60,458 bases of DNA from a virus. A program made the position numbers and the translations under genes. The stretch lies in IMG/VR virus record IMGVR_UViG_3300045988_036809. The stretch is one strand, 5' to 3'. The notes under the pieces were generated by a model, which was not told the origin of the DNA, searched no databases, and saw only the letters and a program-made list of their open reading frames with translations. Shown in pieces: positions 1-60,458 of the stretch; position 1 is the first letter of the stretch; each line of letters begins with the position of its first letter.

Positions 1-162
1 GTAATCTCCGGTAGCCGATGAAGCACCGTAATCTCCGGTAGCCGATGAAGCACCGTAATCTCCGGTAGCCGATGAAGCACCGCAATTCCCGGTAGCCGAT
101 GAAGCACCGTAATCTCCGGTAGCCGATGAAGCACCGCAATATCCGGTAGCCGATGAAGCACC
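1..162. repeat. 27-bp tandem repeat, 6 units (same family as 60131..60458)
   Basis: Units gtaatctcc/gcaattccc/gcaatatcc + ggtagccgatgaagcacc read directly. They encode GASSATG(DY/NC/YC) on the minus strand. Confidence 0.95.
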
Positions 163-471
163 TTTTCTTGAATCACTATCAGATTCTTTTTTCGCTCTGC
201 TTGATGTATATTCAATAGCCGCCTGTACGATTCCGGCAATACTCAACTTCGCTCCAATTTTGATTTTTGTAGATGCTATTTCCGTATCTTCACCCTTTTT
301 ACTGCTTATCTCTCCACTCTGTTCAACTTCGTGATATACGCTTTCTGACGGGCTGTAATAACTAAAACAATCAAGCGGATATTCGCAAGCATGAAAACCT
401 TTCTCACATACTTCCGCTTTGTCAGTTTCGTACTCTTTTCCTTCTTCATACTGAAATTCACGGCACGTCAT
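1..471 (-). CDS. N-terminal part of junction-spanning repeat protein (DUF7666-like N-domain, then nonapeptide repeats); continues at 60458..59915 on the circle
   Basis: ATG at 471 is absent from the ORF track because the frame runs off base 1. Translation: MTCREFQYEEGKEYETDKAEVCEKGFHACEYPLDCFSYYSPSESVYHEVEQSGE... then GASSATGxx repeats. 471 nt is exactly 157 codons. Confidence 0.65.
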   Translation of the reverse strand, partial: MTCREFQYEEGKEYETDKAEVCEKGFHACEYPLDCFSYYSPSESVYHEVEQSGEISSKKGEDTEIASTKIKIGAKLSIAGIVQAAIEYTSSRAKKESDSDSRKGASSATGYCGASSATGDYGASSATGNCGASSATGDYGASSATGDYGASSATGDY

Positions 472-496
472 ATCTTTGTTAAATCCCTTATAGCCT

Positions 497-1282
497 TTAA
501 TCGTTTCTCCCATTTTCAATCTCCCTTCCTAAAAATTTATTCACAAAATACAGCTGCCCTTTGCCAGTAATCTTAGTTGTGCGTGTAATTCTTACGCTTC
601 CATCAGGGTTCTGCACGTTGCTTTCTTTCACTTCAAACAATCCCTGTTCGACATATCTCTGCATCGGCATGTTACGTGATGAACCACTCTTACACAGATA
701 TCCGTTGCTCCGAAGCCATTCAAACAACCTCTTCTGCCCGATCTGATAACCATTCTGGCAAATCAGCTTCGCCAAATCTCCGATAAGGATAGATGTCCGG
801 CTTGTTGCCACCGCATCTGCAAATATCGCTTTCGGTTTCATCTGCTCAATTCTTGCCTGTTTTTGCTCGATAATCTTGTCTCTTTCGGCAATCTTGTTAT
901 GTGCCACAAGCAAAGCCTTTGAAAGCAATTCATCGTCAGATAGTGTTTCTTGCCCGGCTATATATCCGCCATTCTTACGAATTGACGGAAGAACCTCTGA
1001 CGTTACCCATTCTGTAAAACGCTCTGCACTCTCTTTCCTGCTTTGAAAAATCGCCTTATAAAGGTTTGGCTCGTTAATATAAAGCAGATTCTGCTCTCCG
1101 CCAGATGTAAGGGTAGGAATAGTACGCACACCCTTTTCATTAAGTCTTTCTTTAACCTTTGATGGTTGACTAAGTCCAAGAGATTTGCAAATATCCGACA
1201 AGCAAAACATCGGCTCACTATTTACCAAAGACGTTCTAATTTCTCCAAATTCTTCGTTAGTAAAAATCTTTAAATCTCCCAT
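497..1282 (-). CDS. Phage antirepressor (BRO-N domain + KilAC/ANT C-terminal domain)
   Basis: N-terminus FTNEEFGEIRT..EPMFCLSDICKSLGL is BRO-N-like. C-terminal half (AIFADAVATS..IGDLAKL..RLFEWLR) is KilAC-like. Confidence 0.85.
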   Translation of the reverse strand: MGDLKIFTNEEFGEIRTSLVNSEPMFCLSDICKSLGLSQPSKVKERLNEKGVRTIPTLTSGGEQNLLYINEPNLYKAIFQSRKESAERFTEWVTSEVLPSIRKNGGYIAGQETLSDDELLSKALLVAHNKIAERDKIIEQKQARIEQMKPKAIFADAVATSRTSILIGDLAKLICQNGYQIGQKRLFEWLRSNGYLCKSGSSRNMPMQRYVEQGLFEVKESNVQNPDGSVRITRTTKITGKGQLYFVNKFLGREIENGRND

Positions 1283-1283
1283 T

Positions 1284-1511
1284 CTACGCCTCGCTTTCTA
1301 AATCCGAAAAATCTGTAACCGGCATAGACAAATAATTCGCAATTAAAATCATTGTGTCTAACTTTGGCTTGCTTTTATCATTTTTCCAATCTGATAAAAG
1401 CATTGGCGAAATATTAAGATCGGTTGCTACTCTGTAAGGGGTAATTCCTTTTTCAGATAATTTCTTTTCGAATTTGGAATATGATTGACCATATTTTCTG
1501 ATTTTCGACAT
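1284..1511 (-). CDS. Cro-like XRE-family HTH regulator
   Basis: HTH ITPYRVATDLNISPMLLSDWKNDKSKP. Divergent from the CI-like gene across a 193-bp operator region. Confidence 0.75.
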   Translation of the reverse strand: MSKIRKYGQSYSKFEKKLSEKGITPYRVATDLNISPMLLSDWKNDKSKPKLDTMILIANYLSMPVTDFSDLESEA

Positions 1512-1704
1512 AAAACTTCTCCTTTCCTTAAAAATTCATTGCAATTATTAAGGAAATCCGTTATAATGAAATCGTCGAATAACAATATAACAAAACAGCC
1601 TAGGTTTTAAGGATTTCCTTAATCTAGGTCTAGTATATTATGGTTTTCTTTAATTGTCAATAGAAAATTAAAGATTTCCTTAATATTTTGGAGGTGCGCG
1701 TAAA
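1512..1704. promoter_or_regulatory. Divergent lysogeny-switch region with three operator-like repeats
   Basis: TTAAGGAAATCC (1548-1559), TTAAGGATTTCCTTAA (1607-1622; 7-bp inverted arms) and TTAAAGATTTCCTTAA (1668-1683), between divergent HTH genes. Confidence 0.6.
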
Positions 1705-2013
1705 ATGTACGAAATATACCAAAAACTACTAGACATGAATGGAGTAAAAAGTGCAGATGTTGCAAGAGCTACAGGAATATCTAATATGACGTTTTCGGAT
1801 TGGAAAAAAGGAAAGTCTACGCCTAAGATGGATAAAATTGAGAAAATTGCAAAATATTTTGGCGTTACGACAGATTATATGATGGGAAAGAAGTCGGAAG
1901 TACCATCTTTGTCAATGGCGGACGAACATTTTGAACTAATCAAATTATACTCTTCACTTTCAGAAGCAGATCAGAAAGCTATTATGCAAATAATGCGCAG
2001 CATGAATAAATAA
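1705..2013 (+). CDS. CI-like XRE-family repressor (HTH_3, no peptidase domain)
   Basis: VKSADVARATGISNMTFSDWKKGKSTPKMDKIEKIAKYFGVTTDYMMG. GGAGG RBS upstream. Confidence 0.75.
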   Translation: MYEIYQKLLDMNGVKSADVARATGISNMTFSDWKKGKSTPKMDKIEKIAKYFGVTTDYMMGKKSEVPSLSMADEHFELIKLYSSLSEADQKAIMQIMRSMNK

Positions 2014-2029
2014 TAAAGGGGGATTTTAT

Positions 2030-2395
2030 ATGGATAATCAGCAATCTAATAATTATATGATATGTCCTAGGTGCAATCAATATATTCCTTATGGATCTGC
2101 TTTCTGCAGTTATTGCGGATTACAGTTTCAACCTCAAAGAAATATTCAAATTGATACGAAACAAAAAAAGAAAACTGAAAGCCCATTGAGTGCATTATCT
2201 GGAATAATCAGCCTTGTTGGTTTTTTCACTTTTGGATTTTTGATTATTTTAGGATTTATTATTTCTGTGATAGATTTGGCAATCGGTCAATCTAAAAAAT
2301 ATGATAATTACATTCACGCTTGCTCTTGGTTTTCGGTTGTATTGTTTATAATTTTAATAATTTTAATGATTTTTGGCTTGTATAGAATAATATAA
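2030..2395 (+). CDS. Zinc-ribbon membrane protein (prophage-expressed; possible superinfection exclusion)
   Basis: CPRC..CSYC zinc ribbon followed by hydrophobic helices. Co-oriented with the repressor. The function is inference. Confidence 0.5.
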   Translation: MDNQQSNNYMICPRCNQYIPYGSAFCSYCGLQFQPQRNIQIDTKQKKKTESPLSALSGIISLVGFFTFGFLIILGFIISVIDLAIGQSKKYDNYIHACSWFSVVLFIILIILMIFGLYRII

Positions 2396-2400
2396 AAATA

Positions 2401-2429
2401 AAGGCAGAGATTTTTTCTCTGCCTTTTCT
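2401..2429. terminator. Intrinsic terminator hairpin between convergent genes
   Basis: AGGCAGAG-ATTTTTT-CTCTGCCT followed by TTTT. Confidence 0.7.
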
Positions 2430-2650
2430 CAATTCCACTCTTTGATGGCTAACTCAATAAACCTAATCAAATAGTCCATCAATTTCTCATTTGTAATTTT
2501 CGCGATCATGTCGCACAACTTCTTCCTCTTCTCTTCCACGTCGTAACCCCCTAACACATAATTTCGCAAATCCATATGCCTATTATAGAACATACGTTCT
2601 TTTGTGTCAATATTTAAGGGGAGAATGTGATAAATATAGGGCGATAGCAC
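2429..2650 (-). CDS. Hypothetical protein
   Basis: ORF only. Start uncertain (GTG at 2650 or ATG at 2593). No recognisable motif. Confidence 0.3.
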   Translation of the reverse strand: MLSPYIYHILPLNIDTKERMFYNRHMDLRNYVLGGYDVEEKRKKLCDMIAKITNEKLMDYLIRFIELAIKEWN

Positions 2651-2776
2651 TTGTCTACCGCCCCGACCAGAATATTGAGGGGGATTCTGGTGTTCCTATT
2701 GGGAACATATTTATAATATCACTGTTGACTTAATATTTCTATTTGAATCGTGTCAAAAAGTTCGACAGACATCGAC

Positions 2777-3661
2777 TTAATGAATTAAAGACATAAATGT
2801 ATTATATCCAACAACTCCATCAACCGTAAGTTGATAGTCTCTCTGATACTGTTTTACAGCAGATTCAAGGTTAGAACCGAATATACCCGGACATTCAAGT
2901 TGACAAACATATCCTTTAAGCATCAACAGTATTTGTACCGCAGTGACCATATATTGTTTCTCTCCACGCTTGACATAATGACTTCCAAGAGCTGTCTTAG
3001 AACCATTACCCCAGATGCCATCAACAGCAATTCCTTTCTTGTAATCAAGATTGATTGCTGTCTGCAAAACCTTAATTCCGGCTTTGATTGTGTTGACTCC
3101 TCGGATTCCATCAACAGAAATTTTGACACCAGCAAAATTATTTGCGTGTGTCTGTCCGTTTCTCACGATTGCATCTTTTCCCGGCACATTTGGAACTGGA
3201 TTATTTTCCGGCTTGCTGACGTCAGCAGAAACAGAACCATTTGTAATATAGTCAAACGGATAATTCTTTCCCGGACACGCTGTCAAACCGACATCTCTGT
3301 GTCTAACAACTGTTGTGATTTTATATTTGTTCTTTAAGTAATCGATAAGCTCCTTAATTGCATTTTTCTGTGCATCCGACATTGTTTCATTCTCGAAGTT
3401 TCCTTCTGCACAAATTCCGATTGAATTGTAGTTTGAACCGGAAGCGTGTGCGCCGATTGCGTATTCAGGTCGCCCACGATAAATTGAACCATCCTTGCGA
3501 ACATAAAAGTGATATCCGATTCCAGACCATCCCTTAGCTTTGTGTACGTTGTGAACAGCTTCGACAGAGCCATTCATCGCCGCATGATGAAGAATAATTC
3601 TCTTTGTGCTTGATCTCTTTGATAAAGTTCCGAATTTTAAGTTTGTTTCAATAATGTTCAT
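2777..3661 (-). CDS. Endolysin: N-acetylmuramoyl-L-alanine amidase (Amidase_2/PGRP) + two PG_binding_1 repeats
   Basis: ILHHAA, GIGYHFYV, ACPGKN amidase motifs. DGIWGNGSKTAL and VDGVVGYNTF peptidoglycan-binding repeats. Confidence 0.9.
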   Translation of the reverse strand: MNIIETNLKFGTLSKRSSTKRIILHHAAMNGSVEAVHNVHKAKGWSGIGYHFYVRKDGSIYRGRPEYAIGAHASGSNYNSIGICAEGNFENETMSDAQKNAIKELIDYLKNKYKITTVVRHRDVGLTACPGKNYPFDYITNGSVSADVSKPENNPVPNVPGKDAIVRNGQTHANNFAGVKISVDGIRGVNTIKAGIKVLQTAINLDYKKGIAVDGIWGNGSKTALGSHYVKRGEKQYMVTAVQILLMLKGYVCQLECPGIFGSNLESAVKQYQRDYQLTVDGVVGYNTFMSLIH

Positions 3662-3679
3662 GGTTATTTACCTCCTAAA

Positions 3680-3719
3680 AATAAACATCAAAACAAGACC
3701 TACATGTTTCATTAGGTCT
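3680..3719 (-). terminator. Hairpin + U-run immediately upstream of the endolysin RBS
   Basis: Minus strand AGACCTA-ATGAAACATG-TAGGTCT, then TGTTTTGATGTTTATTTTT. Ends about 7 nt before GGAGG. Confidence 0.55.
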
Positions 3720-4192
3720 AAAAAATTATATAAAGCCATTAGGCGATATATCGTTATGCTACTCCTTTATGTTCGATACTAGAACCTTGTAAAATTCTCC
3801 TAAAAAGTTTTTTAGGAATTATTATACGCCTGCTTGTCAAGCCCCGGTCAAAATAAACTAAACTCGAATAAGCAAGACAAAAACTGCTTTATATATAATG
3901 TCAAATATATGGAGTTTTTATCAATGCAGAACCGATCCGAAATCAAATGGAAAATATCAGATACCGAATCCTACTTAGTACAATTCCTAAATGATGGACA
4001 TATAGGATATTTTCATAGTCAAGATGGAGAGCAAAATTGGCAAACAATATTTATGAAGTAATTGCATCATATATGTCAATCACGATTCCAACATTTGCTT
4101 TAGATGCTATTGTTTTAACCATTTTTTCGATAGATTGTTTACTCCATCTATCTCCAAAACGATTTGTGAATAAAACATTACTTGAATATTTT

Positions 4193-6262
4193 TTATTTAC
4201 AAAGATAAACAATTTCAAAAGACCAAGGTTTACTATTAGTACCATCCACAGTAGAAAAGGAATCCCACCATACTTTTAGTTCTTTTCCATCTCTGTCCAT
4301 ACCAAATCTAAGTGTTTGATTACCTGAATTAGTTCTTTGAACTCCAAAATATTTTGCAGATGCTGGAAGGTCACTAACTATTACTGAATTATTATTAGTT
4401 CCAGGAGTTATTATTAAATCATAACAATATAAAATAACGACATTACCAAATCTTATATAATATGCGTCTCCTTTAGCTACATATGCAGATGATCCAAGAG
4501 TACCTTTTCCTTCAATATAATTAATTGCATAACCATTTACTGCACCTGCATTATTAGCATATCCTACAGCCATACTATTTCTAGGAATCCATTGTATAGG
4601 ATTTGTTCCACCATCAGCACCTAAATAATAATTTTTATTTCCACTTGCTACATTTTGTACTTCACAATTACCTATATGTGTTGCTTGATACACAGTCTGC
4701 GAACCTATATTACTTGTCGTTATTGCGGTATCGGAATCTTGTTTATTCGAGTCTAGTGTACTTAACGCACCTGTGACAGTACCGTTGCCAATAGCGGAAA
4801 TATCTGTCGTTCCCATCTTAGACAGCAACCATCTTACATTTTTGAAGATAGTAGACACTTTGCTAAGAATCGAAGCGTGTGTCTCTCCGCTTGTAAGAAG
4901 TGCCGGTGGTGTGGAATCTCCTGTCAATGAATCATTAGATGTGAATGTGACAGTGTTATCTTGGCTATCTCCATCTGTAGGTAACGCTCCTATGCTTGCG
5001 CATGTAATATTTACATTTCCACGCCCAAAAACTTTATCTTTCTCTCCTTTTACACCTGTTACAGGACTTCCGGCTAAGACATCCCATTTACCGGCTTCTG
5101 TCTTGTAAACATTACTTCCTGCCGGTTCTGTGATTCCCGAACCTTCAACAAAATCAGACGTTGTAACAAACTCATCGGATATATTGTACATATCACCGGC
5201 AGATGCAGAACCAACAGACGGAAGATTTGCAAATGTCACAGTTCCCATCGGTCGCAATGCTCCGCTGAATGATTCAGAAATGGCTTTTGCTTGCTCATAA
5301 TATTTCTTTGCGTTTGCTTCTGACGTTGCGGCGTTAGATGCACTTGTGGATGCCGCCGACGCTTTAGATGTGGCTGTGGAAGCGCTATTGACTGCCGATG
5401 TCGCACTTTGTGCGGCTTCACTTGCTTTGGTGTTTGCCGTTGACATACTTGTGGCGGCAGACGATGCGCTCTTGCTTGCGTTGCTTTCTGACGTTGCAGA
5501 TTTGGTTGCAGATGCACTTGCTGACGATGCACTTGATGCTGCTTCACCTGCTTTTGTGCTTGCCGCACTCGCTGAATTAGCAGATGCCGTCGCACTCTTG
5601 CTTGCCTGTTCACTGTAATATTTAGAGTTATCGGTATCTTCGCCATCACGAACACCTGAACCGCCGATAGCGTATGATTGTGATAACTTAGCATTGTCGT
5701 ATGCAGAATTACTACTTGTCGTTGCCGAATTTGCCATGTTTGTCGCTTTGGCTGCTTGTTCTGTAATCTTAGCAAGATAACCCGTTTCAAGCATCGCATC
5801 AGTAATTGAACCATTCTTAATAAATGCAGAAATGGCTCCTGTTTTATCGTTAATCGAAAATGCGATTGTCGCAGAATCCTCGAACTCGTATTGTGTAATA
5901 AGCGCAGACATATCTACATATTGTTTAGAGCCATCTGTTAACGTAAGAACAAGTCTCTGATTTACATAATCGTAAGAAAAATTCACAGCAATTTTTTCTA
6001 GGTTTGTATCATAATCTACATGTGAACCGTTCTTGTACGTTACAGTAATAACGCCTGTATTACTATTTAATGACACATCTGCAACCATGTCATTTACGAC
6101 TTGCATATCTGCCTTAACGGTGTCAAGCGTAATGATACGATCGTCCAATTTATCAATTGCACTATCTCCAGCATTTAGGTTTGTTGCGTTCAATGGTGTG
6201 TTTGTGCTTGGTCTATTCAACCAATTTATTCTATTGAATATCTTACTCCATCCTTGTGACAT
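4193..6262 (-). CDS. Tail fibre / receptor-binding protein
   Basis: 689 aa. Position after the tail tip gene. Long Ala/Ser-rich fibrous segment (SATASANSASAASTKAGEAASSASS...) and a distinct C-terminal domain. Confidence 0.6.
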   Translation of the reverse strand: MSQGWSKIFNRINWLNRPSTNTPLNATNLNAGDSAIDKLDDRIITLDTVKADMQVVNDMVADVSLNSNTGVITVTYKNGSHVDYDTNLEKIAVNFSYDYVNQRLVLTLTDGSKQYVDMSALITQYEFEDSATIAFSINDKTGAISAFIKNGSITDAMLETGYLAKITEQAAKATNMANSATTSSNSAYDNAKLSQSYAIGGSGVRDGEDTDNSKYYSEQASKSATASANSASAASTKAGEAASSASSASASATKSATSESNASKSASSAATSMSTANTKASEAAQSATSAVNSASTATSKASAASTSASNAATSEANAKKYYEQAKAISESFSGALRPMGTVTFANLPSVGSASAGDMYNISDEFVTTSDFVEGSGITEPAGSNVYKTEAGKWDVLAGSPVTGVKGEKDKVFGRGNVNITCASIGALPTDGDSQDNTVTFTSNDSLTGDSTPPALLTSGETHASILSKVSTIFKNVRWLLSKMGTTDISAIGNGTVTGALSTLDSNKQDSDTAITTSNIGSQTVYQATHIGNCEVQNVASGNKNYYLGADGGTNPIQWIPRNSMAVGYANNAGAVNGYAINYIEGKGTLGSSAYVAKGDAYYIRFGNVVILYCYDLIITPGTNNNSVIVSDLPASAKYFGVQRTNSGNQTLRFGMDRDGKELKVWWDSFSTVDGTNSKPWSFEIVYLCK

Positions 6263-6264
6263 AG

Positions 6265-8373
6265 CTATCTACCTCCTAACTTCTTCTCTAACTCTGCAAT
6301 TCTTTCGTTTTGCGATTGCACCGTTGCTACAAGGTCGGCGATCAGTTCCTCATATCGAATTGCCTTACCACCATTTTCCCCTGTGTCAATATTTGCGTCG
6401 CAGTAAACTCCCCAATCGCTCTGCATAGAATCGTGAAGCTCCTGTGCGATAAATCCGTGATGCAGGCGATCAGATGTGCCATCTTTATACTTGTACTCAA
6501 CGGGATTCAAGGCATAAATAAAGTCACTAGAATTTTTTGTGTCTAGTGACTGAATATTTATCTTGATGCTTTTGTCTGAGGCAATAACCGGCGAAGATCC
6601 CAAATATGCAGTTCCGCTCGTAAAGAAACCAGCCGTTTCCACATTAGCATAATCTCCGGTTTTTGGGTATCCATCTTCATATACTCCAACGCTCGTCGGT
6701 GTAATTATCGTGTGCCTTAATTTTGCTCCAAGAATAGATATTAACTCCTGCATAATTAAATAACCGACATTGTCTTCATATCCTTCTGCTGACAATCTCA
6801 TTTCTGAATACTTTTGTCCATTGTAATAAAATTCACTCTTAAATGTTTTTGCATTGATGTCGCCTTCGATGTTTGCGTCATTGCAAGTCATTTTTCCTTC
6901 TTTTGTAACGCTGAAATTATCAGAAGTTATTGCAATATTCTTACCTGTAAGATTGATTGTTCCTCCGGACAGAAGATTGATTACATCACTTGCAGACAGA
7001 TTTATATTATCTGCGTCAACCTTAAATTCTGTTCCGCTTCCTGTATCTCCGATAAGCGATACTTGAACAATTTTGCCTGTTGCAGAATCCACGCGTAAGA
7101 CAATTTGCTGTTCAGTTTGTTCAATTCTTGTAGACAGTTCGCTTTCTGCGTCCGTTGCTCTTTTTACTTCCGATTCCAAACCCTTCTCTGTGACTTTTAC
7201 GGATGTTTTAACTCTTTCTGTTGTCTTATTTAGACGTTGAAGTTGTGCGGTCACACCGTTCATATCGTTTTCAAGCATTTCTTTACCTTTACAGATATAA
7301 GCATCTCGAAGCGCCTTAATTCCTGTTAAATCACGTTGAAAAACGTATGCTTCAAAACCATATCCATTGACTTCTCCGCTTATAAAATCTCCACATTCAA
7401 CGTATGGTTGACCTTTTATCTTTGAAGAATTGATTGGTCGGTAAGATATAGACGAAATCTTACTCAACAAAGCATTCGCAAGTGCTGTAATCGTTTCGTG
7501 TGTCTGCCCAATAATCACGAAGTTATCTTGCACGTAATAAGGATTTTGATTGTACTCTGTCAATACCTGTGCGCCCTCTGAATCAACGATTATTACTCCG
7601 TCGATATTTGATGTGAAAAAGTCCTCAACAAGCGGATGCTCATACATAAGTGACGTAGAAATATTGAATGAATTTTCACTATCTCCACTTCCGGCAGATG
7701 GGTATAAGTCGTTTGCCGGGAATAAATCATCAGCCGGCAACAACATAGAAGATTCAAGTGACAAATAATCAAGCTTGCCATATCTATCCATCCGACCAAA
7801 CACACCGCTAATTTCACATATCTGTTTCATCAGAGAAAGTCCGTTGATTCCGTTTGACGAATCAAGCTCTTTGGTAAGCATTACATTATCTGCAATCAGC
7901 GTGACATCGTTCTGCTCCACTCCGACATAATTGCAAAGGCTATCCCTAAAATTCTTAACGCTGATAGGAAATGTAAGGCTGTCATACCAATCTTTAACAT
8001 CAACATCGAAATACCGCATTTTATCGTATGCGGTCAGTTTCTTATAGTCTTTGCCAGCATATTTCTCAATCGTTTCCACGTAGAACACGCCCAACGGAAT
8101 CTCTGTTTTTTTGGTGATAAGTACCGGCTCGATTTCATATCCTTTAATTCCGCTATTCAAATTGAATACTGTCAATTCAAAGCTGGATGCATTACAACCG
8201 CCAAATTTCAACTGTTCTTCTTCACAAATTGATTCGTGCAATGTCATTTGCTCTGAAAGCACGTCCAAACCCTTAATCGTTGGAAATGCATTATCCTTAA
8301 ACCGCACTTCTAATTCGATCGGCGTTCCATCTTCGATATATAATTTTTTAATATCTTCCGAAATCTTAATCAT
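6265..8373 (-). CDS. Tail tip / tail-associated protein with C-terminal Peptidase_S74 intramolecular chaperone domain
   Basis: C-terminus SDKSIKINI..LNPVEYKYKDG..LHHGFIAQEL...IRYEELIADLVATVQSQNERIAELE is S74-like. Start moved to MIKISED (ATGA overlap with upstream stop). Confidence 0.7.
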   Translation of the reverse strand: MIKISEDIKKLYIEDGTPIELEVRFKDNAFPTIKGLDVLSEQMTLHESICEEEQLKFGGCNASSFELTVFNLNSGIKGYEIEPVLITKKTEIPLGVFYVETIEKYAGKDYKKLTAYDKMRYFDVDVKDWYDSLTFPISVKNFRDSLCNYVGVEQNDVTLIADNVMLTKELDSSNGINGLSLMKQICEISGVFGRMDRYGKLDYLSLESSMLLPADDLFPANDLYPSAGSGDSENSFNISTSLMYEHPLVEDFFTSNIDGVIIVDSEGAQVLTEYNQNPYYVQDNFVIIGQTHETITALANALLSKISSISYRPINSSKIKGQPYVECGDFISGEVNGYGFEAYVFQRDLTGIKALRDAYICKGKEMLENDMNGVTAQLQRLNKTTERVKTSVKVTEKGLESEVKRATDAESELSTRIEQTEQQIVLRVDSATGKIVQVSLIGDTGSGTEFKVDADNINLSASDVINLLSGGTINLTGKNIAITSDNFSVTKEGKMTCNDANIEGDINAKTFKSEFYYNGQKYSEMRLSAEGYEDNVGYLIMQELISILGAKLRHTIITPTSVGVYEDGYPKTGDYANVETAGFFTSGTAYLGSSPVIASDKSIKINIQSLDTKNSSDFIYALNPVEYKYKDGTSDRLHHGFIAQELHDSMQSDWGVYCDANIDTGENGGKAIRYEELIADLVATVQSQNERIAELEKKLGGR

Positions 8374-8789
8374 ACTGTTTTTACTCCATAAGAAATCCAT
8401 GCCATTCTTGTTGATAGATACTTGATTTCCTTTTCATCAGCAAAGTACATAGTCGGTTCAAAATCAGCCATGTACATATCACTTGTCACATACTTATTTA
8501 ATTCAGGCACATATACTTCAACACTTGCTTTTTTCTCAACTGCATTTGTATAGTTGGCTTGAATATTCGCAAAAATGCTTGACACCTGCGTATTATCAAG
8601 CATATTTCGTGTCTCAAATTCAACTTTCGGTGCAGTATTTTCCAAAGCCGTTCTATGTAAAATTCCATTTACATCACGTGTTGAATCCAAGTCTTGTCCG
8701 TAATTCGTTGCCTTGTAGCTTTCTGCCTTAATCATCGAAAGCGGAAATATGTAATTGCCAATCTTAATTAAATAGCCTTTATATGCCAT
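8370..8789 (-). CDS. Putative distal tail protein
   Basis: Synteny only (directly after the tape measure). 139 aa is short for a Dit. Confidence 0.4.
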   Translation of the reverse strand: MAYKGYLIKIGNYIFPLSMIKAESYKATNYGQDLDSTRDVNGILHRTALENTAPKVEFETRNMLDNTQVSSIFANIQANYTNAVEKKASVEVYVPELNKYVTSDMYMADFEPTMYFADEKEIKYLSTRMAWISYGVKTV

Positions 8790-8844
8790 CTAACCACCTC
8801 ACATAAAAAGGGCAGACACATTTACGTGCCTACCCTATAAATTC

Positions 8845-11800
8845 TTAATATAACAATGGATTTGTACCTGTCCGGTTGTACGCTTGCCGGTTCGACCTCT
8901 TAACGCTCTCGAATATATCATTTGATGATATTCCTGTATCTTTTGCAAGAAGTTGTCTAAGCAAGTCATTCTGCTCACGCAATAACCGGTTCTGATCTGC
9001 CTGTGACATTGACATTCCATCTACAATTCCGCTTGCAATGTCTGTTGACATCCGACCGGTATCAATAACTGTCGACGTGCTTGTTGCCACATCTGTGTTG
9101 ATTGATGATGCAATATCCGCTGACATATCAGCTAAATCTTGCAATGGGTCTGTAAACTGCAAGGATGTGTTGAATGCAGATGTCAAATCTGTAGCCATTC
9201 CGCTTGCATCACTTAACAACTTAGGCATGGCACTTTCCATACCCAAACCGATGCCGGGTGGCAAGAATTGACCGATTTCTTTATTCCATAATCGAGACGG
9301 AGAATGAATACCAAACGCACGTTTTAATGCGGATGTCAATCCTCTTGCAAGAGACACGATACCGCCGACAAGTCCGGCTGGGCCTGTGCTATTCCATTTG
9401 TTTGTTAAGCCGATTCTAAGTCCGTTGACAAGGTTCGCTCCGATCGGATTCCAATTCTCACGTTGAATTATTCCGCTCGTATTCTTTGTATGTTTTCTTG
9501 TATCGGATTCAACACCGCCCCATTGATTATTTGCTCCACCACGAAGTCCTCCTAAAGCGCCAACAAATGCGTTAGTCACGTTCTTTCCACCGTTTGATGA
9601 ATCTACTTTCATCTTAGCAAATTTCTGTGCCATATCGGATGCCATACCATTAAGAGTTGTGCCAGAACTGTTCTTCATTCCTGTTAAAGCATTAATCACA
9701 GACAACGACATACCATTAGCTGAGCTTGTAGCATTTTTAGTCATAACAGAAAAATTGTTTGTAGAATTTCCTGCCATTCCTTGAATACTTGTTACAACCG
9801 ACCCAGCCATTCCTTGTACGCTTGATGTCGTATTCTGTGACATATTTTTGACACTGTTAGATGCGCTGTTGTTCATGTTATTGTAATCGGAAACTACACT
9901 ATTTTTAGTCTGCTTAACAAGCGACGTTATTTGATTTTTCCCATTTGCAACAGAAGCTCCAACATTGGCTAATCCGTTTTTAGTCTTTCCATCGACATCT
10001 TTCCCCGTTTGTTCCACATATCCAGGAATCAATTTTAAAAATCCGCTGAATTTTTCAGTCATTTTCCATGAAGCATTTTCGATTGCTTCACTAAGCACAC
10101 CAAAAGAAGATCTTCCTGTTTTTCCTATGCTTTTTAATGGTTTTTCACCCATTGCAACGGATTTCCATACTTTTTGTACCTGCGGTGGCAGATCTGATAT
10201 TTTTTGCTCCATAATTTTTATGTTGCTTATTTGTTCTGCTACCTGTTCTCCTATGCTAGTATGTCCTTCTTTGATTGTTTCTACCAATCCTTTGATAGCT
10301 TTGAATGGCGTATCGTATTCTCTATAATACGATGCCAATTCGCTGTCTCCCTGTGATTCTGCAAGAGATGCAAGACCTGTATTTACTTGTTTTCCGATCA
10401 ATTCTCCAAGTCCAAGACCTGCAGCAATGGCAATCCCTATTTGTCCCAAAGAAGCGGTTGCGGTGCTTGTCTTAAAGTAAGCCGCCATTCCACTAAGCAA
10501 ACCTCCTCCTGCCGCATTTCCTACGGAAGAAGATGCAAAATGAGTAACTATTGCATTTGTGATTGCGTTTTTTGCAGCCGATGTTAGTTTCACAGCCGTA
10601 ATCACAACGCCAAGAGAAGCAATCGTAAGGCTAATAGCCTTTGCAATGTTTACATTCCCCTCTTTGTCTACAAGCCACTTTGCAAGTACATCTGCAAACT
10701 TACTGAACGGTGTATTTTCGTACAGCCAATTTCCAACCTTAAATCCAATTACCGCTGTTGTAATTGAGATAGAAATTGCTTTGCTAAGAGGAATGGTTTT
10801 ATCGCCAATTCCTGTTGATATTTCCTTTGCAAGCAAATTCTTTAACACGCCTGTGGCAATCTCTTTACCGCCATGCATCCATTTAAAAGCACCGATGGCA
10901 ATTACAACCGTATCAAGGTCTAATTCGGTAAGGAAATCAACACCACCTTTTAATACATCCGACCATGATATATTTTTTAAGGCAGTAAATATTGTATCTT
11001 CGATTCCATCTACCCAACCATTGATAGCCTTTGCAAACTTCTTAAAATCAAAGTTTTGGAAAAATCCGTTTATTCCATACGCAATGGACAATCCAAGGTC
11101 GTCAAAATCAAAGTTATCTGTAAAACTAAGTGATGCAGTAATTGCAGTGTTTAACGAATTTGCAATAGTTTTTCCTGTTGCGTAGAAAAGCTGTGGAGAT
11201 ATAAGACCTGTTAAAAAGTCTGCCAATCCTTTTCCAAAATTCTCCGCACCCTTGTAAGCACTATCCCAATCAATGCTTTCAAGTTCTTTCGTCAGATTTA
11301 TTCCGATGTATTCTCCGAGTCCTCTAAGGTTAGAAATGGCACTCTTGTAAAGTCCGTCTGTCTCTGTGACGTTAAACTTCATTCCACCACTTGAACCACC
11401 GGAAGATGCACCGCCACTACCACCAGAACCACCACTACCACCGGAACTATCGTTAGGCGTATTCAGTACATTCAGTTCGTCGAAGCCTTGTAATTGTTGC
11501 TTTAACTTCTTAGCATTATCAGCCGCTTTGCCTGTTCCAGACGCAAGATCGTCTGCGCCTGTTGCCGCATTCTCAAAATCATCTGCAAGCGAACCACGTT
11601 GGATTTCCAATTTCCAACCGAATATTGCTCCTAAAGCATTAACGATATTCTCCGAAAAATTGATAACTGCATCCAAGCCCTTGTTAAGTGCTTGAAGCAA
11701 AGGCTTTAACATGTTGATGCCGGCATTACCCCATATAGCACCAAGTCGCGTGAAATTCTCTCCAAGTAATCGCACTTGGTTGTTCCATGTATCAGCGGTT

Positions 11801-13323
11801 CTTGCAAAATCGCCTTGCGCCATGGTTGTCTGCGACATAACGTACTGATAACGAAGCATTGTCTTTTCAGCCTGTGACATGCTATCAATATTAGCATTCA
11901 TGCCATTATTCAACGCCCATTGCTTCAAAGTTGCTTGTGTAAGGTCAAGACCATATTTACGAAGCGGAACGACCATGCCGGTATATACCGCTTGCAAATC
12001 TTCCGCAACGTCTGCTTGCGACTTATCATAGAACGATGCAATATCTCCGGCTAACTTAGTAAGATTCAGAGACACATCTGCCATATCGTCGGATGCTTGC
12101 ACATATCCATTTGTGGATTTTGCAAGGAAGTTGTTCGCATCTCCGACCTGTTTTGCGGTGATACCCATAGCAAGGCCCATTGATTGATATGTTGACGCAT
12201 ATTTCTTAAATGACAATTCGGACATTCCAAGTGTATAAATCGCATTCTTAGCCTGTTCTTCGACTTTATCCATAGACGGTCCAAAACTGTGACTTACAAC
12301 ATTTTGAACTTCTGTCAATGCACCGCTTATATCTATTGCTTTACGAAATACACCAAGCGCACGGAACAACATCCAATATGTCGCATACACTTTACCGATT
12401 GCAGATGCAAGGTTAAATGAGTGCTTTGATGCTTTCTTTGCAGAATTTCCCCAGCTATTAAGCGAAGATGTAAGTCCGCGTGTCACTCCACCGACGCGAT
12501 TACCGTTCGATGCAAGTTGTCCGATTGCTTGCGTCATTTGGATAATGTTTGCATTAACTGTCGGTGCGGTTGACATTGTTTGCATAAACCGTTTCAACGC
12601 TTCCGCAAGCGCATCAAGGTTTGCAGCTGTTTGTGCAGTTCTGTTTCCAGCAGATGCAAGAAGTCCTAACGCCGATGCAAACTGTATTGTATTCTCTGAT
12701 ACAACGCCAGCTTTTGACAATGAATTTATCAGGCGTTTAAGGTTTGCCCCTAATAGTGGTAATGCTGTGCTTGTTGCCTGTGCATTTGCTCCGGCACTTG
12801 CCAATCTCGACACCGCATTTACGACTTGAATGGTATTGCTTGCAACAGTTTTCGAGCTGTTTAACGCCGATGTAAGTTGGTTTATGTTTGCGCTCAACTG
12901 TGCAAAATTCACGGAATTAAGACCGCTCACATTTGAATTTGACAATCTTGTAATCGAATTTATAAAATTCACAAGACCTTTGTTGTCAAAATTCAAGCCA
13001 CTAAGCGTAGCAATTCCACTTGCAAGCGGTGTCAACGTGCTTGATAACTGCGATAGCTTTGTTCCGTCCACCGCTTCAAATTTCTGTATTCCCTTGGAAA
13101 TTCGTGTAAAATCGGACAGTTTAACACCTTGGAAACTCTGCATTGCGCCACTAAGGATATTCACGCCGCTTGCCAGCTTTTGAAGTCCTTTAGTATCTAC
13201 GCCGCCCAATGACTTAGACAGAACACCCAATTTATTTATGAGTTTGTCAATATCGTTATACGCTTTCTGCGCTTCCGCTCCGATTTTAAGTTGAAGGCTA
13301 TCAATTTCCGTTGCCACGATCAC
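8845..13323 (-). CDS. Tape measure protein
   Basis: 1492 aa, helical/Ala-Gly-rich, (GGS)n linker, hydrophobic central segments. Located after the tail chaperone pair. Confidence 0.9.
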   Translation of the reverse strand: MIVATEIDSLQLKIGAEAQKAYNDIDKLINKLGVLSKSLGGVDTKGLQKLASGVNILSGAMQSFQGVKLSDFTRISKGIQKFEAVDGTKLSQLSSTLTPLASGIATLSGLNFDNKGLVNFINSITRLSNSNVSGLNSVNFAQLSANINQLTSALNSSKTVASNTIQVVNAVSRLASAGANAQATSTALPLLGANLKRLINSLSKAGVVSENTIQFASALGLLASAGNRTAQTAANLDALAEALKRFMQTMSTAPTVNANIIQMTQAIGQLASNGNRVGGVTRGLTSSLNSWGNSAKKASKHSFNLASAIGKVYATYWMLFRALGVFRKAIDISGALTEVQNVVSHSFGPSMDKVEEQAKNAIYTLGMSELSFKKYASTYQSMGLAMGITAKQVGDANNFLAKSTNGYVQASDDMADVSLNLTKLAGDIASFYDKSQADVAEDLQAVYTGMVVPLRKYGLDLTQATLKQWALNNGMNANIDSMSQAEKTMLRYQYVMSQTTMAQGDFARTADTWNNQVRLLGENFTRLGAIWGNAGINMLKPLLQALNKGLDAVINFSENIVNALGAIFGWKLEIQRGSLADDFENAATGADDLASGTGKAADNAKKLKQQLQGFDELNVLNTPNDSSGGSGGSGGSGGASSGGSSGGMKFNVTETDGLYKSAISNLRGLGEYIGINLTKELESIDWDSAYKGAENFGKGLADFLTGLISPQLFYATGKTIANSLNTAITASLSFTDNFDFDDLGLSIAYGINGFFQNFDFKKFAKAINGWVDGIEDTIFTALKNISWSDVLKGGVDFLTELDLDTVVIAIGAFKWMHGGKEIATGVLKNLLAKEISTGIGDKTIPLSKAISISITTAVIGFKVGNWLYENTPFSKFADVLAKWLVDKEGNVNIAKAISLTIASLGVVITAVKLTSAAKNAITNAIVTHFASSSVGNAAGGGLLSGMAAYFKTSTATASLGQIGIAIAAGLGLGELIGKQVNTGLASLAESQGDSELASYYREYDTPFKAIKGLVETIKEGHTSIGEQVAEQISNIKIMEQKISDLPPQVQKVWKSVAMGEKPLKSIGKTGRSSFGVLSEAIENASWKMTEKFSGFLKLIPGYVEQTGKDVDGKTKNGLANVGASVANGKNQITSLVKQTKNSVVSDYNNMNNSASNSVKNMSQNTTSSVQGMAGSVVTSIQGMAGNSTNNFSVMTKNATSSANGMSLSVINALTGMKNSSGTTLNGMASDMAQKFAKMKVDSSNGGKNVTNAFVGALGGLRGGANNQWGGVESDTRKHTKNTSGIIQRENWNPIGANLVNGLRIGLTNKWNSTGPAGLVGGIVSLARGLTSALKRAFGIHSPSRLWNKEIGQFLPPGIGLGMESAMPKLLSDASGMATDLTSAFNTSLQFTDPLQDLADMSADIASSINTDVATSTSTVIDTGRMSTDIASGIVDGMSMSQADQNRLLREQNDLLRQLLAKDTGISSNDIFESVKRSNRQAYNRTGTNPLLY

Positions 13324-13362
13324 ACCAACTTTCTGTCACATAGTAAAAAAGACGGCACAAAC

Positions 13363-13695
13363 CTATGTTGTACCGTCTGTATTGTTCTTATTTTTTGGAT
13401 GCTCCAATTCATAATTTGCCTGCATAGCAAGAAGTCCAGCCAGAAACGCTTCGCGTTGCTTTTGCAAATCTTCTTCTCGCGTTTCCATAGCCAAGATAAC
13501 AGGTTTTTTCATATATTTTCCTTTTGGATTTTTTGCGAAGTTTGCTTCGATTGCAACCGCAACTGCGGACATAGTATACTGACCGTTCATCCAATTAAGA
13601 GCATCTATCTGTTTGATTTTTTGCTTATATCCGTCTCTTACATATTCCAGCTTACGCGGATTCATATGCTTAAATTCTTCATACGAAATTCCCAT
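13363..13695 (-). CDS. Tail assembly chaperone, downstream (gpT-like) frame
   Basis: Synteny. Its frame stays open upstream past the stop of 13728..14213 in the -1 frame. No clear slippery heptamer was seen. Confidence 0.45.
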   Translation of the reverse strand: MGISYEEFKHMNPRKLEYVRDGYKQKIKQIDALNWMNGQYTMSAVAVAIEANFAKNPKGKYMKKPVILAMETREEDLQKQREAFLAGLLAMQANYELEHPKNKNNTDGTT

Positions 13696-13727
13696 AGAAT
13701 ATGCCGAAGGAAAGAAACCCTTCCATA

Positions 13728-14213
13728 TTACTTCGCGGACGCTTTGGAACTCTTCTTGTGGTCTTGTGGCACTACCTTCTGTGTCTGTTCCGCATTCTCT
13801 TCCTGCTCCATTGCCTGATTCATGGTCTCGATCATTTTCTCGATTCCACTCATCACGAAAAAACCATCATCCTCCATGCATGGCATCAACACTTCGTTGT
13901 ACACGTCCGTGCAAGATTTCTTTTCCTGCTTCATATATTTCTTTAACAGAGCTTTTGCTTCATCCATAGAAACCGGGTTATGTTCCAAGCATCCTGCATA
14001 AATAGCAAGCACGCAAATCTTAGGAATTGTGGCAAGCATCTCACTTGTTCCATCAAGCATTGCCACCGCAATATTGTTTCCTGCCTGTGCCGACCGTGCA
14101 ACATAAAGACCGGATTTAACCTCAAACATTTTCTGCACAAGGTCACCCAATTCTACTGCATCGAAACCAAACTCTAACTTATATTCTTTTCCATCAACTG
14201 TAATTGTTTTCAT
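13728..14213 (-). CDS. Tail assembly chaperone (gpG-like)
   Basis: Between major tail and tape measure genes. Acidic C-terminus. Start set at MKTITVDG. Confidence 0.5.
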   Translation of the reverse strand: MKTITVDGKEYKLEFGFDAVELGDLVQKMFEVKSGLYVARSAQAGNNIAVAMLDGTSEMLATIPKICVLAIYAGCLEHNPVSMDEAKALLKKYMKQEKKSCTDVYNEVLMPCMEDDGFFVMSGIEKMIETMNQAMEQEENAEQTQKVVPQDHKKSSKASAK

Positions 14214-14387
14214 AATTAAATACCTTTTACCTTTCCTCCTATGTCTTTCACATAGGAAAGGGGCAGACCGAAGTCCGCCCTTTCTGTGCAATGTTTAATT
14301 ATTCATCAACATACGATGAATAGCTGTTTACCGCATTCGATTCTTCGTCACTCATCACTGCGGTATCAGAATCTAACGAGTGACTAA

Positions 14388-14864
14388 CTATTCCCCCGGT
14401 GTAAATGCCACGGATTCGTCCATTCCCTTATACTCTTCAATCGTAAGATTCATCTCGATTGTAAGCAATTCGTTCTGTCCGATTTCCGGCTGTGGAATCT
14501 GCTCCGGTGGCTGTGCTACAACAAAGAACGACTTCTCAATTCCCGGAATGATCGTCTCAAACCACATTCTCTTTCCACCAGACAATGCCTTGTACTCTGT
14601 GATAAGAGCCTGCCATTCTGCGATTGTCTCCGCCGTAAAGTTTACTGTTACAGGGAATGAACCACCTGTGTCAGCACGTCCTTTAACGTATCTTGTTGTT
14701 GTATCTTCCAACGCAGATGCATCAATCTGTTCCGGGTCGATCGTGATTCCACCCAATGCGTTGATACGTGTCAACTGCTTAAAGGATGTTGGTTTTGTTC
14801 CAGCGGTTGCTTCTGTACCATAGCCGAATGTAATTTCAAGTGTTGAAATACCTGCTGCTGCCAT
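14388..14864 (-). CDS. Major tail protein
   Basis: 158 aa. TLEITFGYGTEATAGTKPTSFKQLTRI..GGITIDPEQIDASALEDT resembles TP901-1/phi13-type major tail proteins. Synteny agrees. Confidence 0.7.
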   Translation of the reverse strand: MAAAGISTLEITFGYGTEATAGTKPTSFKQLTRINALGGITIDPEQIDASALEDTTTRYVKGRADTGGSFPVTVNFTAETIAEWQALITEYKALSGGKRMWFETIIPGIEKSFFVVAQPPEQIPQPEIGQNELLTIEMNLTIEEYKGMDESVAFTPGE

Positions 14865-14922
14865 CTTCTTTTACCTCCTTAAAAATATGCATAAAAAAAG
14901 AACCCGAAAACAGGTTCTTAAA

Positions 14923-15360
14923 TTATTTATCCATCAATCTATCATTTGCTCCGAGTATTCTTCTAAATCTCGCAACGCTTCTGTATACTGTTCCGTCAGA
15001 CTTAAATTCCGGCATTGACGTTACTTCAAACCTCATTGTCTTAAATACGTCTGCGACTATTGCAAGCATAAGCTTCGCATCATACTGTGATGTGTTCGTG
15101 AACGTTTGAACCTCAAACGTGGTTAAAACACCATTGATATTTTGACCGTCTAGCGTCCGACCTTGCTCTGTTCCTGGCAATTCGTGAACGTATATAGTCG
15201 GAAATGTTGGTTTTGACAATCTGCTTTCGAGATTGGTGATCGTAACACCTTGTTGCCACTTCATACTTGGAAATTTCTTTCTTAAATTCGGGATAGCGTA
15301 TGAGTTGAGAATACCTAAAACTTTTGTTTCATTTTCGTACGCCCATGTATTATCAACCAT
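14923..15360 (-). CDS. Putative tail completion / tail terminator protein
   Basis: Synteny only. Confidence 0.35.
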   Translation of the reverse strand: MVDNTWAYENETKVLGILNSYAIPNLRKKFPSMKWQQGVTITNLESRLSKPTFPTIYVHELPGTEQGRTLDGQNINGVLTTFEVQTFTNTSQYDAKLMLAIVADVFKTMRFEVTSMPEFKSDGTVYRSVARFRRILGANDRLMDK

Positions 15361-15928
15361 TCTTGAATACCTCTTTTACAGTTTTCTCAACCAATTTCAT
15401 AAGTTGAAGCGATGTGTAATACATAAAAGGTCTGCTTGGCATACCCTTTGTGATATGCAGTTTCCCATCATCGCCGATATAAGTCCAATAATATTCCCCA
15501 GCCTTAACAAACGTATCTCCATTTATAGATATGTCTTGCGTAGCCTGTCTAATTGTCTTACCACTTGCATAGTCCCACGTTACGCCGTCCGGAAATTCTC
15601 CCGGATAAGGATGCTCTTGACCAACAATTCCGGTTCCGAACTCAACCATCAACGCATGATCCGTACCAGCCACAACCGCCCATACACCGCCACCCTTGAC
15701 ACTTCCAACATATTCAGAGTGAATGCTTTTAATCAAATCTTGATTAAATATCGCATCAAGGTCTGCAATCTGTACTCTCGCAATCTCTACGCCTTTTTCA
15801 GCCAACTTTTGAGCCACCATCTGACATTTATACGTCAAACTATTTTGGTAGTCTCTAAGCTGTTTTATAGCGTTCTGAATGCTTGATTGAGACAGACAAT
15901 TCATACTGATTGTCTTTTTACGTGCCAT
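15353..15928 (-). CDS. HK97 gp10-like head-tail joining protein
   Basis: VGSVKGGGVWAVVAGTDHALMVEFGTG motif. Synteny agrees. Confidence 0.55.
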   Translation of the reverse strand: MARKKTISMNCLSQSSIQNAIKQLRDYQNSLTYKCQMVAQKLAEKGVEIARVQIADLDAIFNQDLIKSIHSEYVGSVKGGGVWAVVAGTDHALMVEFGTGIVGQEHPYPGEFPDGVTWDYASGKTIRQATQDISINGDTFVKAGEYYWTYIGDDGKLHITKGMPSRPFMYYTSLQLMKLVEKTVKEVFKNG

Positions 15929-15936
15929 GCCATCAC

Positions 15937-16419
15937 CTACTCTGCGTTCTTCACATTCTTACGGAGCAAATAAAGGTCAACTGTCAATCCTTCATCTGCC
16001 ACGCCCTTTACGATGTAATCTGCCGACGTGGAATCAATGATCGTCTTGTCGTTTTCCTTATAGCCAACTTCCGACCGCTTCCATATCAATGAACCTTCCA
16101 CAAGTGGAAATGCGTTTTTGTCTGTAACTAACTGTGCATAATTGGTTGAATCATCTATTCCAAACTCTTTAGCTGTTGCTTCGCTTAGCTTGTTACTTAT
16201 GGATGAATAAAAAATAACAGGCTCCGTATATGCTTCAATCGGTTCTCCTGTTACTTCTGGTATCTTATTGCCATCTTCATCCAAATATGGAATAAACGTG
16301 CCATCATCGTCTGTATATCCGGTATATATGATATTCCCATCATCGTCACGTCTGTACTGCGGTTGCAATCCAAGGCTAAGTGAATACATCATCTTTTGCT
16401 TGTTGATTTCCAACGACAT
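15937..16419 (-). CDS. Hypothetical virion-module protein (possible head closure)
   Basis: Synteny only. Confidence 0.3.
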   Translation of the reverse strand: MSLEINKQKMMYSLSLGLQPQYRRDDDGNIIYTGYTDDDGTFIPYLDEDGNKIPEVTGEPIEAYTEPVIFYSSISNKLSEATAKEFGIDDSTNYAQLVTDKNAFPLVEGSLIWKRSEVGYKENDKTIIDSTSADYIVKGVADEGLTVDLYLLRKNVKNAE

Positions 16420-16731
16420 TTACTTCACATCCTTACCGAAACGTTTCCATAATTCAGATAGCTTTTCCCATCCGAACATGGCAACAAAGGCCACAATAAA
16501 TCCTGCAATTACGGATGCAACGATCATATACCATAGCATTACCGCGCCAATATATTGCATATAAGCGATGAACGCTGTTACAGTAAGAGCGATAGAAAGC
16601 ACAAATACAACCAAGTCCGTCGGAATATTCTTAAAAATGCCCTTAATCACTTGCGTAATCACGGACACAATAAATGCCAAGCATCCAACTACAGCAAGTA
16701 ATAATGTTGCGTTGCTTAATAATTCCTGCAT
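16420..16731 (-). CDS. Holin-like membrane protein (3 predicted TM helices)
   Basis: 103 aa, three hydrophobic helices, charged C-terminus (KLSELWKRFGKDVK). Location is atypical for a holin. Confidence 0.45.
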   Translation of the reverse strand: MQELLSNATLLLAVVGCLAFIVSVITQVIKGIFKNIPTDLVVFVLSIALTVTAFIAYMQYIGAVMLWYMIVASVIAGFIVAFVAMFGWEKLSELWKRFGKDVK

Positions 16732-16732
16732 A

Positions 16733-17050
16733 TCAATTACTCCTTTCCATATTCAGGCGCTCTTCAATGCCATCTAAACGATGATGAAAAGATTTGACAC
16801 TTTCTTCCACTTTAACAATACGGCTGTCATGCGAATTGATTTCTTTCCGCATTTCGGACACTTCATTTTTTATGTCTGTTGTATTGTTAGAAATGGCATC
16901 TAACTTCATATTGATTTTCGTGTTTTCTTTCACACGTTCCTCAATATCTTTGGCATCTGTCCTTTTATTGCTTTTCAATCCCATAAAGACGGAAAAACCA
17001 AGTGATAACACGCTTATAATGATTGCTGTTGATACCTCAATAGTCATCAA
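16733..17050 (-). CDS. Single-pass membrane protein with coiled coil (XhlA-like architecture)
   Basis: N-terminal TM (AIIISVLSLGFSVFMGL), then a heptad-rich segment. Confidence 0.4.
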   Translation of the reverse strand: MMTIEVSTAIIISVLSLGFSVFMGLKSNKRTDAKDIEERVKENTKINMKLDAISNNTTDIKNEVSEMRKEINSHDSRIVKVEESVKSFHHRLDGIEERLNMERSN

Positions 17051-17155
17051 TCATATACCGCCTTTCTATTTTATTTGATGTGCCGCCCACCACCCTTGAT
17101 GCACACCGCCTGCTACCGCATCCGAACCTCAAACACGATAACGCACAATCTTCTT

Positions 17156-17512
17156 TTATAATGCCTTTACAAACGGATATACACCCACAAACAAGCTGTC
17201 TCTATCTCTCCAATGGCGTGATACTCCATTTTCTGAATAGCTTGTCATGTAGTTCTCGCCAGCTTGTGAATAGTCGTACACAACAAGGTTTACTATGACA
17301 CCCTCAAAAAAGTTCATATCTTCTTCAATCATTTCCTGTGTGTAAGAATCCGGGTAGCACCGCTTTGCAATAACATCTTTTTTTGCTTGCTCAATTAGTT
17401 GTTCAATAATCGGATTGTTTTCGATTTTATCAAACACAACAACATCTTTTCCGTCAGCTTTCTCCATATGAAATTGTTTCAATCGAATTTTGACTTGTTC
17501 TAATGTTGTCAT
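17156..17512 (-). CDS. Head-tail connector (gp6-like / Phage_connect_1)
   Basis: TLEQVKIRLK... NPIIEQLIEQAKKDVIAKRCYP ... LVVYDYSQAG pattern. Synteny agrees. Confidence 0.6.
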   Translation of the reverse strand: MTTLEQVKIRLKQFHMEKADGKDVVVFDKIENNPIIEQLIEQAKKDVIAKRCYPDSYTQEMIEEDMNFFEGVIVNLVVYDYSQAGENYMTSYSENGVSRHWRDRDSLFVGVYPFVKAL

Positions 17513-17522
17513 ATTTATTCTC

Positions 17523-17783
17523 CTATAAGCCCAAAACGCTAATCAAACAATCTTTCAGCTCTTCGCCTGTTTTTTCTTCTGCATCTTCAATTCCGTATTC
17601 AGAAGCAAGTTCTCTAAGATTTCCAACAGGCATACGCTTAATTTCTGTCTTTGTAAAATTTTTTGACGGCGGCGTCATAAAGTCAGAAGTATCAGAGGAA
17701 GTGTTTTTATCCACTTCCTCTTCAATCTCATCTCCAGCTTGATACCACACGCCATTATATTTAATGCCGTATTCAGCGATCAT
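17523..17783 (-). CDS. Small protein with Rho_N/SAP-like C-terminal motif
   Basis: NLRELASEYGIEDAEEKTGEELKDCLISVLGL. Confidence 0.4.
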   Translation of the reverse strand: MIAEYGIKYNGVWYQAGDEIEEEVDKNTSSDTSDFMTPPSKNFTKTEIKRMPVGNLRELASEYGIEDAEEKTGEELKDCLISVLGL

Positions 17784-17786
17784 AGG

Positions 17787-18875
17787 CTACTCCTTAACCT
17801 TCATTACAAGCACGCTATCCATTCCCTCAAATGTAGGCAGACCAATCATAGATACTACGCAATGAGTATTGATTGGATGATTTGTTGCGTATGTGTAAAC
17901 AGATACACCTGTCTCGACAATAGACAGATTTCCGTCCGTGAGACTTCCGCTTCTCTCTTCTGGTGTCTTACCAAATACATAATCGCCAAGGAAAACGCCT
18001 GCTGTCTGTGCAGATACAATTCCTGTTGGCACAAAATACTTGGTTGTTCCGGTTTCATCAATATACAGTTTGTCGTATACCTCAATCTCGATTCCGTATC
18101 CACGAAGATACTCTGTAACCTGTGCCTGCTGCAATCTGATACCGCCATTATAAGCTGTGATACCAAGCACCTGTTTCTTTGTGTCCTCTGCCTTGAGTAC
18201 CATCTCCCATGTCTCGGTGTTCATGGTGAATCTTGTCAGAGAATAGCCTGTAGCCTTTGCGAAATCTCTACGTGCTGTAATCAGATCATCAAGAGGTGCC
18301 GCTGTTGAAGGCTTATCCCATGTGCTTGTTCCTGTAATAGCCTTGAAGTGATTTTGTTTATGTTCTGCTCCTTCATCCGATGTATAATCAACATAATATG
18401 GCTTGTTGTCGATAACGACCTTTACTCTTGGAATACCATCTTCCGGTGCAAGCAACTGCCAAATCTGTCTCTCTGGTACAACAAGCGCGCCCTCGATGAG
18501 GTTCATAGGTTTCTTGCTGATTTCTCTAAGGACATCATTTGCAAGGCTTGAATTTTCTGCGCTTCTGTAGTTGTCGTAATCCTGCTCTTCTCTCTCGGTA
18601 ACCATATATGATTCCCGGTAAAAAGGCATTTCATTTTGAATGTCAGAGAAACCTCCAACATCTCTCAACTCTGCCTGTGCATCAAAGTTAGATGCCTTTA
18701 ATGAAACCGGAAGTCCGTTCTTTCCCTTAATGAATCTAAGAGAAAGAGAACTCTGCTTTCTCGTTCCGAACTTTTGTCTGCCTAAGTAAGGGGCAGAACC
18801 TAATGTTTTTTGATAGTTATCCCACATCACGCCAAGGCTTCTCGCTGTGAATGCTTCTGATAATGGTAATGCCAT
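17787..18875 (-). CDS. Major capsid protein, lambda gpE-like (Phage_cap_E)
   Basis: 362 aa. N-terminal and C-terminal stretches (..THCVVSMIGLPTFEGMDSVLVMKV) parallel lambda gpE. Follows the scaffold and decoration-like genes. Confidence 0.8.
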   Translation of the reverse strand: MALPLSEAFTARSLGVMWDNYQKTLGSAPYLGRQKFGTRKQSSLSLRFIKGKNGLPVSLKASNFDAQAELRDVGGFSDIQNEMPFYRESYMVTEREEQDYDNYRSAENSSLANDVLREISKKPMNLIEGALVVPERQIWQLLAPEDGIPRVKVVIDNKPYYVDYTSDEGAEHKQNHFKAITGTSTWDKPSTAAPLDDLITARRDFAKATGYSLTRFTMNTETWEMVLKAEDTKKQVLGITAYNGGIRLQQAQVTEYLRGYGIEIEVYDKLYIDETGTTKYFVPTGIVSAQTAGVFLGDYVFGKTPEERSGSLTDGNLSIVETGVSVYTYATNHPINTHCVVSMIGLPTFEGMDSVLVMKVKE

Positions 18876-18888
18876 GTTCTTCTACCTC

Positions 18889-19245
18889 CTAAACACTTTC
18901 TGTTGTAGCTTTAATTGCCGGCGCACCATAGAATGTTACTCTTGGTGTTGCCGATCTTGCCTTGTCTGTAATTGAAAGTCCTGTAACCTTAGTCCAATCA
19001 ATCGTTCCTTGATATACATATGTTCCCGGAGCATCTCCCTGTGTCACATCAACGTCGTGGAGTAAATATCCAACGCAGTTTTCGTCGTTGCTTGGGAACG
19101 GCGTGCCAGCTTTTACAATTTTTCTTCCGTTTTCGTCCGGGCTTGATACGGATGCCTGTGTTACAAGGCACGCTGCGCCTTCATACGGAAAAAACTTCAA
19201 AATTCCTTTTTCCTGAGAAAAATCTCTTACGATTGGTTTTCCCAT
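18889..19245 (-). CDS. Putative head decoration protein
   Basis: 118 aa immediately upstream of a gpE-like capsid gene, as gpD is in lambda. Synteny-based. Confidence 0.4.
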   Translation of the reverse strand: MGKPIVRDFSQEKGILKFFPYEGAACLVTQASVSSPDENGRKIVKAGTPFPSNDENCVGYLLHDVDVTQGDAPGTYVYQGTIDWTKVTGLSITDKARSATPRVTFYGAPAIKATTESV

Positions 19246-19260
19246 CGTCTCTACCTCCTG

Positions 19261-27997: not shown

Positions 27998-28591
27998 TTA
28001 TGCAGCGTGTTCTGACAAAATTCTGTCTAAAGTCGGTCTTGATACACCAATGTTCTTCGCAAATGCAGACTTGGTGATCTTACCGGACCGGTAAAGAATC
28101 AAATTGCTGTCAAGCAATTCACTATCTACAGCTTTCTTTGTGCCGCCCTTGTATTTCCCTTCTTTCTTTGCAATAGCGATTCCTTCTGCCTGTCTCTCTC
28201 TGATATGTTCTCGTTCGAGATTTGCAACATAAGAAAGAATCTGCAATACCAGATCAGCGATAAATGTATCTGTCAAGTCTCCGGTTCTTCCGATAGTCGT
28301 GTCAAGTAACGGCATATCAAGAACCTTAATGTCTGCTTTGATCGTCTTAGTAATTCTTCGCCATTCTTCCATGATCTCATCATAATCTCTTCCTAAACGA
28401 TCAATAGACAAGACAATTAAAACATCATCACTTGTTAAATTTGCAATCATAGTCTGATAATCTGGACGATCAAAATCCTTGCCAGATAACTTGTCTGTAT
28501 AGATTTTTTCACATCCAGCATTTTTAAGTGCTTCTAACTGTCTTGCAAGGTTCTGTTCCTTGGTTGACACTCTTGCATAGCCTATAATCAT
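27998..28591 (-). CDS. Small serine recombinase (resolvase/invertase family)
   Basis: MIIGYARVSTKEQNLARQ...VLSIDRLGRD catalytic domain plus C-terminal HTH (SAFAKNIGVSRPTLDRIL). Start set at MIIGYARV. Confidence 0.9.
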   Translation of the reverse strand: MIIGYARVSTKEQNLARQLEALKNAGCEKIYTDKLSGKDFDRPDYQTMIANLTSDDVLIVLSIDRLGRDYDEIMEEWRRITKTIKADIKVLDMPLLDTTIGRTGDLTDTFIADLVLQILSYVANLEREHIRERQAEGIAIAKKEGKYKGGTKKAVDSELLDSNLILYRSGKITKSAFAKNIGVSRPTLDRILSEHAA

Positions 28592-28643
28592 AAATACACA
28601 CCCCTTATCTTTAATTGATATGGGTATTATATCATAAAATGTA

Positions 28644-28690
28644 ATGCTTTGCAATGCTTTGCAGTGCTTTTTATTGCTTTGCATTGCAAT
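28644..28690. promoter_or_regulatory. Four to five tandem 10-bp repeats (ATGCTTTGCA) between divergent recombinase and RHH genes
   Basis: atgctttgca atgctttgca gtgcttttta ttgctttgca ttgcaat. Helical-phase repeats are typical of RHH operators. Confidence 0.55.
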
Positions 28691-28733
28691 ATTTATCCGT
28701 TTATGTTATATTATGCTTATGGAGGTGTAATAT

Positions 28734-28886
28734 ATGGCTAAAAAGCAAAAGCAAAACGATGCTCAAATAACAGTTCGTGTTCCAAGTGAATTACGTGTTG
28801 ATCTGGAAGCAATTGCAAAAAAGCAAGGTCGATCTCTTTCTAATCTCGTGATACACATTCTGAAATCTTATGTTGAAAATAATTAA
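28734..28886 (+). CDS. Ribbon-helix-helix (CopG/Arc-like) DNA-binding protein, 50 aa
   Basis: Below the ORF-track cutoff. GGAGGTG RBS. MAKKQKQNDAQITVRVPSELRVDLEAIAKKQGRSLSNLVIHILKSYVENN. Confidence 0.65.
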   Translation: MAKKQKQNDAQITVRVPSELRVDLEAIAKKQGRSLSNLVIHILKSYVENN

Positions 28887-28906
28887 GTCGCAAATCAGCG
28901 GCTTTT

Positions 28907-29161
28907 TTATTTTTCTGCTAATTCGATATATTTATCCAGATACCATTTTGCTTTTTTGATATCTTCAACGCCATTTTTGTTATTGTGACGGTAGATGTAC
29001 TTAAATGCGTTACAGATACAGAAGTCCATAACAGCTTCTTTCCCTTGTGTTTCAATCATTACATCAATGCACTCGAAGTTTCCTGTCTCATAATGCGAAG
29101 GATGATTGACATTATCTGTTACAGTTCTTGTTATTACTCCACATTCGCTCATCATATCCAC
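28907..29161 (-). CDS. DUF3310-family phage protein
   Basis: HPSHY...ECIDVMIE...NAFKYIYRHNNKNG..DIKKAKWYLDKYIE. Confidence 0.7.
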   Translation of the reverse strand: MDMMSECGVITRTVTDNVNHPSHYETGNFECIDVMIETQGKEAVMDFCICNAFKYIYRHNNKNGVEDIKKAKWYLDKYIELAEK

Positions 29162-29385
29162 CTCTTAACTATACGTATTGCGTATACGTGAGATAAAATC
29201 CACTTTGCAATCGTTGATACCGGGTTTCCGTCGTATTCTTGCCTTGAGTACAAAGACACCAGATAAATTCGATCTGTGATTCTGCACACCTTATATCCTG
29301 TAGAACGGAGCCGGTGTATGTCTCGATACGTTATCATGCTTCTTCTACCTCGTCTTTTTATTTTTTGAAAATTTTTAGAAATCAA
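29152..29385 (-). CDS. Hypothetical protein
   Basis: ORF only. Start uncertain. Confidence 0.25.
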   Translation of the reverse strand: MISKNFQKIKRRGRRSMITYRDIHRLRSTGYKVCRITDRIYLVSLYSRQEYDGNPVSTIAKWILSHVYAIRIVKRWI

Positions 29386-29685
29386 AATGCTGTTCCGTAG
29401 CCTTCATTCATGGTTATTCACTCCTTTTACGTTGCCTGTAAAACCCTTATATATAACAATCATATATGTATTACGTTTATATAATTTAATTATTTATTAT
29501 ATGTGTAATGGTTCTATATATTTATATTATATATAATAGGGCTTTTTGTTTTGAAAAATGTTTGGGGTGCTTAGTAGGGGCATTTCCCGGGTCCTGTCAA
29601 ACCCCCACCCCCTGTTGGAGCTGATCCGCTGCGCCTGATCCATTGTCATTTTGCACAAATAAAACCGAATATTTGAATGTAAAAA

Positions 29686-30336
29686 CTAAGTACACTCTGT
29701 TTTTACATTGTCAATCACTATATCTTGTGGTTTTGCTTCTATCTGTGCTATATCTTGTAGTTGCTTGCCTAACTGCGGAAGATCAGCAGCGGTTAAGGCT
29801 TGTTTCGTGTCGGCTCTGTCTCTCGCTCCTGGCATACTCCAGCCATGGACCTTGTTCAGCTTCGGAAGTATCTTCATCGGGTTATTGCGCCGGTCTTTCA
29901 TGAGCGAAAAAAGGCTTTCTTCGTTGTCTTCCATGATTTTTTCTTGCAAGTCGAAACTTGAAGAGCTTGGCGCCTTCCAATTATACAGAGTTTGCTTATC
30001 TATCCCAGACATATCTATAAATCCTTTTTGTGATATCTCTTGACAATGTTTATTGCATAATCTTTTATATATATTATTATATATATACAATACTTTATCT
30101 ACATCATATTGATTATACATATTACTATCTGTCTTTAATAATCTATTACACGGTCTAAATAATTTAATATATAATTCTGTGATAATGTCATTCCAAATAC
30201 TTGGATATATATCTGATTCATCTACACTATTTACATCACAATATTTGGATACTATGTCAGAAGCGACCGCTGGCATATCCTCAACGCATGTAATCGCCTG
30301 CGCATATTCGCTTTCCTGCTCCTTGATCTTCGCCAT
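29686..30336 (-). CDS. Small-terminase-like HTH protein (tentative)
   Basis: GFIDMSGIDKQTLYNWK HTH and C-terminal RRNNPMKILPKLNKVHGW resemble TerS families. Isolated ~6 kb from terL and flanked by AT-rich DNA. Start at MAKIKEQ behind GGAAGGGAG. Confidence 0.35.
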   Translation of the reverse strand: MAKIKEQESEYAQAITCVEDMPAVASDIVSKYCDVNSVDESDIYPSIWNDIITELYIKLFRPCNRLLKTDSNMYNQYDVDKVLYIYNNIYKRLCNKHCQEISQKGFIDMSGIDKQTLYNWKAPSSSSFDLQEKIMEDNEESLFSLMKDRRNNPMKILPKLNKVHGWSMPGARDRADTKQALTAADLPQLGKQLQDIAQIEAKPQDIVIDNVKTECT

Positions 30337-30758
30337 GTTCGCGTCTCCCTTCCTGATCTCCGGCAAATAAAAAAGCCGGCTAGAAATAAATCTAACCGGC
30401 GAAAATTTCCTATTTGCGCCCTCTTGCCTTGGCTTGGCTGCTTATGTACTCCGGGCGCATCTGTACATAGCAGATATACAAGCTTTATAAATTGGCTATA
30501 CTATACCACTATATCAAGTATATGTCAATGATTTATACCATTATAGGCTCTATATCTTGTATATATGGCTTTTATATGTCTATCAGGCATATATTTATAT
30601 ATAAACAAAAAGCGACTATGGAAGCCGCTTTCCTGTCATGTATAACATACCAAGAATAATATAAAAGGGAACTATAGCCCTTTACCTTTAATATAAAACG
30701 TGTATATTATAGAACTATATAATATATATTGTCAATACGATATATTATAATTTAATTA

Positions 30759-30787
30759 TTGACAAATAAATAATATAAGGGTATATT
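30759..30787 (+). promoter_or_regulatory. Sigma-70-type promoter (TTGACA-17 nt-TATATT)
   Basis: Read directly. Faces the repeat array at 30797..30910. Confidence 0.5.
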
Positions 30788-30796
30788 ATAAGCACG

Positions 30797-30910
30797 ATAT
30801 AACCATATTGGAATGTTGAATAAATCTATTCAATTTATCAACCAATATAACCATATTGGAATGTCAAATAAATTATTTATATTTATTTGCACAATTTAAC
30901 CACATTGGAG
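30797..30910 (+). repeat. Three direct repeats (29 nt, period 48-49 nt) of ATATAACCATATTGGAATGT(T/C)(G/A)AATAAAT
   Basis: Copies at 30797-30825 and 30845-30873 differ at 2 nt. A third partial copy TTAACCACATTGGAG lies at 30896-30910. Spacers are 19-22 nt. Confidence 0.85.
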
Positions 30911-30945
30911 CCGGCGCCTATTAATAGGCGCCGGTTATTCTTTCA
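30911..30945 (+). terminator. 24-nt perfect palindrome CCGGCGCCTATTAATAGGCGCCGG + T-rich tail
   Basis: Read directly. Overlaps the stop codon of 30921..31247. Confidence 0.6.
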
Positions 30946-31247
30946 TACATAAAATTAGTTAGCCTGTTGTCAAATTCTCCGCTGTTTATCATGTCGCACG
31001 CTTCCGCCTGCGTTCCAAAATGTCCAATAACTGTTCCGTCTCCACTGCATCCCATGGTGCATTTCTCCCCGTCCGCGTTGATATATGTATGCGCATAACA
31101 CCACAGCGCATACCTTGCACCCGGAAAAGTCATTTGCTGCATCCCTCCATCAACATAGTCATAGTCCTTTATAGCTAGCCTTGAGCCTGTTCTCTTCTCT
31201 AAATCTTTTACCGCTTTTTCTAATCTTTTAATCATAAATACCGCCAC
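30921..31247 (-). CDS. Hypothetical protein
   Basis: ORF only. Confidence 0.45.
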   Translation of the reverse strand: MAVFMIKRLEKAVKDLEKRTGSRLAIKDYDYVDGGMQQMTFPGARYALWCYAHTYINADGEKCTMGCSGDGTVIGHFGTQAEACDMINSGEFDNRLTNFMYERITGAY

Positions 31248-31250
31248 TTT

Positions 31251-31484
31251 CTAATCTTCACAATAACTTTTTACAACTTCTTCCACTTCTTCAGAAGTGA
31301 AGCAACCACCGAATACATCCGCCATATTATTGATATCTGTCTGACTGATCTGCTCGCGTGCTTTGTCGCTCAGCTTCAACCCGTCCAGATAATCAGCAAC
31401 GGCTTTGTTGAGTTTCCGGAGCTGATCGCCGCCCCTTCTCGTGATCTCGTCGATCTGGTCCATCGTCATTTCTTCGTATTTCAT
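31251..31484 (-). CDS. Hypothetical protein
   Basis: Start at MKYEEM behind GGAGGGTGG. Confidence 0.45.
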   Translation of the reverse strand: MKYEEMTMDQIDEITRRGGDQLRKLNKAVADYLDGLKLSDKAREQISQTDINNMADVFGGCFTSEEVEEVVKSYCED

Positions 31485-31580
31485 AATTACCACCCTCCAG
31501 CCGTTCGGCTGCCTTTCGTTTTTGTTTGGTCTTATAATACCGCTTGTTTGTCACTTTGTCAAGTGATATTCCAAAAAATA

Positions 31581-31817
31581 TTAAAGCTTTTCTTTCTGCT
31601 CCTTTTCTTCGTCTGTCTCTTCATATATAAGTAGATCTTTGGGCTGCATGTCTAAGATCATGCACAAGCTATTGATTGCCTTTAGCGATATGTTTGTATC
31701 TTCCTTCTTGATCTTCTTTAGCGTGTCTTGGCTTAGTATTCCGCTTGTTTTTGCCTTGTAAGAAGTGAACCCGGCACGATCCAGCGCATCGCCTACATTA
31801 AATTTATATTTGAGCAT
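31581..31817 (-). CDS. XRE-family HTH regulator (second switch)
   Basis: MLKYKFNVGDALDRAGFTSYKAKTSGILSQDTLKKIKK..ISLKAINSLCMILDMQPKDLL. GGAGGG RBS. Divergent from the plus-strand operon. Confidence 0.7.
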   Translation of the reverse strand: MLKYKFNVGDALDRAGFTSYKAKTSGILSQDTLKKIKKEDTNISLKAINSLCMILDMQPKDLLIYEETDEEKEQKEKL

Positions 31818-31917
31818 CTTATACCCTCCTTCCGTGATTATTTGCTTGTTTTCTATATTATAATATGGTGGCGAAAAAGTCAAGAAAAAATATAACTAAA
31901 AAAAGTTATAAAAACGC

Positions 31918-31946
31918 TTGACTATCACTTTTGAAAGTGATATAGT
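31918..31946 (+). promoter_or_regulatory. Consensus promoter TTGACT-17-TATAGT with an 18-bp palindromic operator filling the spacer
   Basis: ATCACTTTTGAAAGTGAT at 31924-31941 lies between the -35 and -10 elements. Confidence 0.65.
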
Positions 31947-31994
31947 AAAACCAAGTTAAGAAACCAAGCACCAAACGAAAGGAAGGAATCAAAT

Positions 31995-32108
31995 ATGAAA
32001 AATTACAAGATCACAGACAAAGCGACTAAGACAATAATTGGAGTTGTAGCAATGACACCAGATCAGGCGCGCAGAGCTGAAAAGGATTTCATAGTTAAGG
32101 AGGCATAA
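31995..32108 (+). CDS. Micro-ORF, 37 aa
   Basis: AAAGGAAGGA RBS. MKNYKITDKATKTIIGVVAMTPDQARRAEKDFIVKEA. Below the ORF-track cutoff. Confidence 0.45.
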   Translation: MKNYKITDKATKTIIGVVAMTPDQARRAEKDFIVKEA

Positions 32109-32111
32109 GAC

Positions 32112-32240
32112 ATGGAAAGATCTATTTTAGAAAATATGGTATTTGCTTTCATGGTCGGAGAATTAGGAATTGAACCGATCACAGCAAGAAAAGAAGTTGA
32201 AAAAATGACGGATGAACAGTTAGAAAAATTTATTGATTAG
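32112..32240 (+). CDS. Micro-ORF, 42 aa
   Basis: AAGGAGG RBS. MERSILENMVFAFMVGELGIEPITARKEVEKMTDEQLEKFID. Confidence 0.5.
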   Translation: MERSILENMVFAFMVGELGIEPITARKEVEKMTDEQLEKFID

Positions 32241-32300
32241 CCGAAACGCTCCGATCTTGGAGCGTCCACCGCGGGACGGTCTCCCGGTGCTGATGATGGC
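32240..32300 (+). ncRNA. Hammerhead-like ribozyme motif HH1 (type II topology)
   Basis: CGAAAC + stem III GCTCC-GATCTT-GGAGC + GUC (cleavage after 32266) + stem I CACCG(CG)GGA-CGGTC-TCCCGGTG + CUGAUGA (32290-32296). Open stem II is only ~3 bp, with an extra U. Confidence 0.6.
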
Positions 32301-32320
32301 AGACCAGAAAGGAAAAAAAT

Positions 32321-32473
32321 ATGAAATACACAATCAAGATCAGTGGAAAACAGTATAACGACAATTACACATATGACACACAGAATGACGGTGACTTCTT
32401 CGGAGAGATCAAGGAGATCATCGAAGAGATCGAAAAGGGAAATATTGATACCTTGGAATTATCAAAAAATTAG
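32321..32473 (+). CDS. Micro-ORF, 50 aa
   Basis: AAAGGA RBS. MKYTIKISGKQYNDNYTYDTQNDGDFFGEIKEIIEEIEKGNIDTLELSKN. Confidence 0.5.
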   Translation: MKYTIKISGKQYNDNYTYDTQNDGDFFGEIKEIIEEIEKGNIDTLELSKN

Positions 32474-32533
32474 TGTCGAAACCGCCCGCGTGGCGGTCTT
32501 GCATAGGCTGGCAACCTTGCAACTGATGAGACA
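32474..32533 (+). ncRNA. Hammerhead-like ribozyme motif HH2 (type II topology, full consensus core)
   Basis: UGUC-GAAAC + stem III CCGCC-CGCGU-GGCGG + UC (cleavage after 32498) + stem I UUGCA..UGCAA + CUGAUGAG-ACA (32523-32533). Stem II GACA/UGUC is 4 bp. Confidence 0.7.
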
Positions 32534-32580
32534 AGCCGGATAAACGAAAGCGAGGTTTTGAACTTGGAACAAGTGAAATA

Positions 32581-32639
32581 GTCGAAACGGTGGAACGTTC
32601 CACCGTCTGCAGGAACTGCCCCACCTGCACCGATGAGAC
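32581..32639 (+). ncRNA. Hammerhead-like motif HH3 (core variant CCGAUGAG, U4 to C)
   Basis: GUC-GAAAC + stem III CGGUGG..CCACCG + UC (cleavage after 32607) + stem I UGCAGG-10 nt-CCUGCA + CCGAUGAG-AC. Confidence 0.5.
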
Positions 32640-32657
32640 AGGGCGAACAATGAAAGG

Positions 32658-32924
32658 ATGGTTGATTTTATGAGAATTGAAACAGAAGAACAAAAGAAAA
32701 GTAGAATTTTCGAGCATTACAAGCAGTATATAAAAAAGCCGGTAAATAAAGGCGGATGTATTCGGTTTATAGTGATTGAATATATAGTTAGGCTTACGGA
32801 TATTGACCCGTTCAAAATGGCCGCAGAACTAAAAAAAGATGGATATATCATTGCTTTTGATGATTCTAGCATATCCGAGCGCGAAAACGAACGGAAAAGA
32901 AAAGCAGTTGAAAAAATCGCATAA
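32658..32924 (+). CDS. Hypothetical protein, 84-88 aa
   Basis: ORF track. Alternative ATG at 32670. Confidence 0.5.
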   Translation: MVDFMRIETEEQKKSRIFEHYKQYIKKPVNKGGCIRFIVIEYIVRLTDIDPFKMAAELKKDGYIIAFDDSSISERENERKRKAVEKIA

Positions 32925-32925
32925 T

Positions 32926-32976
32926 AGGCAAGTGCAAACGGTGCAACGTTCCGGGGTTCGATTCCCCGGCTTGCTT
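32926..32976 (+). ncRNA. tRNA-like minihelix (acceptor stem + T arm only)
   Basis: AGGCAAG/CTTGCTT acceptor-like stem, TGCA-AACGG-TGCA hairpin, CCGGGG-TTCGATT-CCCCGG T arm. Shares AAACGGTG-AACGTTCC with HH3. Confidence 0.45.
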
Positions 32977-33016
32977 TTACCCGGAAGGGAATAAATAAAA
33001 GAGAGGTAAAAACATT

Positions 33017-33190
33017 ATGAACAGATTAGAAGAAGCGAAAAAGGCATTTTTAGAAGTTAGAAGCATTTTGACAGAAAAACATGAAGACTTTGCGCTTGCA
33101 AAAGCATATAAAAAGCCTTGGAAGTGGTACAGGGAACACACAACACAAGAAGCTATTGAGATTTTAAGAGCAGAAGTAAAAGCAAATTAA
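33017..33190 (+). CDS. Micro-ORF, 57 aa
   Basis: MNRLEEAKKAFLEVRSILTEKHEDFALAKAYKKPWKWYREHTTQEAIEILRAEVKAN. Followed by a terminator. Confidence 0.5.
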   Translation: MNRLEEAKKAFLEVRSILTEKHEDFALAKAYKKPWKWYREHTTQEAIEILRAEVKAN

Positions 33191-33236
33191 CCGCCGCAGA
33201 GGATGCACGCCGGAGCGATACCGGCGGCGGTTTTTC
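33191..33236 (+). terminator. Intrinsic terminator
   Basis: CCGCCGC...GCGGCGG stem (with inner CCGG hairpin), then TTTTT. Confidence 0.7.
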
Positions 33237-33279
33237 GCTCTTTTTGGGCGTATTATATTAAGATAAAGGGGGCTTTATT

Positions 33280-33447
33280 ATGAAATGCGATAAATTGCTA
33301 CAGGAAGCAAACAAGCAATACAAGGATATTATAGCATCCTTGGATGCTTTGAAACGCGGAGAAATAAGCGGAAGCAAAGCAAACGCGGACATCATGCGCG
33401 CATTTGATCGGGTTGATGAATCAATAAAAGAATATGAAAAGCAATAG
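33280..33447 (+). CDS. Micro-ORF, 55 aa
   Basis: AAAGGGGG RBS. MKCDKLLQEANKQYKDIIASLDALKRGEISGSKANADIMRAFDRVDESIKEYEKQ. Confidence 0.5.
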   Translation: MKCDKLLQEANKQYKDIIASLDALKRGEISGSKANADIMRAFDRVDESIKEYEKQ

Positions 33448-33639
33448 CCGGGATTTTTTCGGCTTCTTTTCGTACCTTGACAATTTGACGATATAGGCAT
33501 ATTATAGCCTTAATTATATCCATAAGTGTATTTATATGCCTTGTATGGTTCGCGTGGCTCTGTGGGCGTTCTACGCGTTCACAGGTGCAAATATTCGCTT
33601 GTTATAGCCTTTAATTTGTGCGCTTTGAAATTCTGCAAC

Positions 33640-33870
33640 CACGCCCGGACAAGATCAGCAAGACAGACACCCGGAGAAGTGCGCCCGGATTCCATCGCCG
33701 GAGCATGTCGGAAGATCAGGACACCCAAACCGGCGCAGCGGTATATCTGGAATTTTTGCAATATGCCAGCGATCCGCAAAAGATCAGCGCAAACGATCAG
33801 CACGAGCCCGGACAGGCCCCGGAAGAAATCGCCCAAGATCAGCCGACCGGTGGAGATCAAAAAACAGGCA
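33640..33870. other. GC-rich, GATC-dense non-coding island
   Basis: 7 GATC sites in 206 bp (33653-33858), mostly as AAGATCAG. Three overlapping ORFs in different frames have no coding signature. Confidence 0.7.
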
Positions 33871-33925
33871 TTGAAATTGTGAAATCGTGAAATTTCCGAC
33901 CAAAATCTGTGAAAAAATTTTTTGA

Positions 33926-34079
33926 TGGTCGTGGGAATATTTAGGAAACATAGGGGCGTTCAAATTCTGCCGGACTAAAATTTAGAAAATCGAAATTTTT
34001 TTGAAAAAATTCTGAAAATTATTTTTCTTTGGTCGTGGCAATTTCTAATAACATAGGGAGATATTAAATTCTCGTAGAC
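33926..34079. repeat. Two ~50-nt imperfect direct repeats (about 70% identity, period 104 nt)
   Basis: TGGTCGTGG-AAT..CATAGGG..AAATTCT..GAC at 33926-33975 and 34030-34079. Each is preceded by a T-rich run. Confidence 0.8.
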
Positions 34080-34219
34080 CCATCTGACACATTTTGAAAT
34101 CCAAATATCAAAGATTTTGCAGAATAATCGCATTTCCCCAACTCTTCTATCAACTTATCGCGTGTCATTTCCGGGTTTGTCCGTTGCACATATTTAAGAA
34201 TTTCATCTATCTTATCCAT
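34064..34219 (-). CDS. Small hypothetical protein, 51 aa
   Basis: ATG overlaps the stop of 34212..34553 by 8 nt. MDKIDEILKYVQRTNPEMTRDKLIEELGKCDYSAKSLIFGFQNVSDGSTRI. Confidence 0.35.
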   Translation of the reverse strand: MDKIDEILKYVQRTNPEMTRDKLIEELGKCDYSAKSLIFGFQNVSDGSTRI

Positions 34220-34553
34220 ATCTTTTCTCCATAAAATTACTCATAATACTATCGGCAAGGTATATAATATCTCTACCATAAAGAGACATAAAATCAGCGA
34301 TTATCTCTTCTGTCGGCATATCAATATGGCAATCATAAGAGAACGAATAGCAATGCACTAATTCATGGCAAAGCACCTTGTTTGTCATATAATCAGACAT
34401 ACCTCTTGCAATGCTAACCTTCTTGGTATTATTGTCGGTAACGCCCAACGTATATACGCCATCAGATCGCCGCAATTTTTCGCTATTCGGACGTACAAAT
34501 TGCAATATCCAATTTCCCCCATTTATTGTGAATACCATTTCTATATACCTCAA
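34212..34553 (-). CDS. Small HExxH metallopeptidase-like protein (ImmA/IrrE- or SprT-like)
   Basis: VLCHELVHCYSF motif in 113 aa. Confidence 0.5.
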   Translation of the reverse strand: MRYIEMVFTINGGNWILQFVRPNSEKLRRSDGVYTLGVTDNNTKKVSIARGMSDYMTNKVLCHELVHCYSFSYDCHIDMPTEEIIADFMSLYGRDIIYLADSIMSNFMEKRYG

Positions 34554-34593
34554 ATAAGGCTATGAGCGTTACACCCATAGCCTGTTGTGTAAA

Positions 34594-35235
34594 TTACATC
34601 TTGCTTACAAGTGTCGTAAGTTTTGACTTCGCCATGTTCATTTCTTCCTGTGACATACCGGACATCAAATCTGTAATGTCTGCTGAAAGCTCCTTCATGT
34701 ACTTTTCAAGCTCACGCATCTTTGCTTCCTTGTCCTGTGGCGTATTTGCGCGGTGCATTTCTTTTGTTTCCGTGTAATTACGTTTTGCGCGGTCGTAATT
34801 ACTCTCGCTCATGCGCGAATTACTTGTTCCACCATCGTTCATGTTTGTTTCCGTGTAATACATTCTGCCACGCGAATCTCTATCCATATCACGATACATT
34901 TCCGGTGTCATGTGGTAATACGGCTCACTATACCCACGCTGATACGTTCCACGTCCTTTCGGTGCGAATCTTCCATCTGCATATCTATAGTGATCGTAGA
35001 ATCTGCGTTCCGGATAATCTTCGTACTGTTCAAGCATACGCATAATATCCTCATTATCTTCTGACTTTTTCATTGCTTCCACAATTTTGTAGTCTTTGTC
35101 ATAGCAGACAATGTTCTTTGCAATCTCCGTCCAATCCTTTAAGTCGTCAAGGCTTTGACCGCTGAAATTGTCAAGACCGATAGATTCAGCGTTCGTTTTT
35201 ACGCATTCCATAATTTTCTTTGCAAACTCATGCAT
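34594..35235 (-). CDS. Hypothetical protein, Tyr/Arg/Asp/Met-rich centre
   Basis: Start at MHEFAKK behind AGGAGGTG. No recognised domain. Confidence 0.5.
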   Translation of the reverse strand: MHEFAKKIMECVKTNAESIGLDNFSGQSLDDLKDWTEIAKNIVCYDKDYKIVEAMKKSEDNEDIMRMLEQYEDYPERRFYDHYRYADGRFAPKGRGTYQRGYSEPYYHMTPEMYRDMDRDSRGRMYYTETNMNDGGTSNSRMSESNYDRAKRNYTETKEMHRANTPQDKEAKMRELEKYMKELSADITDLMSGMSQEEMNMAKSKLTTLVSKM

Positions 35236-35247
35236 ACAGATCACCTC

Positions 35248-35670
35248 CTACGCTTCACGAACAACAATCAAATTACTGTTCTGAACCTCAATAGCCTGTG
35301 TAGATGTATTTTGCACCGCTACTGTACTGCAACATCCGCAAGGTACGTCGATATATGCTTGCGCTGATACGTTGAACAGATTTTCAACCGCTGCCGGTGT
35401 TACAACCATTCTTGTTGATTGTAAAGGCTCGCCATCTACCGCAAGTGCAAGCGAAATAGCTTCTACCGTACCGCCTGTTGGGATTTGAATGTTTCCGGAA
35501 TACGATGCAAGGAATCTTGCTCTGCATTGATTTGTGATTCCTCTCAACTTGACAATACCACTTCCCTGTCTATGAACAATGCACTTGCTACCACATACAG
35601 GTGTTTCTGTCAAAGCGACATCTTCTCCGGCTGCAACAGTTTGTAATGCAATTCCTGTAAATTCTGCCAT
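35248..35670 (-). CDS. Small all-beta protein; pattern resembles BclA-C/C1q-TNF-like jelly-roll domains
   Basis: Alternating hydrophobic beta pattern, CGCC motif, 140 aa. The resemblance is by eye only. Confidence 0.35.
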   Translation of the reverse strand: MAEFTGIALQTVAAGEDVALTETPVCGSKCIVHRQGSGIVKLRGITNQCRARFLASYSGNIQIPTGGTVEAISLALAVDGEPLQSTRMVVTPAAVENLFNVSAQAYIDVPCGCCSTVAVQNTSTQAIEVQNSNLIVVREA

Positions 35671-35684
35671 AATAATATTCCTCC

Positions 35685-35897
35685 TTACTTCAATTCGCTT
35701 ATTGATTTTGGAACGTTGGTTTCAGAATCACCCTTACCTGATTTAATGGTTTCAACCAAGGTTTCCATATAGTCTTTTTTTGAAAGCTTATCCATCGTTT
35801 CTGTGATTTCAGAAACAGTTTTAAGCTCATTTACACTAAGCTTTTCAAAATCAATCTTCTTGATCGCTTCGATAAATTTCTCTTTGATTTCATCCAT
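35685..35897 (-). CDS. Hypothetical protein
   Basis: Start at MDEIKEKF. Confidence 0.4.
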   Translation of the reverse strand: MDEIKEKFIEAIKKIDFEKLSVNELKTVSEITETMDKLSKKDYMETLVETIKSGKGDSETNVPKSISELK

Positions 35898-36024
35898 ATT
35901 GTTACATCTTCCTATCCATAAAATAAGGGCAAACATTATAGTCTGCCCTTGGTTTATAAGTAATACTGCATAGCAGACATAATCGAATTAAACTCAATTA
36001 AGATACTCAATTATTCTGTTGTGA

Positions 36025-36807
36025 TTAGCATCCGCAACTCTGATTGCATCCGCATCCGTATGGCACATATGTGTTTGGGTTAGGAACAACATACGCCGGG
36101 ATTGCGGTTGGATTTACAGAATTGATAATCTGACTTGTCTGTGCTGTCATTGCAGTAGTCAGAAGTGCGTTCTGTCTATCCTGTGAAGCAGAAAGTTCAA
36201 GTTTCTGCACCTTATCTCTCAAATCCGCATTTTCTTTTGTGCATAAATAGTCAAGGATTGCTCTCGTTCCTGCCTGCTGGCTGTCGATAATATCTCTTGT
36301 GTTGTTATTCATTGCGTTCTGCAATGCACAAGTGTTAGTTGCCATATTGTAGTTTACGCCCTGAATAGCTTCACGAGTTTCACAGCAACAGTTTGCAAGC
36401 TGTGCCTGCAATGCATTTGTGTTCTGCATATTTGCGATTGTGTCAGCGTTGATTGCCTGCTGGATGCCATAGCCTGTCTGCATGATATTGGTGTTGATTC
36501 CGTTGAAACCTGTAAGCATACTGTTGTTTACAGCATAGAATCCATCGCACAGACCGTTTGTGATTCCATCAAGTTTGCTGATAACAGCCTGATTGTCAAA
36601 TCCGCGCTGAATTGCGCTGTCTGTATAAGCGGCGGATGTAGAACCCATTCCATTTCCATTTCCCCATCCGTTGTTGCCAAAACCGCCCCAACCGAAGATA
36701 AGAAGAATGACAATCCACCATGCGCCATTGCCCCACATACCATCATTGTCTCTGTTGTTGCCTGTTACTGCCGCGATGTCAGCAAGGCTTACTCCGTTAC
36801 TAAACAT
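36025..36807 (-). CDS. Membrane-anchored Gly/Asn/Trp-rich, Cys-motif protein of unknown function
   Basis: TM AWWIVILLIFGW flanked by GNG/WGN runs. Asn/Gln-rich body with a CCCE motif. C-terminal YGCGCNQSCGC. Confidence 0.55.
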   Translation of the reverse strand: MFSNGVSLADIAAVTGNNRDNDGMWGNGAWWIVILLIFGWGGFGNNGWGNGNGMGSTSAAYTDSAIQRGFDNQAVISKLDGITNGLCDGFYAVNNSMLTGFNGINTNIMQTGYGIQQAINADTIANMQNTNALQAQLANCCCETREAIQGVNYNMATNTCALQNAMNNNTRDIIDSQQAGTRAILDYLCTKENADLRDKVQKLELSASQDRQNALLTTAMTAQTSQIINSVNPTAIPAYVVPNPNTYVPYGCGCNQSCGC

Positions 36808-36891
36808 ATTAGTTTACCTCCATTTGTTTATTTACAAATAGGGAACCTTGGTTTTTACTCTGTCCGGACAAAACCCTAATATGTACTAGAT

Positions 36892-37122
36892 TTATCTAAA
36901 CATTTGATTTATGTCGTTCATGCTGATTCCATTTTCGCCCATAAAGTTATTAAGCGTTTGCTCCACTCCAGCCATATTGCCGGATTGAATATTTTGCAAA
37001 ATGCTACTTGCCATCTGGTTTCCTTGACTTGCCGCATTTTGAAGGCTTTGCATAGCCGCCTGTTGCGGATTTTTGATTGCCTTTAATTTATTTATTGCCT
37101 GCATAATTCCTTGATTCATCAT
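36892..37122 (-). CDS. Small Gln/Asn-rich protein
   Basis: ORF only. Confidence 0.45.
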   Translation of the reverse strand: MMNQGIMQAINKLKAIKNPQQAAMQSLQNAASQGNQMASSILQNIQSGNMAGVEQTLNNFMGENGISMNDINQMFR

Positions 37123-37172
37123 AAAACCACCATCCTATTACTTTTTATGACTAATATATGACTAAACTAAGA

Positions 37173-37658
37173 CTAATCTTGACTAACTTTTGTTCTTGCA
37201 TTAGTCTTAGTCAAAGATTTCTCGTCAATTTTCTTTTCAAGTTCTTCCATCTTCGAAAACAATGTGTCAAAGTGCTTGTTAAATATCTCTGTGGCTTCGT
37301 CTGATAGCCCTATTTTCAATTTTTCTGTATCTTGTGATAACTTGTTATGGTTATCATTTTGAATCGGTTTAAAAACCATTGTAGAGATTGTTCCATCTGC
37401 GCTCCATTGCTTCGCGTAAATCTCCGACAAGTCACTCTTTGGGAAAAATGCAACGCTTCCATTCATCGGAACATCATTGGCAACGATAGAATCTTGTGAC
37501 TGCACGACTTTACCGAATATTCCCTGTTGAATCTGCTCCGGCTGTTGCTGTTGCTGGAATCTCTGAATGTTCTGCATAGGGTTATACGCCTGTTGATATT
37601 GTTGATACTGTGGCGCATAACTATTCACCTGTGGCATCTGATACGGATTCATCTGCAT
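37173..37658 (-). CDS. Protein with Gln-rich (PQ/YQQ) N-terminus
   Basis: MQMNPYQMPQVNSYAPQYQQYQQAYNPMQNIQRFQQQQQPEQIQQ, then a globular part. Confidence 0.5.
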   Translation of the reverse strand: MQMNPYQMPQVNSYAPQYQQYQQAYNPMQNIQRFQQQQQPEQIQQGIFGKVVQSQDSIVANDVPMNGSVAFFPKSDLSEIYAKQWSADGTISTMVFKPIQNDNHNKLSQDTEKLKIGLSDEATEIFNKHFDTLFSKMEELEKKIDEKSLTKTNARTKVSQD

Positions 37659-37947
37659 TTTGCTTTTCCTCCTCGTCCATAATGTTTTCGATCGCGTGAA
37701 CGACCGCCGATTGTGTATTTAAGTCCAGCTTCATAATTGCTGGATGCGCAAATATTTTTGTTAAAATCTCGTCCGTAAACATAAAGTATCACTCCTTTAT
37801 GATTTAATTTTTGCATAAAAAAAGACGCTTAAAGCGACAAATATATGACACTTTAGCGACATCGAAATAAATTATTATATTAAAAAGTGTAGTAAATACG
37901 GCGTATCAGAACGTACTATATGCCATACCCACGGCGTATAGTAGGTG

Positions 37948-39312
37948 CTAAAAATTCTTTAATTGAATTTCCACATTTCCGTTGACTATAATTATCTTGT
38001 CTATTATAGTCTTTAATATCTTGTTTTTAGCTGGCTTGTCGATGTCGTCCCAAACATCGGCAAGTTTTTTAATATTCTCGTAAACAAATTGCTTTTTCGG
38101 ATTGTTGTCTCCGGACTTTTGTTCTTCCTTGATTGAATCGTCGAGGTTTTTTACTTTTGATTCCTGATCTTTTATCATATCTAAGACTGTATCGTTTCCG
38201 TCGGCGTATAATTCATACAGCCGTTTCAATTTTGATTTTTCCTTATCTAACTGCGACTGCATTATGTCTATCTTATTTTCTTTTTCTTTTGGCTTATATT
38301 TTGACAGATTTACAGATATTTTCAGCATTTCCGATTCAACAATATTCTCGATATTATCCGCCCATTCTATAGAGTTATCGCAATCGTTGTTAAAGTTCGG
38401 AAGATAGTACAAATCCTTATTCCGTGAGCAGCAATAAATCTTTCTAACTCCATTCGTCCATTTTTGATAACGCATCTTGCAACCGCAAACTCCACAATAG
38501 CACAGACCTGTAAGCATATTGGGAGTAAGGTTTTGGCAATAAGATTTTTTGCTTCTTCTTGATTTTCTTATTTGCTGTGCCATCTCAAACTTATCTTTAT
38601 CAAAAATAGGTTCGTGAAGTCCTTGGTATATGTTCCCTTTATACGGAATCATCCCTATGTTTACAACACCTGTCAATATGCTTCTTACAACCAATTCGCT
38701 TGTATATCCTAAAATTCTTTGAATCGCTACATCGGAATTTCCGGCGATAAACAAATCAATAGCCTTGTTCGCTTGTTCTGCTCGTTCCGGAATTGGTATC
38801 AATATGCCTTTTTCTTTGCTGTATGTATAACAATAAGGCGTATTCCCTCCACCCATCCAATACCCTTGTTTGACACGTTCCAGCATTCCTCCACGCATAC
38901 GAAGCATCATAGTATTCTTATCAAGCTGTGCAAATACAGCCATCATTTGAGTATATGCCTGCTCCATCGGACTGTCATAAGATATTGAATCGTGAACGCA
39001 CTTAAATTGCACGTTGTTGGGTTGAAAAACTCTTTCAATCATGTATATTCCGTCAACCATACTTCTTGACAATCTATCAAGTTTGAATGCGACAACACAT
39101 TTCACACGTTTTCTGCCGCAATCGTTTATTAGCCTTTGCAACTCCGGCCTATTCATATTAGCACCGGTATATCCGTCATCAATGTACCAATCAGAAATAA
39201 TCAATTCGTTTTTTCTACAATACAATTCTATGTCTCGCTTTTGGCTTTCAAGTCCGTTTCCTTCTTCTGCCTGTTTTTCTGTCGAGACACGCATGTATGC
39301 AACACATTCCAT
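37948..39312 (-). CDS. Large serine recombinase (integrase)
   Basis: YMRVSTEKQ..FKLDRLSRS resolvase domain, recombinase domain, zinc ribbon CYCGVCGCKM, C-terminal coiled coil. 454 aa. Confidence 0.9.
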   Translation of the reverse strand: MECVAYMRVSTEKQAEEGNGLESQKRDIELYCRKNELIISDWYIDDGYTGANMNRPELQRLINDCGRKRVKCVVAFKLDRLSRSMVDGIYMIERVFQPNNVQFKCVHDSISYDSPMEQAYTQMMAVFAQLDKNTMMLRMRGGMLERVKQGYWMGGGNTPYCYTYSKEKGILIPIPERAEQANKAIDLFIAGNSDVAIQRILGYTSELVVRSILTGVVNIGMIPYKGNIYQGLHEPIFDKDKFEMAQQIRKSRRSKKSYCQNLTPNMLTGLCYCGVCGCKMRYQKWTNGVRKIYCCSRNKDLYYLPNFNNDCDNSIEWADNIENIVESEMLKISVNLSKYKPKEKENKIDIMQSQLDKEKSKLKRLYELYADGNDTVLDMIKDQESKVKNLDDSIKEEQKSGDNNPKKQFVYENIKKLADVWDDIDKPAKNKILKTIIDKIIIVNGNVEIQLKNF

Positions 39313-39468
39313 TTTTTATACCTCCTATCAAAAATGTGCCGCATTACTACACTTGCGACACATTTTAGTTCATTCTTTATTTACTGTCAATCGCTTCTGC
39401 AATCATCCTTAACACTTCATCTGGCAATTCAATATTTTCAACATCAATCTCCTTACCCTCGATGGTTA

Positions 39469-39690
39469 CTATAACCATTTATCACCATCTCCTTCAACAC
39501 GAGATATCTTGTCTCGTATGCAACTAATTTTCCTGTTTACTGTCCTGTCGCATATAGACATCCTATATGCTATTTCCGATATTGTGCTTCCCCGACACAA
39601 CATTCTAAAAATCTGTTCTTCTTCGTCCGTAAAGTTTGCTTTAGTAAGAATCCCCTCAATTTCCGGCTTAGTAAGTCTACTAAACTTCAT
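39469..39690 (-). CDS. Sigma-70 region 4 / LuxR-type HTH regulator
   Basis: EEEQIFRMLCRGSTISEIAYRMSICDRTVNRKISCIRDKI. Confidence 0.6.
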   Translation of the reverse strand: MKFSRLTKPEIEGILTKANFTDEEEQIFRMLCRGSTISEIAYRMSICDRTVNRKISCIRDKISRVEGDGDKWL

Positions 39691-39704
39691 AAGCCATTTC
39701 TCCT

Positions 39705-40313
39705 TTAATATTTAATAAATAATGCCTTGTTACTCTTTCTTAGATAGTCTCTGTTTGCTTTCTTTGCTTTTTCGCAATTCATCTGATAGTGAATTTCGCA
39801 AATTTTATATCCGTCTTTAACAGGTCGGTCGCACCAAATGCACAATCCGCCTTTCTCTCTTTCATCTCTTAATGTTTTAGGTTTTGTCCTGCTGTTCTTT
39901 TTATTCCGGCAATTATTACATGTAACGTATCTTTTTTCTTTATTTGTTTTACCACAAACAGGGCATAAACCCTGTTCTTTTCTCCTGTCATAAATAGATT
40001 TATGATAGGAAGATATAGAATTGTTATACGATTCCCTATCTAATTCTCTTTTTAATTCTGCTTTTTCTGCATTCTTTGCTCTGCATTCAACGCATGTTTT
40101 TTCTTGCCCCATAAGCTTATTTTTTTTACATCGCGGGCAATATCCGTGATCTCTATACCAATTTCGCGTCTCCGTTTGATTTATAACGTCTTTTTTCGCA
40201 CATTCAGAACACACGGCTTTATTAGGTCGATCATTGATTTTCCCACATTGACCGCATCTTCCCTCTGCAATATTTTTATGATATGTACTACTCATAGTTT
40301 TAAAGGATAGCAA
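39705..40313 (-). CDS. Multi zinc-ribbon protein (four CxxC...CxxC units)
   Basis: CGQCG..CSEC, CPRC..CVEC, CPVCG..CNNC, CIWC..CEIH. Confidence 0.5.
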   Translation of the reverse strand: MLSFKTMSSTYHKNIAEGRCGQCGKINDRPNKAVCSECAKKDVINQTETRNWYRDHGYCPRCKKNKLMGQEKTCVECRAKNAEKAELKRELDRESYNNSISSYHKSIYDRRKEQGLCPVCGKTNKEKRYVTCNNCRNKKNSRTKPKTLRDEREKGGLCIWCDRPVKDGYKICEIHYQMNCEKAKKANRDYLRKSNKALFIKY

Positions 40314-40362
40314 ATCGCGATTTATGTCCGGACAAATCTATCTGCCTCCTTTCTCTGAATTT

Positions 40363-40599
40363 TTACTCTTTCTTCCGCATAACCAATTCATAATCGGAAT
40401 CCGGGTATGTGATTGAATACTCTGTGCGCTTTCCGTGTTCATTTTCCATGTTACCAATAAACCATTCATATACAGCAGCTATAACATCATCTGTAACATC
40501 TGTTTTATCGCCAACCCACATCTGTTTTTCTGTGTCTTGCGTTCCATAAAAAATTTTGTTTGTGATTGGGCTTACTCCAAATCCTTTTTTTCTCGCCAT
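40363..40599 (-). CDS. Hypothetical protein
   Basis: Start set at MARKKGFG. Confidence 0.4.
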   Translation of the reverse strand: MARKKGFGVSPITNKIFYGTQDTEKQMWVGDKTDVTDDVIAAVYEWFIGNMENEHGKRTEYSITYPDSDYELVMRKKE

Positions 40600-40635
40600 C
40601 TTCAAAACTCCTTTCTTAATCATCATCCATAAATA

Positions 40636-41388
40636 CTACCTCAATCTGTAATTGCCACTTTCTTTGAACTCGACCACATAACCCTTAGACATCTCAATGA
40701 TTCTGCTACCGATTGCTTCATCCACAGCAAGTAAATCCTTCGGATATTTCTCTGTCGAAACGATCATAGGTAACCGCTTCAAGTATCTGTGATTGATAAG
40801 CTCGTACATGATATTTTTATCGCTGTCTGTGCTTCTACCCTTGAATAAATCGTCAATGAACAGAACACTCACATTCTTCATGCGGTTTATCTCTTCTGAA
40901 TACTCCACGTTGTCTGTAATATTCTGCTTCAACCTTGTAATTGCATCCCGGTAACTCACATACTGAACAGGTGTGCCATTCTTGATAAGCTGGTTAGCAA
41001 CGCAAAAGCCTAACATTGTCTTTCCTCTTCCCGGAAGTCCGGTAAGTAATAAACTGTTATTTTTCTGATATCGTTGCATCGGCAAATCCTTGCAATACTT
41101 AGCAGCGGTTGCTTTCGCAATCTGTAATTCCTGTTCGTTAAATGTCTGAAAATCATTAAATCTGACATTCACATCTTCCGCATCAATTCCGCTTGCACGC
41201 ATCAATCTACGATATACGGTTTGCGCCATGCAATCACAATCTCTTGCTACTGACCGGCCATCTGAATCCTTAACAATTACAATGTGTGTGTCTTTGCAGA
41301 TAGGGCATTTATAGTCCGGTTTGAAATTTCTGCTTGCGCTCTCTGCTCGCATCCGTCGTAGTTCATCAACCATTCCCATCTGATTCAC
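40636..41388 (-). CDS. DnaC/IstB-like helicase loader ATPase with N-terminal zinc finger
   Basis: Walker A LLLTGLPGRGKTML, Walker B VLFIDDL, CPICKDTH. Confidence 0.8.
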   Translation of the reverse strand: MNQMGMVDELRRMRAESASRNFKPDYKCPICKDTHIVIVKDSDGRSVARDCDCMAQTVYRRLMRASGIDAEDVNVRFNDFQTFNEQELQIAKATAAKYCKDLPMQRYQKNNSLLLTGLPGRGKTMLGFCVANQLIKNGTPVQYVSYRDAITRLKQNITDNVEYSEEINRMKNVSVLFIDDLFKGRSTDSDKNIMYELINHRYLKRLPMIVSTEKYPKDLLAVDEAIGSRIIEMSKGYVVEFKESGNYRLR

Positions 41389-41665
41389 ACTCCCTTATAA
41401 TTTCTACCGCCCTGATGAGTCCTGCTGAAAACGTATTTTCATTTTCGGAAATAGCAACTTCTCTTGCGTATTTATCAAAGTTTTCACAGGATATATCTGC
41501 TTCTGCGTTCAAATTTCCGATTACTCGATTTACGTTGATTGCTGTTGGAATTTCTCTTATATGCGTCAAAATGCTTTTGCCATTGACTTGCATATTATCA
41601 ATACGTAAGTCGCGCAAAAGTCTCATTATAGATTTTCGAGTAATTAAATCATTCATTTTCTCCAC
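41366..41665 (-). CDS. Hypothetical protein
   Basis: ORF in a co-oriented early operon. Confidence 0.4.
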   Translation of the reverse strand: MEKMNDLITRKSIMRLLRDLRIDNMQVNGKSILTHIREIPTAINVNRVIGNLNAEADISCENFDKYAREVAISENENTFSAGLIRAVEIIRECESDGNG

Positions 41666-41915
41666 CGCCCTTTATAATCTCGATCGCATCATCCAAATTA
41701 ACTACAAGTTCTCCTCCCATGCCGTCATTCCCAAAACGTTCGTATGATGCTTCCTTTAACTGCTCCAAAACCTTATCCACCTCATAAGCGGTCGGTTGAA
41801 TATCAATTATTTTACATAAATCAGCAAGTGGTACATAAGCATTACCATCTTCATGCAATATGACGAAATCTCCAACATTGTAAATATTATCTGCATCAAT
41901 CAATCTCATTTTCAT
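41649..41915 (-). CDS. Hypothetical protein
   Basis: ORF in a co-oriented early operon. Confidence 0.4.
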   Translation of the reverse strand: MKMRLIDADNIYNVGDFVILHEDGNAYVPLADLCKIIDIQPTAYEVDKVLEQLKEASYERFGNDGMGGELVVNLDDAIEIIKGGGENE

Positions 41916-42183
41916 CCCTCCAATCTAACTTTTGACCACACTGGTGGCAGTACTTTAAATCGCTTCTAACTATTCTTCTTTCACATACCGGGCATAGCCA
42001 TAATGCCGCATAACCTAAATTTGCGATATATATCGGTTTCTTCGGTATATGCTTTTCAAGTGCCTGTATTGCCATTTCATAAGCATTTTCAAAAGAACAT
42101 CCCCATGAAGTATCACAAGGGATTGCTTTACCAAGTTCATTACAATCATATTTCAGTTCTTCAATAGCTTCACTCTCTGTCAT
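41896..42183 (-). CDS. Hypothetical zinc-ribbon protein
   Basis: CPVCERR..CHQCGQKL. Start set at MTESEAIE to remove overlap. Confidence 0.4.
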   Translation of the reverse strand: MTESEAIEELKYDCNELGKAIPCDTSWGCSFENAYEMAIQALEKHIPKKPIYIANLGYAALWLCPVCERRIVRSDLKYCHQCGQKLDWRDENEID

Positions 42184-42184
42184 A

Positions 42185-42370
42185 TTATCCCTCGCTTTCT
42201 TCAATACAAAAATTCCAAAACCACCGAAATGCTTTAATAATTTGTTCTTTAGTCGTTCCATTGTGTGTTGGCATTTCTAAGAACATTTTTAATGCTTCAA
42301 TTTTTTCATCTTCTGAATATTTTTCAGAATTTATGTTATGAACTATTGCACAAGCAACTCCTATATTCAT
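42185..42370 (-). CDS. Hypothetical protein
   Basis: ORF only. Confidence 0.35.
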   Translation of the reverse strand: MNIGVACAIVHNINSEKYSEDEKIEALKMFLEMPTHNGTTKEQIIKAFRWFWNFCIEESEG

Positions 42371-42829
42371 TTAATTTCCCTCGCTTTCTAATAATTTGGG
42401 GTTGTCAAATATATTGCCGACAATTTCAAAATATTTTATATCTTCCGAATGTTCCGACAATTCACAAATAGGTAATATGCATTTAAGATGATCATTAAAT
42501 ATTCCAACAGCCCATGCAAAATGCTCAAACTTAATAGTACCAACGTATTCCTCAGAAATTACAGACGGGACATATTCTTCTTGATATACAGAATTATAAT
42601 CTATGTAAAATCCTTTTTTTACAACATCATTCTCCAAAATCAGCTTTCCATTCTTGTCTTTTAAGCCTGTGCATTGGCAGATTGTGGATGGGTCTACTTC
42701 AATCATATTGGGAACATCATTTGTCATCCCCCAAAGAATATATCTCTTTTCCCAAATGCCATATAAATAGCCTTGCACCCATTCTCCGTTATCAACTCTC
42801 TTTGCCTTGAATAAATATCTATCTTCCAT
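42371..42829 (-). CDS. YopX-family protein
   Basis: YLFKAKRVDNGEWVQGYL...CQCTGLKDKNGKLILENDVV. Confidence 0.65.
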   Translation of the reverse strand: MEDRYLFKAKRVDNGEWVQGYLYGIWEKRYILWGMTNDVPNMIEVDPSTICQCTGLKDKNGKLILENDVVKKGFYIDYNSVYQEEYVPSVISEEYVGTIKFEHFAWAVGIFNDHLKCILPICELSEHSEDIKYFEIVGNIFDNPKLLESEGN

Positions 42830-42837
42830 GTTCTCTC

Positions 42838-43050
42838 CTATTCTGCTTCTGACTGAAGCCATTCTTTCCAGCATTTAGAACATTCCGTTTTTTCACAGCA
42901 ACAATCGCACGGAATGTCCGCATACTGTGAGGAAATACCATCTTCTCCGACAATATCTAAAAACTCTGCTAACTCTTCATCCGACATATTCCTTATTCTG
43001 TCGGCTTTGGTCTGTGACTTTGCTTTTCCAATATCACTCATATTCTCCAC
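42838..43050 (-). CDS. Hypothetical Cys-rich protein
   Basis: ORF only. Confidence 0.35.
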   Translation of the reverse strand: MENMSDIGKAKSQTKADRIRNMSDEELAEFLDIVGEDGISSQYADIPCDCCCEKTECSKCWKEWLQSEAE

Positions 43051-43053
43051 CTC

Positions 43054-43575
43054 TCAATTCTTAATAATTTCTTCTATCTTTTGTCTGATACATTCATCAA
43101 AAACAGAAACAATTTTTAACACATTTGCTGGATAAGAATATTGAATATATTCCCATACATTGTCGTAACTGCTCTCTTCTTCAAATACTCTTATAAATTC
43201 ATCATCTGTATGTGGATAACCACACCATTCTATTTCCTCAAATATTCGATCAAGTTCTTTCTTTTCGCTATCATCGTCTGCATATTCATAAAATATTTTT
43301 TTGGTTTCTTCATAGTCAAAAACATCAGGACTTCCATATATTTTATCTAGGATATACCCCTCATCACACCTCGCCATAAGTTCAAGGAAACTCTCACTTT
43401 TCGGTGTTTCTACCCATTTATATCCGTAATTGCCACAATCAGAAGTGATGGTGAGTTCGTACCGATCAAGATTAAATGTAAATCTCGCCCACAAACATGA
43501 ACCATAGTCCTTATCTTCTTTTTCTTGCCTGTATTCCAGACAAAGCATGTTAGGTTTCACTATATTTACGGTCAT
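43054..43575 (-). CDS. Hypothetical protein
   Basis: ORF only. Confidence 0.45.
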   Translation of the reverse strand: MTVNIVKPNMLCLEYRQEKEDKDYGSCLWARFTFNLDRYELTITSDCGNYGYKWVETPKSESFLELMARCDEGYILDKIYGSPDVFDYEETKKIFYEYADDDSEKKELDRIFEEIEWCGYPHTDDEFIRVFEEESSYDNVWEYIQYSYPANVLKIVSVFDECIRQKIEEIIKN

Positions 43576-43949
43576 TCATTCTCACCTCTCAATTCTTTCA
43601 GTTTTGCTTCTGCTTCGGATTTGCCTAGCTCTATGCCTGCGAGACATCCACTAGCGTATGCTTCCTCGTAGCACCTATCTATTGCTTTGTAAAATTCATC
43701 ACAAAATAATTCAGTAAGAGGGCATTCTGAACACTTGTAATCCTCGTGGTAGCATGCAGACTTTATATGAACACATTCTCTATGTCCTGTCGTGTCATCT
43801 TTCACCGGCAATTTTATAAGTCTGCCGTGTTCCTCTAAGTCTTCATATTCAGCTAATTTTTCCGCAGCTGATACATAATCGTGTTCTTTTACCCACACGC
43901 CAGATTCTCCATCCGGAACATTATCTATTCTTTCTGTCAATCTCTCCAT
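43572..43949 (-). CDS. Hypothetical protein
   Basis: ORF only. Confidence 0.4.
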   Translation of the reverse strand: MERLTERIDNVPDGESGVWVKEHDYVSAAEKLAEYEDLEEHGRLIKLPVKDDTTGHRECVHIKSACYHEDYKCSECPLTELFCDEFYKAIDRCYEEAYASGCLAGIELGKSEAEAKLKELRGENE

Positions 43950-43955
43950 ATCACA

Positions 43956-44867
43956 TCACTCTCCAAACATTTTATTTATTTCTTCGTCGCTCATAATCGG
44001 AACGCTCTGTTTTTGGCGTTCTGCAAGCGAATCTAACTGCATATCAGTTACGGATTTTTGACCTGATCTGTTTTGACCGTCTTTCTTGTCCGAATACTGA
44101 CCCTCTAAAACCTTTGGGAAGTTATTCGGTTTTACAAACCAATCAAATGTAATTACCCAAGGGCGTCGGCTATCACTCTTTCCTTGCAAGAAACTGCTAT
44201 CCTTAATGTTCTCAATTGCAGTTAAAACGTCGTCAAGTGAAAACTGTTTAATTCTCGCATTCAGCATCCGGCACCTGTTAGAACCGCTTGTCAATTTCTT
44301 GATTGACGCAATTCCGTATTTTTCAAGTTCGTTCCACTTATCCACAACACGTCTGAAATCTTGTGTCTGACATATAGTATCGTTAGATACTATATATATA
44401 TTCTTATCTTCTTTATTTCTTATATTCTTTATTTGTGGTTCGTCTGGTAGTCCGCCTGGTGGTTCGAGTGCTAGTTCGAGTGCTAGTTCGTCTGTTGGTT
44501 CAAGTGGTGGTTCGTGTGGTGGTTCGCCTTGTTTCTCTTGGTTCTGATAAACACAGTAATTTACTACGCTTACAAGTGTTCCTTTGTTGGTTCGTCTAGT
44601 GACTATCATATGTTCGCGCTCGAGCACATCCAAGTAACGCTTAACCTTGTTCCTAGACCACATCCAACGATCACACAATTTCTCTATACTAAGCATATAG
44701 GAACCACGCTTAATCGTCTCGATCTTTCCATCAATCATAAGATTTTTGTTTTGGTGTTCCATAAGAAGCAACAAGTCAATCCATGCGCTTCTTTTATCGA
44801 ATGGTTCTTTAATTCTCCATAAAAAACATTCCTGGATCTGCCTGTGAAGTTTTATCCATCCACTCAT
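43956..44867 (-). CDS. Replisome organiser / DnaD-like replication protein
   Basis: N-terminal WIKLHRQI...AWIDLLLL wHTH. Pro/Glu-rich linker. C-terminal DnaD-like domain (FRRVVDKWNEL..). Directly upstream of the module containing the DnaC-like loader. Confidence 0.65.
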   Translation of the reverse strand: MSGWIKLHRQIQECFLWRIKEPFDKRSAWIDLLLLMEHQNKNLMIDGKIETIKRGSYMLSIEKLCDRWMWSRNKVKRYLDVLEREHMIVTRRTNKGTLVSVVNYCVYQNQEKQGEPPHEPPLEPTDELALELALEPPGGLPDEPQIKNIRNKEDKNIYIVSNDTICQTQDFRRVVDKWNELEKYGIASIKKLTSGSNRCRMLNARIKQFSLDDVLTAIENIKDSSFLQGKSDSRRPWVITFDWFVKPNNFPKVLEGQYSDKKDGQNRSGQKSVTDMQLDSLAERQKQSVPIMSDEEINKMFGE

Positions 44868-44891
44868 AAAATCATCACTCCTCAAAGATTT

Positions 44892-45218
44892 CTATGTATT
44901 TTTCAAATCTTCTTCAATTTTAAGAAGATCATCACGCGTAAGATTCTTGCATTCTCCGGCGTAATATCCACAATGTTTATCTACCGATTTGATAAAATCG
45001 TCAATCGCCTTGTCGTAAATATCTTCAACTGTATTTACATCGTATGCATCACACAATGCCTGATGCTGTTCTCTGTATGCTTTCAGTTCTTCCAGCCATT
45101 CTGCAACTTGCCTATATTCTTTGTTTAATTTTTCAGCAATATCAGGGTCTTTTGAAAATATAATATGCCCCTTTTCTGCCAAGGCTTTAAATCTTTCTAT
45201 TGATTCATCAATCGTCAT
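44892..45218 (-). CDS. Hypothetical protein
   Basis: ORF only. Confidence 0.4.
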   Translation of the reverse strand: MTIDESIERFKALAEKGHIIFSKDPDIAEKLNKEYRQVAEWLEELKAYREQHQALCDAYDVNTVEDIYDKAIDDFIKSVDKHCGYYAGECKNLTRDDLLKIEEDLKNT

Positions 45219-45459
45219 TATCTACCACACCTCCTTCCCACGCTTTAAGCATTGATTTCTTGCCATCTATCGAAGTCTCGTTGTAATAGCATCCAAGTTC
45301 CCGGTAATACTGATTCTCCGGCGTGTAAATCGTAACCTGTGACATATAATCACGTATCAGAGACATAGCCTTATCCTTGCGCTTCTTGTCAAGGAAGATA
45401 ATCGGCCGTATTCCATACCGCTTCTTATATGCCTTTTTCCACTTCCTATGATTCATCAC
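45208..45459 (-). CDS. Hypothetical protein
   Basis: ORF only. Confidence 0.4.
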   Translation of the reverse strand: MMNHRKWKKAYKKRYGIRPIIFLDKKRKDKAMSLIRDYMSQVTIYTPENQYYRELGCYYNETSIDGKKSMLKAWEGGVVDNDD

Positions 45460-45730
45460 TCTTCATTCTCCCGACACATCTATCCTGCTTCTTGCATATA
45501 TAATTCTGAATCTCACTATCAGATACTCCGTACACCTGTTTCAGAATATCCATACAGATCATAACATCCGCCATTTCTTCAATGAGGTTGTCTCTGCTGC
45601 CCTTGCCACGCTTCTTCTTGCTAATTGCCTGTATAAGCTCCGAACATTCCTCCATGCATACTGTCGTCTGTAAATCAGCACCATAATTTTCAACGCTCTT
45701 TGTAACTACGTTTGAATCAATAATAATCAC
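45446..45730 (-). CDS. MazG-like nucleotide pyrophosphohydrolase
   Basis: CMEECSELIQAISK..LIEEMADVMICMDIL motif. Start tentatively GTG at 45730 to avoid a 112-nt overlap. Confidence 0.55.
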   Translation of the reverse strand: MIIIDSNVVTKSVENYGADLQTTVCMEECSELIQAISKKKRGKGSRDNLIEEMADVMICMDILKQVYGVSDSEIQNYICKKQDRCVGRMKSDES

Positions 45731-46131
45731 TTTAATCTCACATCCTTTTCGTTCATGCGAATTGAATATTCCAATCCGCACTCTTCCTTTAATATTGATA
45801 TCTGATCGTTCCAATCGGTATAGTTCTCGCCGATACACTCTGCCTTAAAATTAAACCGCTTCTTAAACCGGTTTAAGCGCTCTCTACCGAATCCAAATTC
45901 ATCATGCAGTGTTACAGATGCCAGAATCAGAATCGTGTCAAGCATCATGTTCTTGGCGTTGTCTGTAAACTCTTGCAATGCCTTATCATCAATCCGTACA
46001 GGTATGTTATATGCTCCACGTTTTCTTAAATCGTATTCTAAGGCATCTAAGCCGTGTTCCCTTGCGTATCTAAGTGCATATGACATTCCTTCACGTCTTG
46101 CCTGTTCTTCTTTGCTTTTGCTCATTTTCAA
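45727..46131 (-). CDS. Hypothetical protein
   Basis: ORF only. Confidence 0.45.
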   Translation of the reverse strand: MKMSKSKEEQARREGMSYALRYAREHGLDALEYDLRKRGAYNIPVRIDDKALQEFTDNAKNMMLDTILILASVTLHDEFGFGRERLNRFKKRFNFKAECIGENYTDWNDQISILKEECGLEYSIRMNEKDVRLK

Positions 46132-46139
46132 TCACACTC

Positions 46140-46346
46140 CTAATTTTCTTTGTGACGATTTCTCTTGTACCGCTCATATTGTTCCTTATGCATATCTTTT
46201 ATAGAATTATGCACAAATTTCTGCTTTCGAATACTCTCTTTAAGCTTCTCATGTGCTTCTGTATATGCCTTATATCTGTCGCATATACCGTGACAACCGA
46301 TATACCTATCATAACAATCCATGCACGGTGATAGTAGTTTTACCAT
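46140..46346 (-). CDS. Small Cys-rich protein
   Basis: CMDCYDRYIGCHGICDRY. Confidence 0.4.
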   Translation of the reverse strand: MVKLLSPCMDCYDRYIGCHGICDRYKAYTEAHEKLKESIRKQKFVHNSIKDMHKEQYERYKRNRHKEN

Positions 46347-46350
46347 TTAA

Positions 46351-48411
46351 TCACTCCTGCTCAATGTTCAAATTCCTAAACATGGCACACATAACATCTA
46401 CAACGATGCTATTGCCAAATTGCTTATATAACTGCGTATTGCTATTGACTGCTGCCATTTTGTCAATATCTTCATCAGATACACCCATCAGACGTCCACA
46501 CTCTCTCGGTGTCAGCTTTCTGATACGATATCCGACATTATATAGATATGAATTCCCACCAGCATTTCCTACTGGTTGCGAACCTAATGCCATGGCGCAA
46601 GCATCAGAACTGTATACTCTATTCCCTTGTCTATACTGTTTTCCAAACTCGTTTTCTTTTCCAACTCCACCTAACAATAAAGGTTTTTCAAGCAATAAAT
46701 TATCTTTCTGTACCGTTGTAAGTGTGTTAGACACGCCGTCCTGTCTAGGTTCCAATTCCGTCATATTGTGCCTACTTTCTTGTATCTGCCCGCTTTCATA
46801 TGCTTTTCGTATCTGTTTGCCATATTCTGTGCGCTTGGGTGTTAATACTTGGCTTTCCATAACAAGATTATCTTTCTGCACACTTGTCAAACAATTACTT
46901 GTGCCTTGCATATTTACCTCTAATCTCTGCTCTGTCGGACTTCCCACAGTTCTATCTGACGGATTATCAGGATTTCTGCCACGCATAGCAACTATCTGGC
47001 TTTCGCATATTTTAATCTGTTGTGTACCGCCGCCCTCAACTGTTGTGATATTAGGGCAAAGCGCATTTTCATCATATACTGTGTTCGATTGGTGCTTTCC
47101 TGTACCATTATCCATAAATCCTAATTGCCTTGATTCAAGAATTTTCGGTTCTTGATTGCCACCTTGCATTGTACTCAATGTTGGACTACACCCCCCACAT
47201 CATAAATTCTGTTGGTACTCTCAAATTTTGCTTCAAGAGAGCCTAAAACATTTACATCTGCCATAACTACTCCTAAATCATGTTTTTCAGCTTTGACACA
47301 TCGGGAGACACCCCCCGCGATAATGCCTTTCTGAAATATGTCTGAAACTTCTGTGTATATACTTCCTAATACTTCCATTCAATTACTCCGTTCGTTCCGT
47401 AATTATTCAATCCCTTATAGTCTCTTGCCATAATTGTTGTCGAAACATCAGTCAAGGATGCTGTTGGTTCAATATCTTTATCAACCATTCCCTTTAACAA
47501 CAAGGTTTCCGTCCGACCGCAAATTTGAGATCCCTGCATCATATCTTGCCTTGATGCAGTTTGCAATTTCTCTTCGCTGCGGTTTATTGATTGTTCCGTC
47601 GACGCAAGTCTGCTCTGCTCTGCTCTGCTCTGCTCTGCTCTGCTCTTAGGGATTGTATTTGGCAATGTGCCATTGTCAATAAGCTGTTTTATCAGCTTTT
47701 CAGCCTTTTCATTATTTATGTAATACTTTTCATCTACATTATCCTCAAGATAGTCTTTCAACTTCTTTTTGAGTGGTATAGGCCGTGGAAAACTATATGA
47801 ATAATTGCCAAGGAGTGAAAACATAAAACACCTGTTTCTATTCTGTGCAACTCCATAATTTTTAGCATTCAAATCTTGCCAATAGTTCGTGTAACCTAAA
47901 CTTTCCAGGAACTCCAACCACTTCTCAAAATCATCAATATTTTTCTTTCCGTGTACTTGTGGTACATTTTCCATGAATAATATCTGCGGCAACTCTCCGC
48001 CACCATCTCTGATTTCAGTTAGTATTCTCTCAACTTCCCACAAAAGTCCTGATCGTGTGCCGCTACCCTTAGACATACCGGCTTGCTTCCCGGCAACAGA
48101 TAGGTCCGTACACGGAAAAGAGTAAGTAAGTAAGTAAGTGAATGTATTTGTGTCACAGATATCCAAATCTTCTGCATGAACCTTAGTTATATCCATTGTA
48201 GGAAAATTCGTTCCGTGTACTGCGTTGTAGCTTGCAATAGCATACTTATCAAACTCAACAACCCTGTAATGTTCAAACTTAGCGCCTATTCTTTTTAGTG
48301 CCATTGCCTGACTTCCGTAGCCGGTCAGCCAGCAAATAACTCTATAAGACGTATAGGCTTTGTAATTTTTATTGGCTCTCTAATTATGTCAAATAATGTT
48401 ATCTGCTGCAT
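46351..48411 (-). pseudogene. Multi-TRD DNA (cytosine-5) methyltransferase, broken into at least four frames
   Basis: Motif I LIELFAG (28-aa ORF 48325-48411, then TGA). YGSQAMAL, FPCTDLS, ENV and QNRNR in 47366-48304. TRD-like modules lie in 47175-47378 and 46351-47178. Motifs IX/X are RKLTPRECGRLMG and QFGNSIVV. Confidence 0.75.
47611..47645. repeat. Pentanucleotide repeat (TGCTC)7 inside the C5 methyltransferase
   Basis: Read directly. Encodes SRAEQSRAEQS in the annotated frame. Confidence 0.95.
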
Positions 48412-48415
48412 TTCA

Positions 48416-49144
48416 TCACTTCCTCTCTGTATTTCCCATAAAATCACTCAATCTCATTTGTGCCATTTCGGTATCTAACCTCTGCTTTGATACCTTGTAA
48501 TAGTATTCGTCAAGCTCAAATCCAACAAATTTATGATTTGTGTTATAGCAAGCTATTAGACTACTCGCACTGCCTACATGAGTATCAAGTATAATGTCAT
48601 TAGGCTTTGCGTATCTGCTTAATAACCATTCATATAACGCAACTGGTTTCTGCGTTGGGTGTATGCGCTTTTCATTTAATCTTTTGTTACCCTGCTGGGT
48701 AGTACCTTCAGTAATTGATTTCCCTTGGAACATTCCTCGCCACATATAGCGAAAAATATCAACCCTATTATTCATACTGCAGTATGCTATTTCTGCGTCT
48801 GACTGGTCACTTCCCTCGTTACATTTATCCCAAACGATACGACCGCCTATTAGCGGATAATCAAAGTAATTGCAACCAAAAATAATTTGATTTTTTGAAA
48901 CCCTCATAAGTTCATTGAAGTAATCTTCTGAAGGTGGCTCATTATCCCAATTCCGATTTCCGTACTGCCCATCTTTTACGAATATTTTACTTCCGTTTTT
49001 CTGCCTAACATATCCGCTTCTATTTCTTCCACCGTGTTCCTTTCTCCCATATGGTGGGTCTACAATCGCAAGGTCAAAATATTTGTCAGGAAATTCTTTC
49101 ATTCCTTGCATACAATCCATGATGTAATATCCAAAATCTAACAT
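48416..49144 (-). CDS. DNA methyltransferase, N6-adenine/N4-cytosine (beta class)
   Basis: IVDPPYG catalytic motif, followed later by ILDTHVGSASS (SAM binding). Confidence 0.85.
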   Translation of the reverse strand: MLDFGYYIMDCMQGMKEFPDKYFDLAIVDPPYGRKEHGGRNRSGYVRQKNGSKIFVKDGQYGNRNWDNEPPSEDYFNELMRVSKNQIIFGCNYFDYPLIGGRIVWDKCNEGSDQSDAEIAYCSMNNRVDIFRYMWRGMFQGKSITEGTTQQGNKRLNEKRIHPTQKPVALYEWLLSRYAKPNDIILDTHVGSASSLIACYNTNHKFVGFELDEYYYKVSKQRLDTEMAQMRLSDFMGNTERK

Positions 49145-49206
49145 TTTCTCTTACCAAAAGGAAACCTCGGTTTTATGTGCGCACAACCTATTCCTTTCTT
49201 TGATTT

Positions 49207-49347
49207 TTAGTCTATAGTTCTATACTTATCTTCGTGAAATTCTCTATCTTCTTCGTTAGAATAAGTCCTTTTGCAATTTGTGCAAAATTCTAAATGCACC
49301 TCTATATCTGTGCTGTTTTCGTATCTACAGCCTTTGCAATCATTCAT
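49207..49347 (-). CDS. Small zinc-ribbon protein, 46 aa
   Basis: ATGA overlap with upstream stop. MNDCKGCRYENSTDIEVHLEFCTNCKRTYSNEEDREFHEDKYRTID. Below the ORF-track cutoff. Confidence 0.4.
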   Translation of the reverse strand: MNDCKGCRYENSTDIEVHLEFCTNCKRTYSNEEDREFHEDKYRTID

Positions 49348-49940
49348 TCTGAATCACCAACTTTCAATAAATCCATAAACTTCTCATACTGTTTCTGCGA
49401 TACCTTGTTATTAGCCTTATCTTCTCTCAATTCGATTTTAAGGTGCTTTTCTGCAATGTTGGATAATTCCCTCGCCAAAACCTTTTTACCTTGCTGTATG
49501 CCCTGCATATAGCCCTTAGGTGCTTTTCTCTCGCCTATTGAACCGCTGGCACGATTTTCTCCTTGACCGCCTAAACTGACATTCCTAAGCTGATAACCCT
49601 TGTCGGCGTATAATCGGATATACTTCTTTTCTGCTTCGTCAAGTTGTGAAGCCGGAAGATTCATAAATTCAATTCGCCATCCGTAAGGATTTTTCTCTGC
49701 ATCGTACAATCCGTGTGATCTGATACTTAAATCTATGTGTTGCTGATAACCGGATAAATGACTTGCCAATCTGCTGATTACATGTACCGCCTGCCCGATG
49801 TACGCAAACTTGAATCCGTTTTCATCCTCTCGAAGCAAGAAATATATACCGCTCTTGTCATTCAACTTAGGATTCACTTTGAGAAGTCTGTCTTTGTTAT
49901 TTTTCTCAATCGCATACACTTGTCTGTAATTCGTAGCCAC
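49344..49940 (-). CDS. GIY-YIG nuclease-domain protein
   Basis: GIYFLLRED..FAYIGQAVHVISRLASH...YIRLYADKGYQLRN. Confidence 0.7.
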   Translation of the reverse strand: MATNYRQVYAIEKNNKDRLLKVNPKLNDKSGIYFLLREDENGFKFAYIGQAVHVISRLASHLSGYQQHIDLSIRSHGLYDAEKNPYGWRIEFMNLPASQLDEAEKKYIRLYADKGYQLRNVSLGGQGENRASGSIGERKAPKGYMQGIQQGKKVLARELSNIAEKHLKIELREDKANNKVSQKQYEKFMDLLKVGDSE

Positions 49941-50099
49941 TTATGCCTCACACTCCTTTAAGTCGCTTGCTATCTGGTCTAAATCAGATACAATCTGTGC
50001 GAAGCAATCCGTTGGGTTCTCGCTCACAAGGTCTTTAATCGCCTGTACAACGTCGTCAACGCCTTGATTGTACTGATTCTGCTCGTCAATATTTACCAC
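49941..50099 (-). CDS. Small acidic hypothetical protein
   Basis: GTG start. Stop abuts the next start. Below the ORF-track cutoff. Confidence 0.3.
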   Translation of the reverse strand: MVNIDEQNQYNQGVDDVVQAIKDLVSENPTDCFAQIVSDLDQIASDLKECEA

Positions 50100-50143
50100 A
50101 TTTTTCACTCTCCTTTATCCCTGCCGCCCACCACTTATAAAAT

Positions 50144-51347
<1,204 letters not shown>

Positions 51348-51358
51348 ATCATCAACTC

Positions 51359-51790
51359 CTACTTAAATGGTAAATCGTTGCCTGTCAATCCTGTCGGAAT
51401 ATCCATAAATCCAGCATCAGCAGGCATCGGCTTCGGTGCATCCTGTGTGTTACCGCCCTGTCTACTTTCACAAAATTCGTGTTCTTCGACAACAACGTCT
51501 GTCGTGTACACCTTATTTCCGTCTTTGTTCGTGTAACTTCCTGTCTGGATTCGCCCTACAATTGCAATCTTTGTACCCTGCTTCAAATACTTTTCTGCAA
51601 ACTCGGCGTTCTTTCCGAACGCAATGCAGCTAATAAAATCTGCGTTCTGTTCGTTCCCGGAATTGTCTTTTCTCTGGAATCTACGGTCAACTGCAAGTGT
51701 ATATCTTGCGATTGCTAAAGGCTCCGCCGATTGTGTGTATCTGATTTCCGGATCACGTGTTAATCGACCCATCAAAATTACTTTATTCAT
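51359..51790 (-). CDS. ssb: Single-stranded DNA-binding protein
   Basis: MNKVILMGRLTRDPEIRYT OB-fold start. C-terminal acidic tip NDLPF. Confidence 0.9.
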   Translation of the reverse strand: MNKVILMGRLTRDPEIRYTQSAEPLAIARYTLAVDRRFQRKDNSGNEQNADFISCIAFGKNAEFAEKYLKQGTKIAIVGRIQTGSYTNKDGNKVYTTDVVVEEHEFCESRQGGNTQDAPKPMPADAGFMDIPTGLTGNDLPFK

Positions 51791-51807
51791 TTTTAATACC
51801 TCCATCT

Positions 51808-52407
51808 CTAATACGTTAAATCATCATATTCATTGCCCTTGACAATGAAATCCTCTGCATACGTCATTTCGTATGAAATGCCTGTCTCTTTGCACTTGAA
51901 CTCAAAACACGCTGCGCTTGCAATCCACCGACACACATACCGCTTGCCGTTCTTATCTTCGCAAATATCATGTTCATAGATAAGCTGTCCGTCTGCATCT
52001 CTGCATCCGGTGCATCGACAAATCGTATCTTTGTCAATGATGTGTGCCATATCCATGAGAAGTTCTCTCGCGGATCGCATAAAACAAGCTCCCTCAAACT
52101 TCTCGATAATGAACACAAAGTTGTCGTTCCAATCCTGTATTACAAGGCTTCCTTCAACCCAATCATGTGTTGAATCGTCAATAGCCTTGCACAACATCGC
52201 ATCTCTCTTCATTCCCATTTCGTAATTCACATCCTCCCAACAATCCCGGCAATAATCGCTATCGCCATCGTGAATAAACTTTTCTGAATCGGTCGTTTGA
52301 TCTCCGCATCTGTCACACTCGAACACGTAATAGTCATTCTTCCTACCACAGTTAATGCAACCTTGCGGACAACCAACGCAATCATTTTCTTTCCATCTGC
52401 TCATCAT
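51808..52407 (-). CDS. Cys-rich N-terminal domain + YopX-like C-terminal domain protein
   Basis: CVGCPQGCINCG..CDRCG, then WVEGSLV...CRCTGCRDADGQLIYEHDI. Confidence 0.45.
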   Translation of the reverse strand: MMSRWKENDCVGCPQGCINCGRKNDYYVFECDRCGDQTTDSEKFIHDGDSDYCRDCWEDVNYEMGMKRDAMLCKAIDDSTHDWVEGSLVIQDWNDNFVFIIEKFEGACFMRSARELLMDMAHIIDKDTICRCTGCRDADGQLIYEHDICEDKNGKRYVCRWIASAACFEFKCKETGISYEMTYAEDFIVKGNEYDDLTY

Positions 52408-52766
52408 CCCACCGCCTTGCCCTTAATAATCTTGCCCGGCTTAATGCGTGTAAGAAGTCCAAGTTCCAATCCGTTATGCGGTCTCCACAGGTGCAAGCAA
52501 TTATCAACCATGTTGACGTACTCACTTTTCTTTGGCATGATCTGATATGCTTCCTCTTCATCGTTGAAAAACGCATCTTTCAGCTCGCACATTGCATCCC
52601 AATCGGGCAATCGTCCGTTATAAGGGCAGAAACTTACGTGTTCATAACCTCTCTCATTGTTTGAAAAAACAACGCTGCCCTTATACTTCCCAACCACGAT
52701 TTCTGAGCTGTATGTATTGATGTCGATTTTCTTTACATATTGGCAATGATTTCTTAATATCTTCAA
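52404..52766 (-). CDS. Hypothetical protein
   Basis: ORF only. Confidence 0.4.
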   Translation of the reverse strand: MKILRNHCQYVKKIDINTYSSEIVVGKYKGSVVFSNNERGYEHVSFCPYNGRLPDWDAMCELKDAFFNDEEEAYQIMPKKSEYVNMVDNCLHLWRPHNGLELGLLTRIKPGKIIKGKAVG

Positions 52767-52790
52767 TATCTTTCATCCTGTCATTCCTTT

Positions 52791-53021
52791 TTATTCTCTG
52801 TAACCGTCGTATATTTCAATAAACGGTTCTTTCGTTCCGATGAAATCTTCTCCGACAACAATCTCGCCTGAAAGTTTTGCAAATTCCATAAGCTCTTCTG
52901 CGCTTTCAACTTCGACATAAGCATCGCCATCCACAATTTCAACCTTATCCTTTAACTGTGGATATTTTATTAAAATAGGTTCTGCATCAATAATCGACGT
53001 TGTTATCAATCTAAATCTCAT
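52791..53021 (-). CDS. Hypothetical protein
   Basis: ORF only. Confidence 0.4.
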   Translation of the reverse strand: MRFRLITTSIIDAEPILIKYPQLKDKVEIVDGDAYVEVESAEELMEFAKLSGEIVVGEDFIGTKEPFIEIYDGYRE

Positions 53022-53158
53022 TTAATACTCCTTTCTAAAACGGACACTTTTTCTTCTACCATATTGGGTAATAATTCCCCTTATCATCCGAAACCCAATA
53101 ACCTGTGCTCCAAGTATCAGTTAATGGGTCGTAGACTTTTCTGCCTTTAATCATCTAA

Positions 53159-53647
53159 TCAACCTCCAAGGTTAGGCATTACGCATTCCCATACATAATC
53201 ATCATATTCAGTTTCTTTATCCTCTTTTAAGTTGCCGTTTTCGATAAGGATATATCTGCTAAATTCCATACCTCTTTCAAATGCTTCTATTTTTATATCA
53301 ACATTGTATGCTTTGGATAATTTAATGTATGGTTCACTTTCTACATCCCAAGCTGCTCTAAACTCCACAGCAATACAGGCATTTCCATCTTTTCCTTTCC
53401 AAACATTTATGTCGTTTGGCTCAACAAAGTTTCTGCGAGTGCCTTTTATATGTGCAGTCTTTTCGACATATATAGTTCCATCTTCTCTGTCTATCTTAAT
53501 GGCTTCTTTGTCAAGTTCTTCTCGCATATCAAATTTTGGTTCTCTAATGATAACTGTGTTCCAAACTTGAAGATTGTCAGCCAGAAGATTAAATACATCT
53601 TCCTGCTTTCCTCTGATTTTTAACATTCCCTCGCACCAGTTCGGCAT
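53159..53647 (-). CDS. DUF1281/Api92-like ferredoxin-like-domain protein
   Basis: Start MPNWCEGMLKIRGKQEDV behind AAAGGAG is typical of this family (from memory). Confidence 0.4.
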   Translation of the reverse strand: MPNWCEGMLKIRGKQEDVFNLLADNLQVWNTVIIREPKFDMREELDKEAIKIDREDGTIYVEKTAHIKGTRRNFVEPNDINVWKGKDGNACIAVEFRAAWDVESEPYIKLSKAYNVDIKIEAFERGMEFSRYILIENGNLKEDKETEYDDYVWECVMPNLGG

Positions 53648-53661
53648 ATCAATTCTCCTTT

Positions 53662-54398
53662 CTAAAACGGACACTCATTCGGATTCCGTAGCAACCATTC
53701 TTCGCCTGCCTCTGCAACATCCACATTCACGTTTGAAACTGTGCTTTTCATCTTGCCGATAAATAAATCCTTGTCAGCATTATTCTTCGACAGATGGCAC
53801 ATAATGACGTTCTGCAAATAATTTGAATTGTTCGATTTTACGAACTCGCAAGCCGTGTCAATACTCATATGCCCCCGATATACGTGGTTTACCTTTGCGG
53901 AATCTTCATTGTCGATTAAATCCTTGTCATAGTTCACACCTAAGAGAATGTGAGTTATGCCTTTGAATCGCCACTTAATTAAATTTGTGTCGGTTATATA
54001 AAGCATTCTCCCCATCTCTGGGTGAGTTATCAAAAATCCATAACAAGGACATTCGCTACCATCTGCATTTGTGTGTGTCCATCTATTGTCTGTTGTTGTC
54101 AATGGAAAATCTTTAACCTCAAATTCTCCGTATATTTTTGTGTAAAAATGCGGTTCAAATTTTTCATATGGTGCAAATGCAGGTATTCCCATTGACTCAA
54201 AATCGTTTAATGACTTGCTGTGGTCTAGAGGTGGGTGTGACTTATAATCACACCCTTTACCCCCCTTATGTTCCAATTCAATCCTTTCTTAATTTCCTTA
54301 ATCGGTATTCCGCAATCAAGGATAAGTGTTTCTCCGCTTTCGGAAGTTAAGGTGTAGCAATTACCTGTACTTCCTGTTGCAATACATTTAAACTTCAT
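53662..54398 (-). pseudogene. Metallo-beta-lactamase-fold nuclease with a frame break inside the HxHxDH motif
   Basis: 58-codon N-part (54225-54398, missing from ORF track): MKFKCIATGSTGNCYTLTSESGETLILDCG..VKGVIISHTHL*. It continues as LDHSKS in the -1 frame. cacctctagac versus expected cacctagac. Confidence 0.7.
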
Positions 54399-54401
54399 AA
54401 G

Positions 54402-55370
54402 CTACCTTGCCTTTTCTAGTGCGATTAATGAATTCCCACACGTAATCCTGTCTTCGTCCTCTTCCTTAGACGGAACAAATACAATTACATCCCAACCATC
54501 ATTAACAAGTGGCTGTTCAAACTGCTCATACACATCAAAGTCATGTATGATTTCATATCCTTCGTCTACAGCTTCTACAGTTTCATGAATTGGCGTCATC
54601 TTTACGATGCATTTTTCTTTGTCAAAATACTTGTTCATTAAATCAACATCAAGGTTGCTCTTAGAAGTAACTGCAAAATTTAATGTATATTTTCTCTTCT
54701 TCGGCATCGGAAGTTCTTTGATAATGTCGCCAATTTCCTGCAATGATAATGATTTATTTCTGAACATTTCTTTTCTGTTATTTTCATCTAAAGTATTAAT
54801 AGAAAACTGTAGACCGAATCCATCTTCTCCACCATATAAAAATCCAGTTGTTACCCATTTATGTAAAAACTCTTTAAGGTTTTTATTTGATTTTGGCATC
54901 ATAGTAGATACTACAGGATGATATGTATCAAAGGTTACATCTGAATTTTCACTCATAAGCATTGTGGCAATATATTCAGCAGATGTAATTACGCTTGGAT
55001 TGAAAGTAGGTTCTCCCATTCTTGCATAATGCACATTCAATCTTTGACCGTGTTTGATACCCGATAAAGCAACTCCTGACATAATCTCTGCAATTAGCTC
55101 TGGTAACGTAGCATTACCATTAAAACCAAGTTTAGGACAATCGCAAAAATTACAATTCATAGGGCAACCCTTTTGTGAAGATACAGTAACTACGAGCTTA
55201 TCAGTAATATCTACAGGCTTATGTTCTACATTATCAATTCTCTTATCATATCCAAGAAATGATGCCTTGATATTATTCTCTTTTCCGTAGTCGCCAACAT
55301 ATAGATACTCTAAGTTCAAATCCGTATCAGTAACAATTTTACCTGTATGTGTTTCTGTAATTTTTCGCAT
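54402..55370 (-). CDS. Radical SAM enzyme of the RlmN/Cfr type
   Basis: VSSQKGCPMNCNFCDCPKLGFNGN parallels RlmN [24 protein letters not shown]. C-terminal DRITCGNS parallels the conserved C-terminal Cys. Confidence 0.65.
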   Translation of the reverse strand: MRKITETHTGKIVTDTDLNLEYLYVGDYGKENNIKASFLGYDKRIDNVEHKPVDITDKLVVTVSSQKGCPMNCNFCDCPKLGFNGNATLPELIAEIMSGVALSGIKHGQRLNVHYARMGEPTFNPSVITSAEYIATMLMSENSDVTFDTYHPVVSTMMPKSNKNLKEFLHKWVTTGFLYGGEDGFGLQFSINTLDENNRKEMFRNKSLSLQEIGDIIKELPMPKKRKYTLNFAVTSKSNLDVDLMNKYFDKEKCIVKMTPIHETVEAVDEGYEIIHDFDVYEQFEQPLVNDGWDVIVFVPSKEEDEDRITCGNSLIALEKAR

Positions 55371-55408
55371 TTATGAATTTCTCCTTTCTAAACAAGTTAA
55401 CCTCATAC

Positions 55409-55735
55409 TCACACCTCGATTTCATCATCCTGTGGAAACTGGAATACATTCATATCGCAATAGGCGTTATGCTGTTCTATCATTTCATTGGTAGAAAGTG
55501 ACTTTTCCATATATTCAGCAGTGCCGCTTGCAATAACTTTCATTACTTCCAATTTTCCATATCTTCCTCTCAGCATTTCCATAGCCTTAATTGCCTTTTC
55601 CTCGGTGGAATATTGTGCCAATTTTCTTCCGATATATATTCCACTAAATATACACATTATTTCTTTTTCATCTTGATACAAGACTACATTTTCGTATGGA
55701 ACATCCATCGTTCCATCCTGTGAAATTACTCTCAT
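55409..55735 (-). CDS. Hypothetical protein
   Basis: ORF only. Confidence 0.4.
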   Translation of the reverse strand: MRVISQDGTMDVPYENVVLYQDEKEIMCIFSGIYIGRKLAQYSTEEKAIKAMEMLRGRYGKLEVMKVIASGTAEYMEKSLSTNEMIEQHNAYCDMNVFQFPQDDEIEV

Positions 55736-55737
55736 CC

Positions 55738-60458: not shown

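Follow-up and report, generated by a model that had tools for sequence, protein, structure and literature searches.

Type II hammerhead ribozymes and tRNA-like elements at the stop codons of a micro-gene operon in a gut phage

Introduction

The locus described here raises the question of why a phage operon of tiny genes should carry three co-oriented hammerhead ribozymes within 400 nt, each placed at a gene boundary. It lies in a 60,458-nt stretch of DNA (hereafter the window), which is a ~60-kb temperate siphovirus of a gut Lachnospiraceae host; the genome encodes terminase, portal, major head, tape measure and integrase genes, and its phage recombinases are of the serine type. The reading we favor, at a probability of roughly 0.8, is that of a ribozyme-punctuated operon, in which the three hammerheads cut one phage transcript into separate micro-gene messages.

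Organization of the operon

The hammerheads are found in a small plus-strand operon of about 31950-33470, which would be transcribed from one promoter to give an RNA for six micro-proteins of 37-84 aa (Table 1). The spacer of the promoter contains an 8+8 inverted repeat (ATCACTTT-TG-AAAGTGAT, 31924-31941), a likely operator. The divergently transcribed HTH gene encodes a candidate repressor of the ribozyme operon, so that the promoter may be under the control of its product; its true start is likely the ATG near 31817, the gene calls in relatives giving proteins of 76-78 aa. A hairpin with a U tract at the 3' end of the last gene is likely to mark the end of the operon.

The ORFs of the operon show coding-type evolution in their codon-position substitution patterns (Table 1), and a protein identical to that of the 50-aa ORF is recorded in 192 index blocks. 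None of the six (37, 42, 50, 84, 57 and 55 aa) has a significant match in Pfam, PHROGs or NCBIfam, and PDB sequence searches with the 84-, 57- and 50-aa proteins were empty. A homologue search with the 84-aa protein returned close "hypothetical" proteins only, and its AlphaFold model (pLDDT 75.5) has no fold match in the PDB (best E ~1). An anti-defence role of the micro-proteins, by analogy with ardA of A. tumefaciens, was dropped as speculation, there being no function matches. The gene downstream of the third hammerhead had been given as 84-88 aa in an earlier note on this DNA; the hammerhead does precede it, and its start can be narrowed to the ATG at 32670 (84 aa), which is the most likely one and agrees with nearly all database gene calls.

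Table 1. Features of the micro-gene operon and its flanks (positions in the window)
Feature	Position	Strand	Remarks
Cro/C1-type HTH gene	31581..31883	-	divergent; Pfam HTH_26, E 5e-7; PHROG transcriptional repressor (weak)
sigma-70-like promoter	31918..31946	+	TTGACT-17-TATAGT, extended TG
37-aa ORF	31995..32108	+	codon-position substitutions 16/21/66, third-position excess
42-aa ORF	32112..32240	+	G of TAG stop (32240) is the first HH1 stem II base
HH1, type II hammerhead	32240..32305	+	RF02276 62 bits; stem II G32240-C32242/G32298-C32300; stem III 32246-32265; C17 32266; stem I 32267-32289; core CUGAUGA 32290-32296; pseudoknot GGUCU 32278-82 with AGACC 32301-05; downstream SD GAAAGGA 32307-13
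50-aa ORF	32321..32473	+	codon-position bias 14/14/42; stop TAG 32471-32473
HH2, type II hammerhead	32474..32539	+	full consensus core; RF02276 27.2 bits; stem II U32474-C32477/G32530-A32533 (4 bp), directly 3' of the stop; stem III 32481-97; C17 32498; stem I 32499-32522; core 32523-32529; pseudoknot CUGGC 32508-12 with GCCGG 32535-39
deleted-cassette remnant	32540..32581	+	RBS GCGAGG, last 5 codons and stop (alignment, relatives' gene calls)
HH3, type II hammerhead	32581..32645	+	C4 core; RF02276 29.3 bits; stem II G32581-C32583/G32637-C32639; stem III 32587-32606; C17 32607; stem I 32608-29; core CCGAUGA, C4 at 32631; pseudoknot UGCCC 32617-21 with GGGCG 32641-45; downstream SD 32652-58
84-aa ORF	32670..32924	+	88 aa if from ATG 32658
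TLS-A, tRNA-like minihelix	32926..32981	+	begins 2-3 nt past stop codon; acceptor-like stem 32927-33/32969-75; T-arm 32952-68
57-aa ORF	33017..33190	+	
Y-shaped tRNA-like or terminator-like element	33189..33250	+	overlaps last 2 nt of stop codon
55-aa ORF	33280..33447	+	last gene of unit
intrinsic-terminator-like hairpin and U tract	33446..33472	+	

Structure and detection of the hammerheads

The earlier note had recognized three co-oriented type II hammerhead motifs in this region, and hand checking, the Rfam model, a descriptor scan and a family model all recover them; the window has exactly three, all on the plus strand. Hand mapping bears out the order of core halves and hairpins that it described: in all three a stem II strand is followed by GAAA, the stem III hairpin, U-C17, the stem I hairpin, C-U/C-GAUGA and the second stem II strand. 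Loops cap stems I and III, while stem II is the open helix through which the RNA enters and leaves, as the descriptor scan also has it. Against the type II core (C3 U4 G5 A6 N7 G8 A9, G12 A13 A14, A15.1-U16.1 and H17), HH2 fits fully, HH1 fits fully with one additional U (U32297) inserted between A9 and G10.1, and HH3 has C in place of U at position 4 and matches otherwise, all as had been noted. The stem II closing pair G10.1-C11.1 is present in each (C32242-G32298, C32477-G32530 and C32583-G32637), and the 1.1-2.1 pair is C-G in HH1 and U-A in both HH2 and HH3. The predicted cleavage sites, 3' of C17, coincide with those of the earlier note. That note counted the short open stem II of 3-4 bp as a weakness, but this is a normal length, as stem II often has just 2 bp in type II hammerheads (PMC3088659).

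A feature that it had missed is a pseudoknot that pairs loop I with the 3' tail just beyond stem II; it is present, with 5 bp each, and covarying in all three hammerheads. In most type II members the tertiary contact of stems I and II is such a pairing, of at least 4 bp, and in clustered prophage hammerheads its disruption slows cleavage 20- to over 100-fold (PMC3088659).

The Rfam type II model, which had been named as a check (RF02276, gathering score 37 bits), recovers HH1 well above its threshold (E 1.9e-10 for the whole window) and leaves HH3 and HH2 under it. Their E values are 0.004 and 0.014, respectively, when 3.5 kb is searched, and 0.07 and 0.25 over the whole window. This model treats the long loop I of both as a local gap. 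The descriptor scan found the three hammerheads and one weak junk match on the opposite strand. A 45-member family model gives only these three in the window, at 64-74 bits with the next match at 12 bits, scores that are partly by construction as the three copies are themselves among its members; with filters off it detected no further hammerhead in the window. Rfam, searched permissively (E up to 1) over the whole window, gave neither an extra hammerhead nor a ribozyme of another class, such as twister, pistol, hatchet or HDV-like. In a DNA search of phage databases HH1 alone was matched, in three unannotated gut phage records. Single-sequence MFE folding of the ribozymes was uninformative (z -0.1 to -1.7), as is expected of pseudoknotted junctions.

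Conservation and covariation in relatives

Comparison with relatives validates the sub-threshold HH2 and HH3 as hammerhead sequences. Pairing in stems I, II and III is 99-100% over 45 diverse homologues, and 10 pairs have changed on both sides. The covariation score of 0.557 compares with 0.194 in shuffled alignments (0 of 500 reach 0.557) and with 0.06-0.15 in slid registers, while alignment column 3/69 is C-G in all 45. The pseudoknot is 69% paired in a single register among these 45 members, despite the HH2 type being offset by one column, and its partners change together (GGUCU/AGACC, GGCUU/AAGCC, UGAUC/GAUCA, UUGAGCA/UGCUCAA and CGGCCU/AGGCCG); among 235 instances scanned, the best pseudoknot is of 4-7 bp in 225. 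Variation in the core of 134 distinct homologues is confined to position 7 (U/C/A), which is known to be free in hammerheads, position 4 (U/C) and the optional U after A9. At the level of sequence, this variation obeys hammerhead rules.

The relatives also bear on whether all three copies are intact. Both HH1 and HH3 depart from the strict consensus that Perreault et al. used as a rejection rule (PMC3088659), and HH3 falls below the Rfam threshold, so one might suppose that the U4C change and the extra U mark decaying or inactive copies and that only HH2 works. This we consider very doubtful. The C4 core occurs in at least 119 viral contigs, with 89 distinct sequences in the sample retrieved; the remaining core bases are intact, and stems I and III and the pseudoknot of the C4 homologues have undergone compensatory changes. 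The additional U after A9 is present in 77 of 235 instances, near-identical ribozymes exist with and without it, and HH1 has the highest Rfam score of the three. An extra residue between A9 and G10.1 was reportedly described by De la Pena and Flores in 2001 in an active viroid hammerhead (CChMVd). As the covarying helices are intact in conserved lineages, the C4 core of HH3 and the extra U of HH1 are not signs of dead copies, and on comparative grounds both are conserved lineage traits.

Stop codons and the exchange of cassettes

As the earlier note observed, HH1 begins at the stop of the 42-aa ORF and HH2 immediately after that of the 50-aa ORF. The rule extends far beyond the window: of 111 distinct ribozymes, 105 adjoin (-5 to +1 nt) the stop codon of an ORF with 30 aa or more, compared with 6.7% for positions taken at random, and a Shine-Dalgarno sequence (SD) with a start codon then follows at a median of 30 nt past the ribozyme. 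Punctuation by stop codon, ribozyme and ribosome-binding site is thus family-wide, though its presentation as the standout novelty was overstated, as hammerhead clusters in prophages were published in 2011 (PMC3088659). The family of the 84-aa gene has a hammerhead in its 5' UTR in 22 of 22 distinct junctions, with the C4 core fixed in that lineage. Operons of relatives contain one, two or three hammerheads in 55, 66 and 16 locus-strands, respectively, and most have ribozymes at some junctions only.

The positional rule and the C4 core invite a different view of the cutting itself, namely that it is regulated or tuned and not constitutive. The ribozymes, above all HH3, would then be slow or conditional, responding to metal ions or ribosome traffic: folding would be gated by translation of the upstream micro-ORF, whose terminating ribosome would occupy stem II together with the 5' strand of stem III, and cutting would set decay (by RNase J1 from the 5'-OH end) or the relative dosage of downstream genes. 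The C4 core is fixed before the 84-aa family although U4C lowers in vitro activity; a natural A6C variant from phage/gut sequences moves the metal preference to Mn2+ (PMC7151607); the stop codon overlaps or adjoins stem II at the frequency given above; and the idea was raised by Perreault et al. for slower phage variants (PMC3088659). We nevertheless regard it as unlikely, as the HH1 and HH2 types have near-consensus cores stabilized by the pseudoknot, which are typical of fast constitutive cleavers, and no ligand- or protein-binding extension is visible. Genome economy explains the abutting stop codons equally well, and these are also seen at junction elements that are not ribozymes.

The favored reading, of an operon cut at its gene boundaries, is to be seen against the history of the locus. 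Between HH2 and HH3 lies the remnant of a 74-aa gene found in close relatives (L001 and L014), of which the final codons TTG GAA CAA GTG AAA TAG remain at 32564-32581 after an in-frame deletion of 207 nt with its junction between 32563 and 32564 (alignment with relatives). The density of three hammerheads within 400 nt is accordingly a result of this deletion and is specific to the window genome. In relatives the HH2-HH3 slot is occupied by two unrelated genes of 74/75 aa, and in others the slot is absent; the same gene families have differing neighbors across loci. The unit of ribozyme, RBS, ORF and stop codon behaves as an exchangeable cassette in evolution.

Such exchange could mean that the ribozymes matter mainly as DNA, providing short homologous joints for cassette recombination, with RNA cleavage being secondary. 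The ribozymes are conserved far better than the intervening genes, HH1 being identical in 21 instances across loci, and unrelated genes do share the HH2-HH3 slot, as the same gene families do have different neighbors. Yet the compensatory changes in stems and pseudoknot point to selection on RNA structure and not on DNA identity, the core is conserved exactly according to hammerhead rules, and the deletion in the window lies inside an ORF and not at a ribozyme. A primarily DNA-level role is thus quite improbable, even if the DNA and RNA roles can coexist.

tRNA-like elements at equivalent junctions

Two further junctions of the operon carry structures of another kind. TLS-A, after the 84-aa ORF, consists of a 7-bp acceptor-like stem, a small hairpin and a T-arm (CGGGG-UUCGAUU-CCCCG) contiguous with the acceptor-like 3' strand, followed by UUUUACC; it contains the T-arm motif GGTTCRANYCC (as GGGGTTCGATTCCCC) with the 7-bp stem flanking it. 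The Y element after the 57-aa ORF has an outer stem AACCGCC/GGCGGUU, a hairpin GCA-GAGGA-UGC, an arm GCCGG-AGCGAUA-CCGGC and a U-rich tail; its part at 33189-33236 has a geometry like that of TLS-A, with the deviant loop AGCGAUA in place of the T-arm motif. ARAGORN predicts no tRNA or tmRNA at these elements, its sole calls in the window being a tRNA-Val and a tRNA-Gln at other sites, and Rfam gives merely an 18-nt partial match to a tmRNA T-arm in TLS-A (32951-32968). Neither the full cloverleaf with an anticodon arm nor a tag reading frame is present.

Two simpler accounts of these elements were set aside. A plain terminator is an incomplete reading of the Y element, as the three-way tRNA-like junction is conserved in 45 loci, though leaky termination may occur there. 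Fragments of tRNA genes of the attP type were rejected because the elements include the 5' acceptor strand, one operon holds several of them, placed directly at stop codons, and the recombinases are serine recombinases.

In relatives, tRNA-like elements replace hammerheads at homologous junctions: upstream of the 57-aa ORF homologues, a hammerhead is present at 14 distinct junctions and a tRNA-like element at 3. The class comprises 41 distinct elements, whereas reversed sequence yields 0 and shuffles yield 2-4, and 38 of the 41 adjoin stop codons. These observations suggest that hammerheads and tRNA-like elements might be interchangeable RNA-processing punctuation. A broader proposal, which is possible but which we advance only tentatively, is that micro-gene cassettes of this large group of gut phages are bounded by interchangeable stop-codon modules, either a type II hammerhead (including the fixed C4 lineage) or a tRNA mimic without an anticodon arm for host RNase P/Z. 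The mutually substituting ribozyme and tRNA-like signals would then be a phage counterpart of mitochondrial tRNA punctuation, and the modules would serve also as joints for swapping cassettes.

A model for processing of the transcript

In the favored reading, the hammerheads would fold during transcription and cleave themselves after C32266, C32498 and C32607, yielding a message for the 37- and 42-aa proteins, one for the 50-aa protein, a 109-nt leftover (32499-32607) and a message for the 84-aa protein. As stem II is the open helix in the type II topology, hairpins would be left on both new ends at each cut. The upstream mRNA would carry a 2',3'-cyclic phosphate and would end in the G+C-rich hairpin of stem III, about 26 nt past its stop codon; the downstream mRNA would have a 5'-OH end lying flush against the stem I hairpin and its pseudoknot, 1-7 nt 5' of the SD. 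The likely effect would be to uncouple the stability and translation of neighboring micro-genes, making each hammerhead a natural insulator. A 5'-OH end can make an RNA a target of RNase J1 in Firmicutes, the glmS ribozyme being an example, so cleavage could destabilize the downstream message unless the stem I hairpin, flush with that end, protects it. Counting against the model are the core insertion of HH1 and the scores of HH2 and HH3 under the Rfam gathering threshold. Given that U4C considerably lowers in vitro activity (PMC3088659), HH3 may be slow or conditional.

Ends of this chemistry, 5'-OH and 2',3'-cyclic phosphate, also suit ligation. Segments flanked by hammerheads, such as 32499-32607 or, in relatives, the 74/75-aa gene, might thus be excised and then circularized or spliced, by the ribozyme itself or a ligase of the RtcB type, a possibility that Perreault et al. 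raised for clustered prophage hammerheads (PMC3088659). We judge this exceedingly improbable: the same authors report having sought circular or spliced products and found none (PMC3088659), ribozymes are present at only some junctions of most operons, and no sequence feature brings the two ends together.

Comparison with known systems

The closest precedent for the operon and its proposed processing is the set of prophage hammerhead clusters reported by Perreault et al. in 2011 (PMC3088659), which flank single genes or short gene blocks, for example in Clostridium scindens, Azorhizobium caulinodans and Agrobacterium tumefaciens (ardA locus). Those clusters and the present one, with three hammerheads within 400 nt as against at least two within ~2 kb for a cluster, have in common several co-oriented hammerheads flanking small prophage genes of varying identity; C. 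scindens is likewise a member of the Lachnospiraceae, and the proposal that polycistronic phage RNA is converted to single-gene mRNAs is also shared. Their hammerheads cleave during in vitro transcription, and one was shown to do so in E. coli (PMC3088659), whereas cleavage of the copies in the window is predicted. The three hammerheads are thus a fresh example of an arrangement published in 2011, confirmatory and unsurprising to a specialist. The available text of that paper gives no quantitative stop-codon rule, abundance of the C4 core or alternation with tRNA-like elements, and a 2019 review (PMC6765202) treats the purpose of such arrangements as unresolved and polycistronic processing as merely suggested. 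The present locus and its more than 100 relatives offer a clean comparative system for the role of bacterial and phage hammerheads, with their strict architecture of stop codon, ribozyme and RBS, natural "knock-outs" (the cassette deletion, and junctions with and without a ribozyme) and a fixed C4 variant.

At the level of the single ribozyme, the window copies share with RF02276 the core, the three-helix junction open at stem II, the H17 site and the loop I/3'-tail pseudoknot, and they differ in the C4 of HH3 and the extra U of HH1, both conserved sub-lineages, and in the scores of HH2 and HH3. Natural core variants, such as A6C (PMC7151607) and the U4C viroid variant cited in PMC3088659, likewise combine a non-consensus core compatible with function and compensation by tertiary contacts. 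The C4 of the window, in contrast, is not a rare mutant but is fixed in a large phage lineage. The CChMVd hammerhead is said to be a core variant with an extra nucleotide.

The tRNA-like elements may do the job of the hammerheads through host enzymes. Animal mitochondria provide the tRNA punctuation model. In plant mitochondria, t-elements are tRNA-like structures that directly adjoin the ends of coding regions, and RNase P and RNase Z define the 3' and 5' ends of mRNAs at them (PMC1920247); TLS-A, with its GGTTCRANYCC T-arm directly at the end of a coding region, fits that description. It differs in belonging to a phage of a bacterium, in having no anticodon arm and in alternating with self-cleaving ribozymes at equivalent junctions, and its processing is putative. 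If the two kinds of element are truly interchangeable, the selected function would be the provision of defined RNA ends and not ribozyme chemistry as such, and the elements would be natural parts for operon insulation in Firmicutes. Synthetic insulators and arrays (RiboJ, and ribozyme- or tRNA-flanked guide RNA arrays) use self-cleaving hammerheads or tRNAs set between cistrons to free each from its upstream context, leaving a 5' hairpin before the RBS; these are engineered, whereas the phage hammerheads would be their natural counterpart.

Three co-oriented hammerheads and their pseudoknots

Hand reading of 32240-32639 reveals three co-oriented motifs whose parts follow the order expected for a type II hammerhead: a stem II strand, GAAA, the stem III hairpin, U-C17 (C17 being the base 5' of the predicted cleavage), the stem I hairpin, C-U/C-GAUGA and the second stem II strand. 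The earlier note had read these motifs (HH1, HH2 and HH3) as type II hammerhead-like elements punctuating a micro-ORF operon. Its coordinates and predicted cleavage sites prove right, as do the full core of HH2, the extra U of HH1 and the C at core position 4 (C4) of HH3. The class assignment is supported by matches of all three to the Rfam Hammerhead_II model (RF02276; gathering score 37) and to a family model. HH1 scores 62 bits against RF02276, and HH3 (29.3 bits, E 0.004) and HH2 (27.2 bits, E 0.014) lie below the gathering score in a 3.5-kb search, with whole-window E-values of 0.07 and 0.25, respectively. A descriptor scan of the window returned HH1-HH3 and one weak junk match on the opposite strand. 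The family covariance model, built from 45 members and run with filters off, recovers only HH1-HH3 in the 60 kb, at 64-74 bits (next match 12 bits); as the three are in the training set, these scores indicate uniqueness in the window and not independent significance.

Each motif also contains a 5-bp pseudoknot, overlooked in the earlier note, between the loop closing stem I (loop I) and the bases directly 3' of stem II. Perreault et al. (2011) found a loop I/3'-tail pseudoknot in most type II hammerheads, and its disruption lowered the cleavage rate 20- to over 100-fold (PMC3088659). As stem II is frequently just 2 bp in this class (PMC3088659), the 3-4 bp stem II of HH1-HH3, previously regarded as a weakness, is normal.

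Features of the ribozyme operon and related elements in the window
Feature	Position	Strand	Detail
tRNA-like element lacking anticodon arm	27826-27874	-	same architecture as TLS-A; between tRNA-Gln 27917-27989 and tRNA-Val 27643-27728 (-)
int-alpA RNA (RF02996)	26831-26899	-	46 bits, above gathering
T-arm-like sequence	~26915-26925	-	GGTTCGAATCC, just 5' of int-alpA RNA
HTH_26 gene (Cro/C1-type), divergent	31581-31883	-	domain match
Operon promoter	31918-31946	+	TTGACT-17-TATAGT; predicted from sequence
8+8 inverted repeat	31924-31941	+	ATCACTTT-TG-AAAGTGAT, in promoter spacer
Six micro-ORFs		+	37, 42, 50, 84, 57, 55 aa
HH1 stem II	G32240-C32242 / G32298-C32300	+	
HH1 core	32290-96	+	C17 = 32266; CUGAUGA, then extra U32297
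HH1 pseudoknot	32278-82 / 32301-05	+	GGUCU / AGACC
HH2 stem II	U32474-C32477 / G32530-A32533	+	
HH2 core	32523-29	+	C17 = 32498; consensus core
HH2 pseudoknot	32508-12 / 32535-39	+	CUGGC / GCCGG
Deletion remnant	32540-32581	+	RBS, last five codons and stop (TTG GAA CAA GTG AAA TAG, 32564-81)
HH3 stem II	G32581-C32583 / G32637-C32639	+	
HH3 core	C4 = 32631	+	C17 = 32607; CCGAUGA
HH3 pseudoknot	32617-21 / 32641-45	+	UGCCC / GGGCG
TLS-A	32926-32981	+	T-arm GGGGUUCGAUUCCCC, contiguous with 3' strand of stem; then UUUUACC
Y element	33189-33250	+	CCGCCGCAGAGGAUGC..GCCGG-7 nt-CCGGCGGCGGUU + U-rich tail; overlaps stop of 57-aa gene
Operon terminator	33446-72	+	predicted from sequence
Near-consensus promoter	33477-33505	+	TTGACA-17-TATTAT
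A(A/C)GATCAGC repeats	33651, 33780, 33793, 33835...	+	at least 5 copies in 33477-33900
Metallopeptidase-like ORF	34212-34553	-	small, HExxH; weak SprT/DUF6782 matches; PHROG 1233

Homologues and covariation

Searches of IMG/VR and ENA gut metagenomes with the 84/88-aa and 50-aa proteins as queries recovered 21 related loci (L001-L021), and a pattern scan for the HH3-type C4 core found at least 119 viral contigs. Across the approximately 140 fetched loci the descriptor identifies 235 hammerheads, 134 of them distinct. Their core varies only at position 7 (U/C/A), at position 4 (U/C) and in an optional U after A9 (77/235 instances), which are the points at which genuine hammerhead cores tolerate change. 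U4 and C4 occur on otherwise near-identical backbones (L084 versus L091) and together inside one locus (L125); near-identical backbones likewise occur with and without the extra U. The many loci fetched with the C4 pattern inflate the C4 count; in the protein-fetched set C4 is present in every HH3-type copy. Judged from these sequences, both the C4 core and the additional U are traits conserved within lineages. Since a viroid U4C variant is weakened in vitro and sufficient in vivo (cited in PMC3088659), HH3 may be slower than HH1 and HH2.

Pairing in stems I, II and III reaches 99-100% among 45 diverse aligned members, and in 10 pairs both partners have changed. The covariation score is 0.557, versus 0.194 upon shuffling (0/500 reach 0.557) and 0.06-0.15 in slid registers. 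Read in one column register, pseudoknot pairing amounts to 69% despite a one-column offset of the HH2 type, and changes in loop I are matched by changes in the tail (GGCUU/AAGCC, UGAUC/GAUCA, UUGAGCA/UGCUCAA, CGGCCU/AGGCCG). The core rules of the homologues, the stem covariation and this co-change show that HH2 and HH3 are genuine family members despite their sub-threshold Rfam scores.

Operon context and exchangeable cassettes

The window, about 60 kb long, represents the genome of a temperate siphovirus-like phage and codes for terminase, portal, major head, tape-measure, serine integrase and invertase proteins, two tRNAs, and a replication/recombination module with RecT, SbcC-like, DnaC/DnaD-like and methyltransferase genes. 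Structural, integration and replication genes are nearly all on the minus strand, and HH1-HH3 lie in the only sizeable plus-strand unit. Related elements are hosted by gut Lachnospiraceae MAGs and one Selenomonadaceae bin. The six micro-proteins match no Pfam, PHROG or NCBIfam family; the 84-, 57- and 50-aa proteins have no significant match among PDB sequences, and the predicted model of the 84-aa protein gave no fold match. Substitutions among relatives are concentrated at third codon positions in five of the six micro-ORFs, which thus behave as real genes. The inverted repeat in the promoter spacer and the divergent HTH gene are likely an operator-repressor pair controlling the operon. Beyond the terminator, the second promoter is followed by a G+C-rich stretch to 33900 with no convincing gene; this stretch, which carries the repeats, is conserved in relatives and is possibly a non-coding RNA, origin or partition site. 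The metallopeptidase-like ORF might be an ImmA-type partner of a lysogeny repressor.

The strict stop-codon/ribozyme/RBS punctuation emphasized in the earlier note is real and family-wide: 105 of 111 distinct ribozymes lie -5 to +1 nt from the stop codon of an ORF that is 30 aa or longer (median 81 aa), compared with 6.7% of random positions in the same loci. A Shine-Dalgarno (SD) sequence and start codon follow 71 of them, at a median of 30 nt past the ribozyme (interquartile 29-30). The only difference between the window and L001 and L014 is an in-frame loss of 207 nt (junction 32563/32564): a 74-aa gene found between HH2 and HH3 in both loci has been deleted, which explains the presence of three hammerheads within 400 nt. 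The same slot holds an unrelated 75-aa gene in L013 and others, and in L006, L008 and L016-L018 HH2 directly precedes the 84-aa gene, without HH3. The deletion, the unrelated occupant and the loci lacking HH3 show that units of ribozyme, RBS, ORF and stop behave as exchangeable cassettes.

tRNA-like elements at neighboring junctions

Two junctions downstream of HH3 contain other structured elements that also begin at a stop codon. The tRNA-like minihelix TLS-A starts 2-3 nt past the stop of the 84-aa gene and has an acceptor-like stem of 7 bp, one small hairpin, a T-arm exactly like that of a tRNA, and no anticodon arm; its family has 76 instances in 71 fetched loci. The Y-shaped Y element, conserved in 45 loci, shares the TLS-A geometry apart from a deviant loop; it may represent a tRNA-like structure or a leaky terminator. 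A structure-only search of the fetched loci found 41 distinct tRNA-like elements, 38 of them at stop codons, versus 0 in reversed sequence and 2-4 in local shuffles. Of the distinct junctions after the 84-aa gene family, 17 hold a tRNA-like element and 6 a hammerhead; those ahead of the 57-aa family hold a hammerhead in 14 cases and a tRNA-like element in 3. At homologous junctions, tRNA-like elements thus take the place of hammerheads.

Processing by host tRNA enzymes is one explanation of these elements; its main rival is leaky termination at TLS-A and the Y element, both of which also fit a simple terminator pattern. The stem of the Y element overlaps a stop codon, which makes canonical RNase P cleavage at the 5' edge of this element less plausible. 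Given these two points, we offer processing by host tRNA enzymes as a hypothesis with somewhat less than an even chance of being correct.

Elsewhere in the window, a further tRNA-like element lies between the two tRNA genes, and a T-arm-like sequence adjoins an int-alpA RNA. In many related phage contigs in L022-L140 (e.g. L041, L055, L070, L136), several tRNA or tRNA-like T-arm elements form arrays on the strand that does not carry the ribozyme operon.

Proposed processing and relation to known systems

We propose that the operon transcript would be cleaved during its synthesis, 3' of C32266, C32498 and C32607. With stem II as the open helix, each cut would fall between two closed hairpins; from the established topologies it follows that in types I and III one of the two products has a single-stranded end. 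The RNA upstream of a cut would end in the stem III hairpin, about 26 nt past its stop codon, and carry a 2',3'-cyclic phosphate. The RNA downstream would begin with a 5'-OH flush with the stem I hairpin, and its pseudoknot would end 1-7 nt short of the SD. RNA with a 5'-OH is degraded by RNase J1 in Firmicutes, e.g. after glmS ribozyme cleavage, so that protection of the downstream message would hinge on the hairpin flush with its 5' end. Double cleavage on either side of the deletion remnant would release a 109-nt fragment (32499-32607). The likely outcome would be independent stability and translation of each micro-gene.

The closest known parallel to the tRNA-like elements is the t-element of plant mitochondria, which was identified through the same GGTTCRANYCC motif and shown to direct RNase P/Z formation of mRNA ends (PMC1920247). 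A literature search found no description of hammerhead/tRNA-like alternation in phages. Hammerheads clustered around single prophage genes of C. scindens, A. caulinodans and A. tumefaciens were shown to cleave (Perreault et al., PMC3088659), and in a 2019 review the processing of polycistronic RNA by hammerheads was still only a suggestion (PMC6765202). The HH1-HH3 arrangement is a well-supported further example of this published kind of cluster; its novelty is therefore limited, and the extension to tRNA-like elements is, as a hypothesis, moderately interesting.
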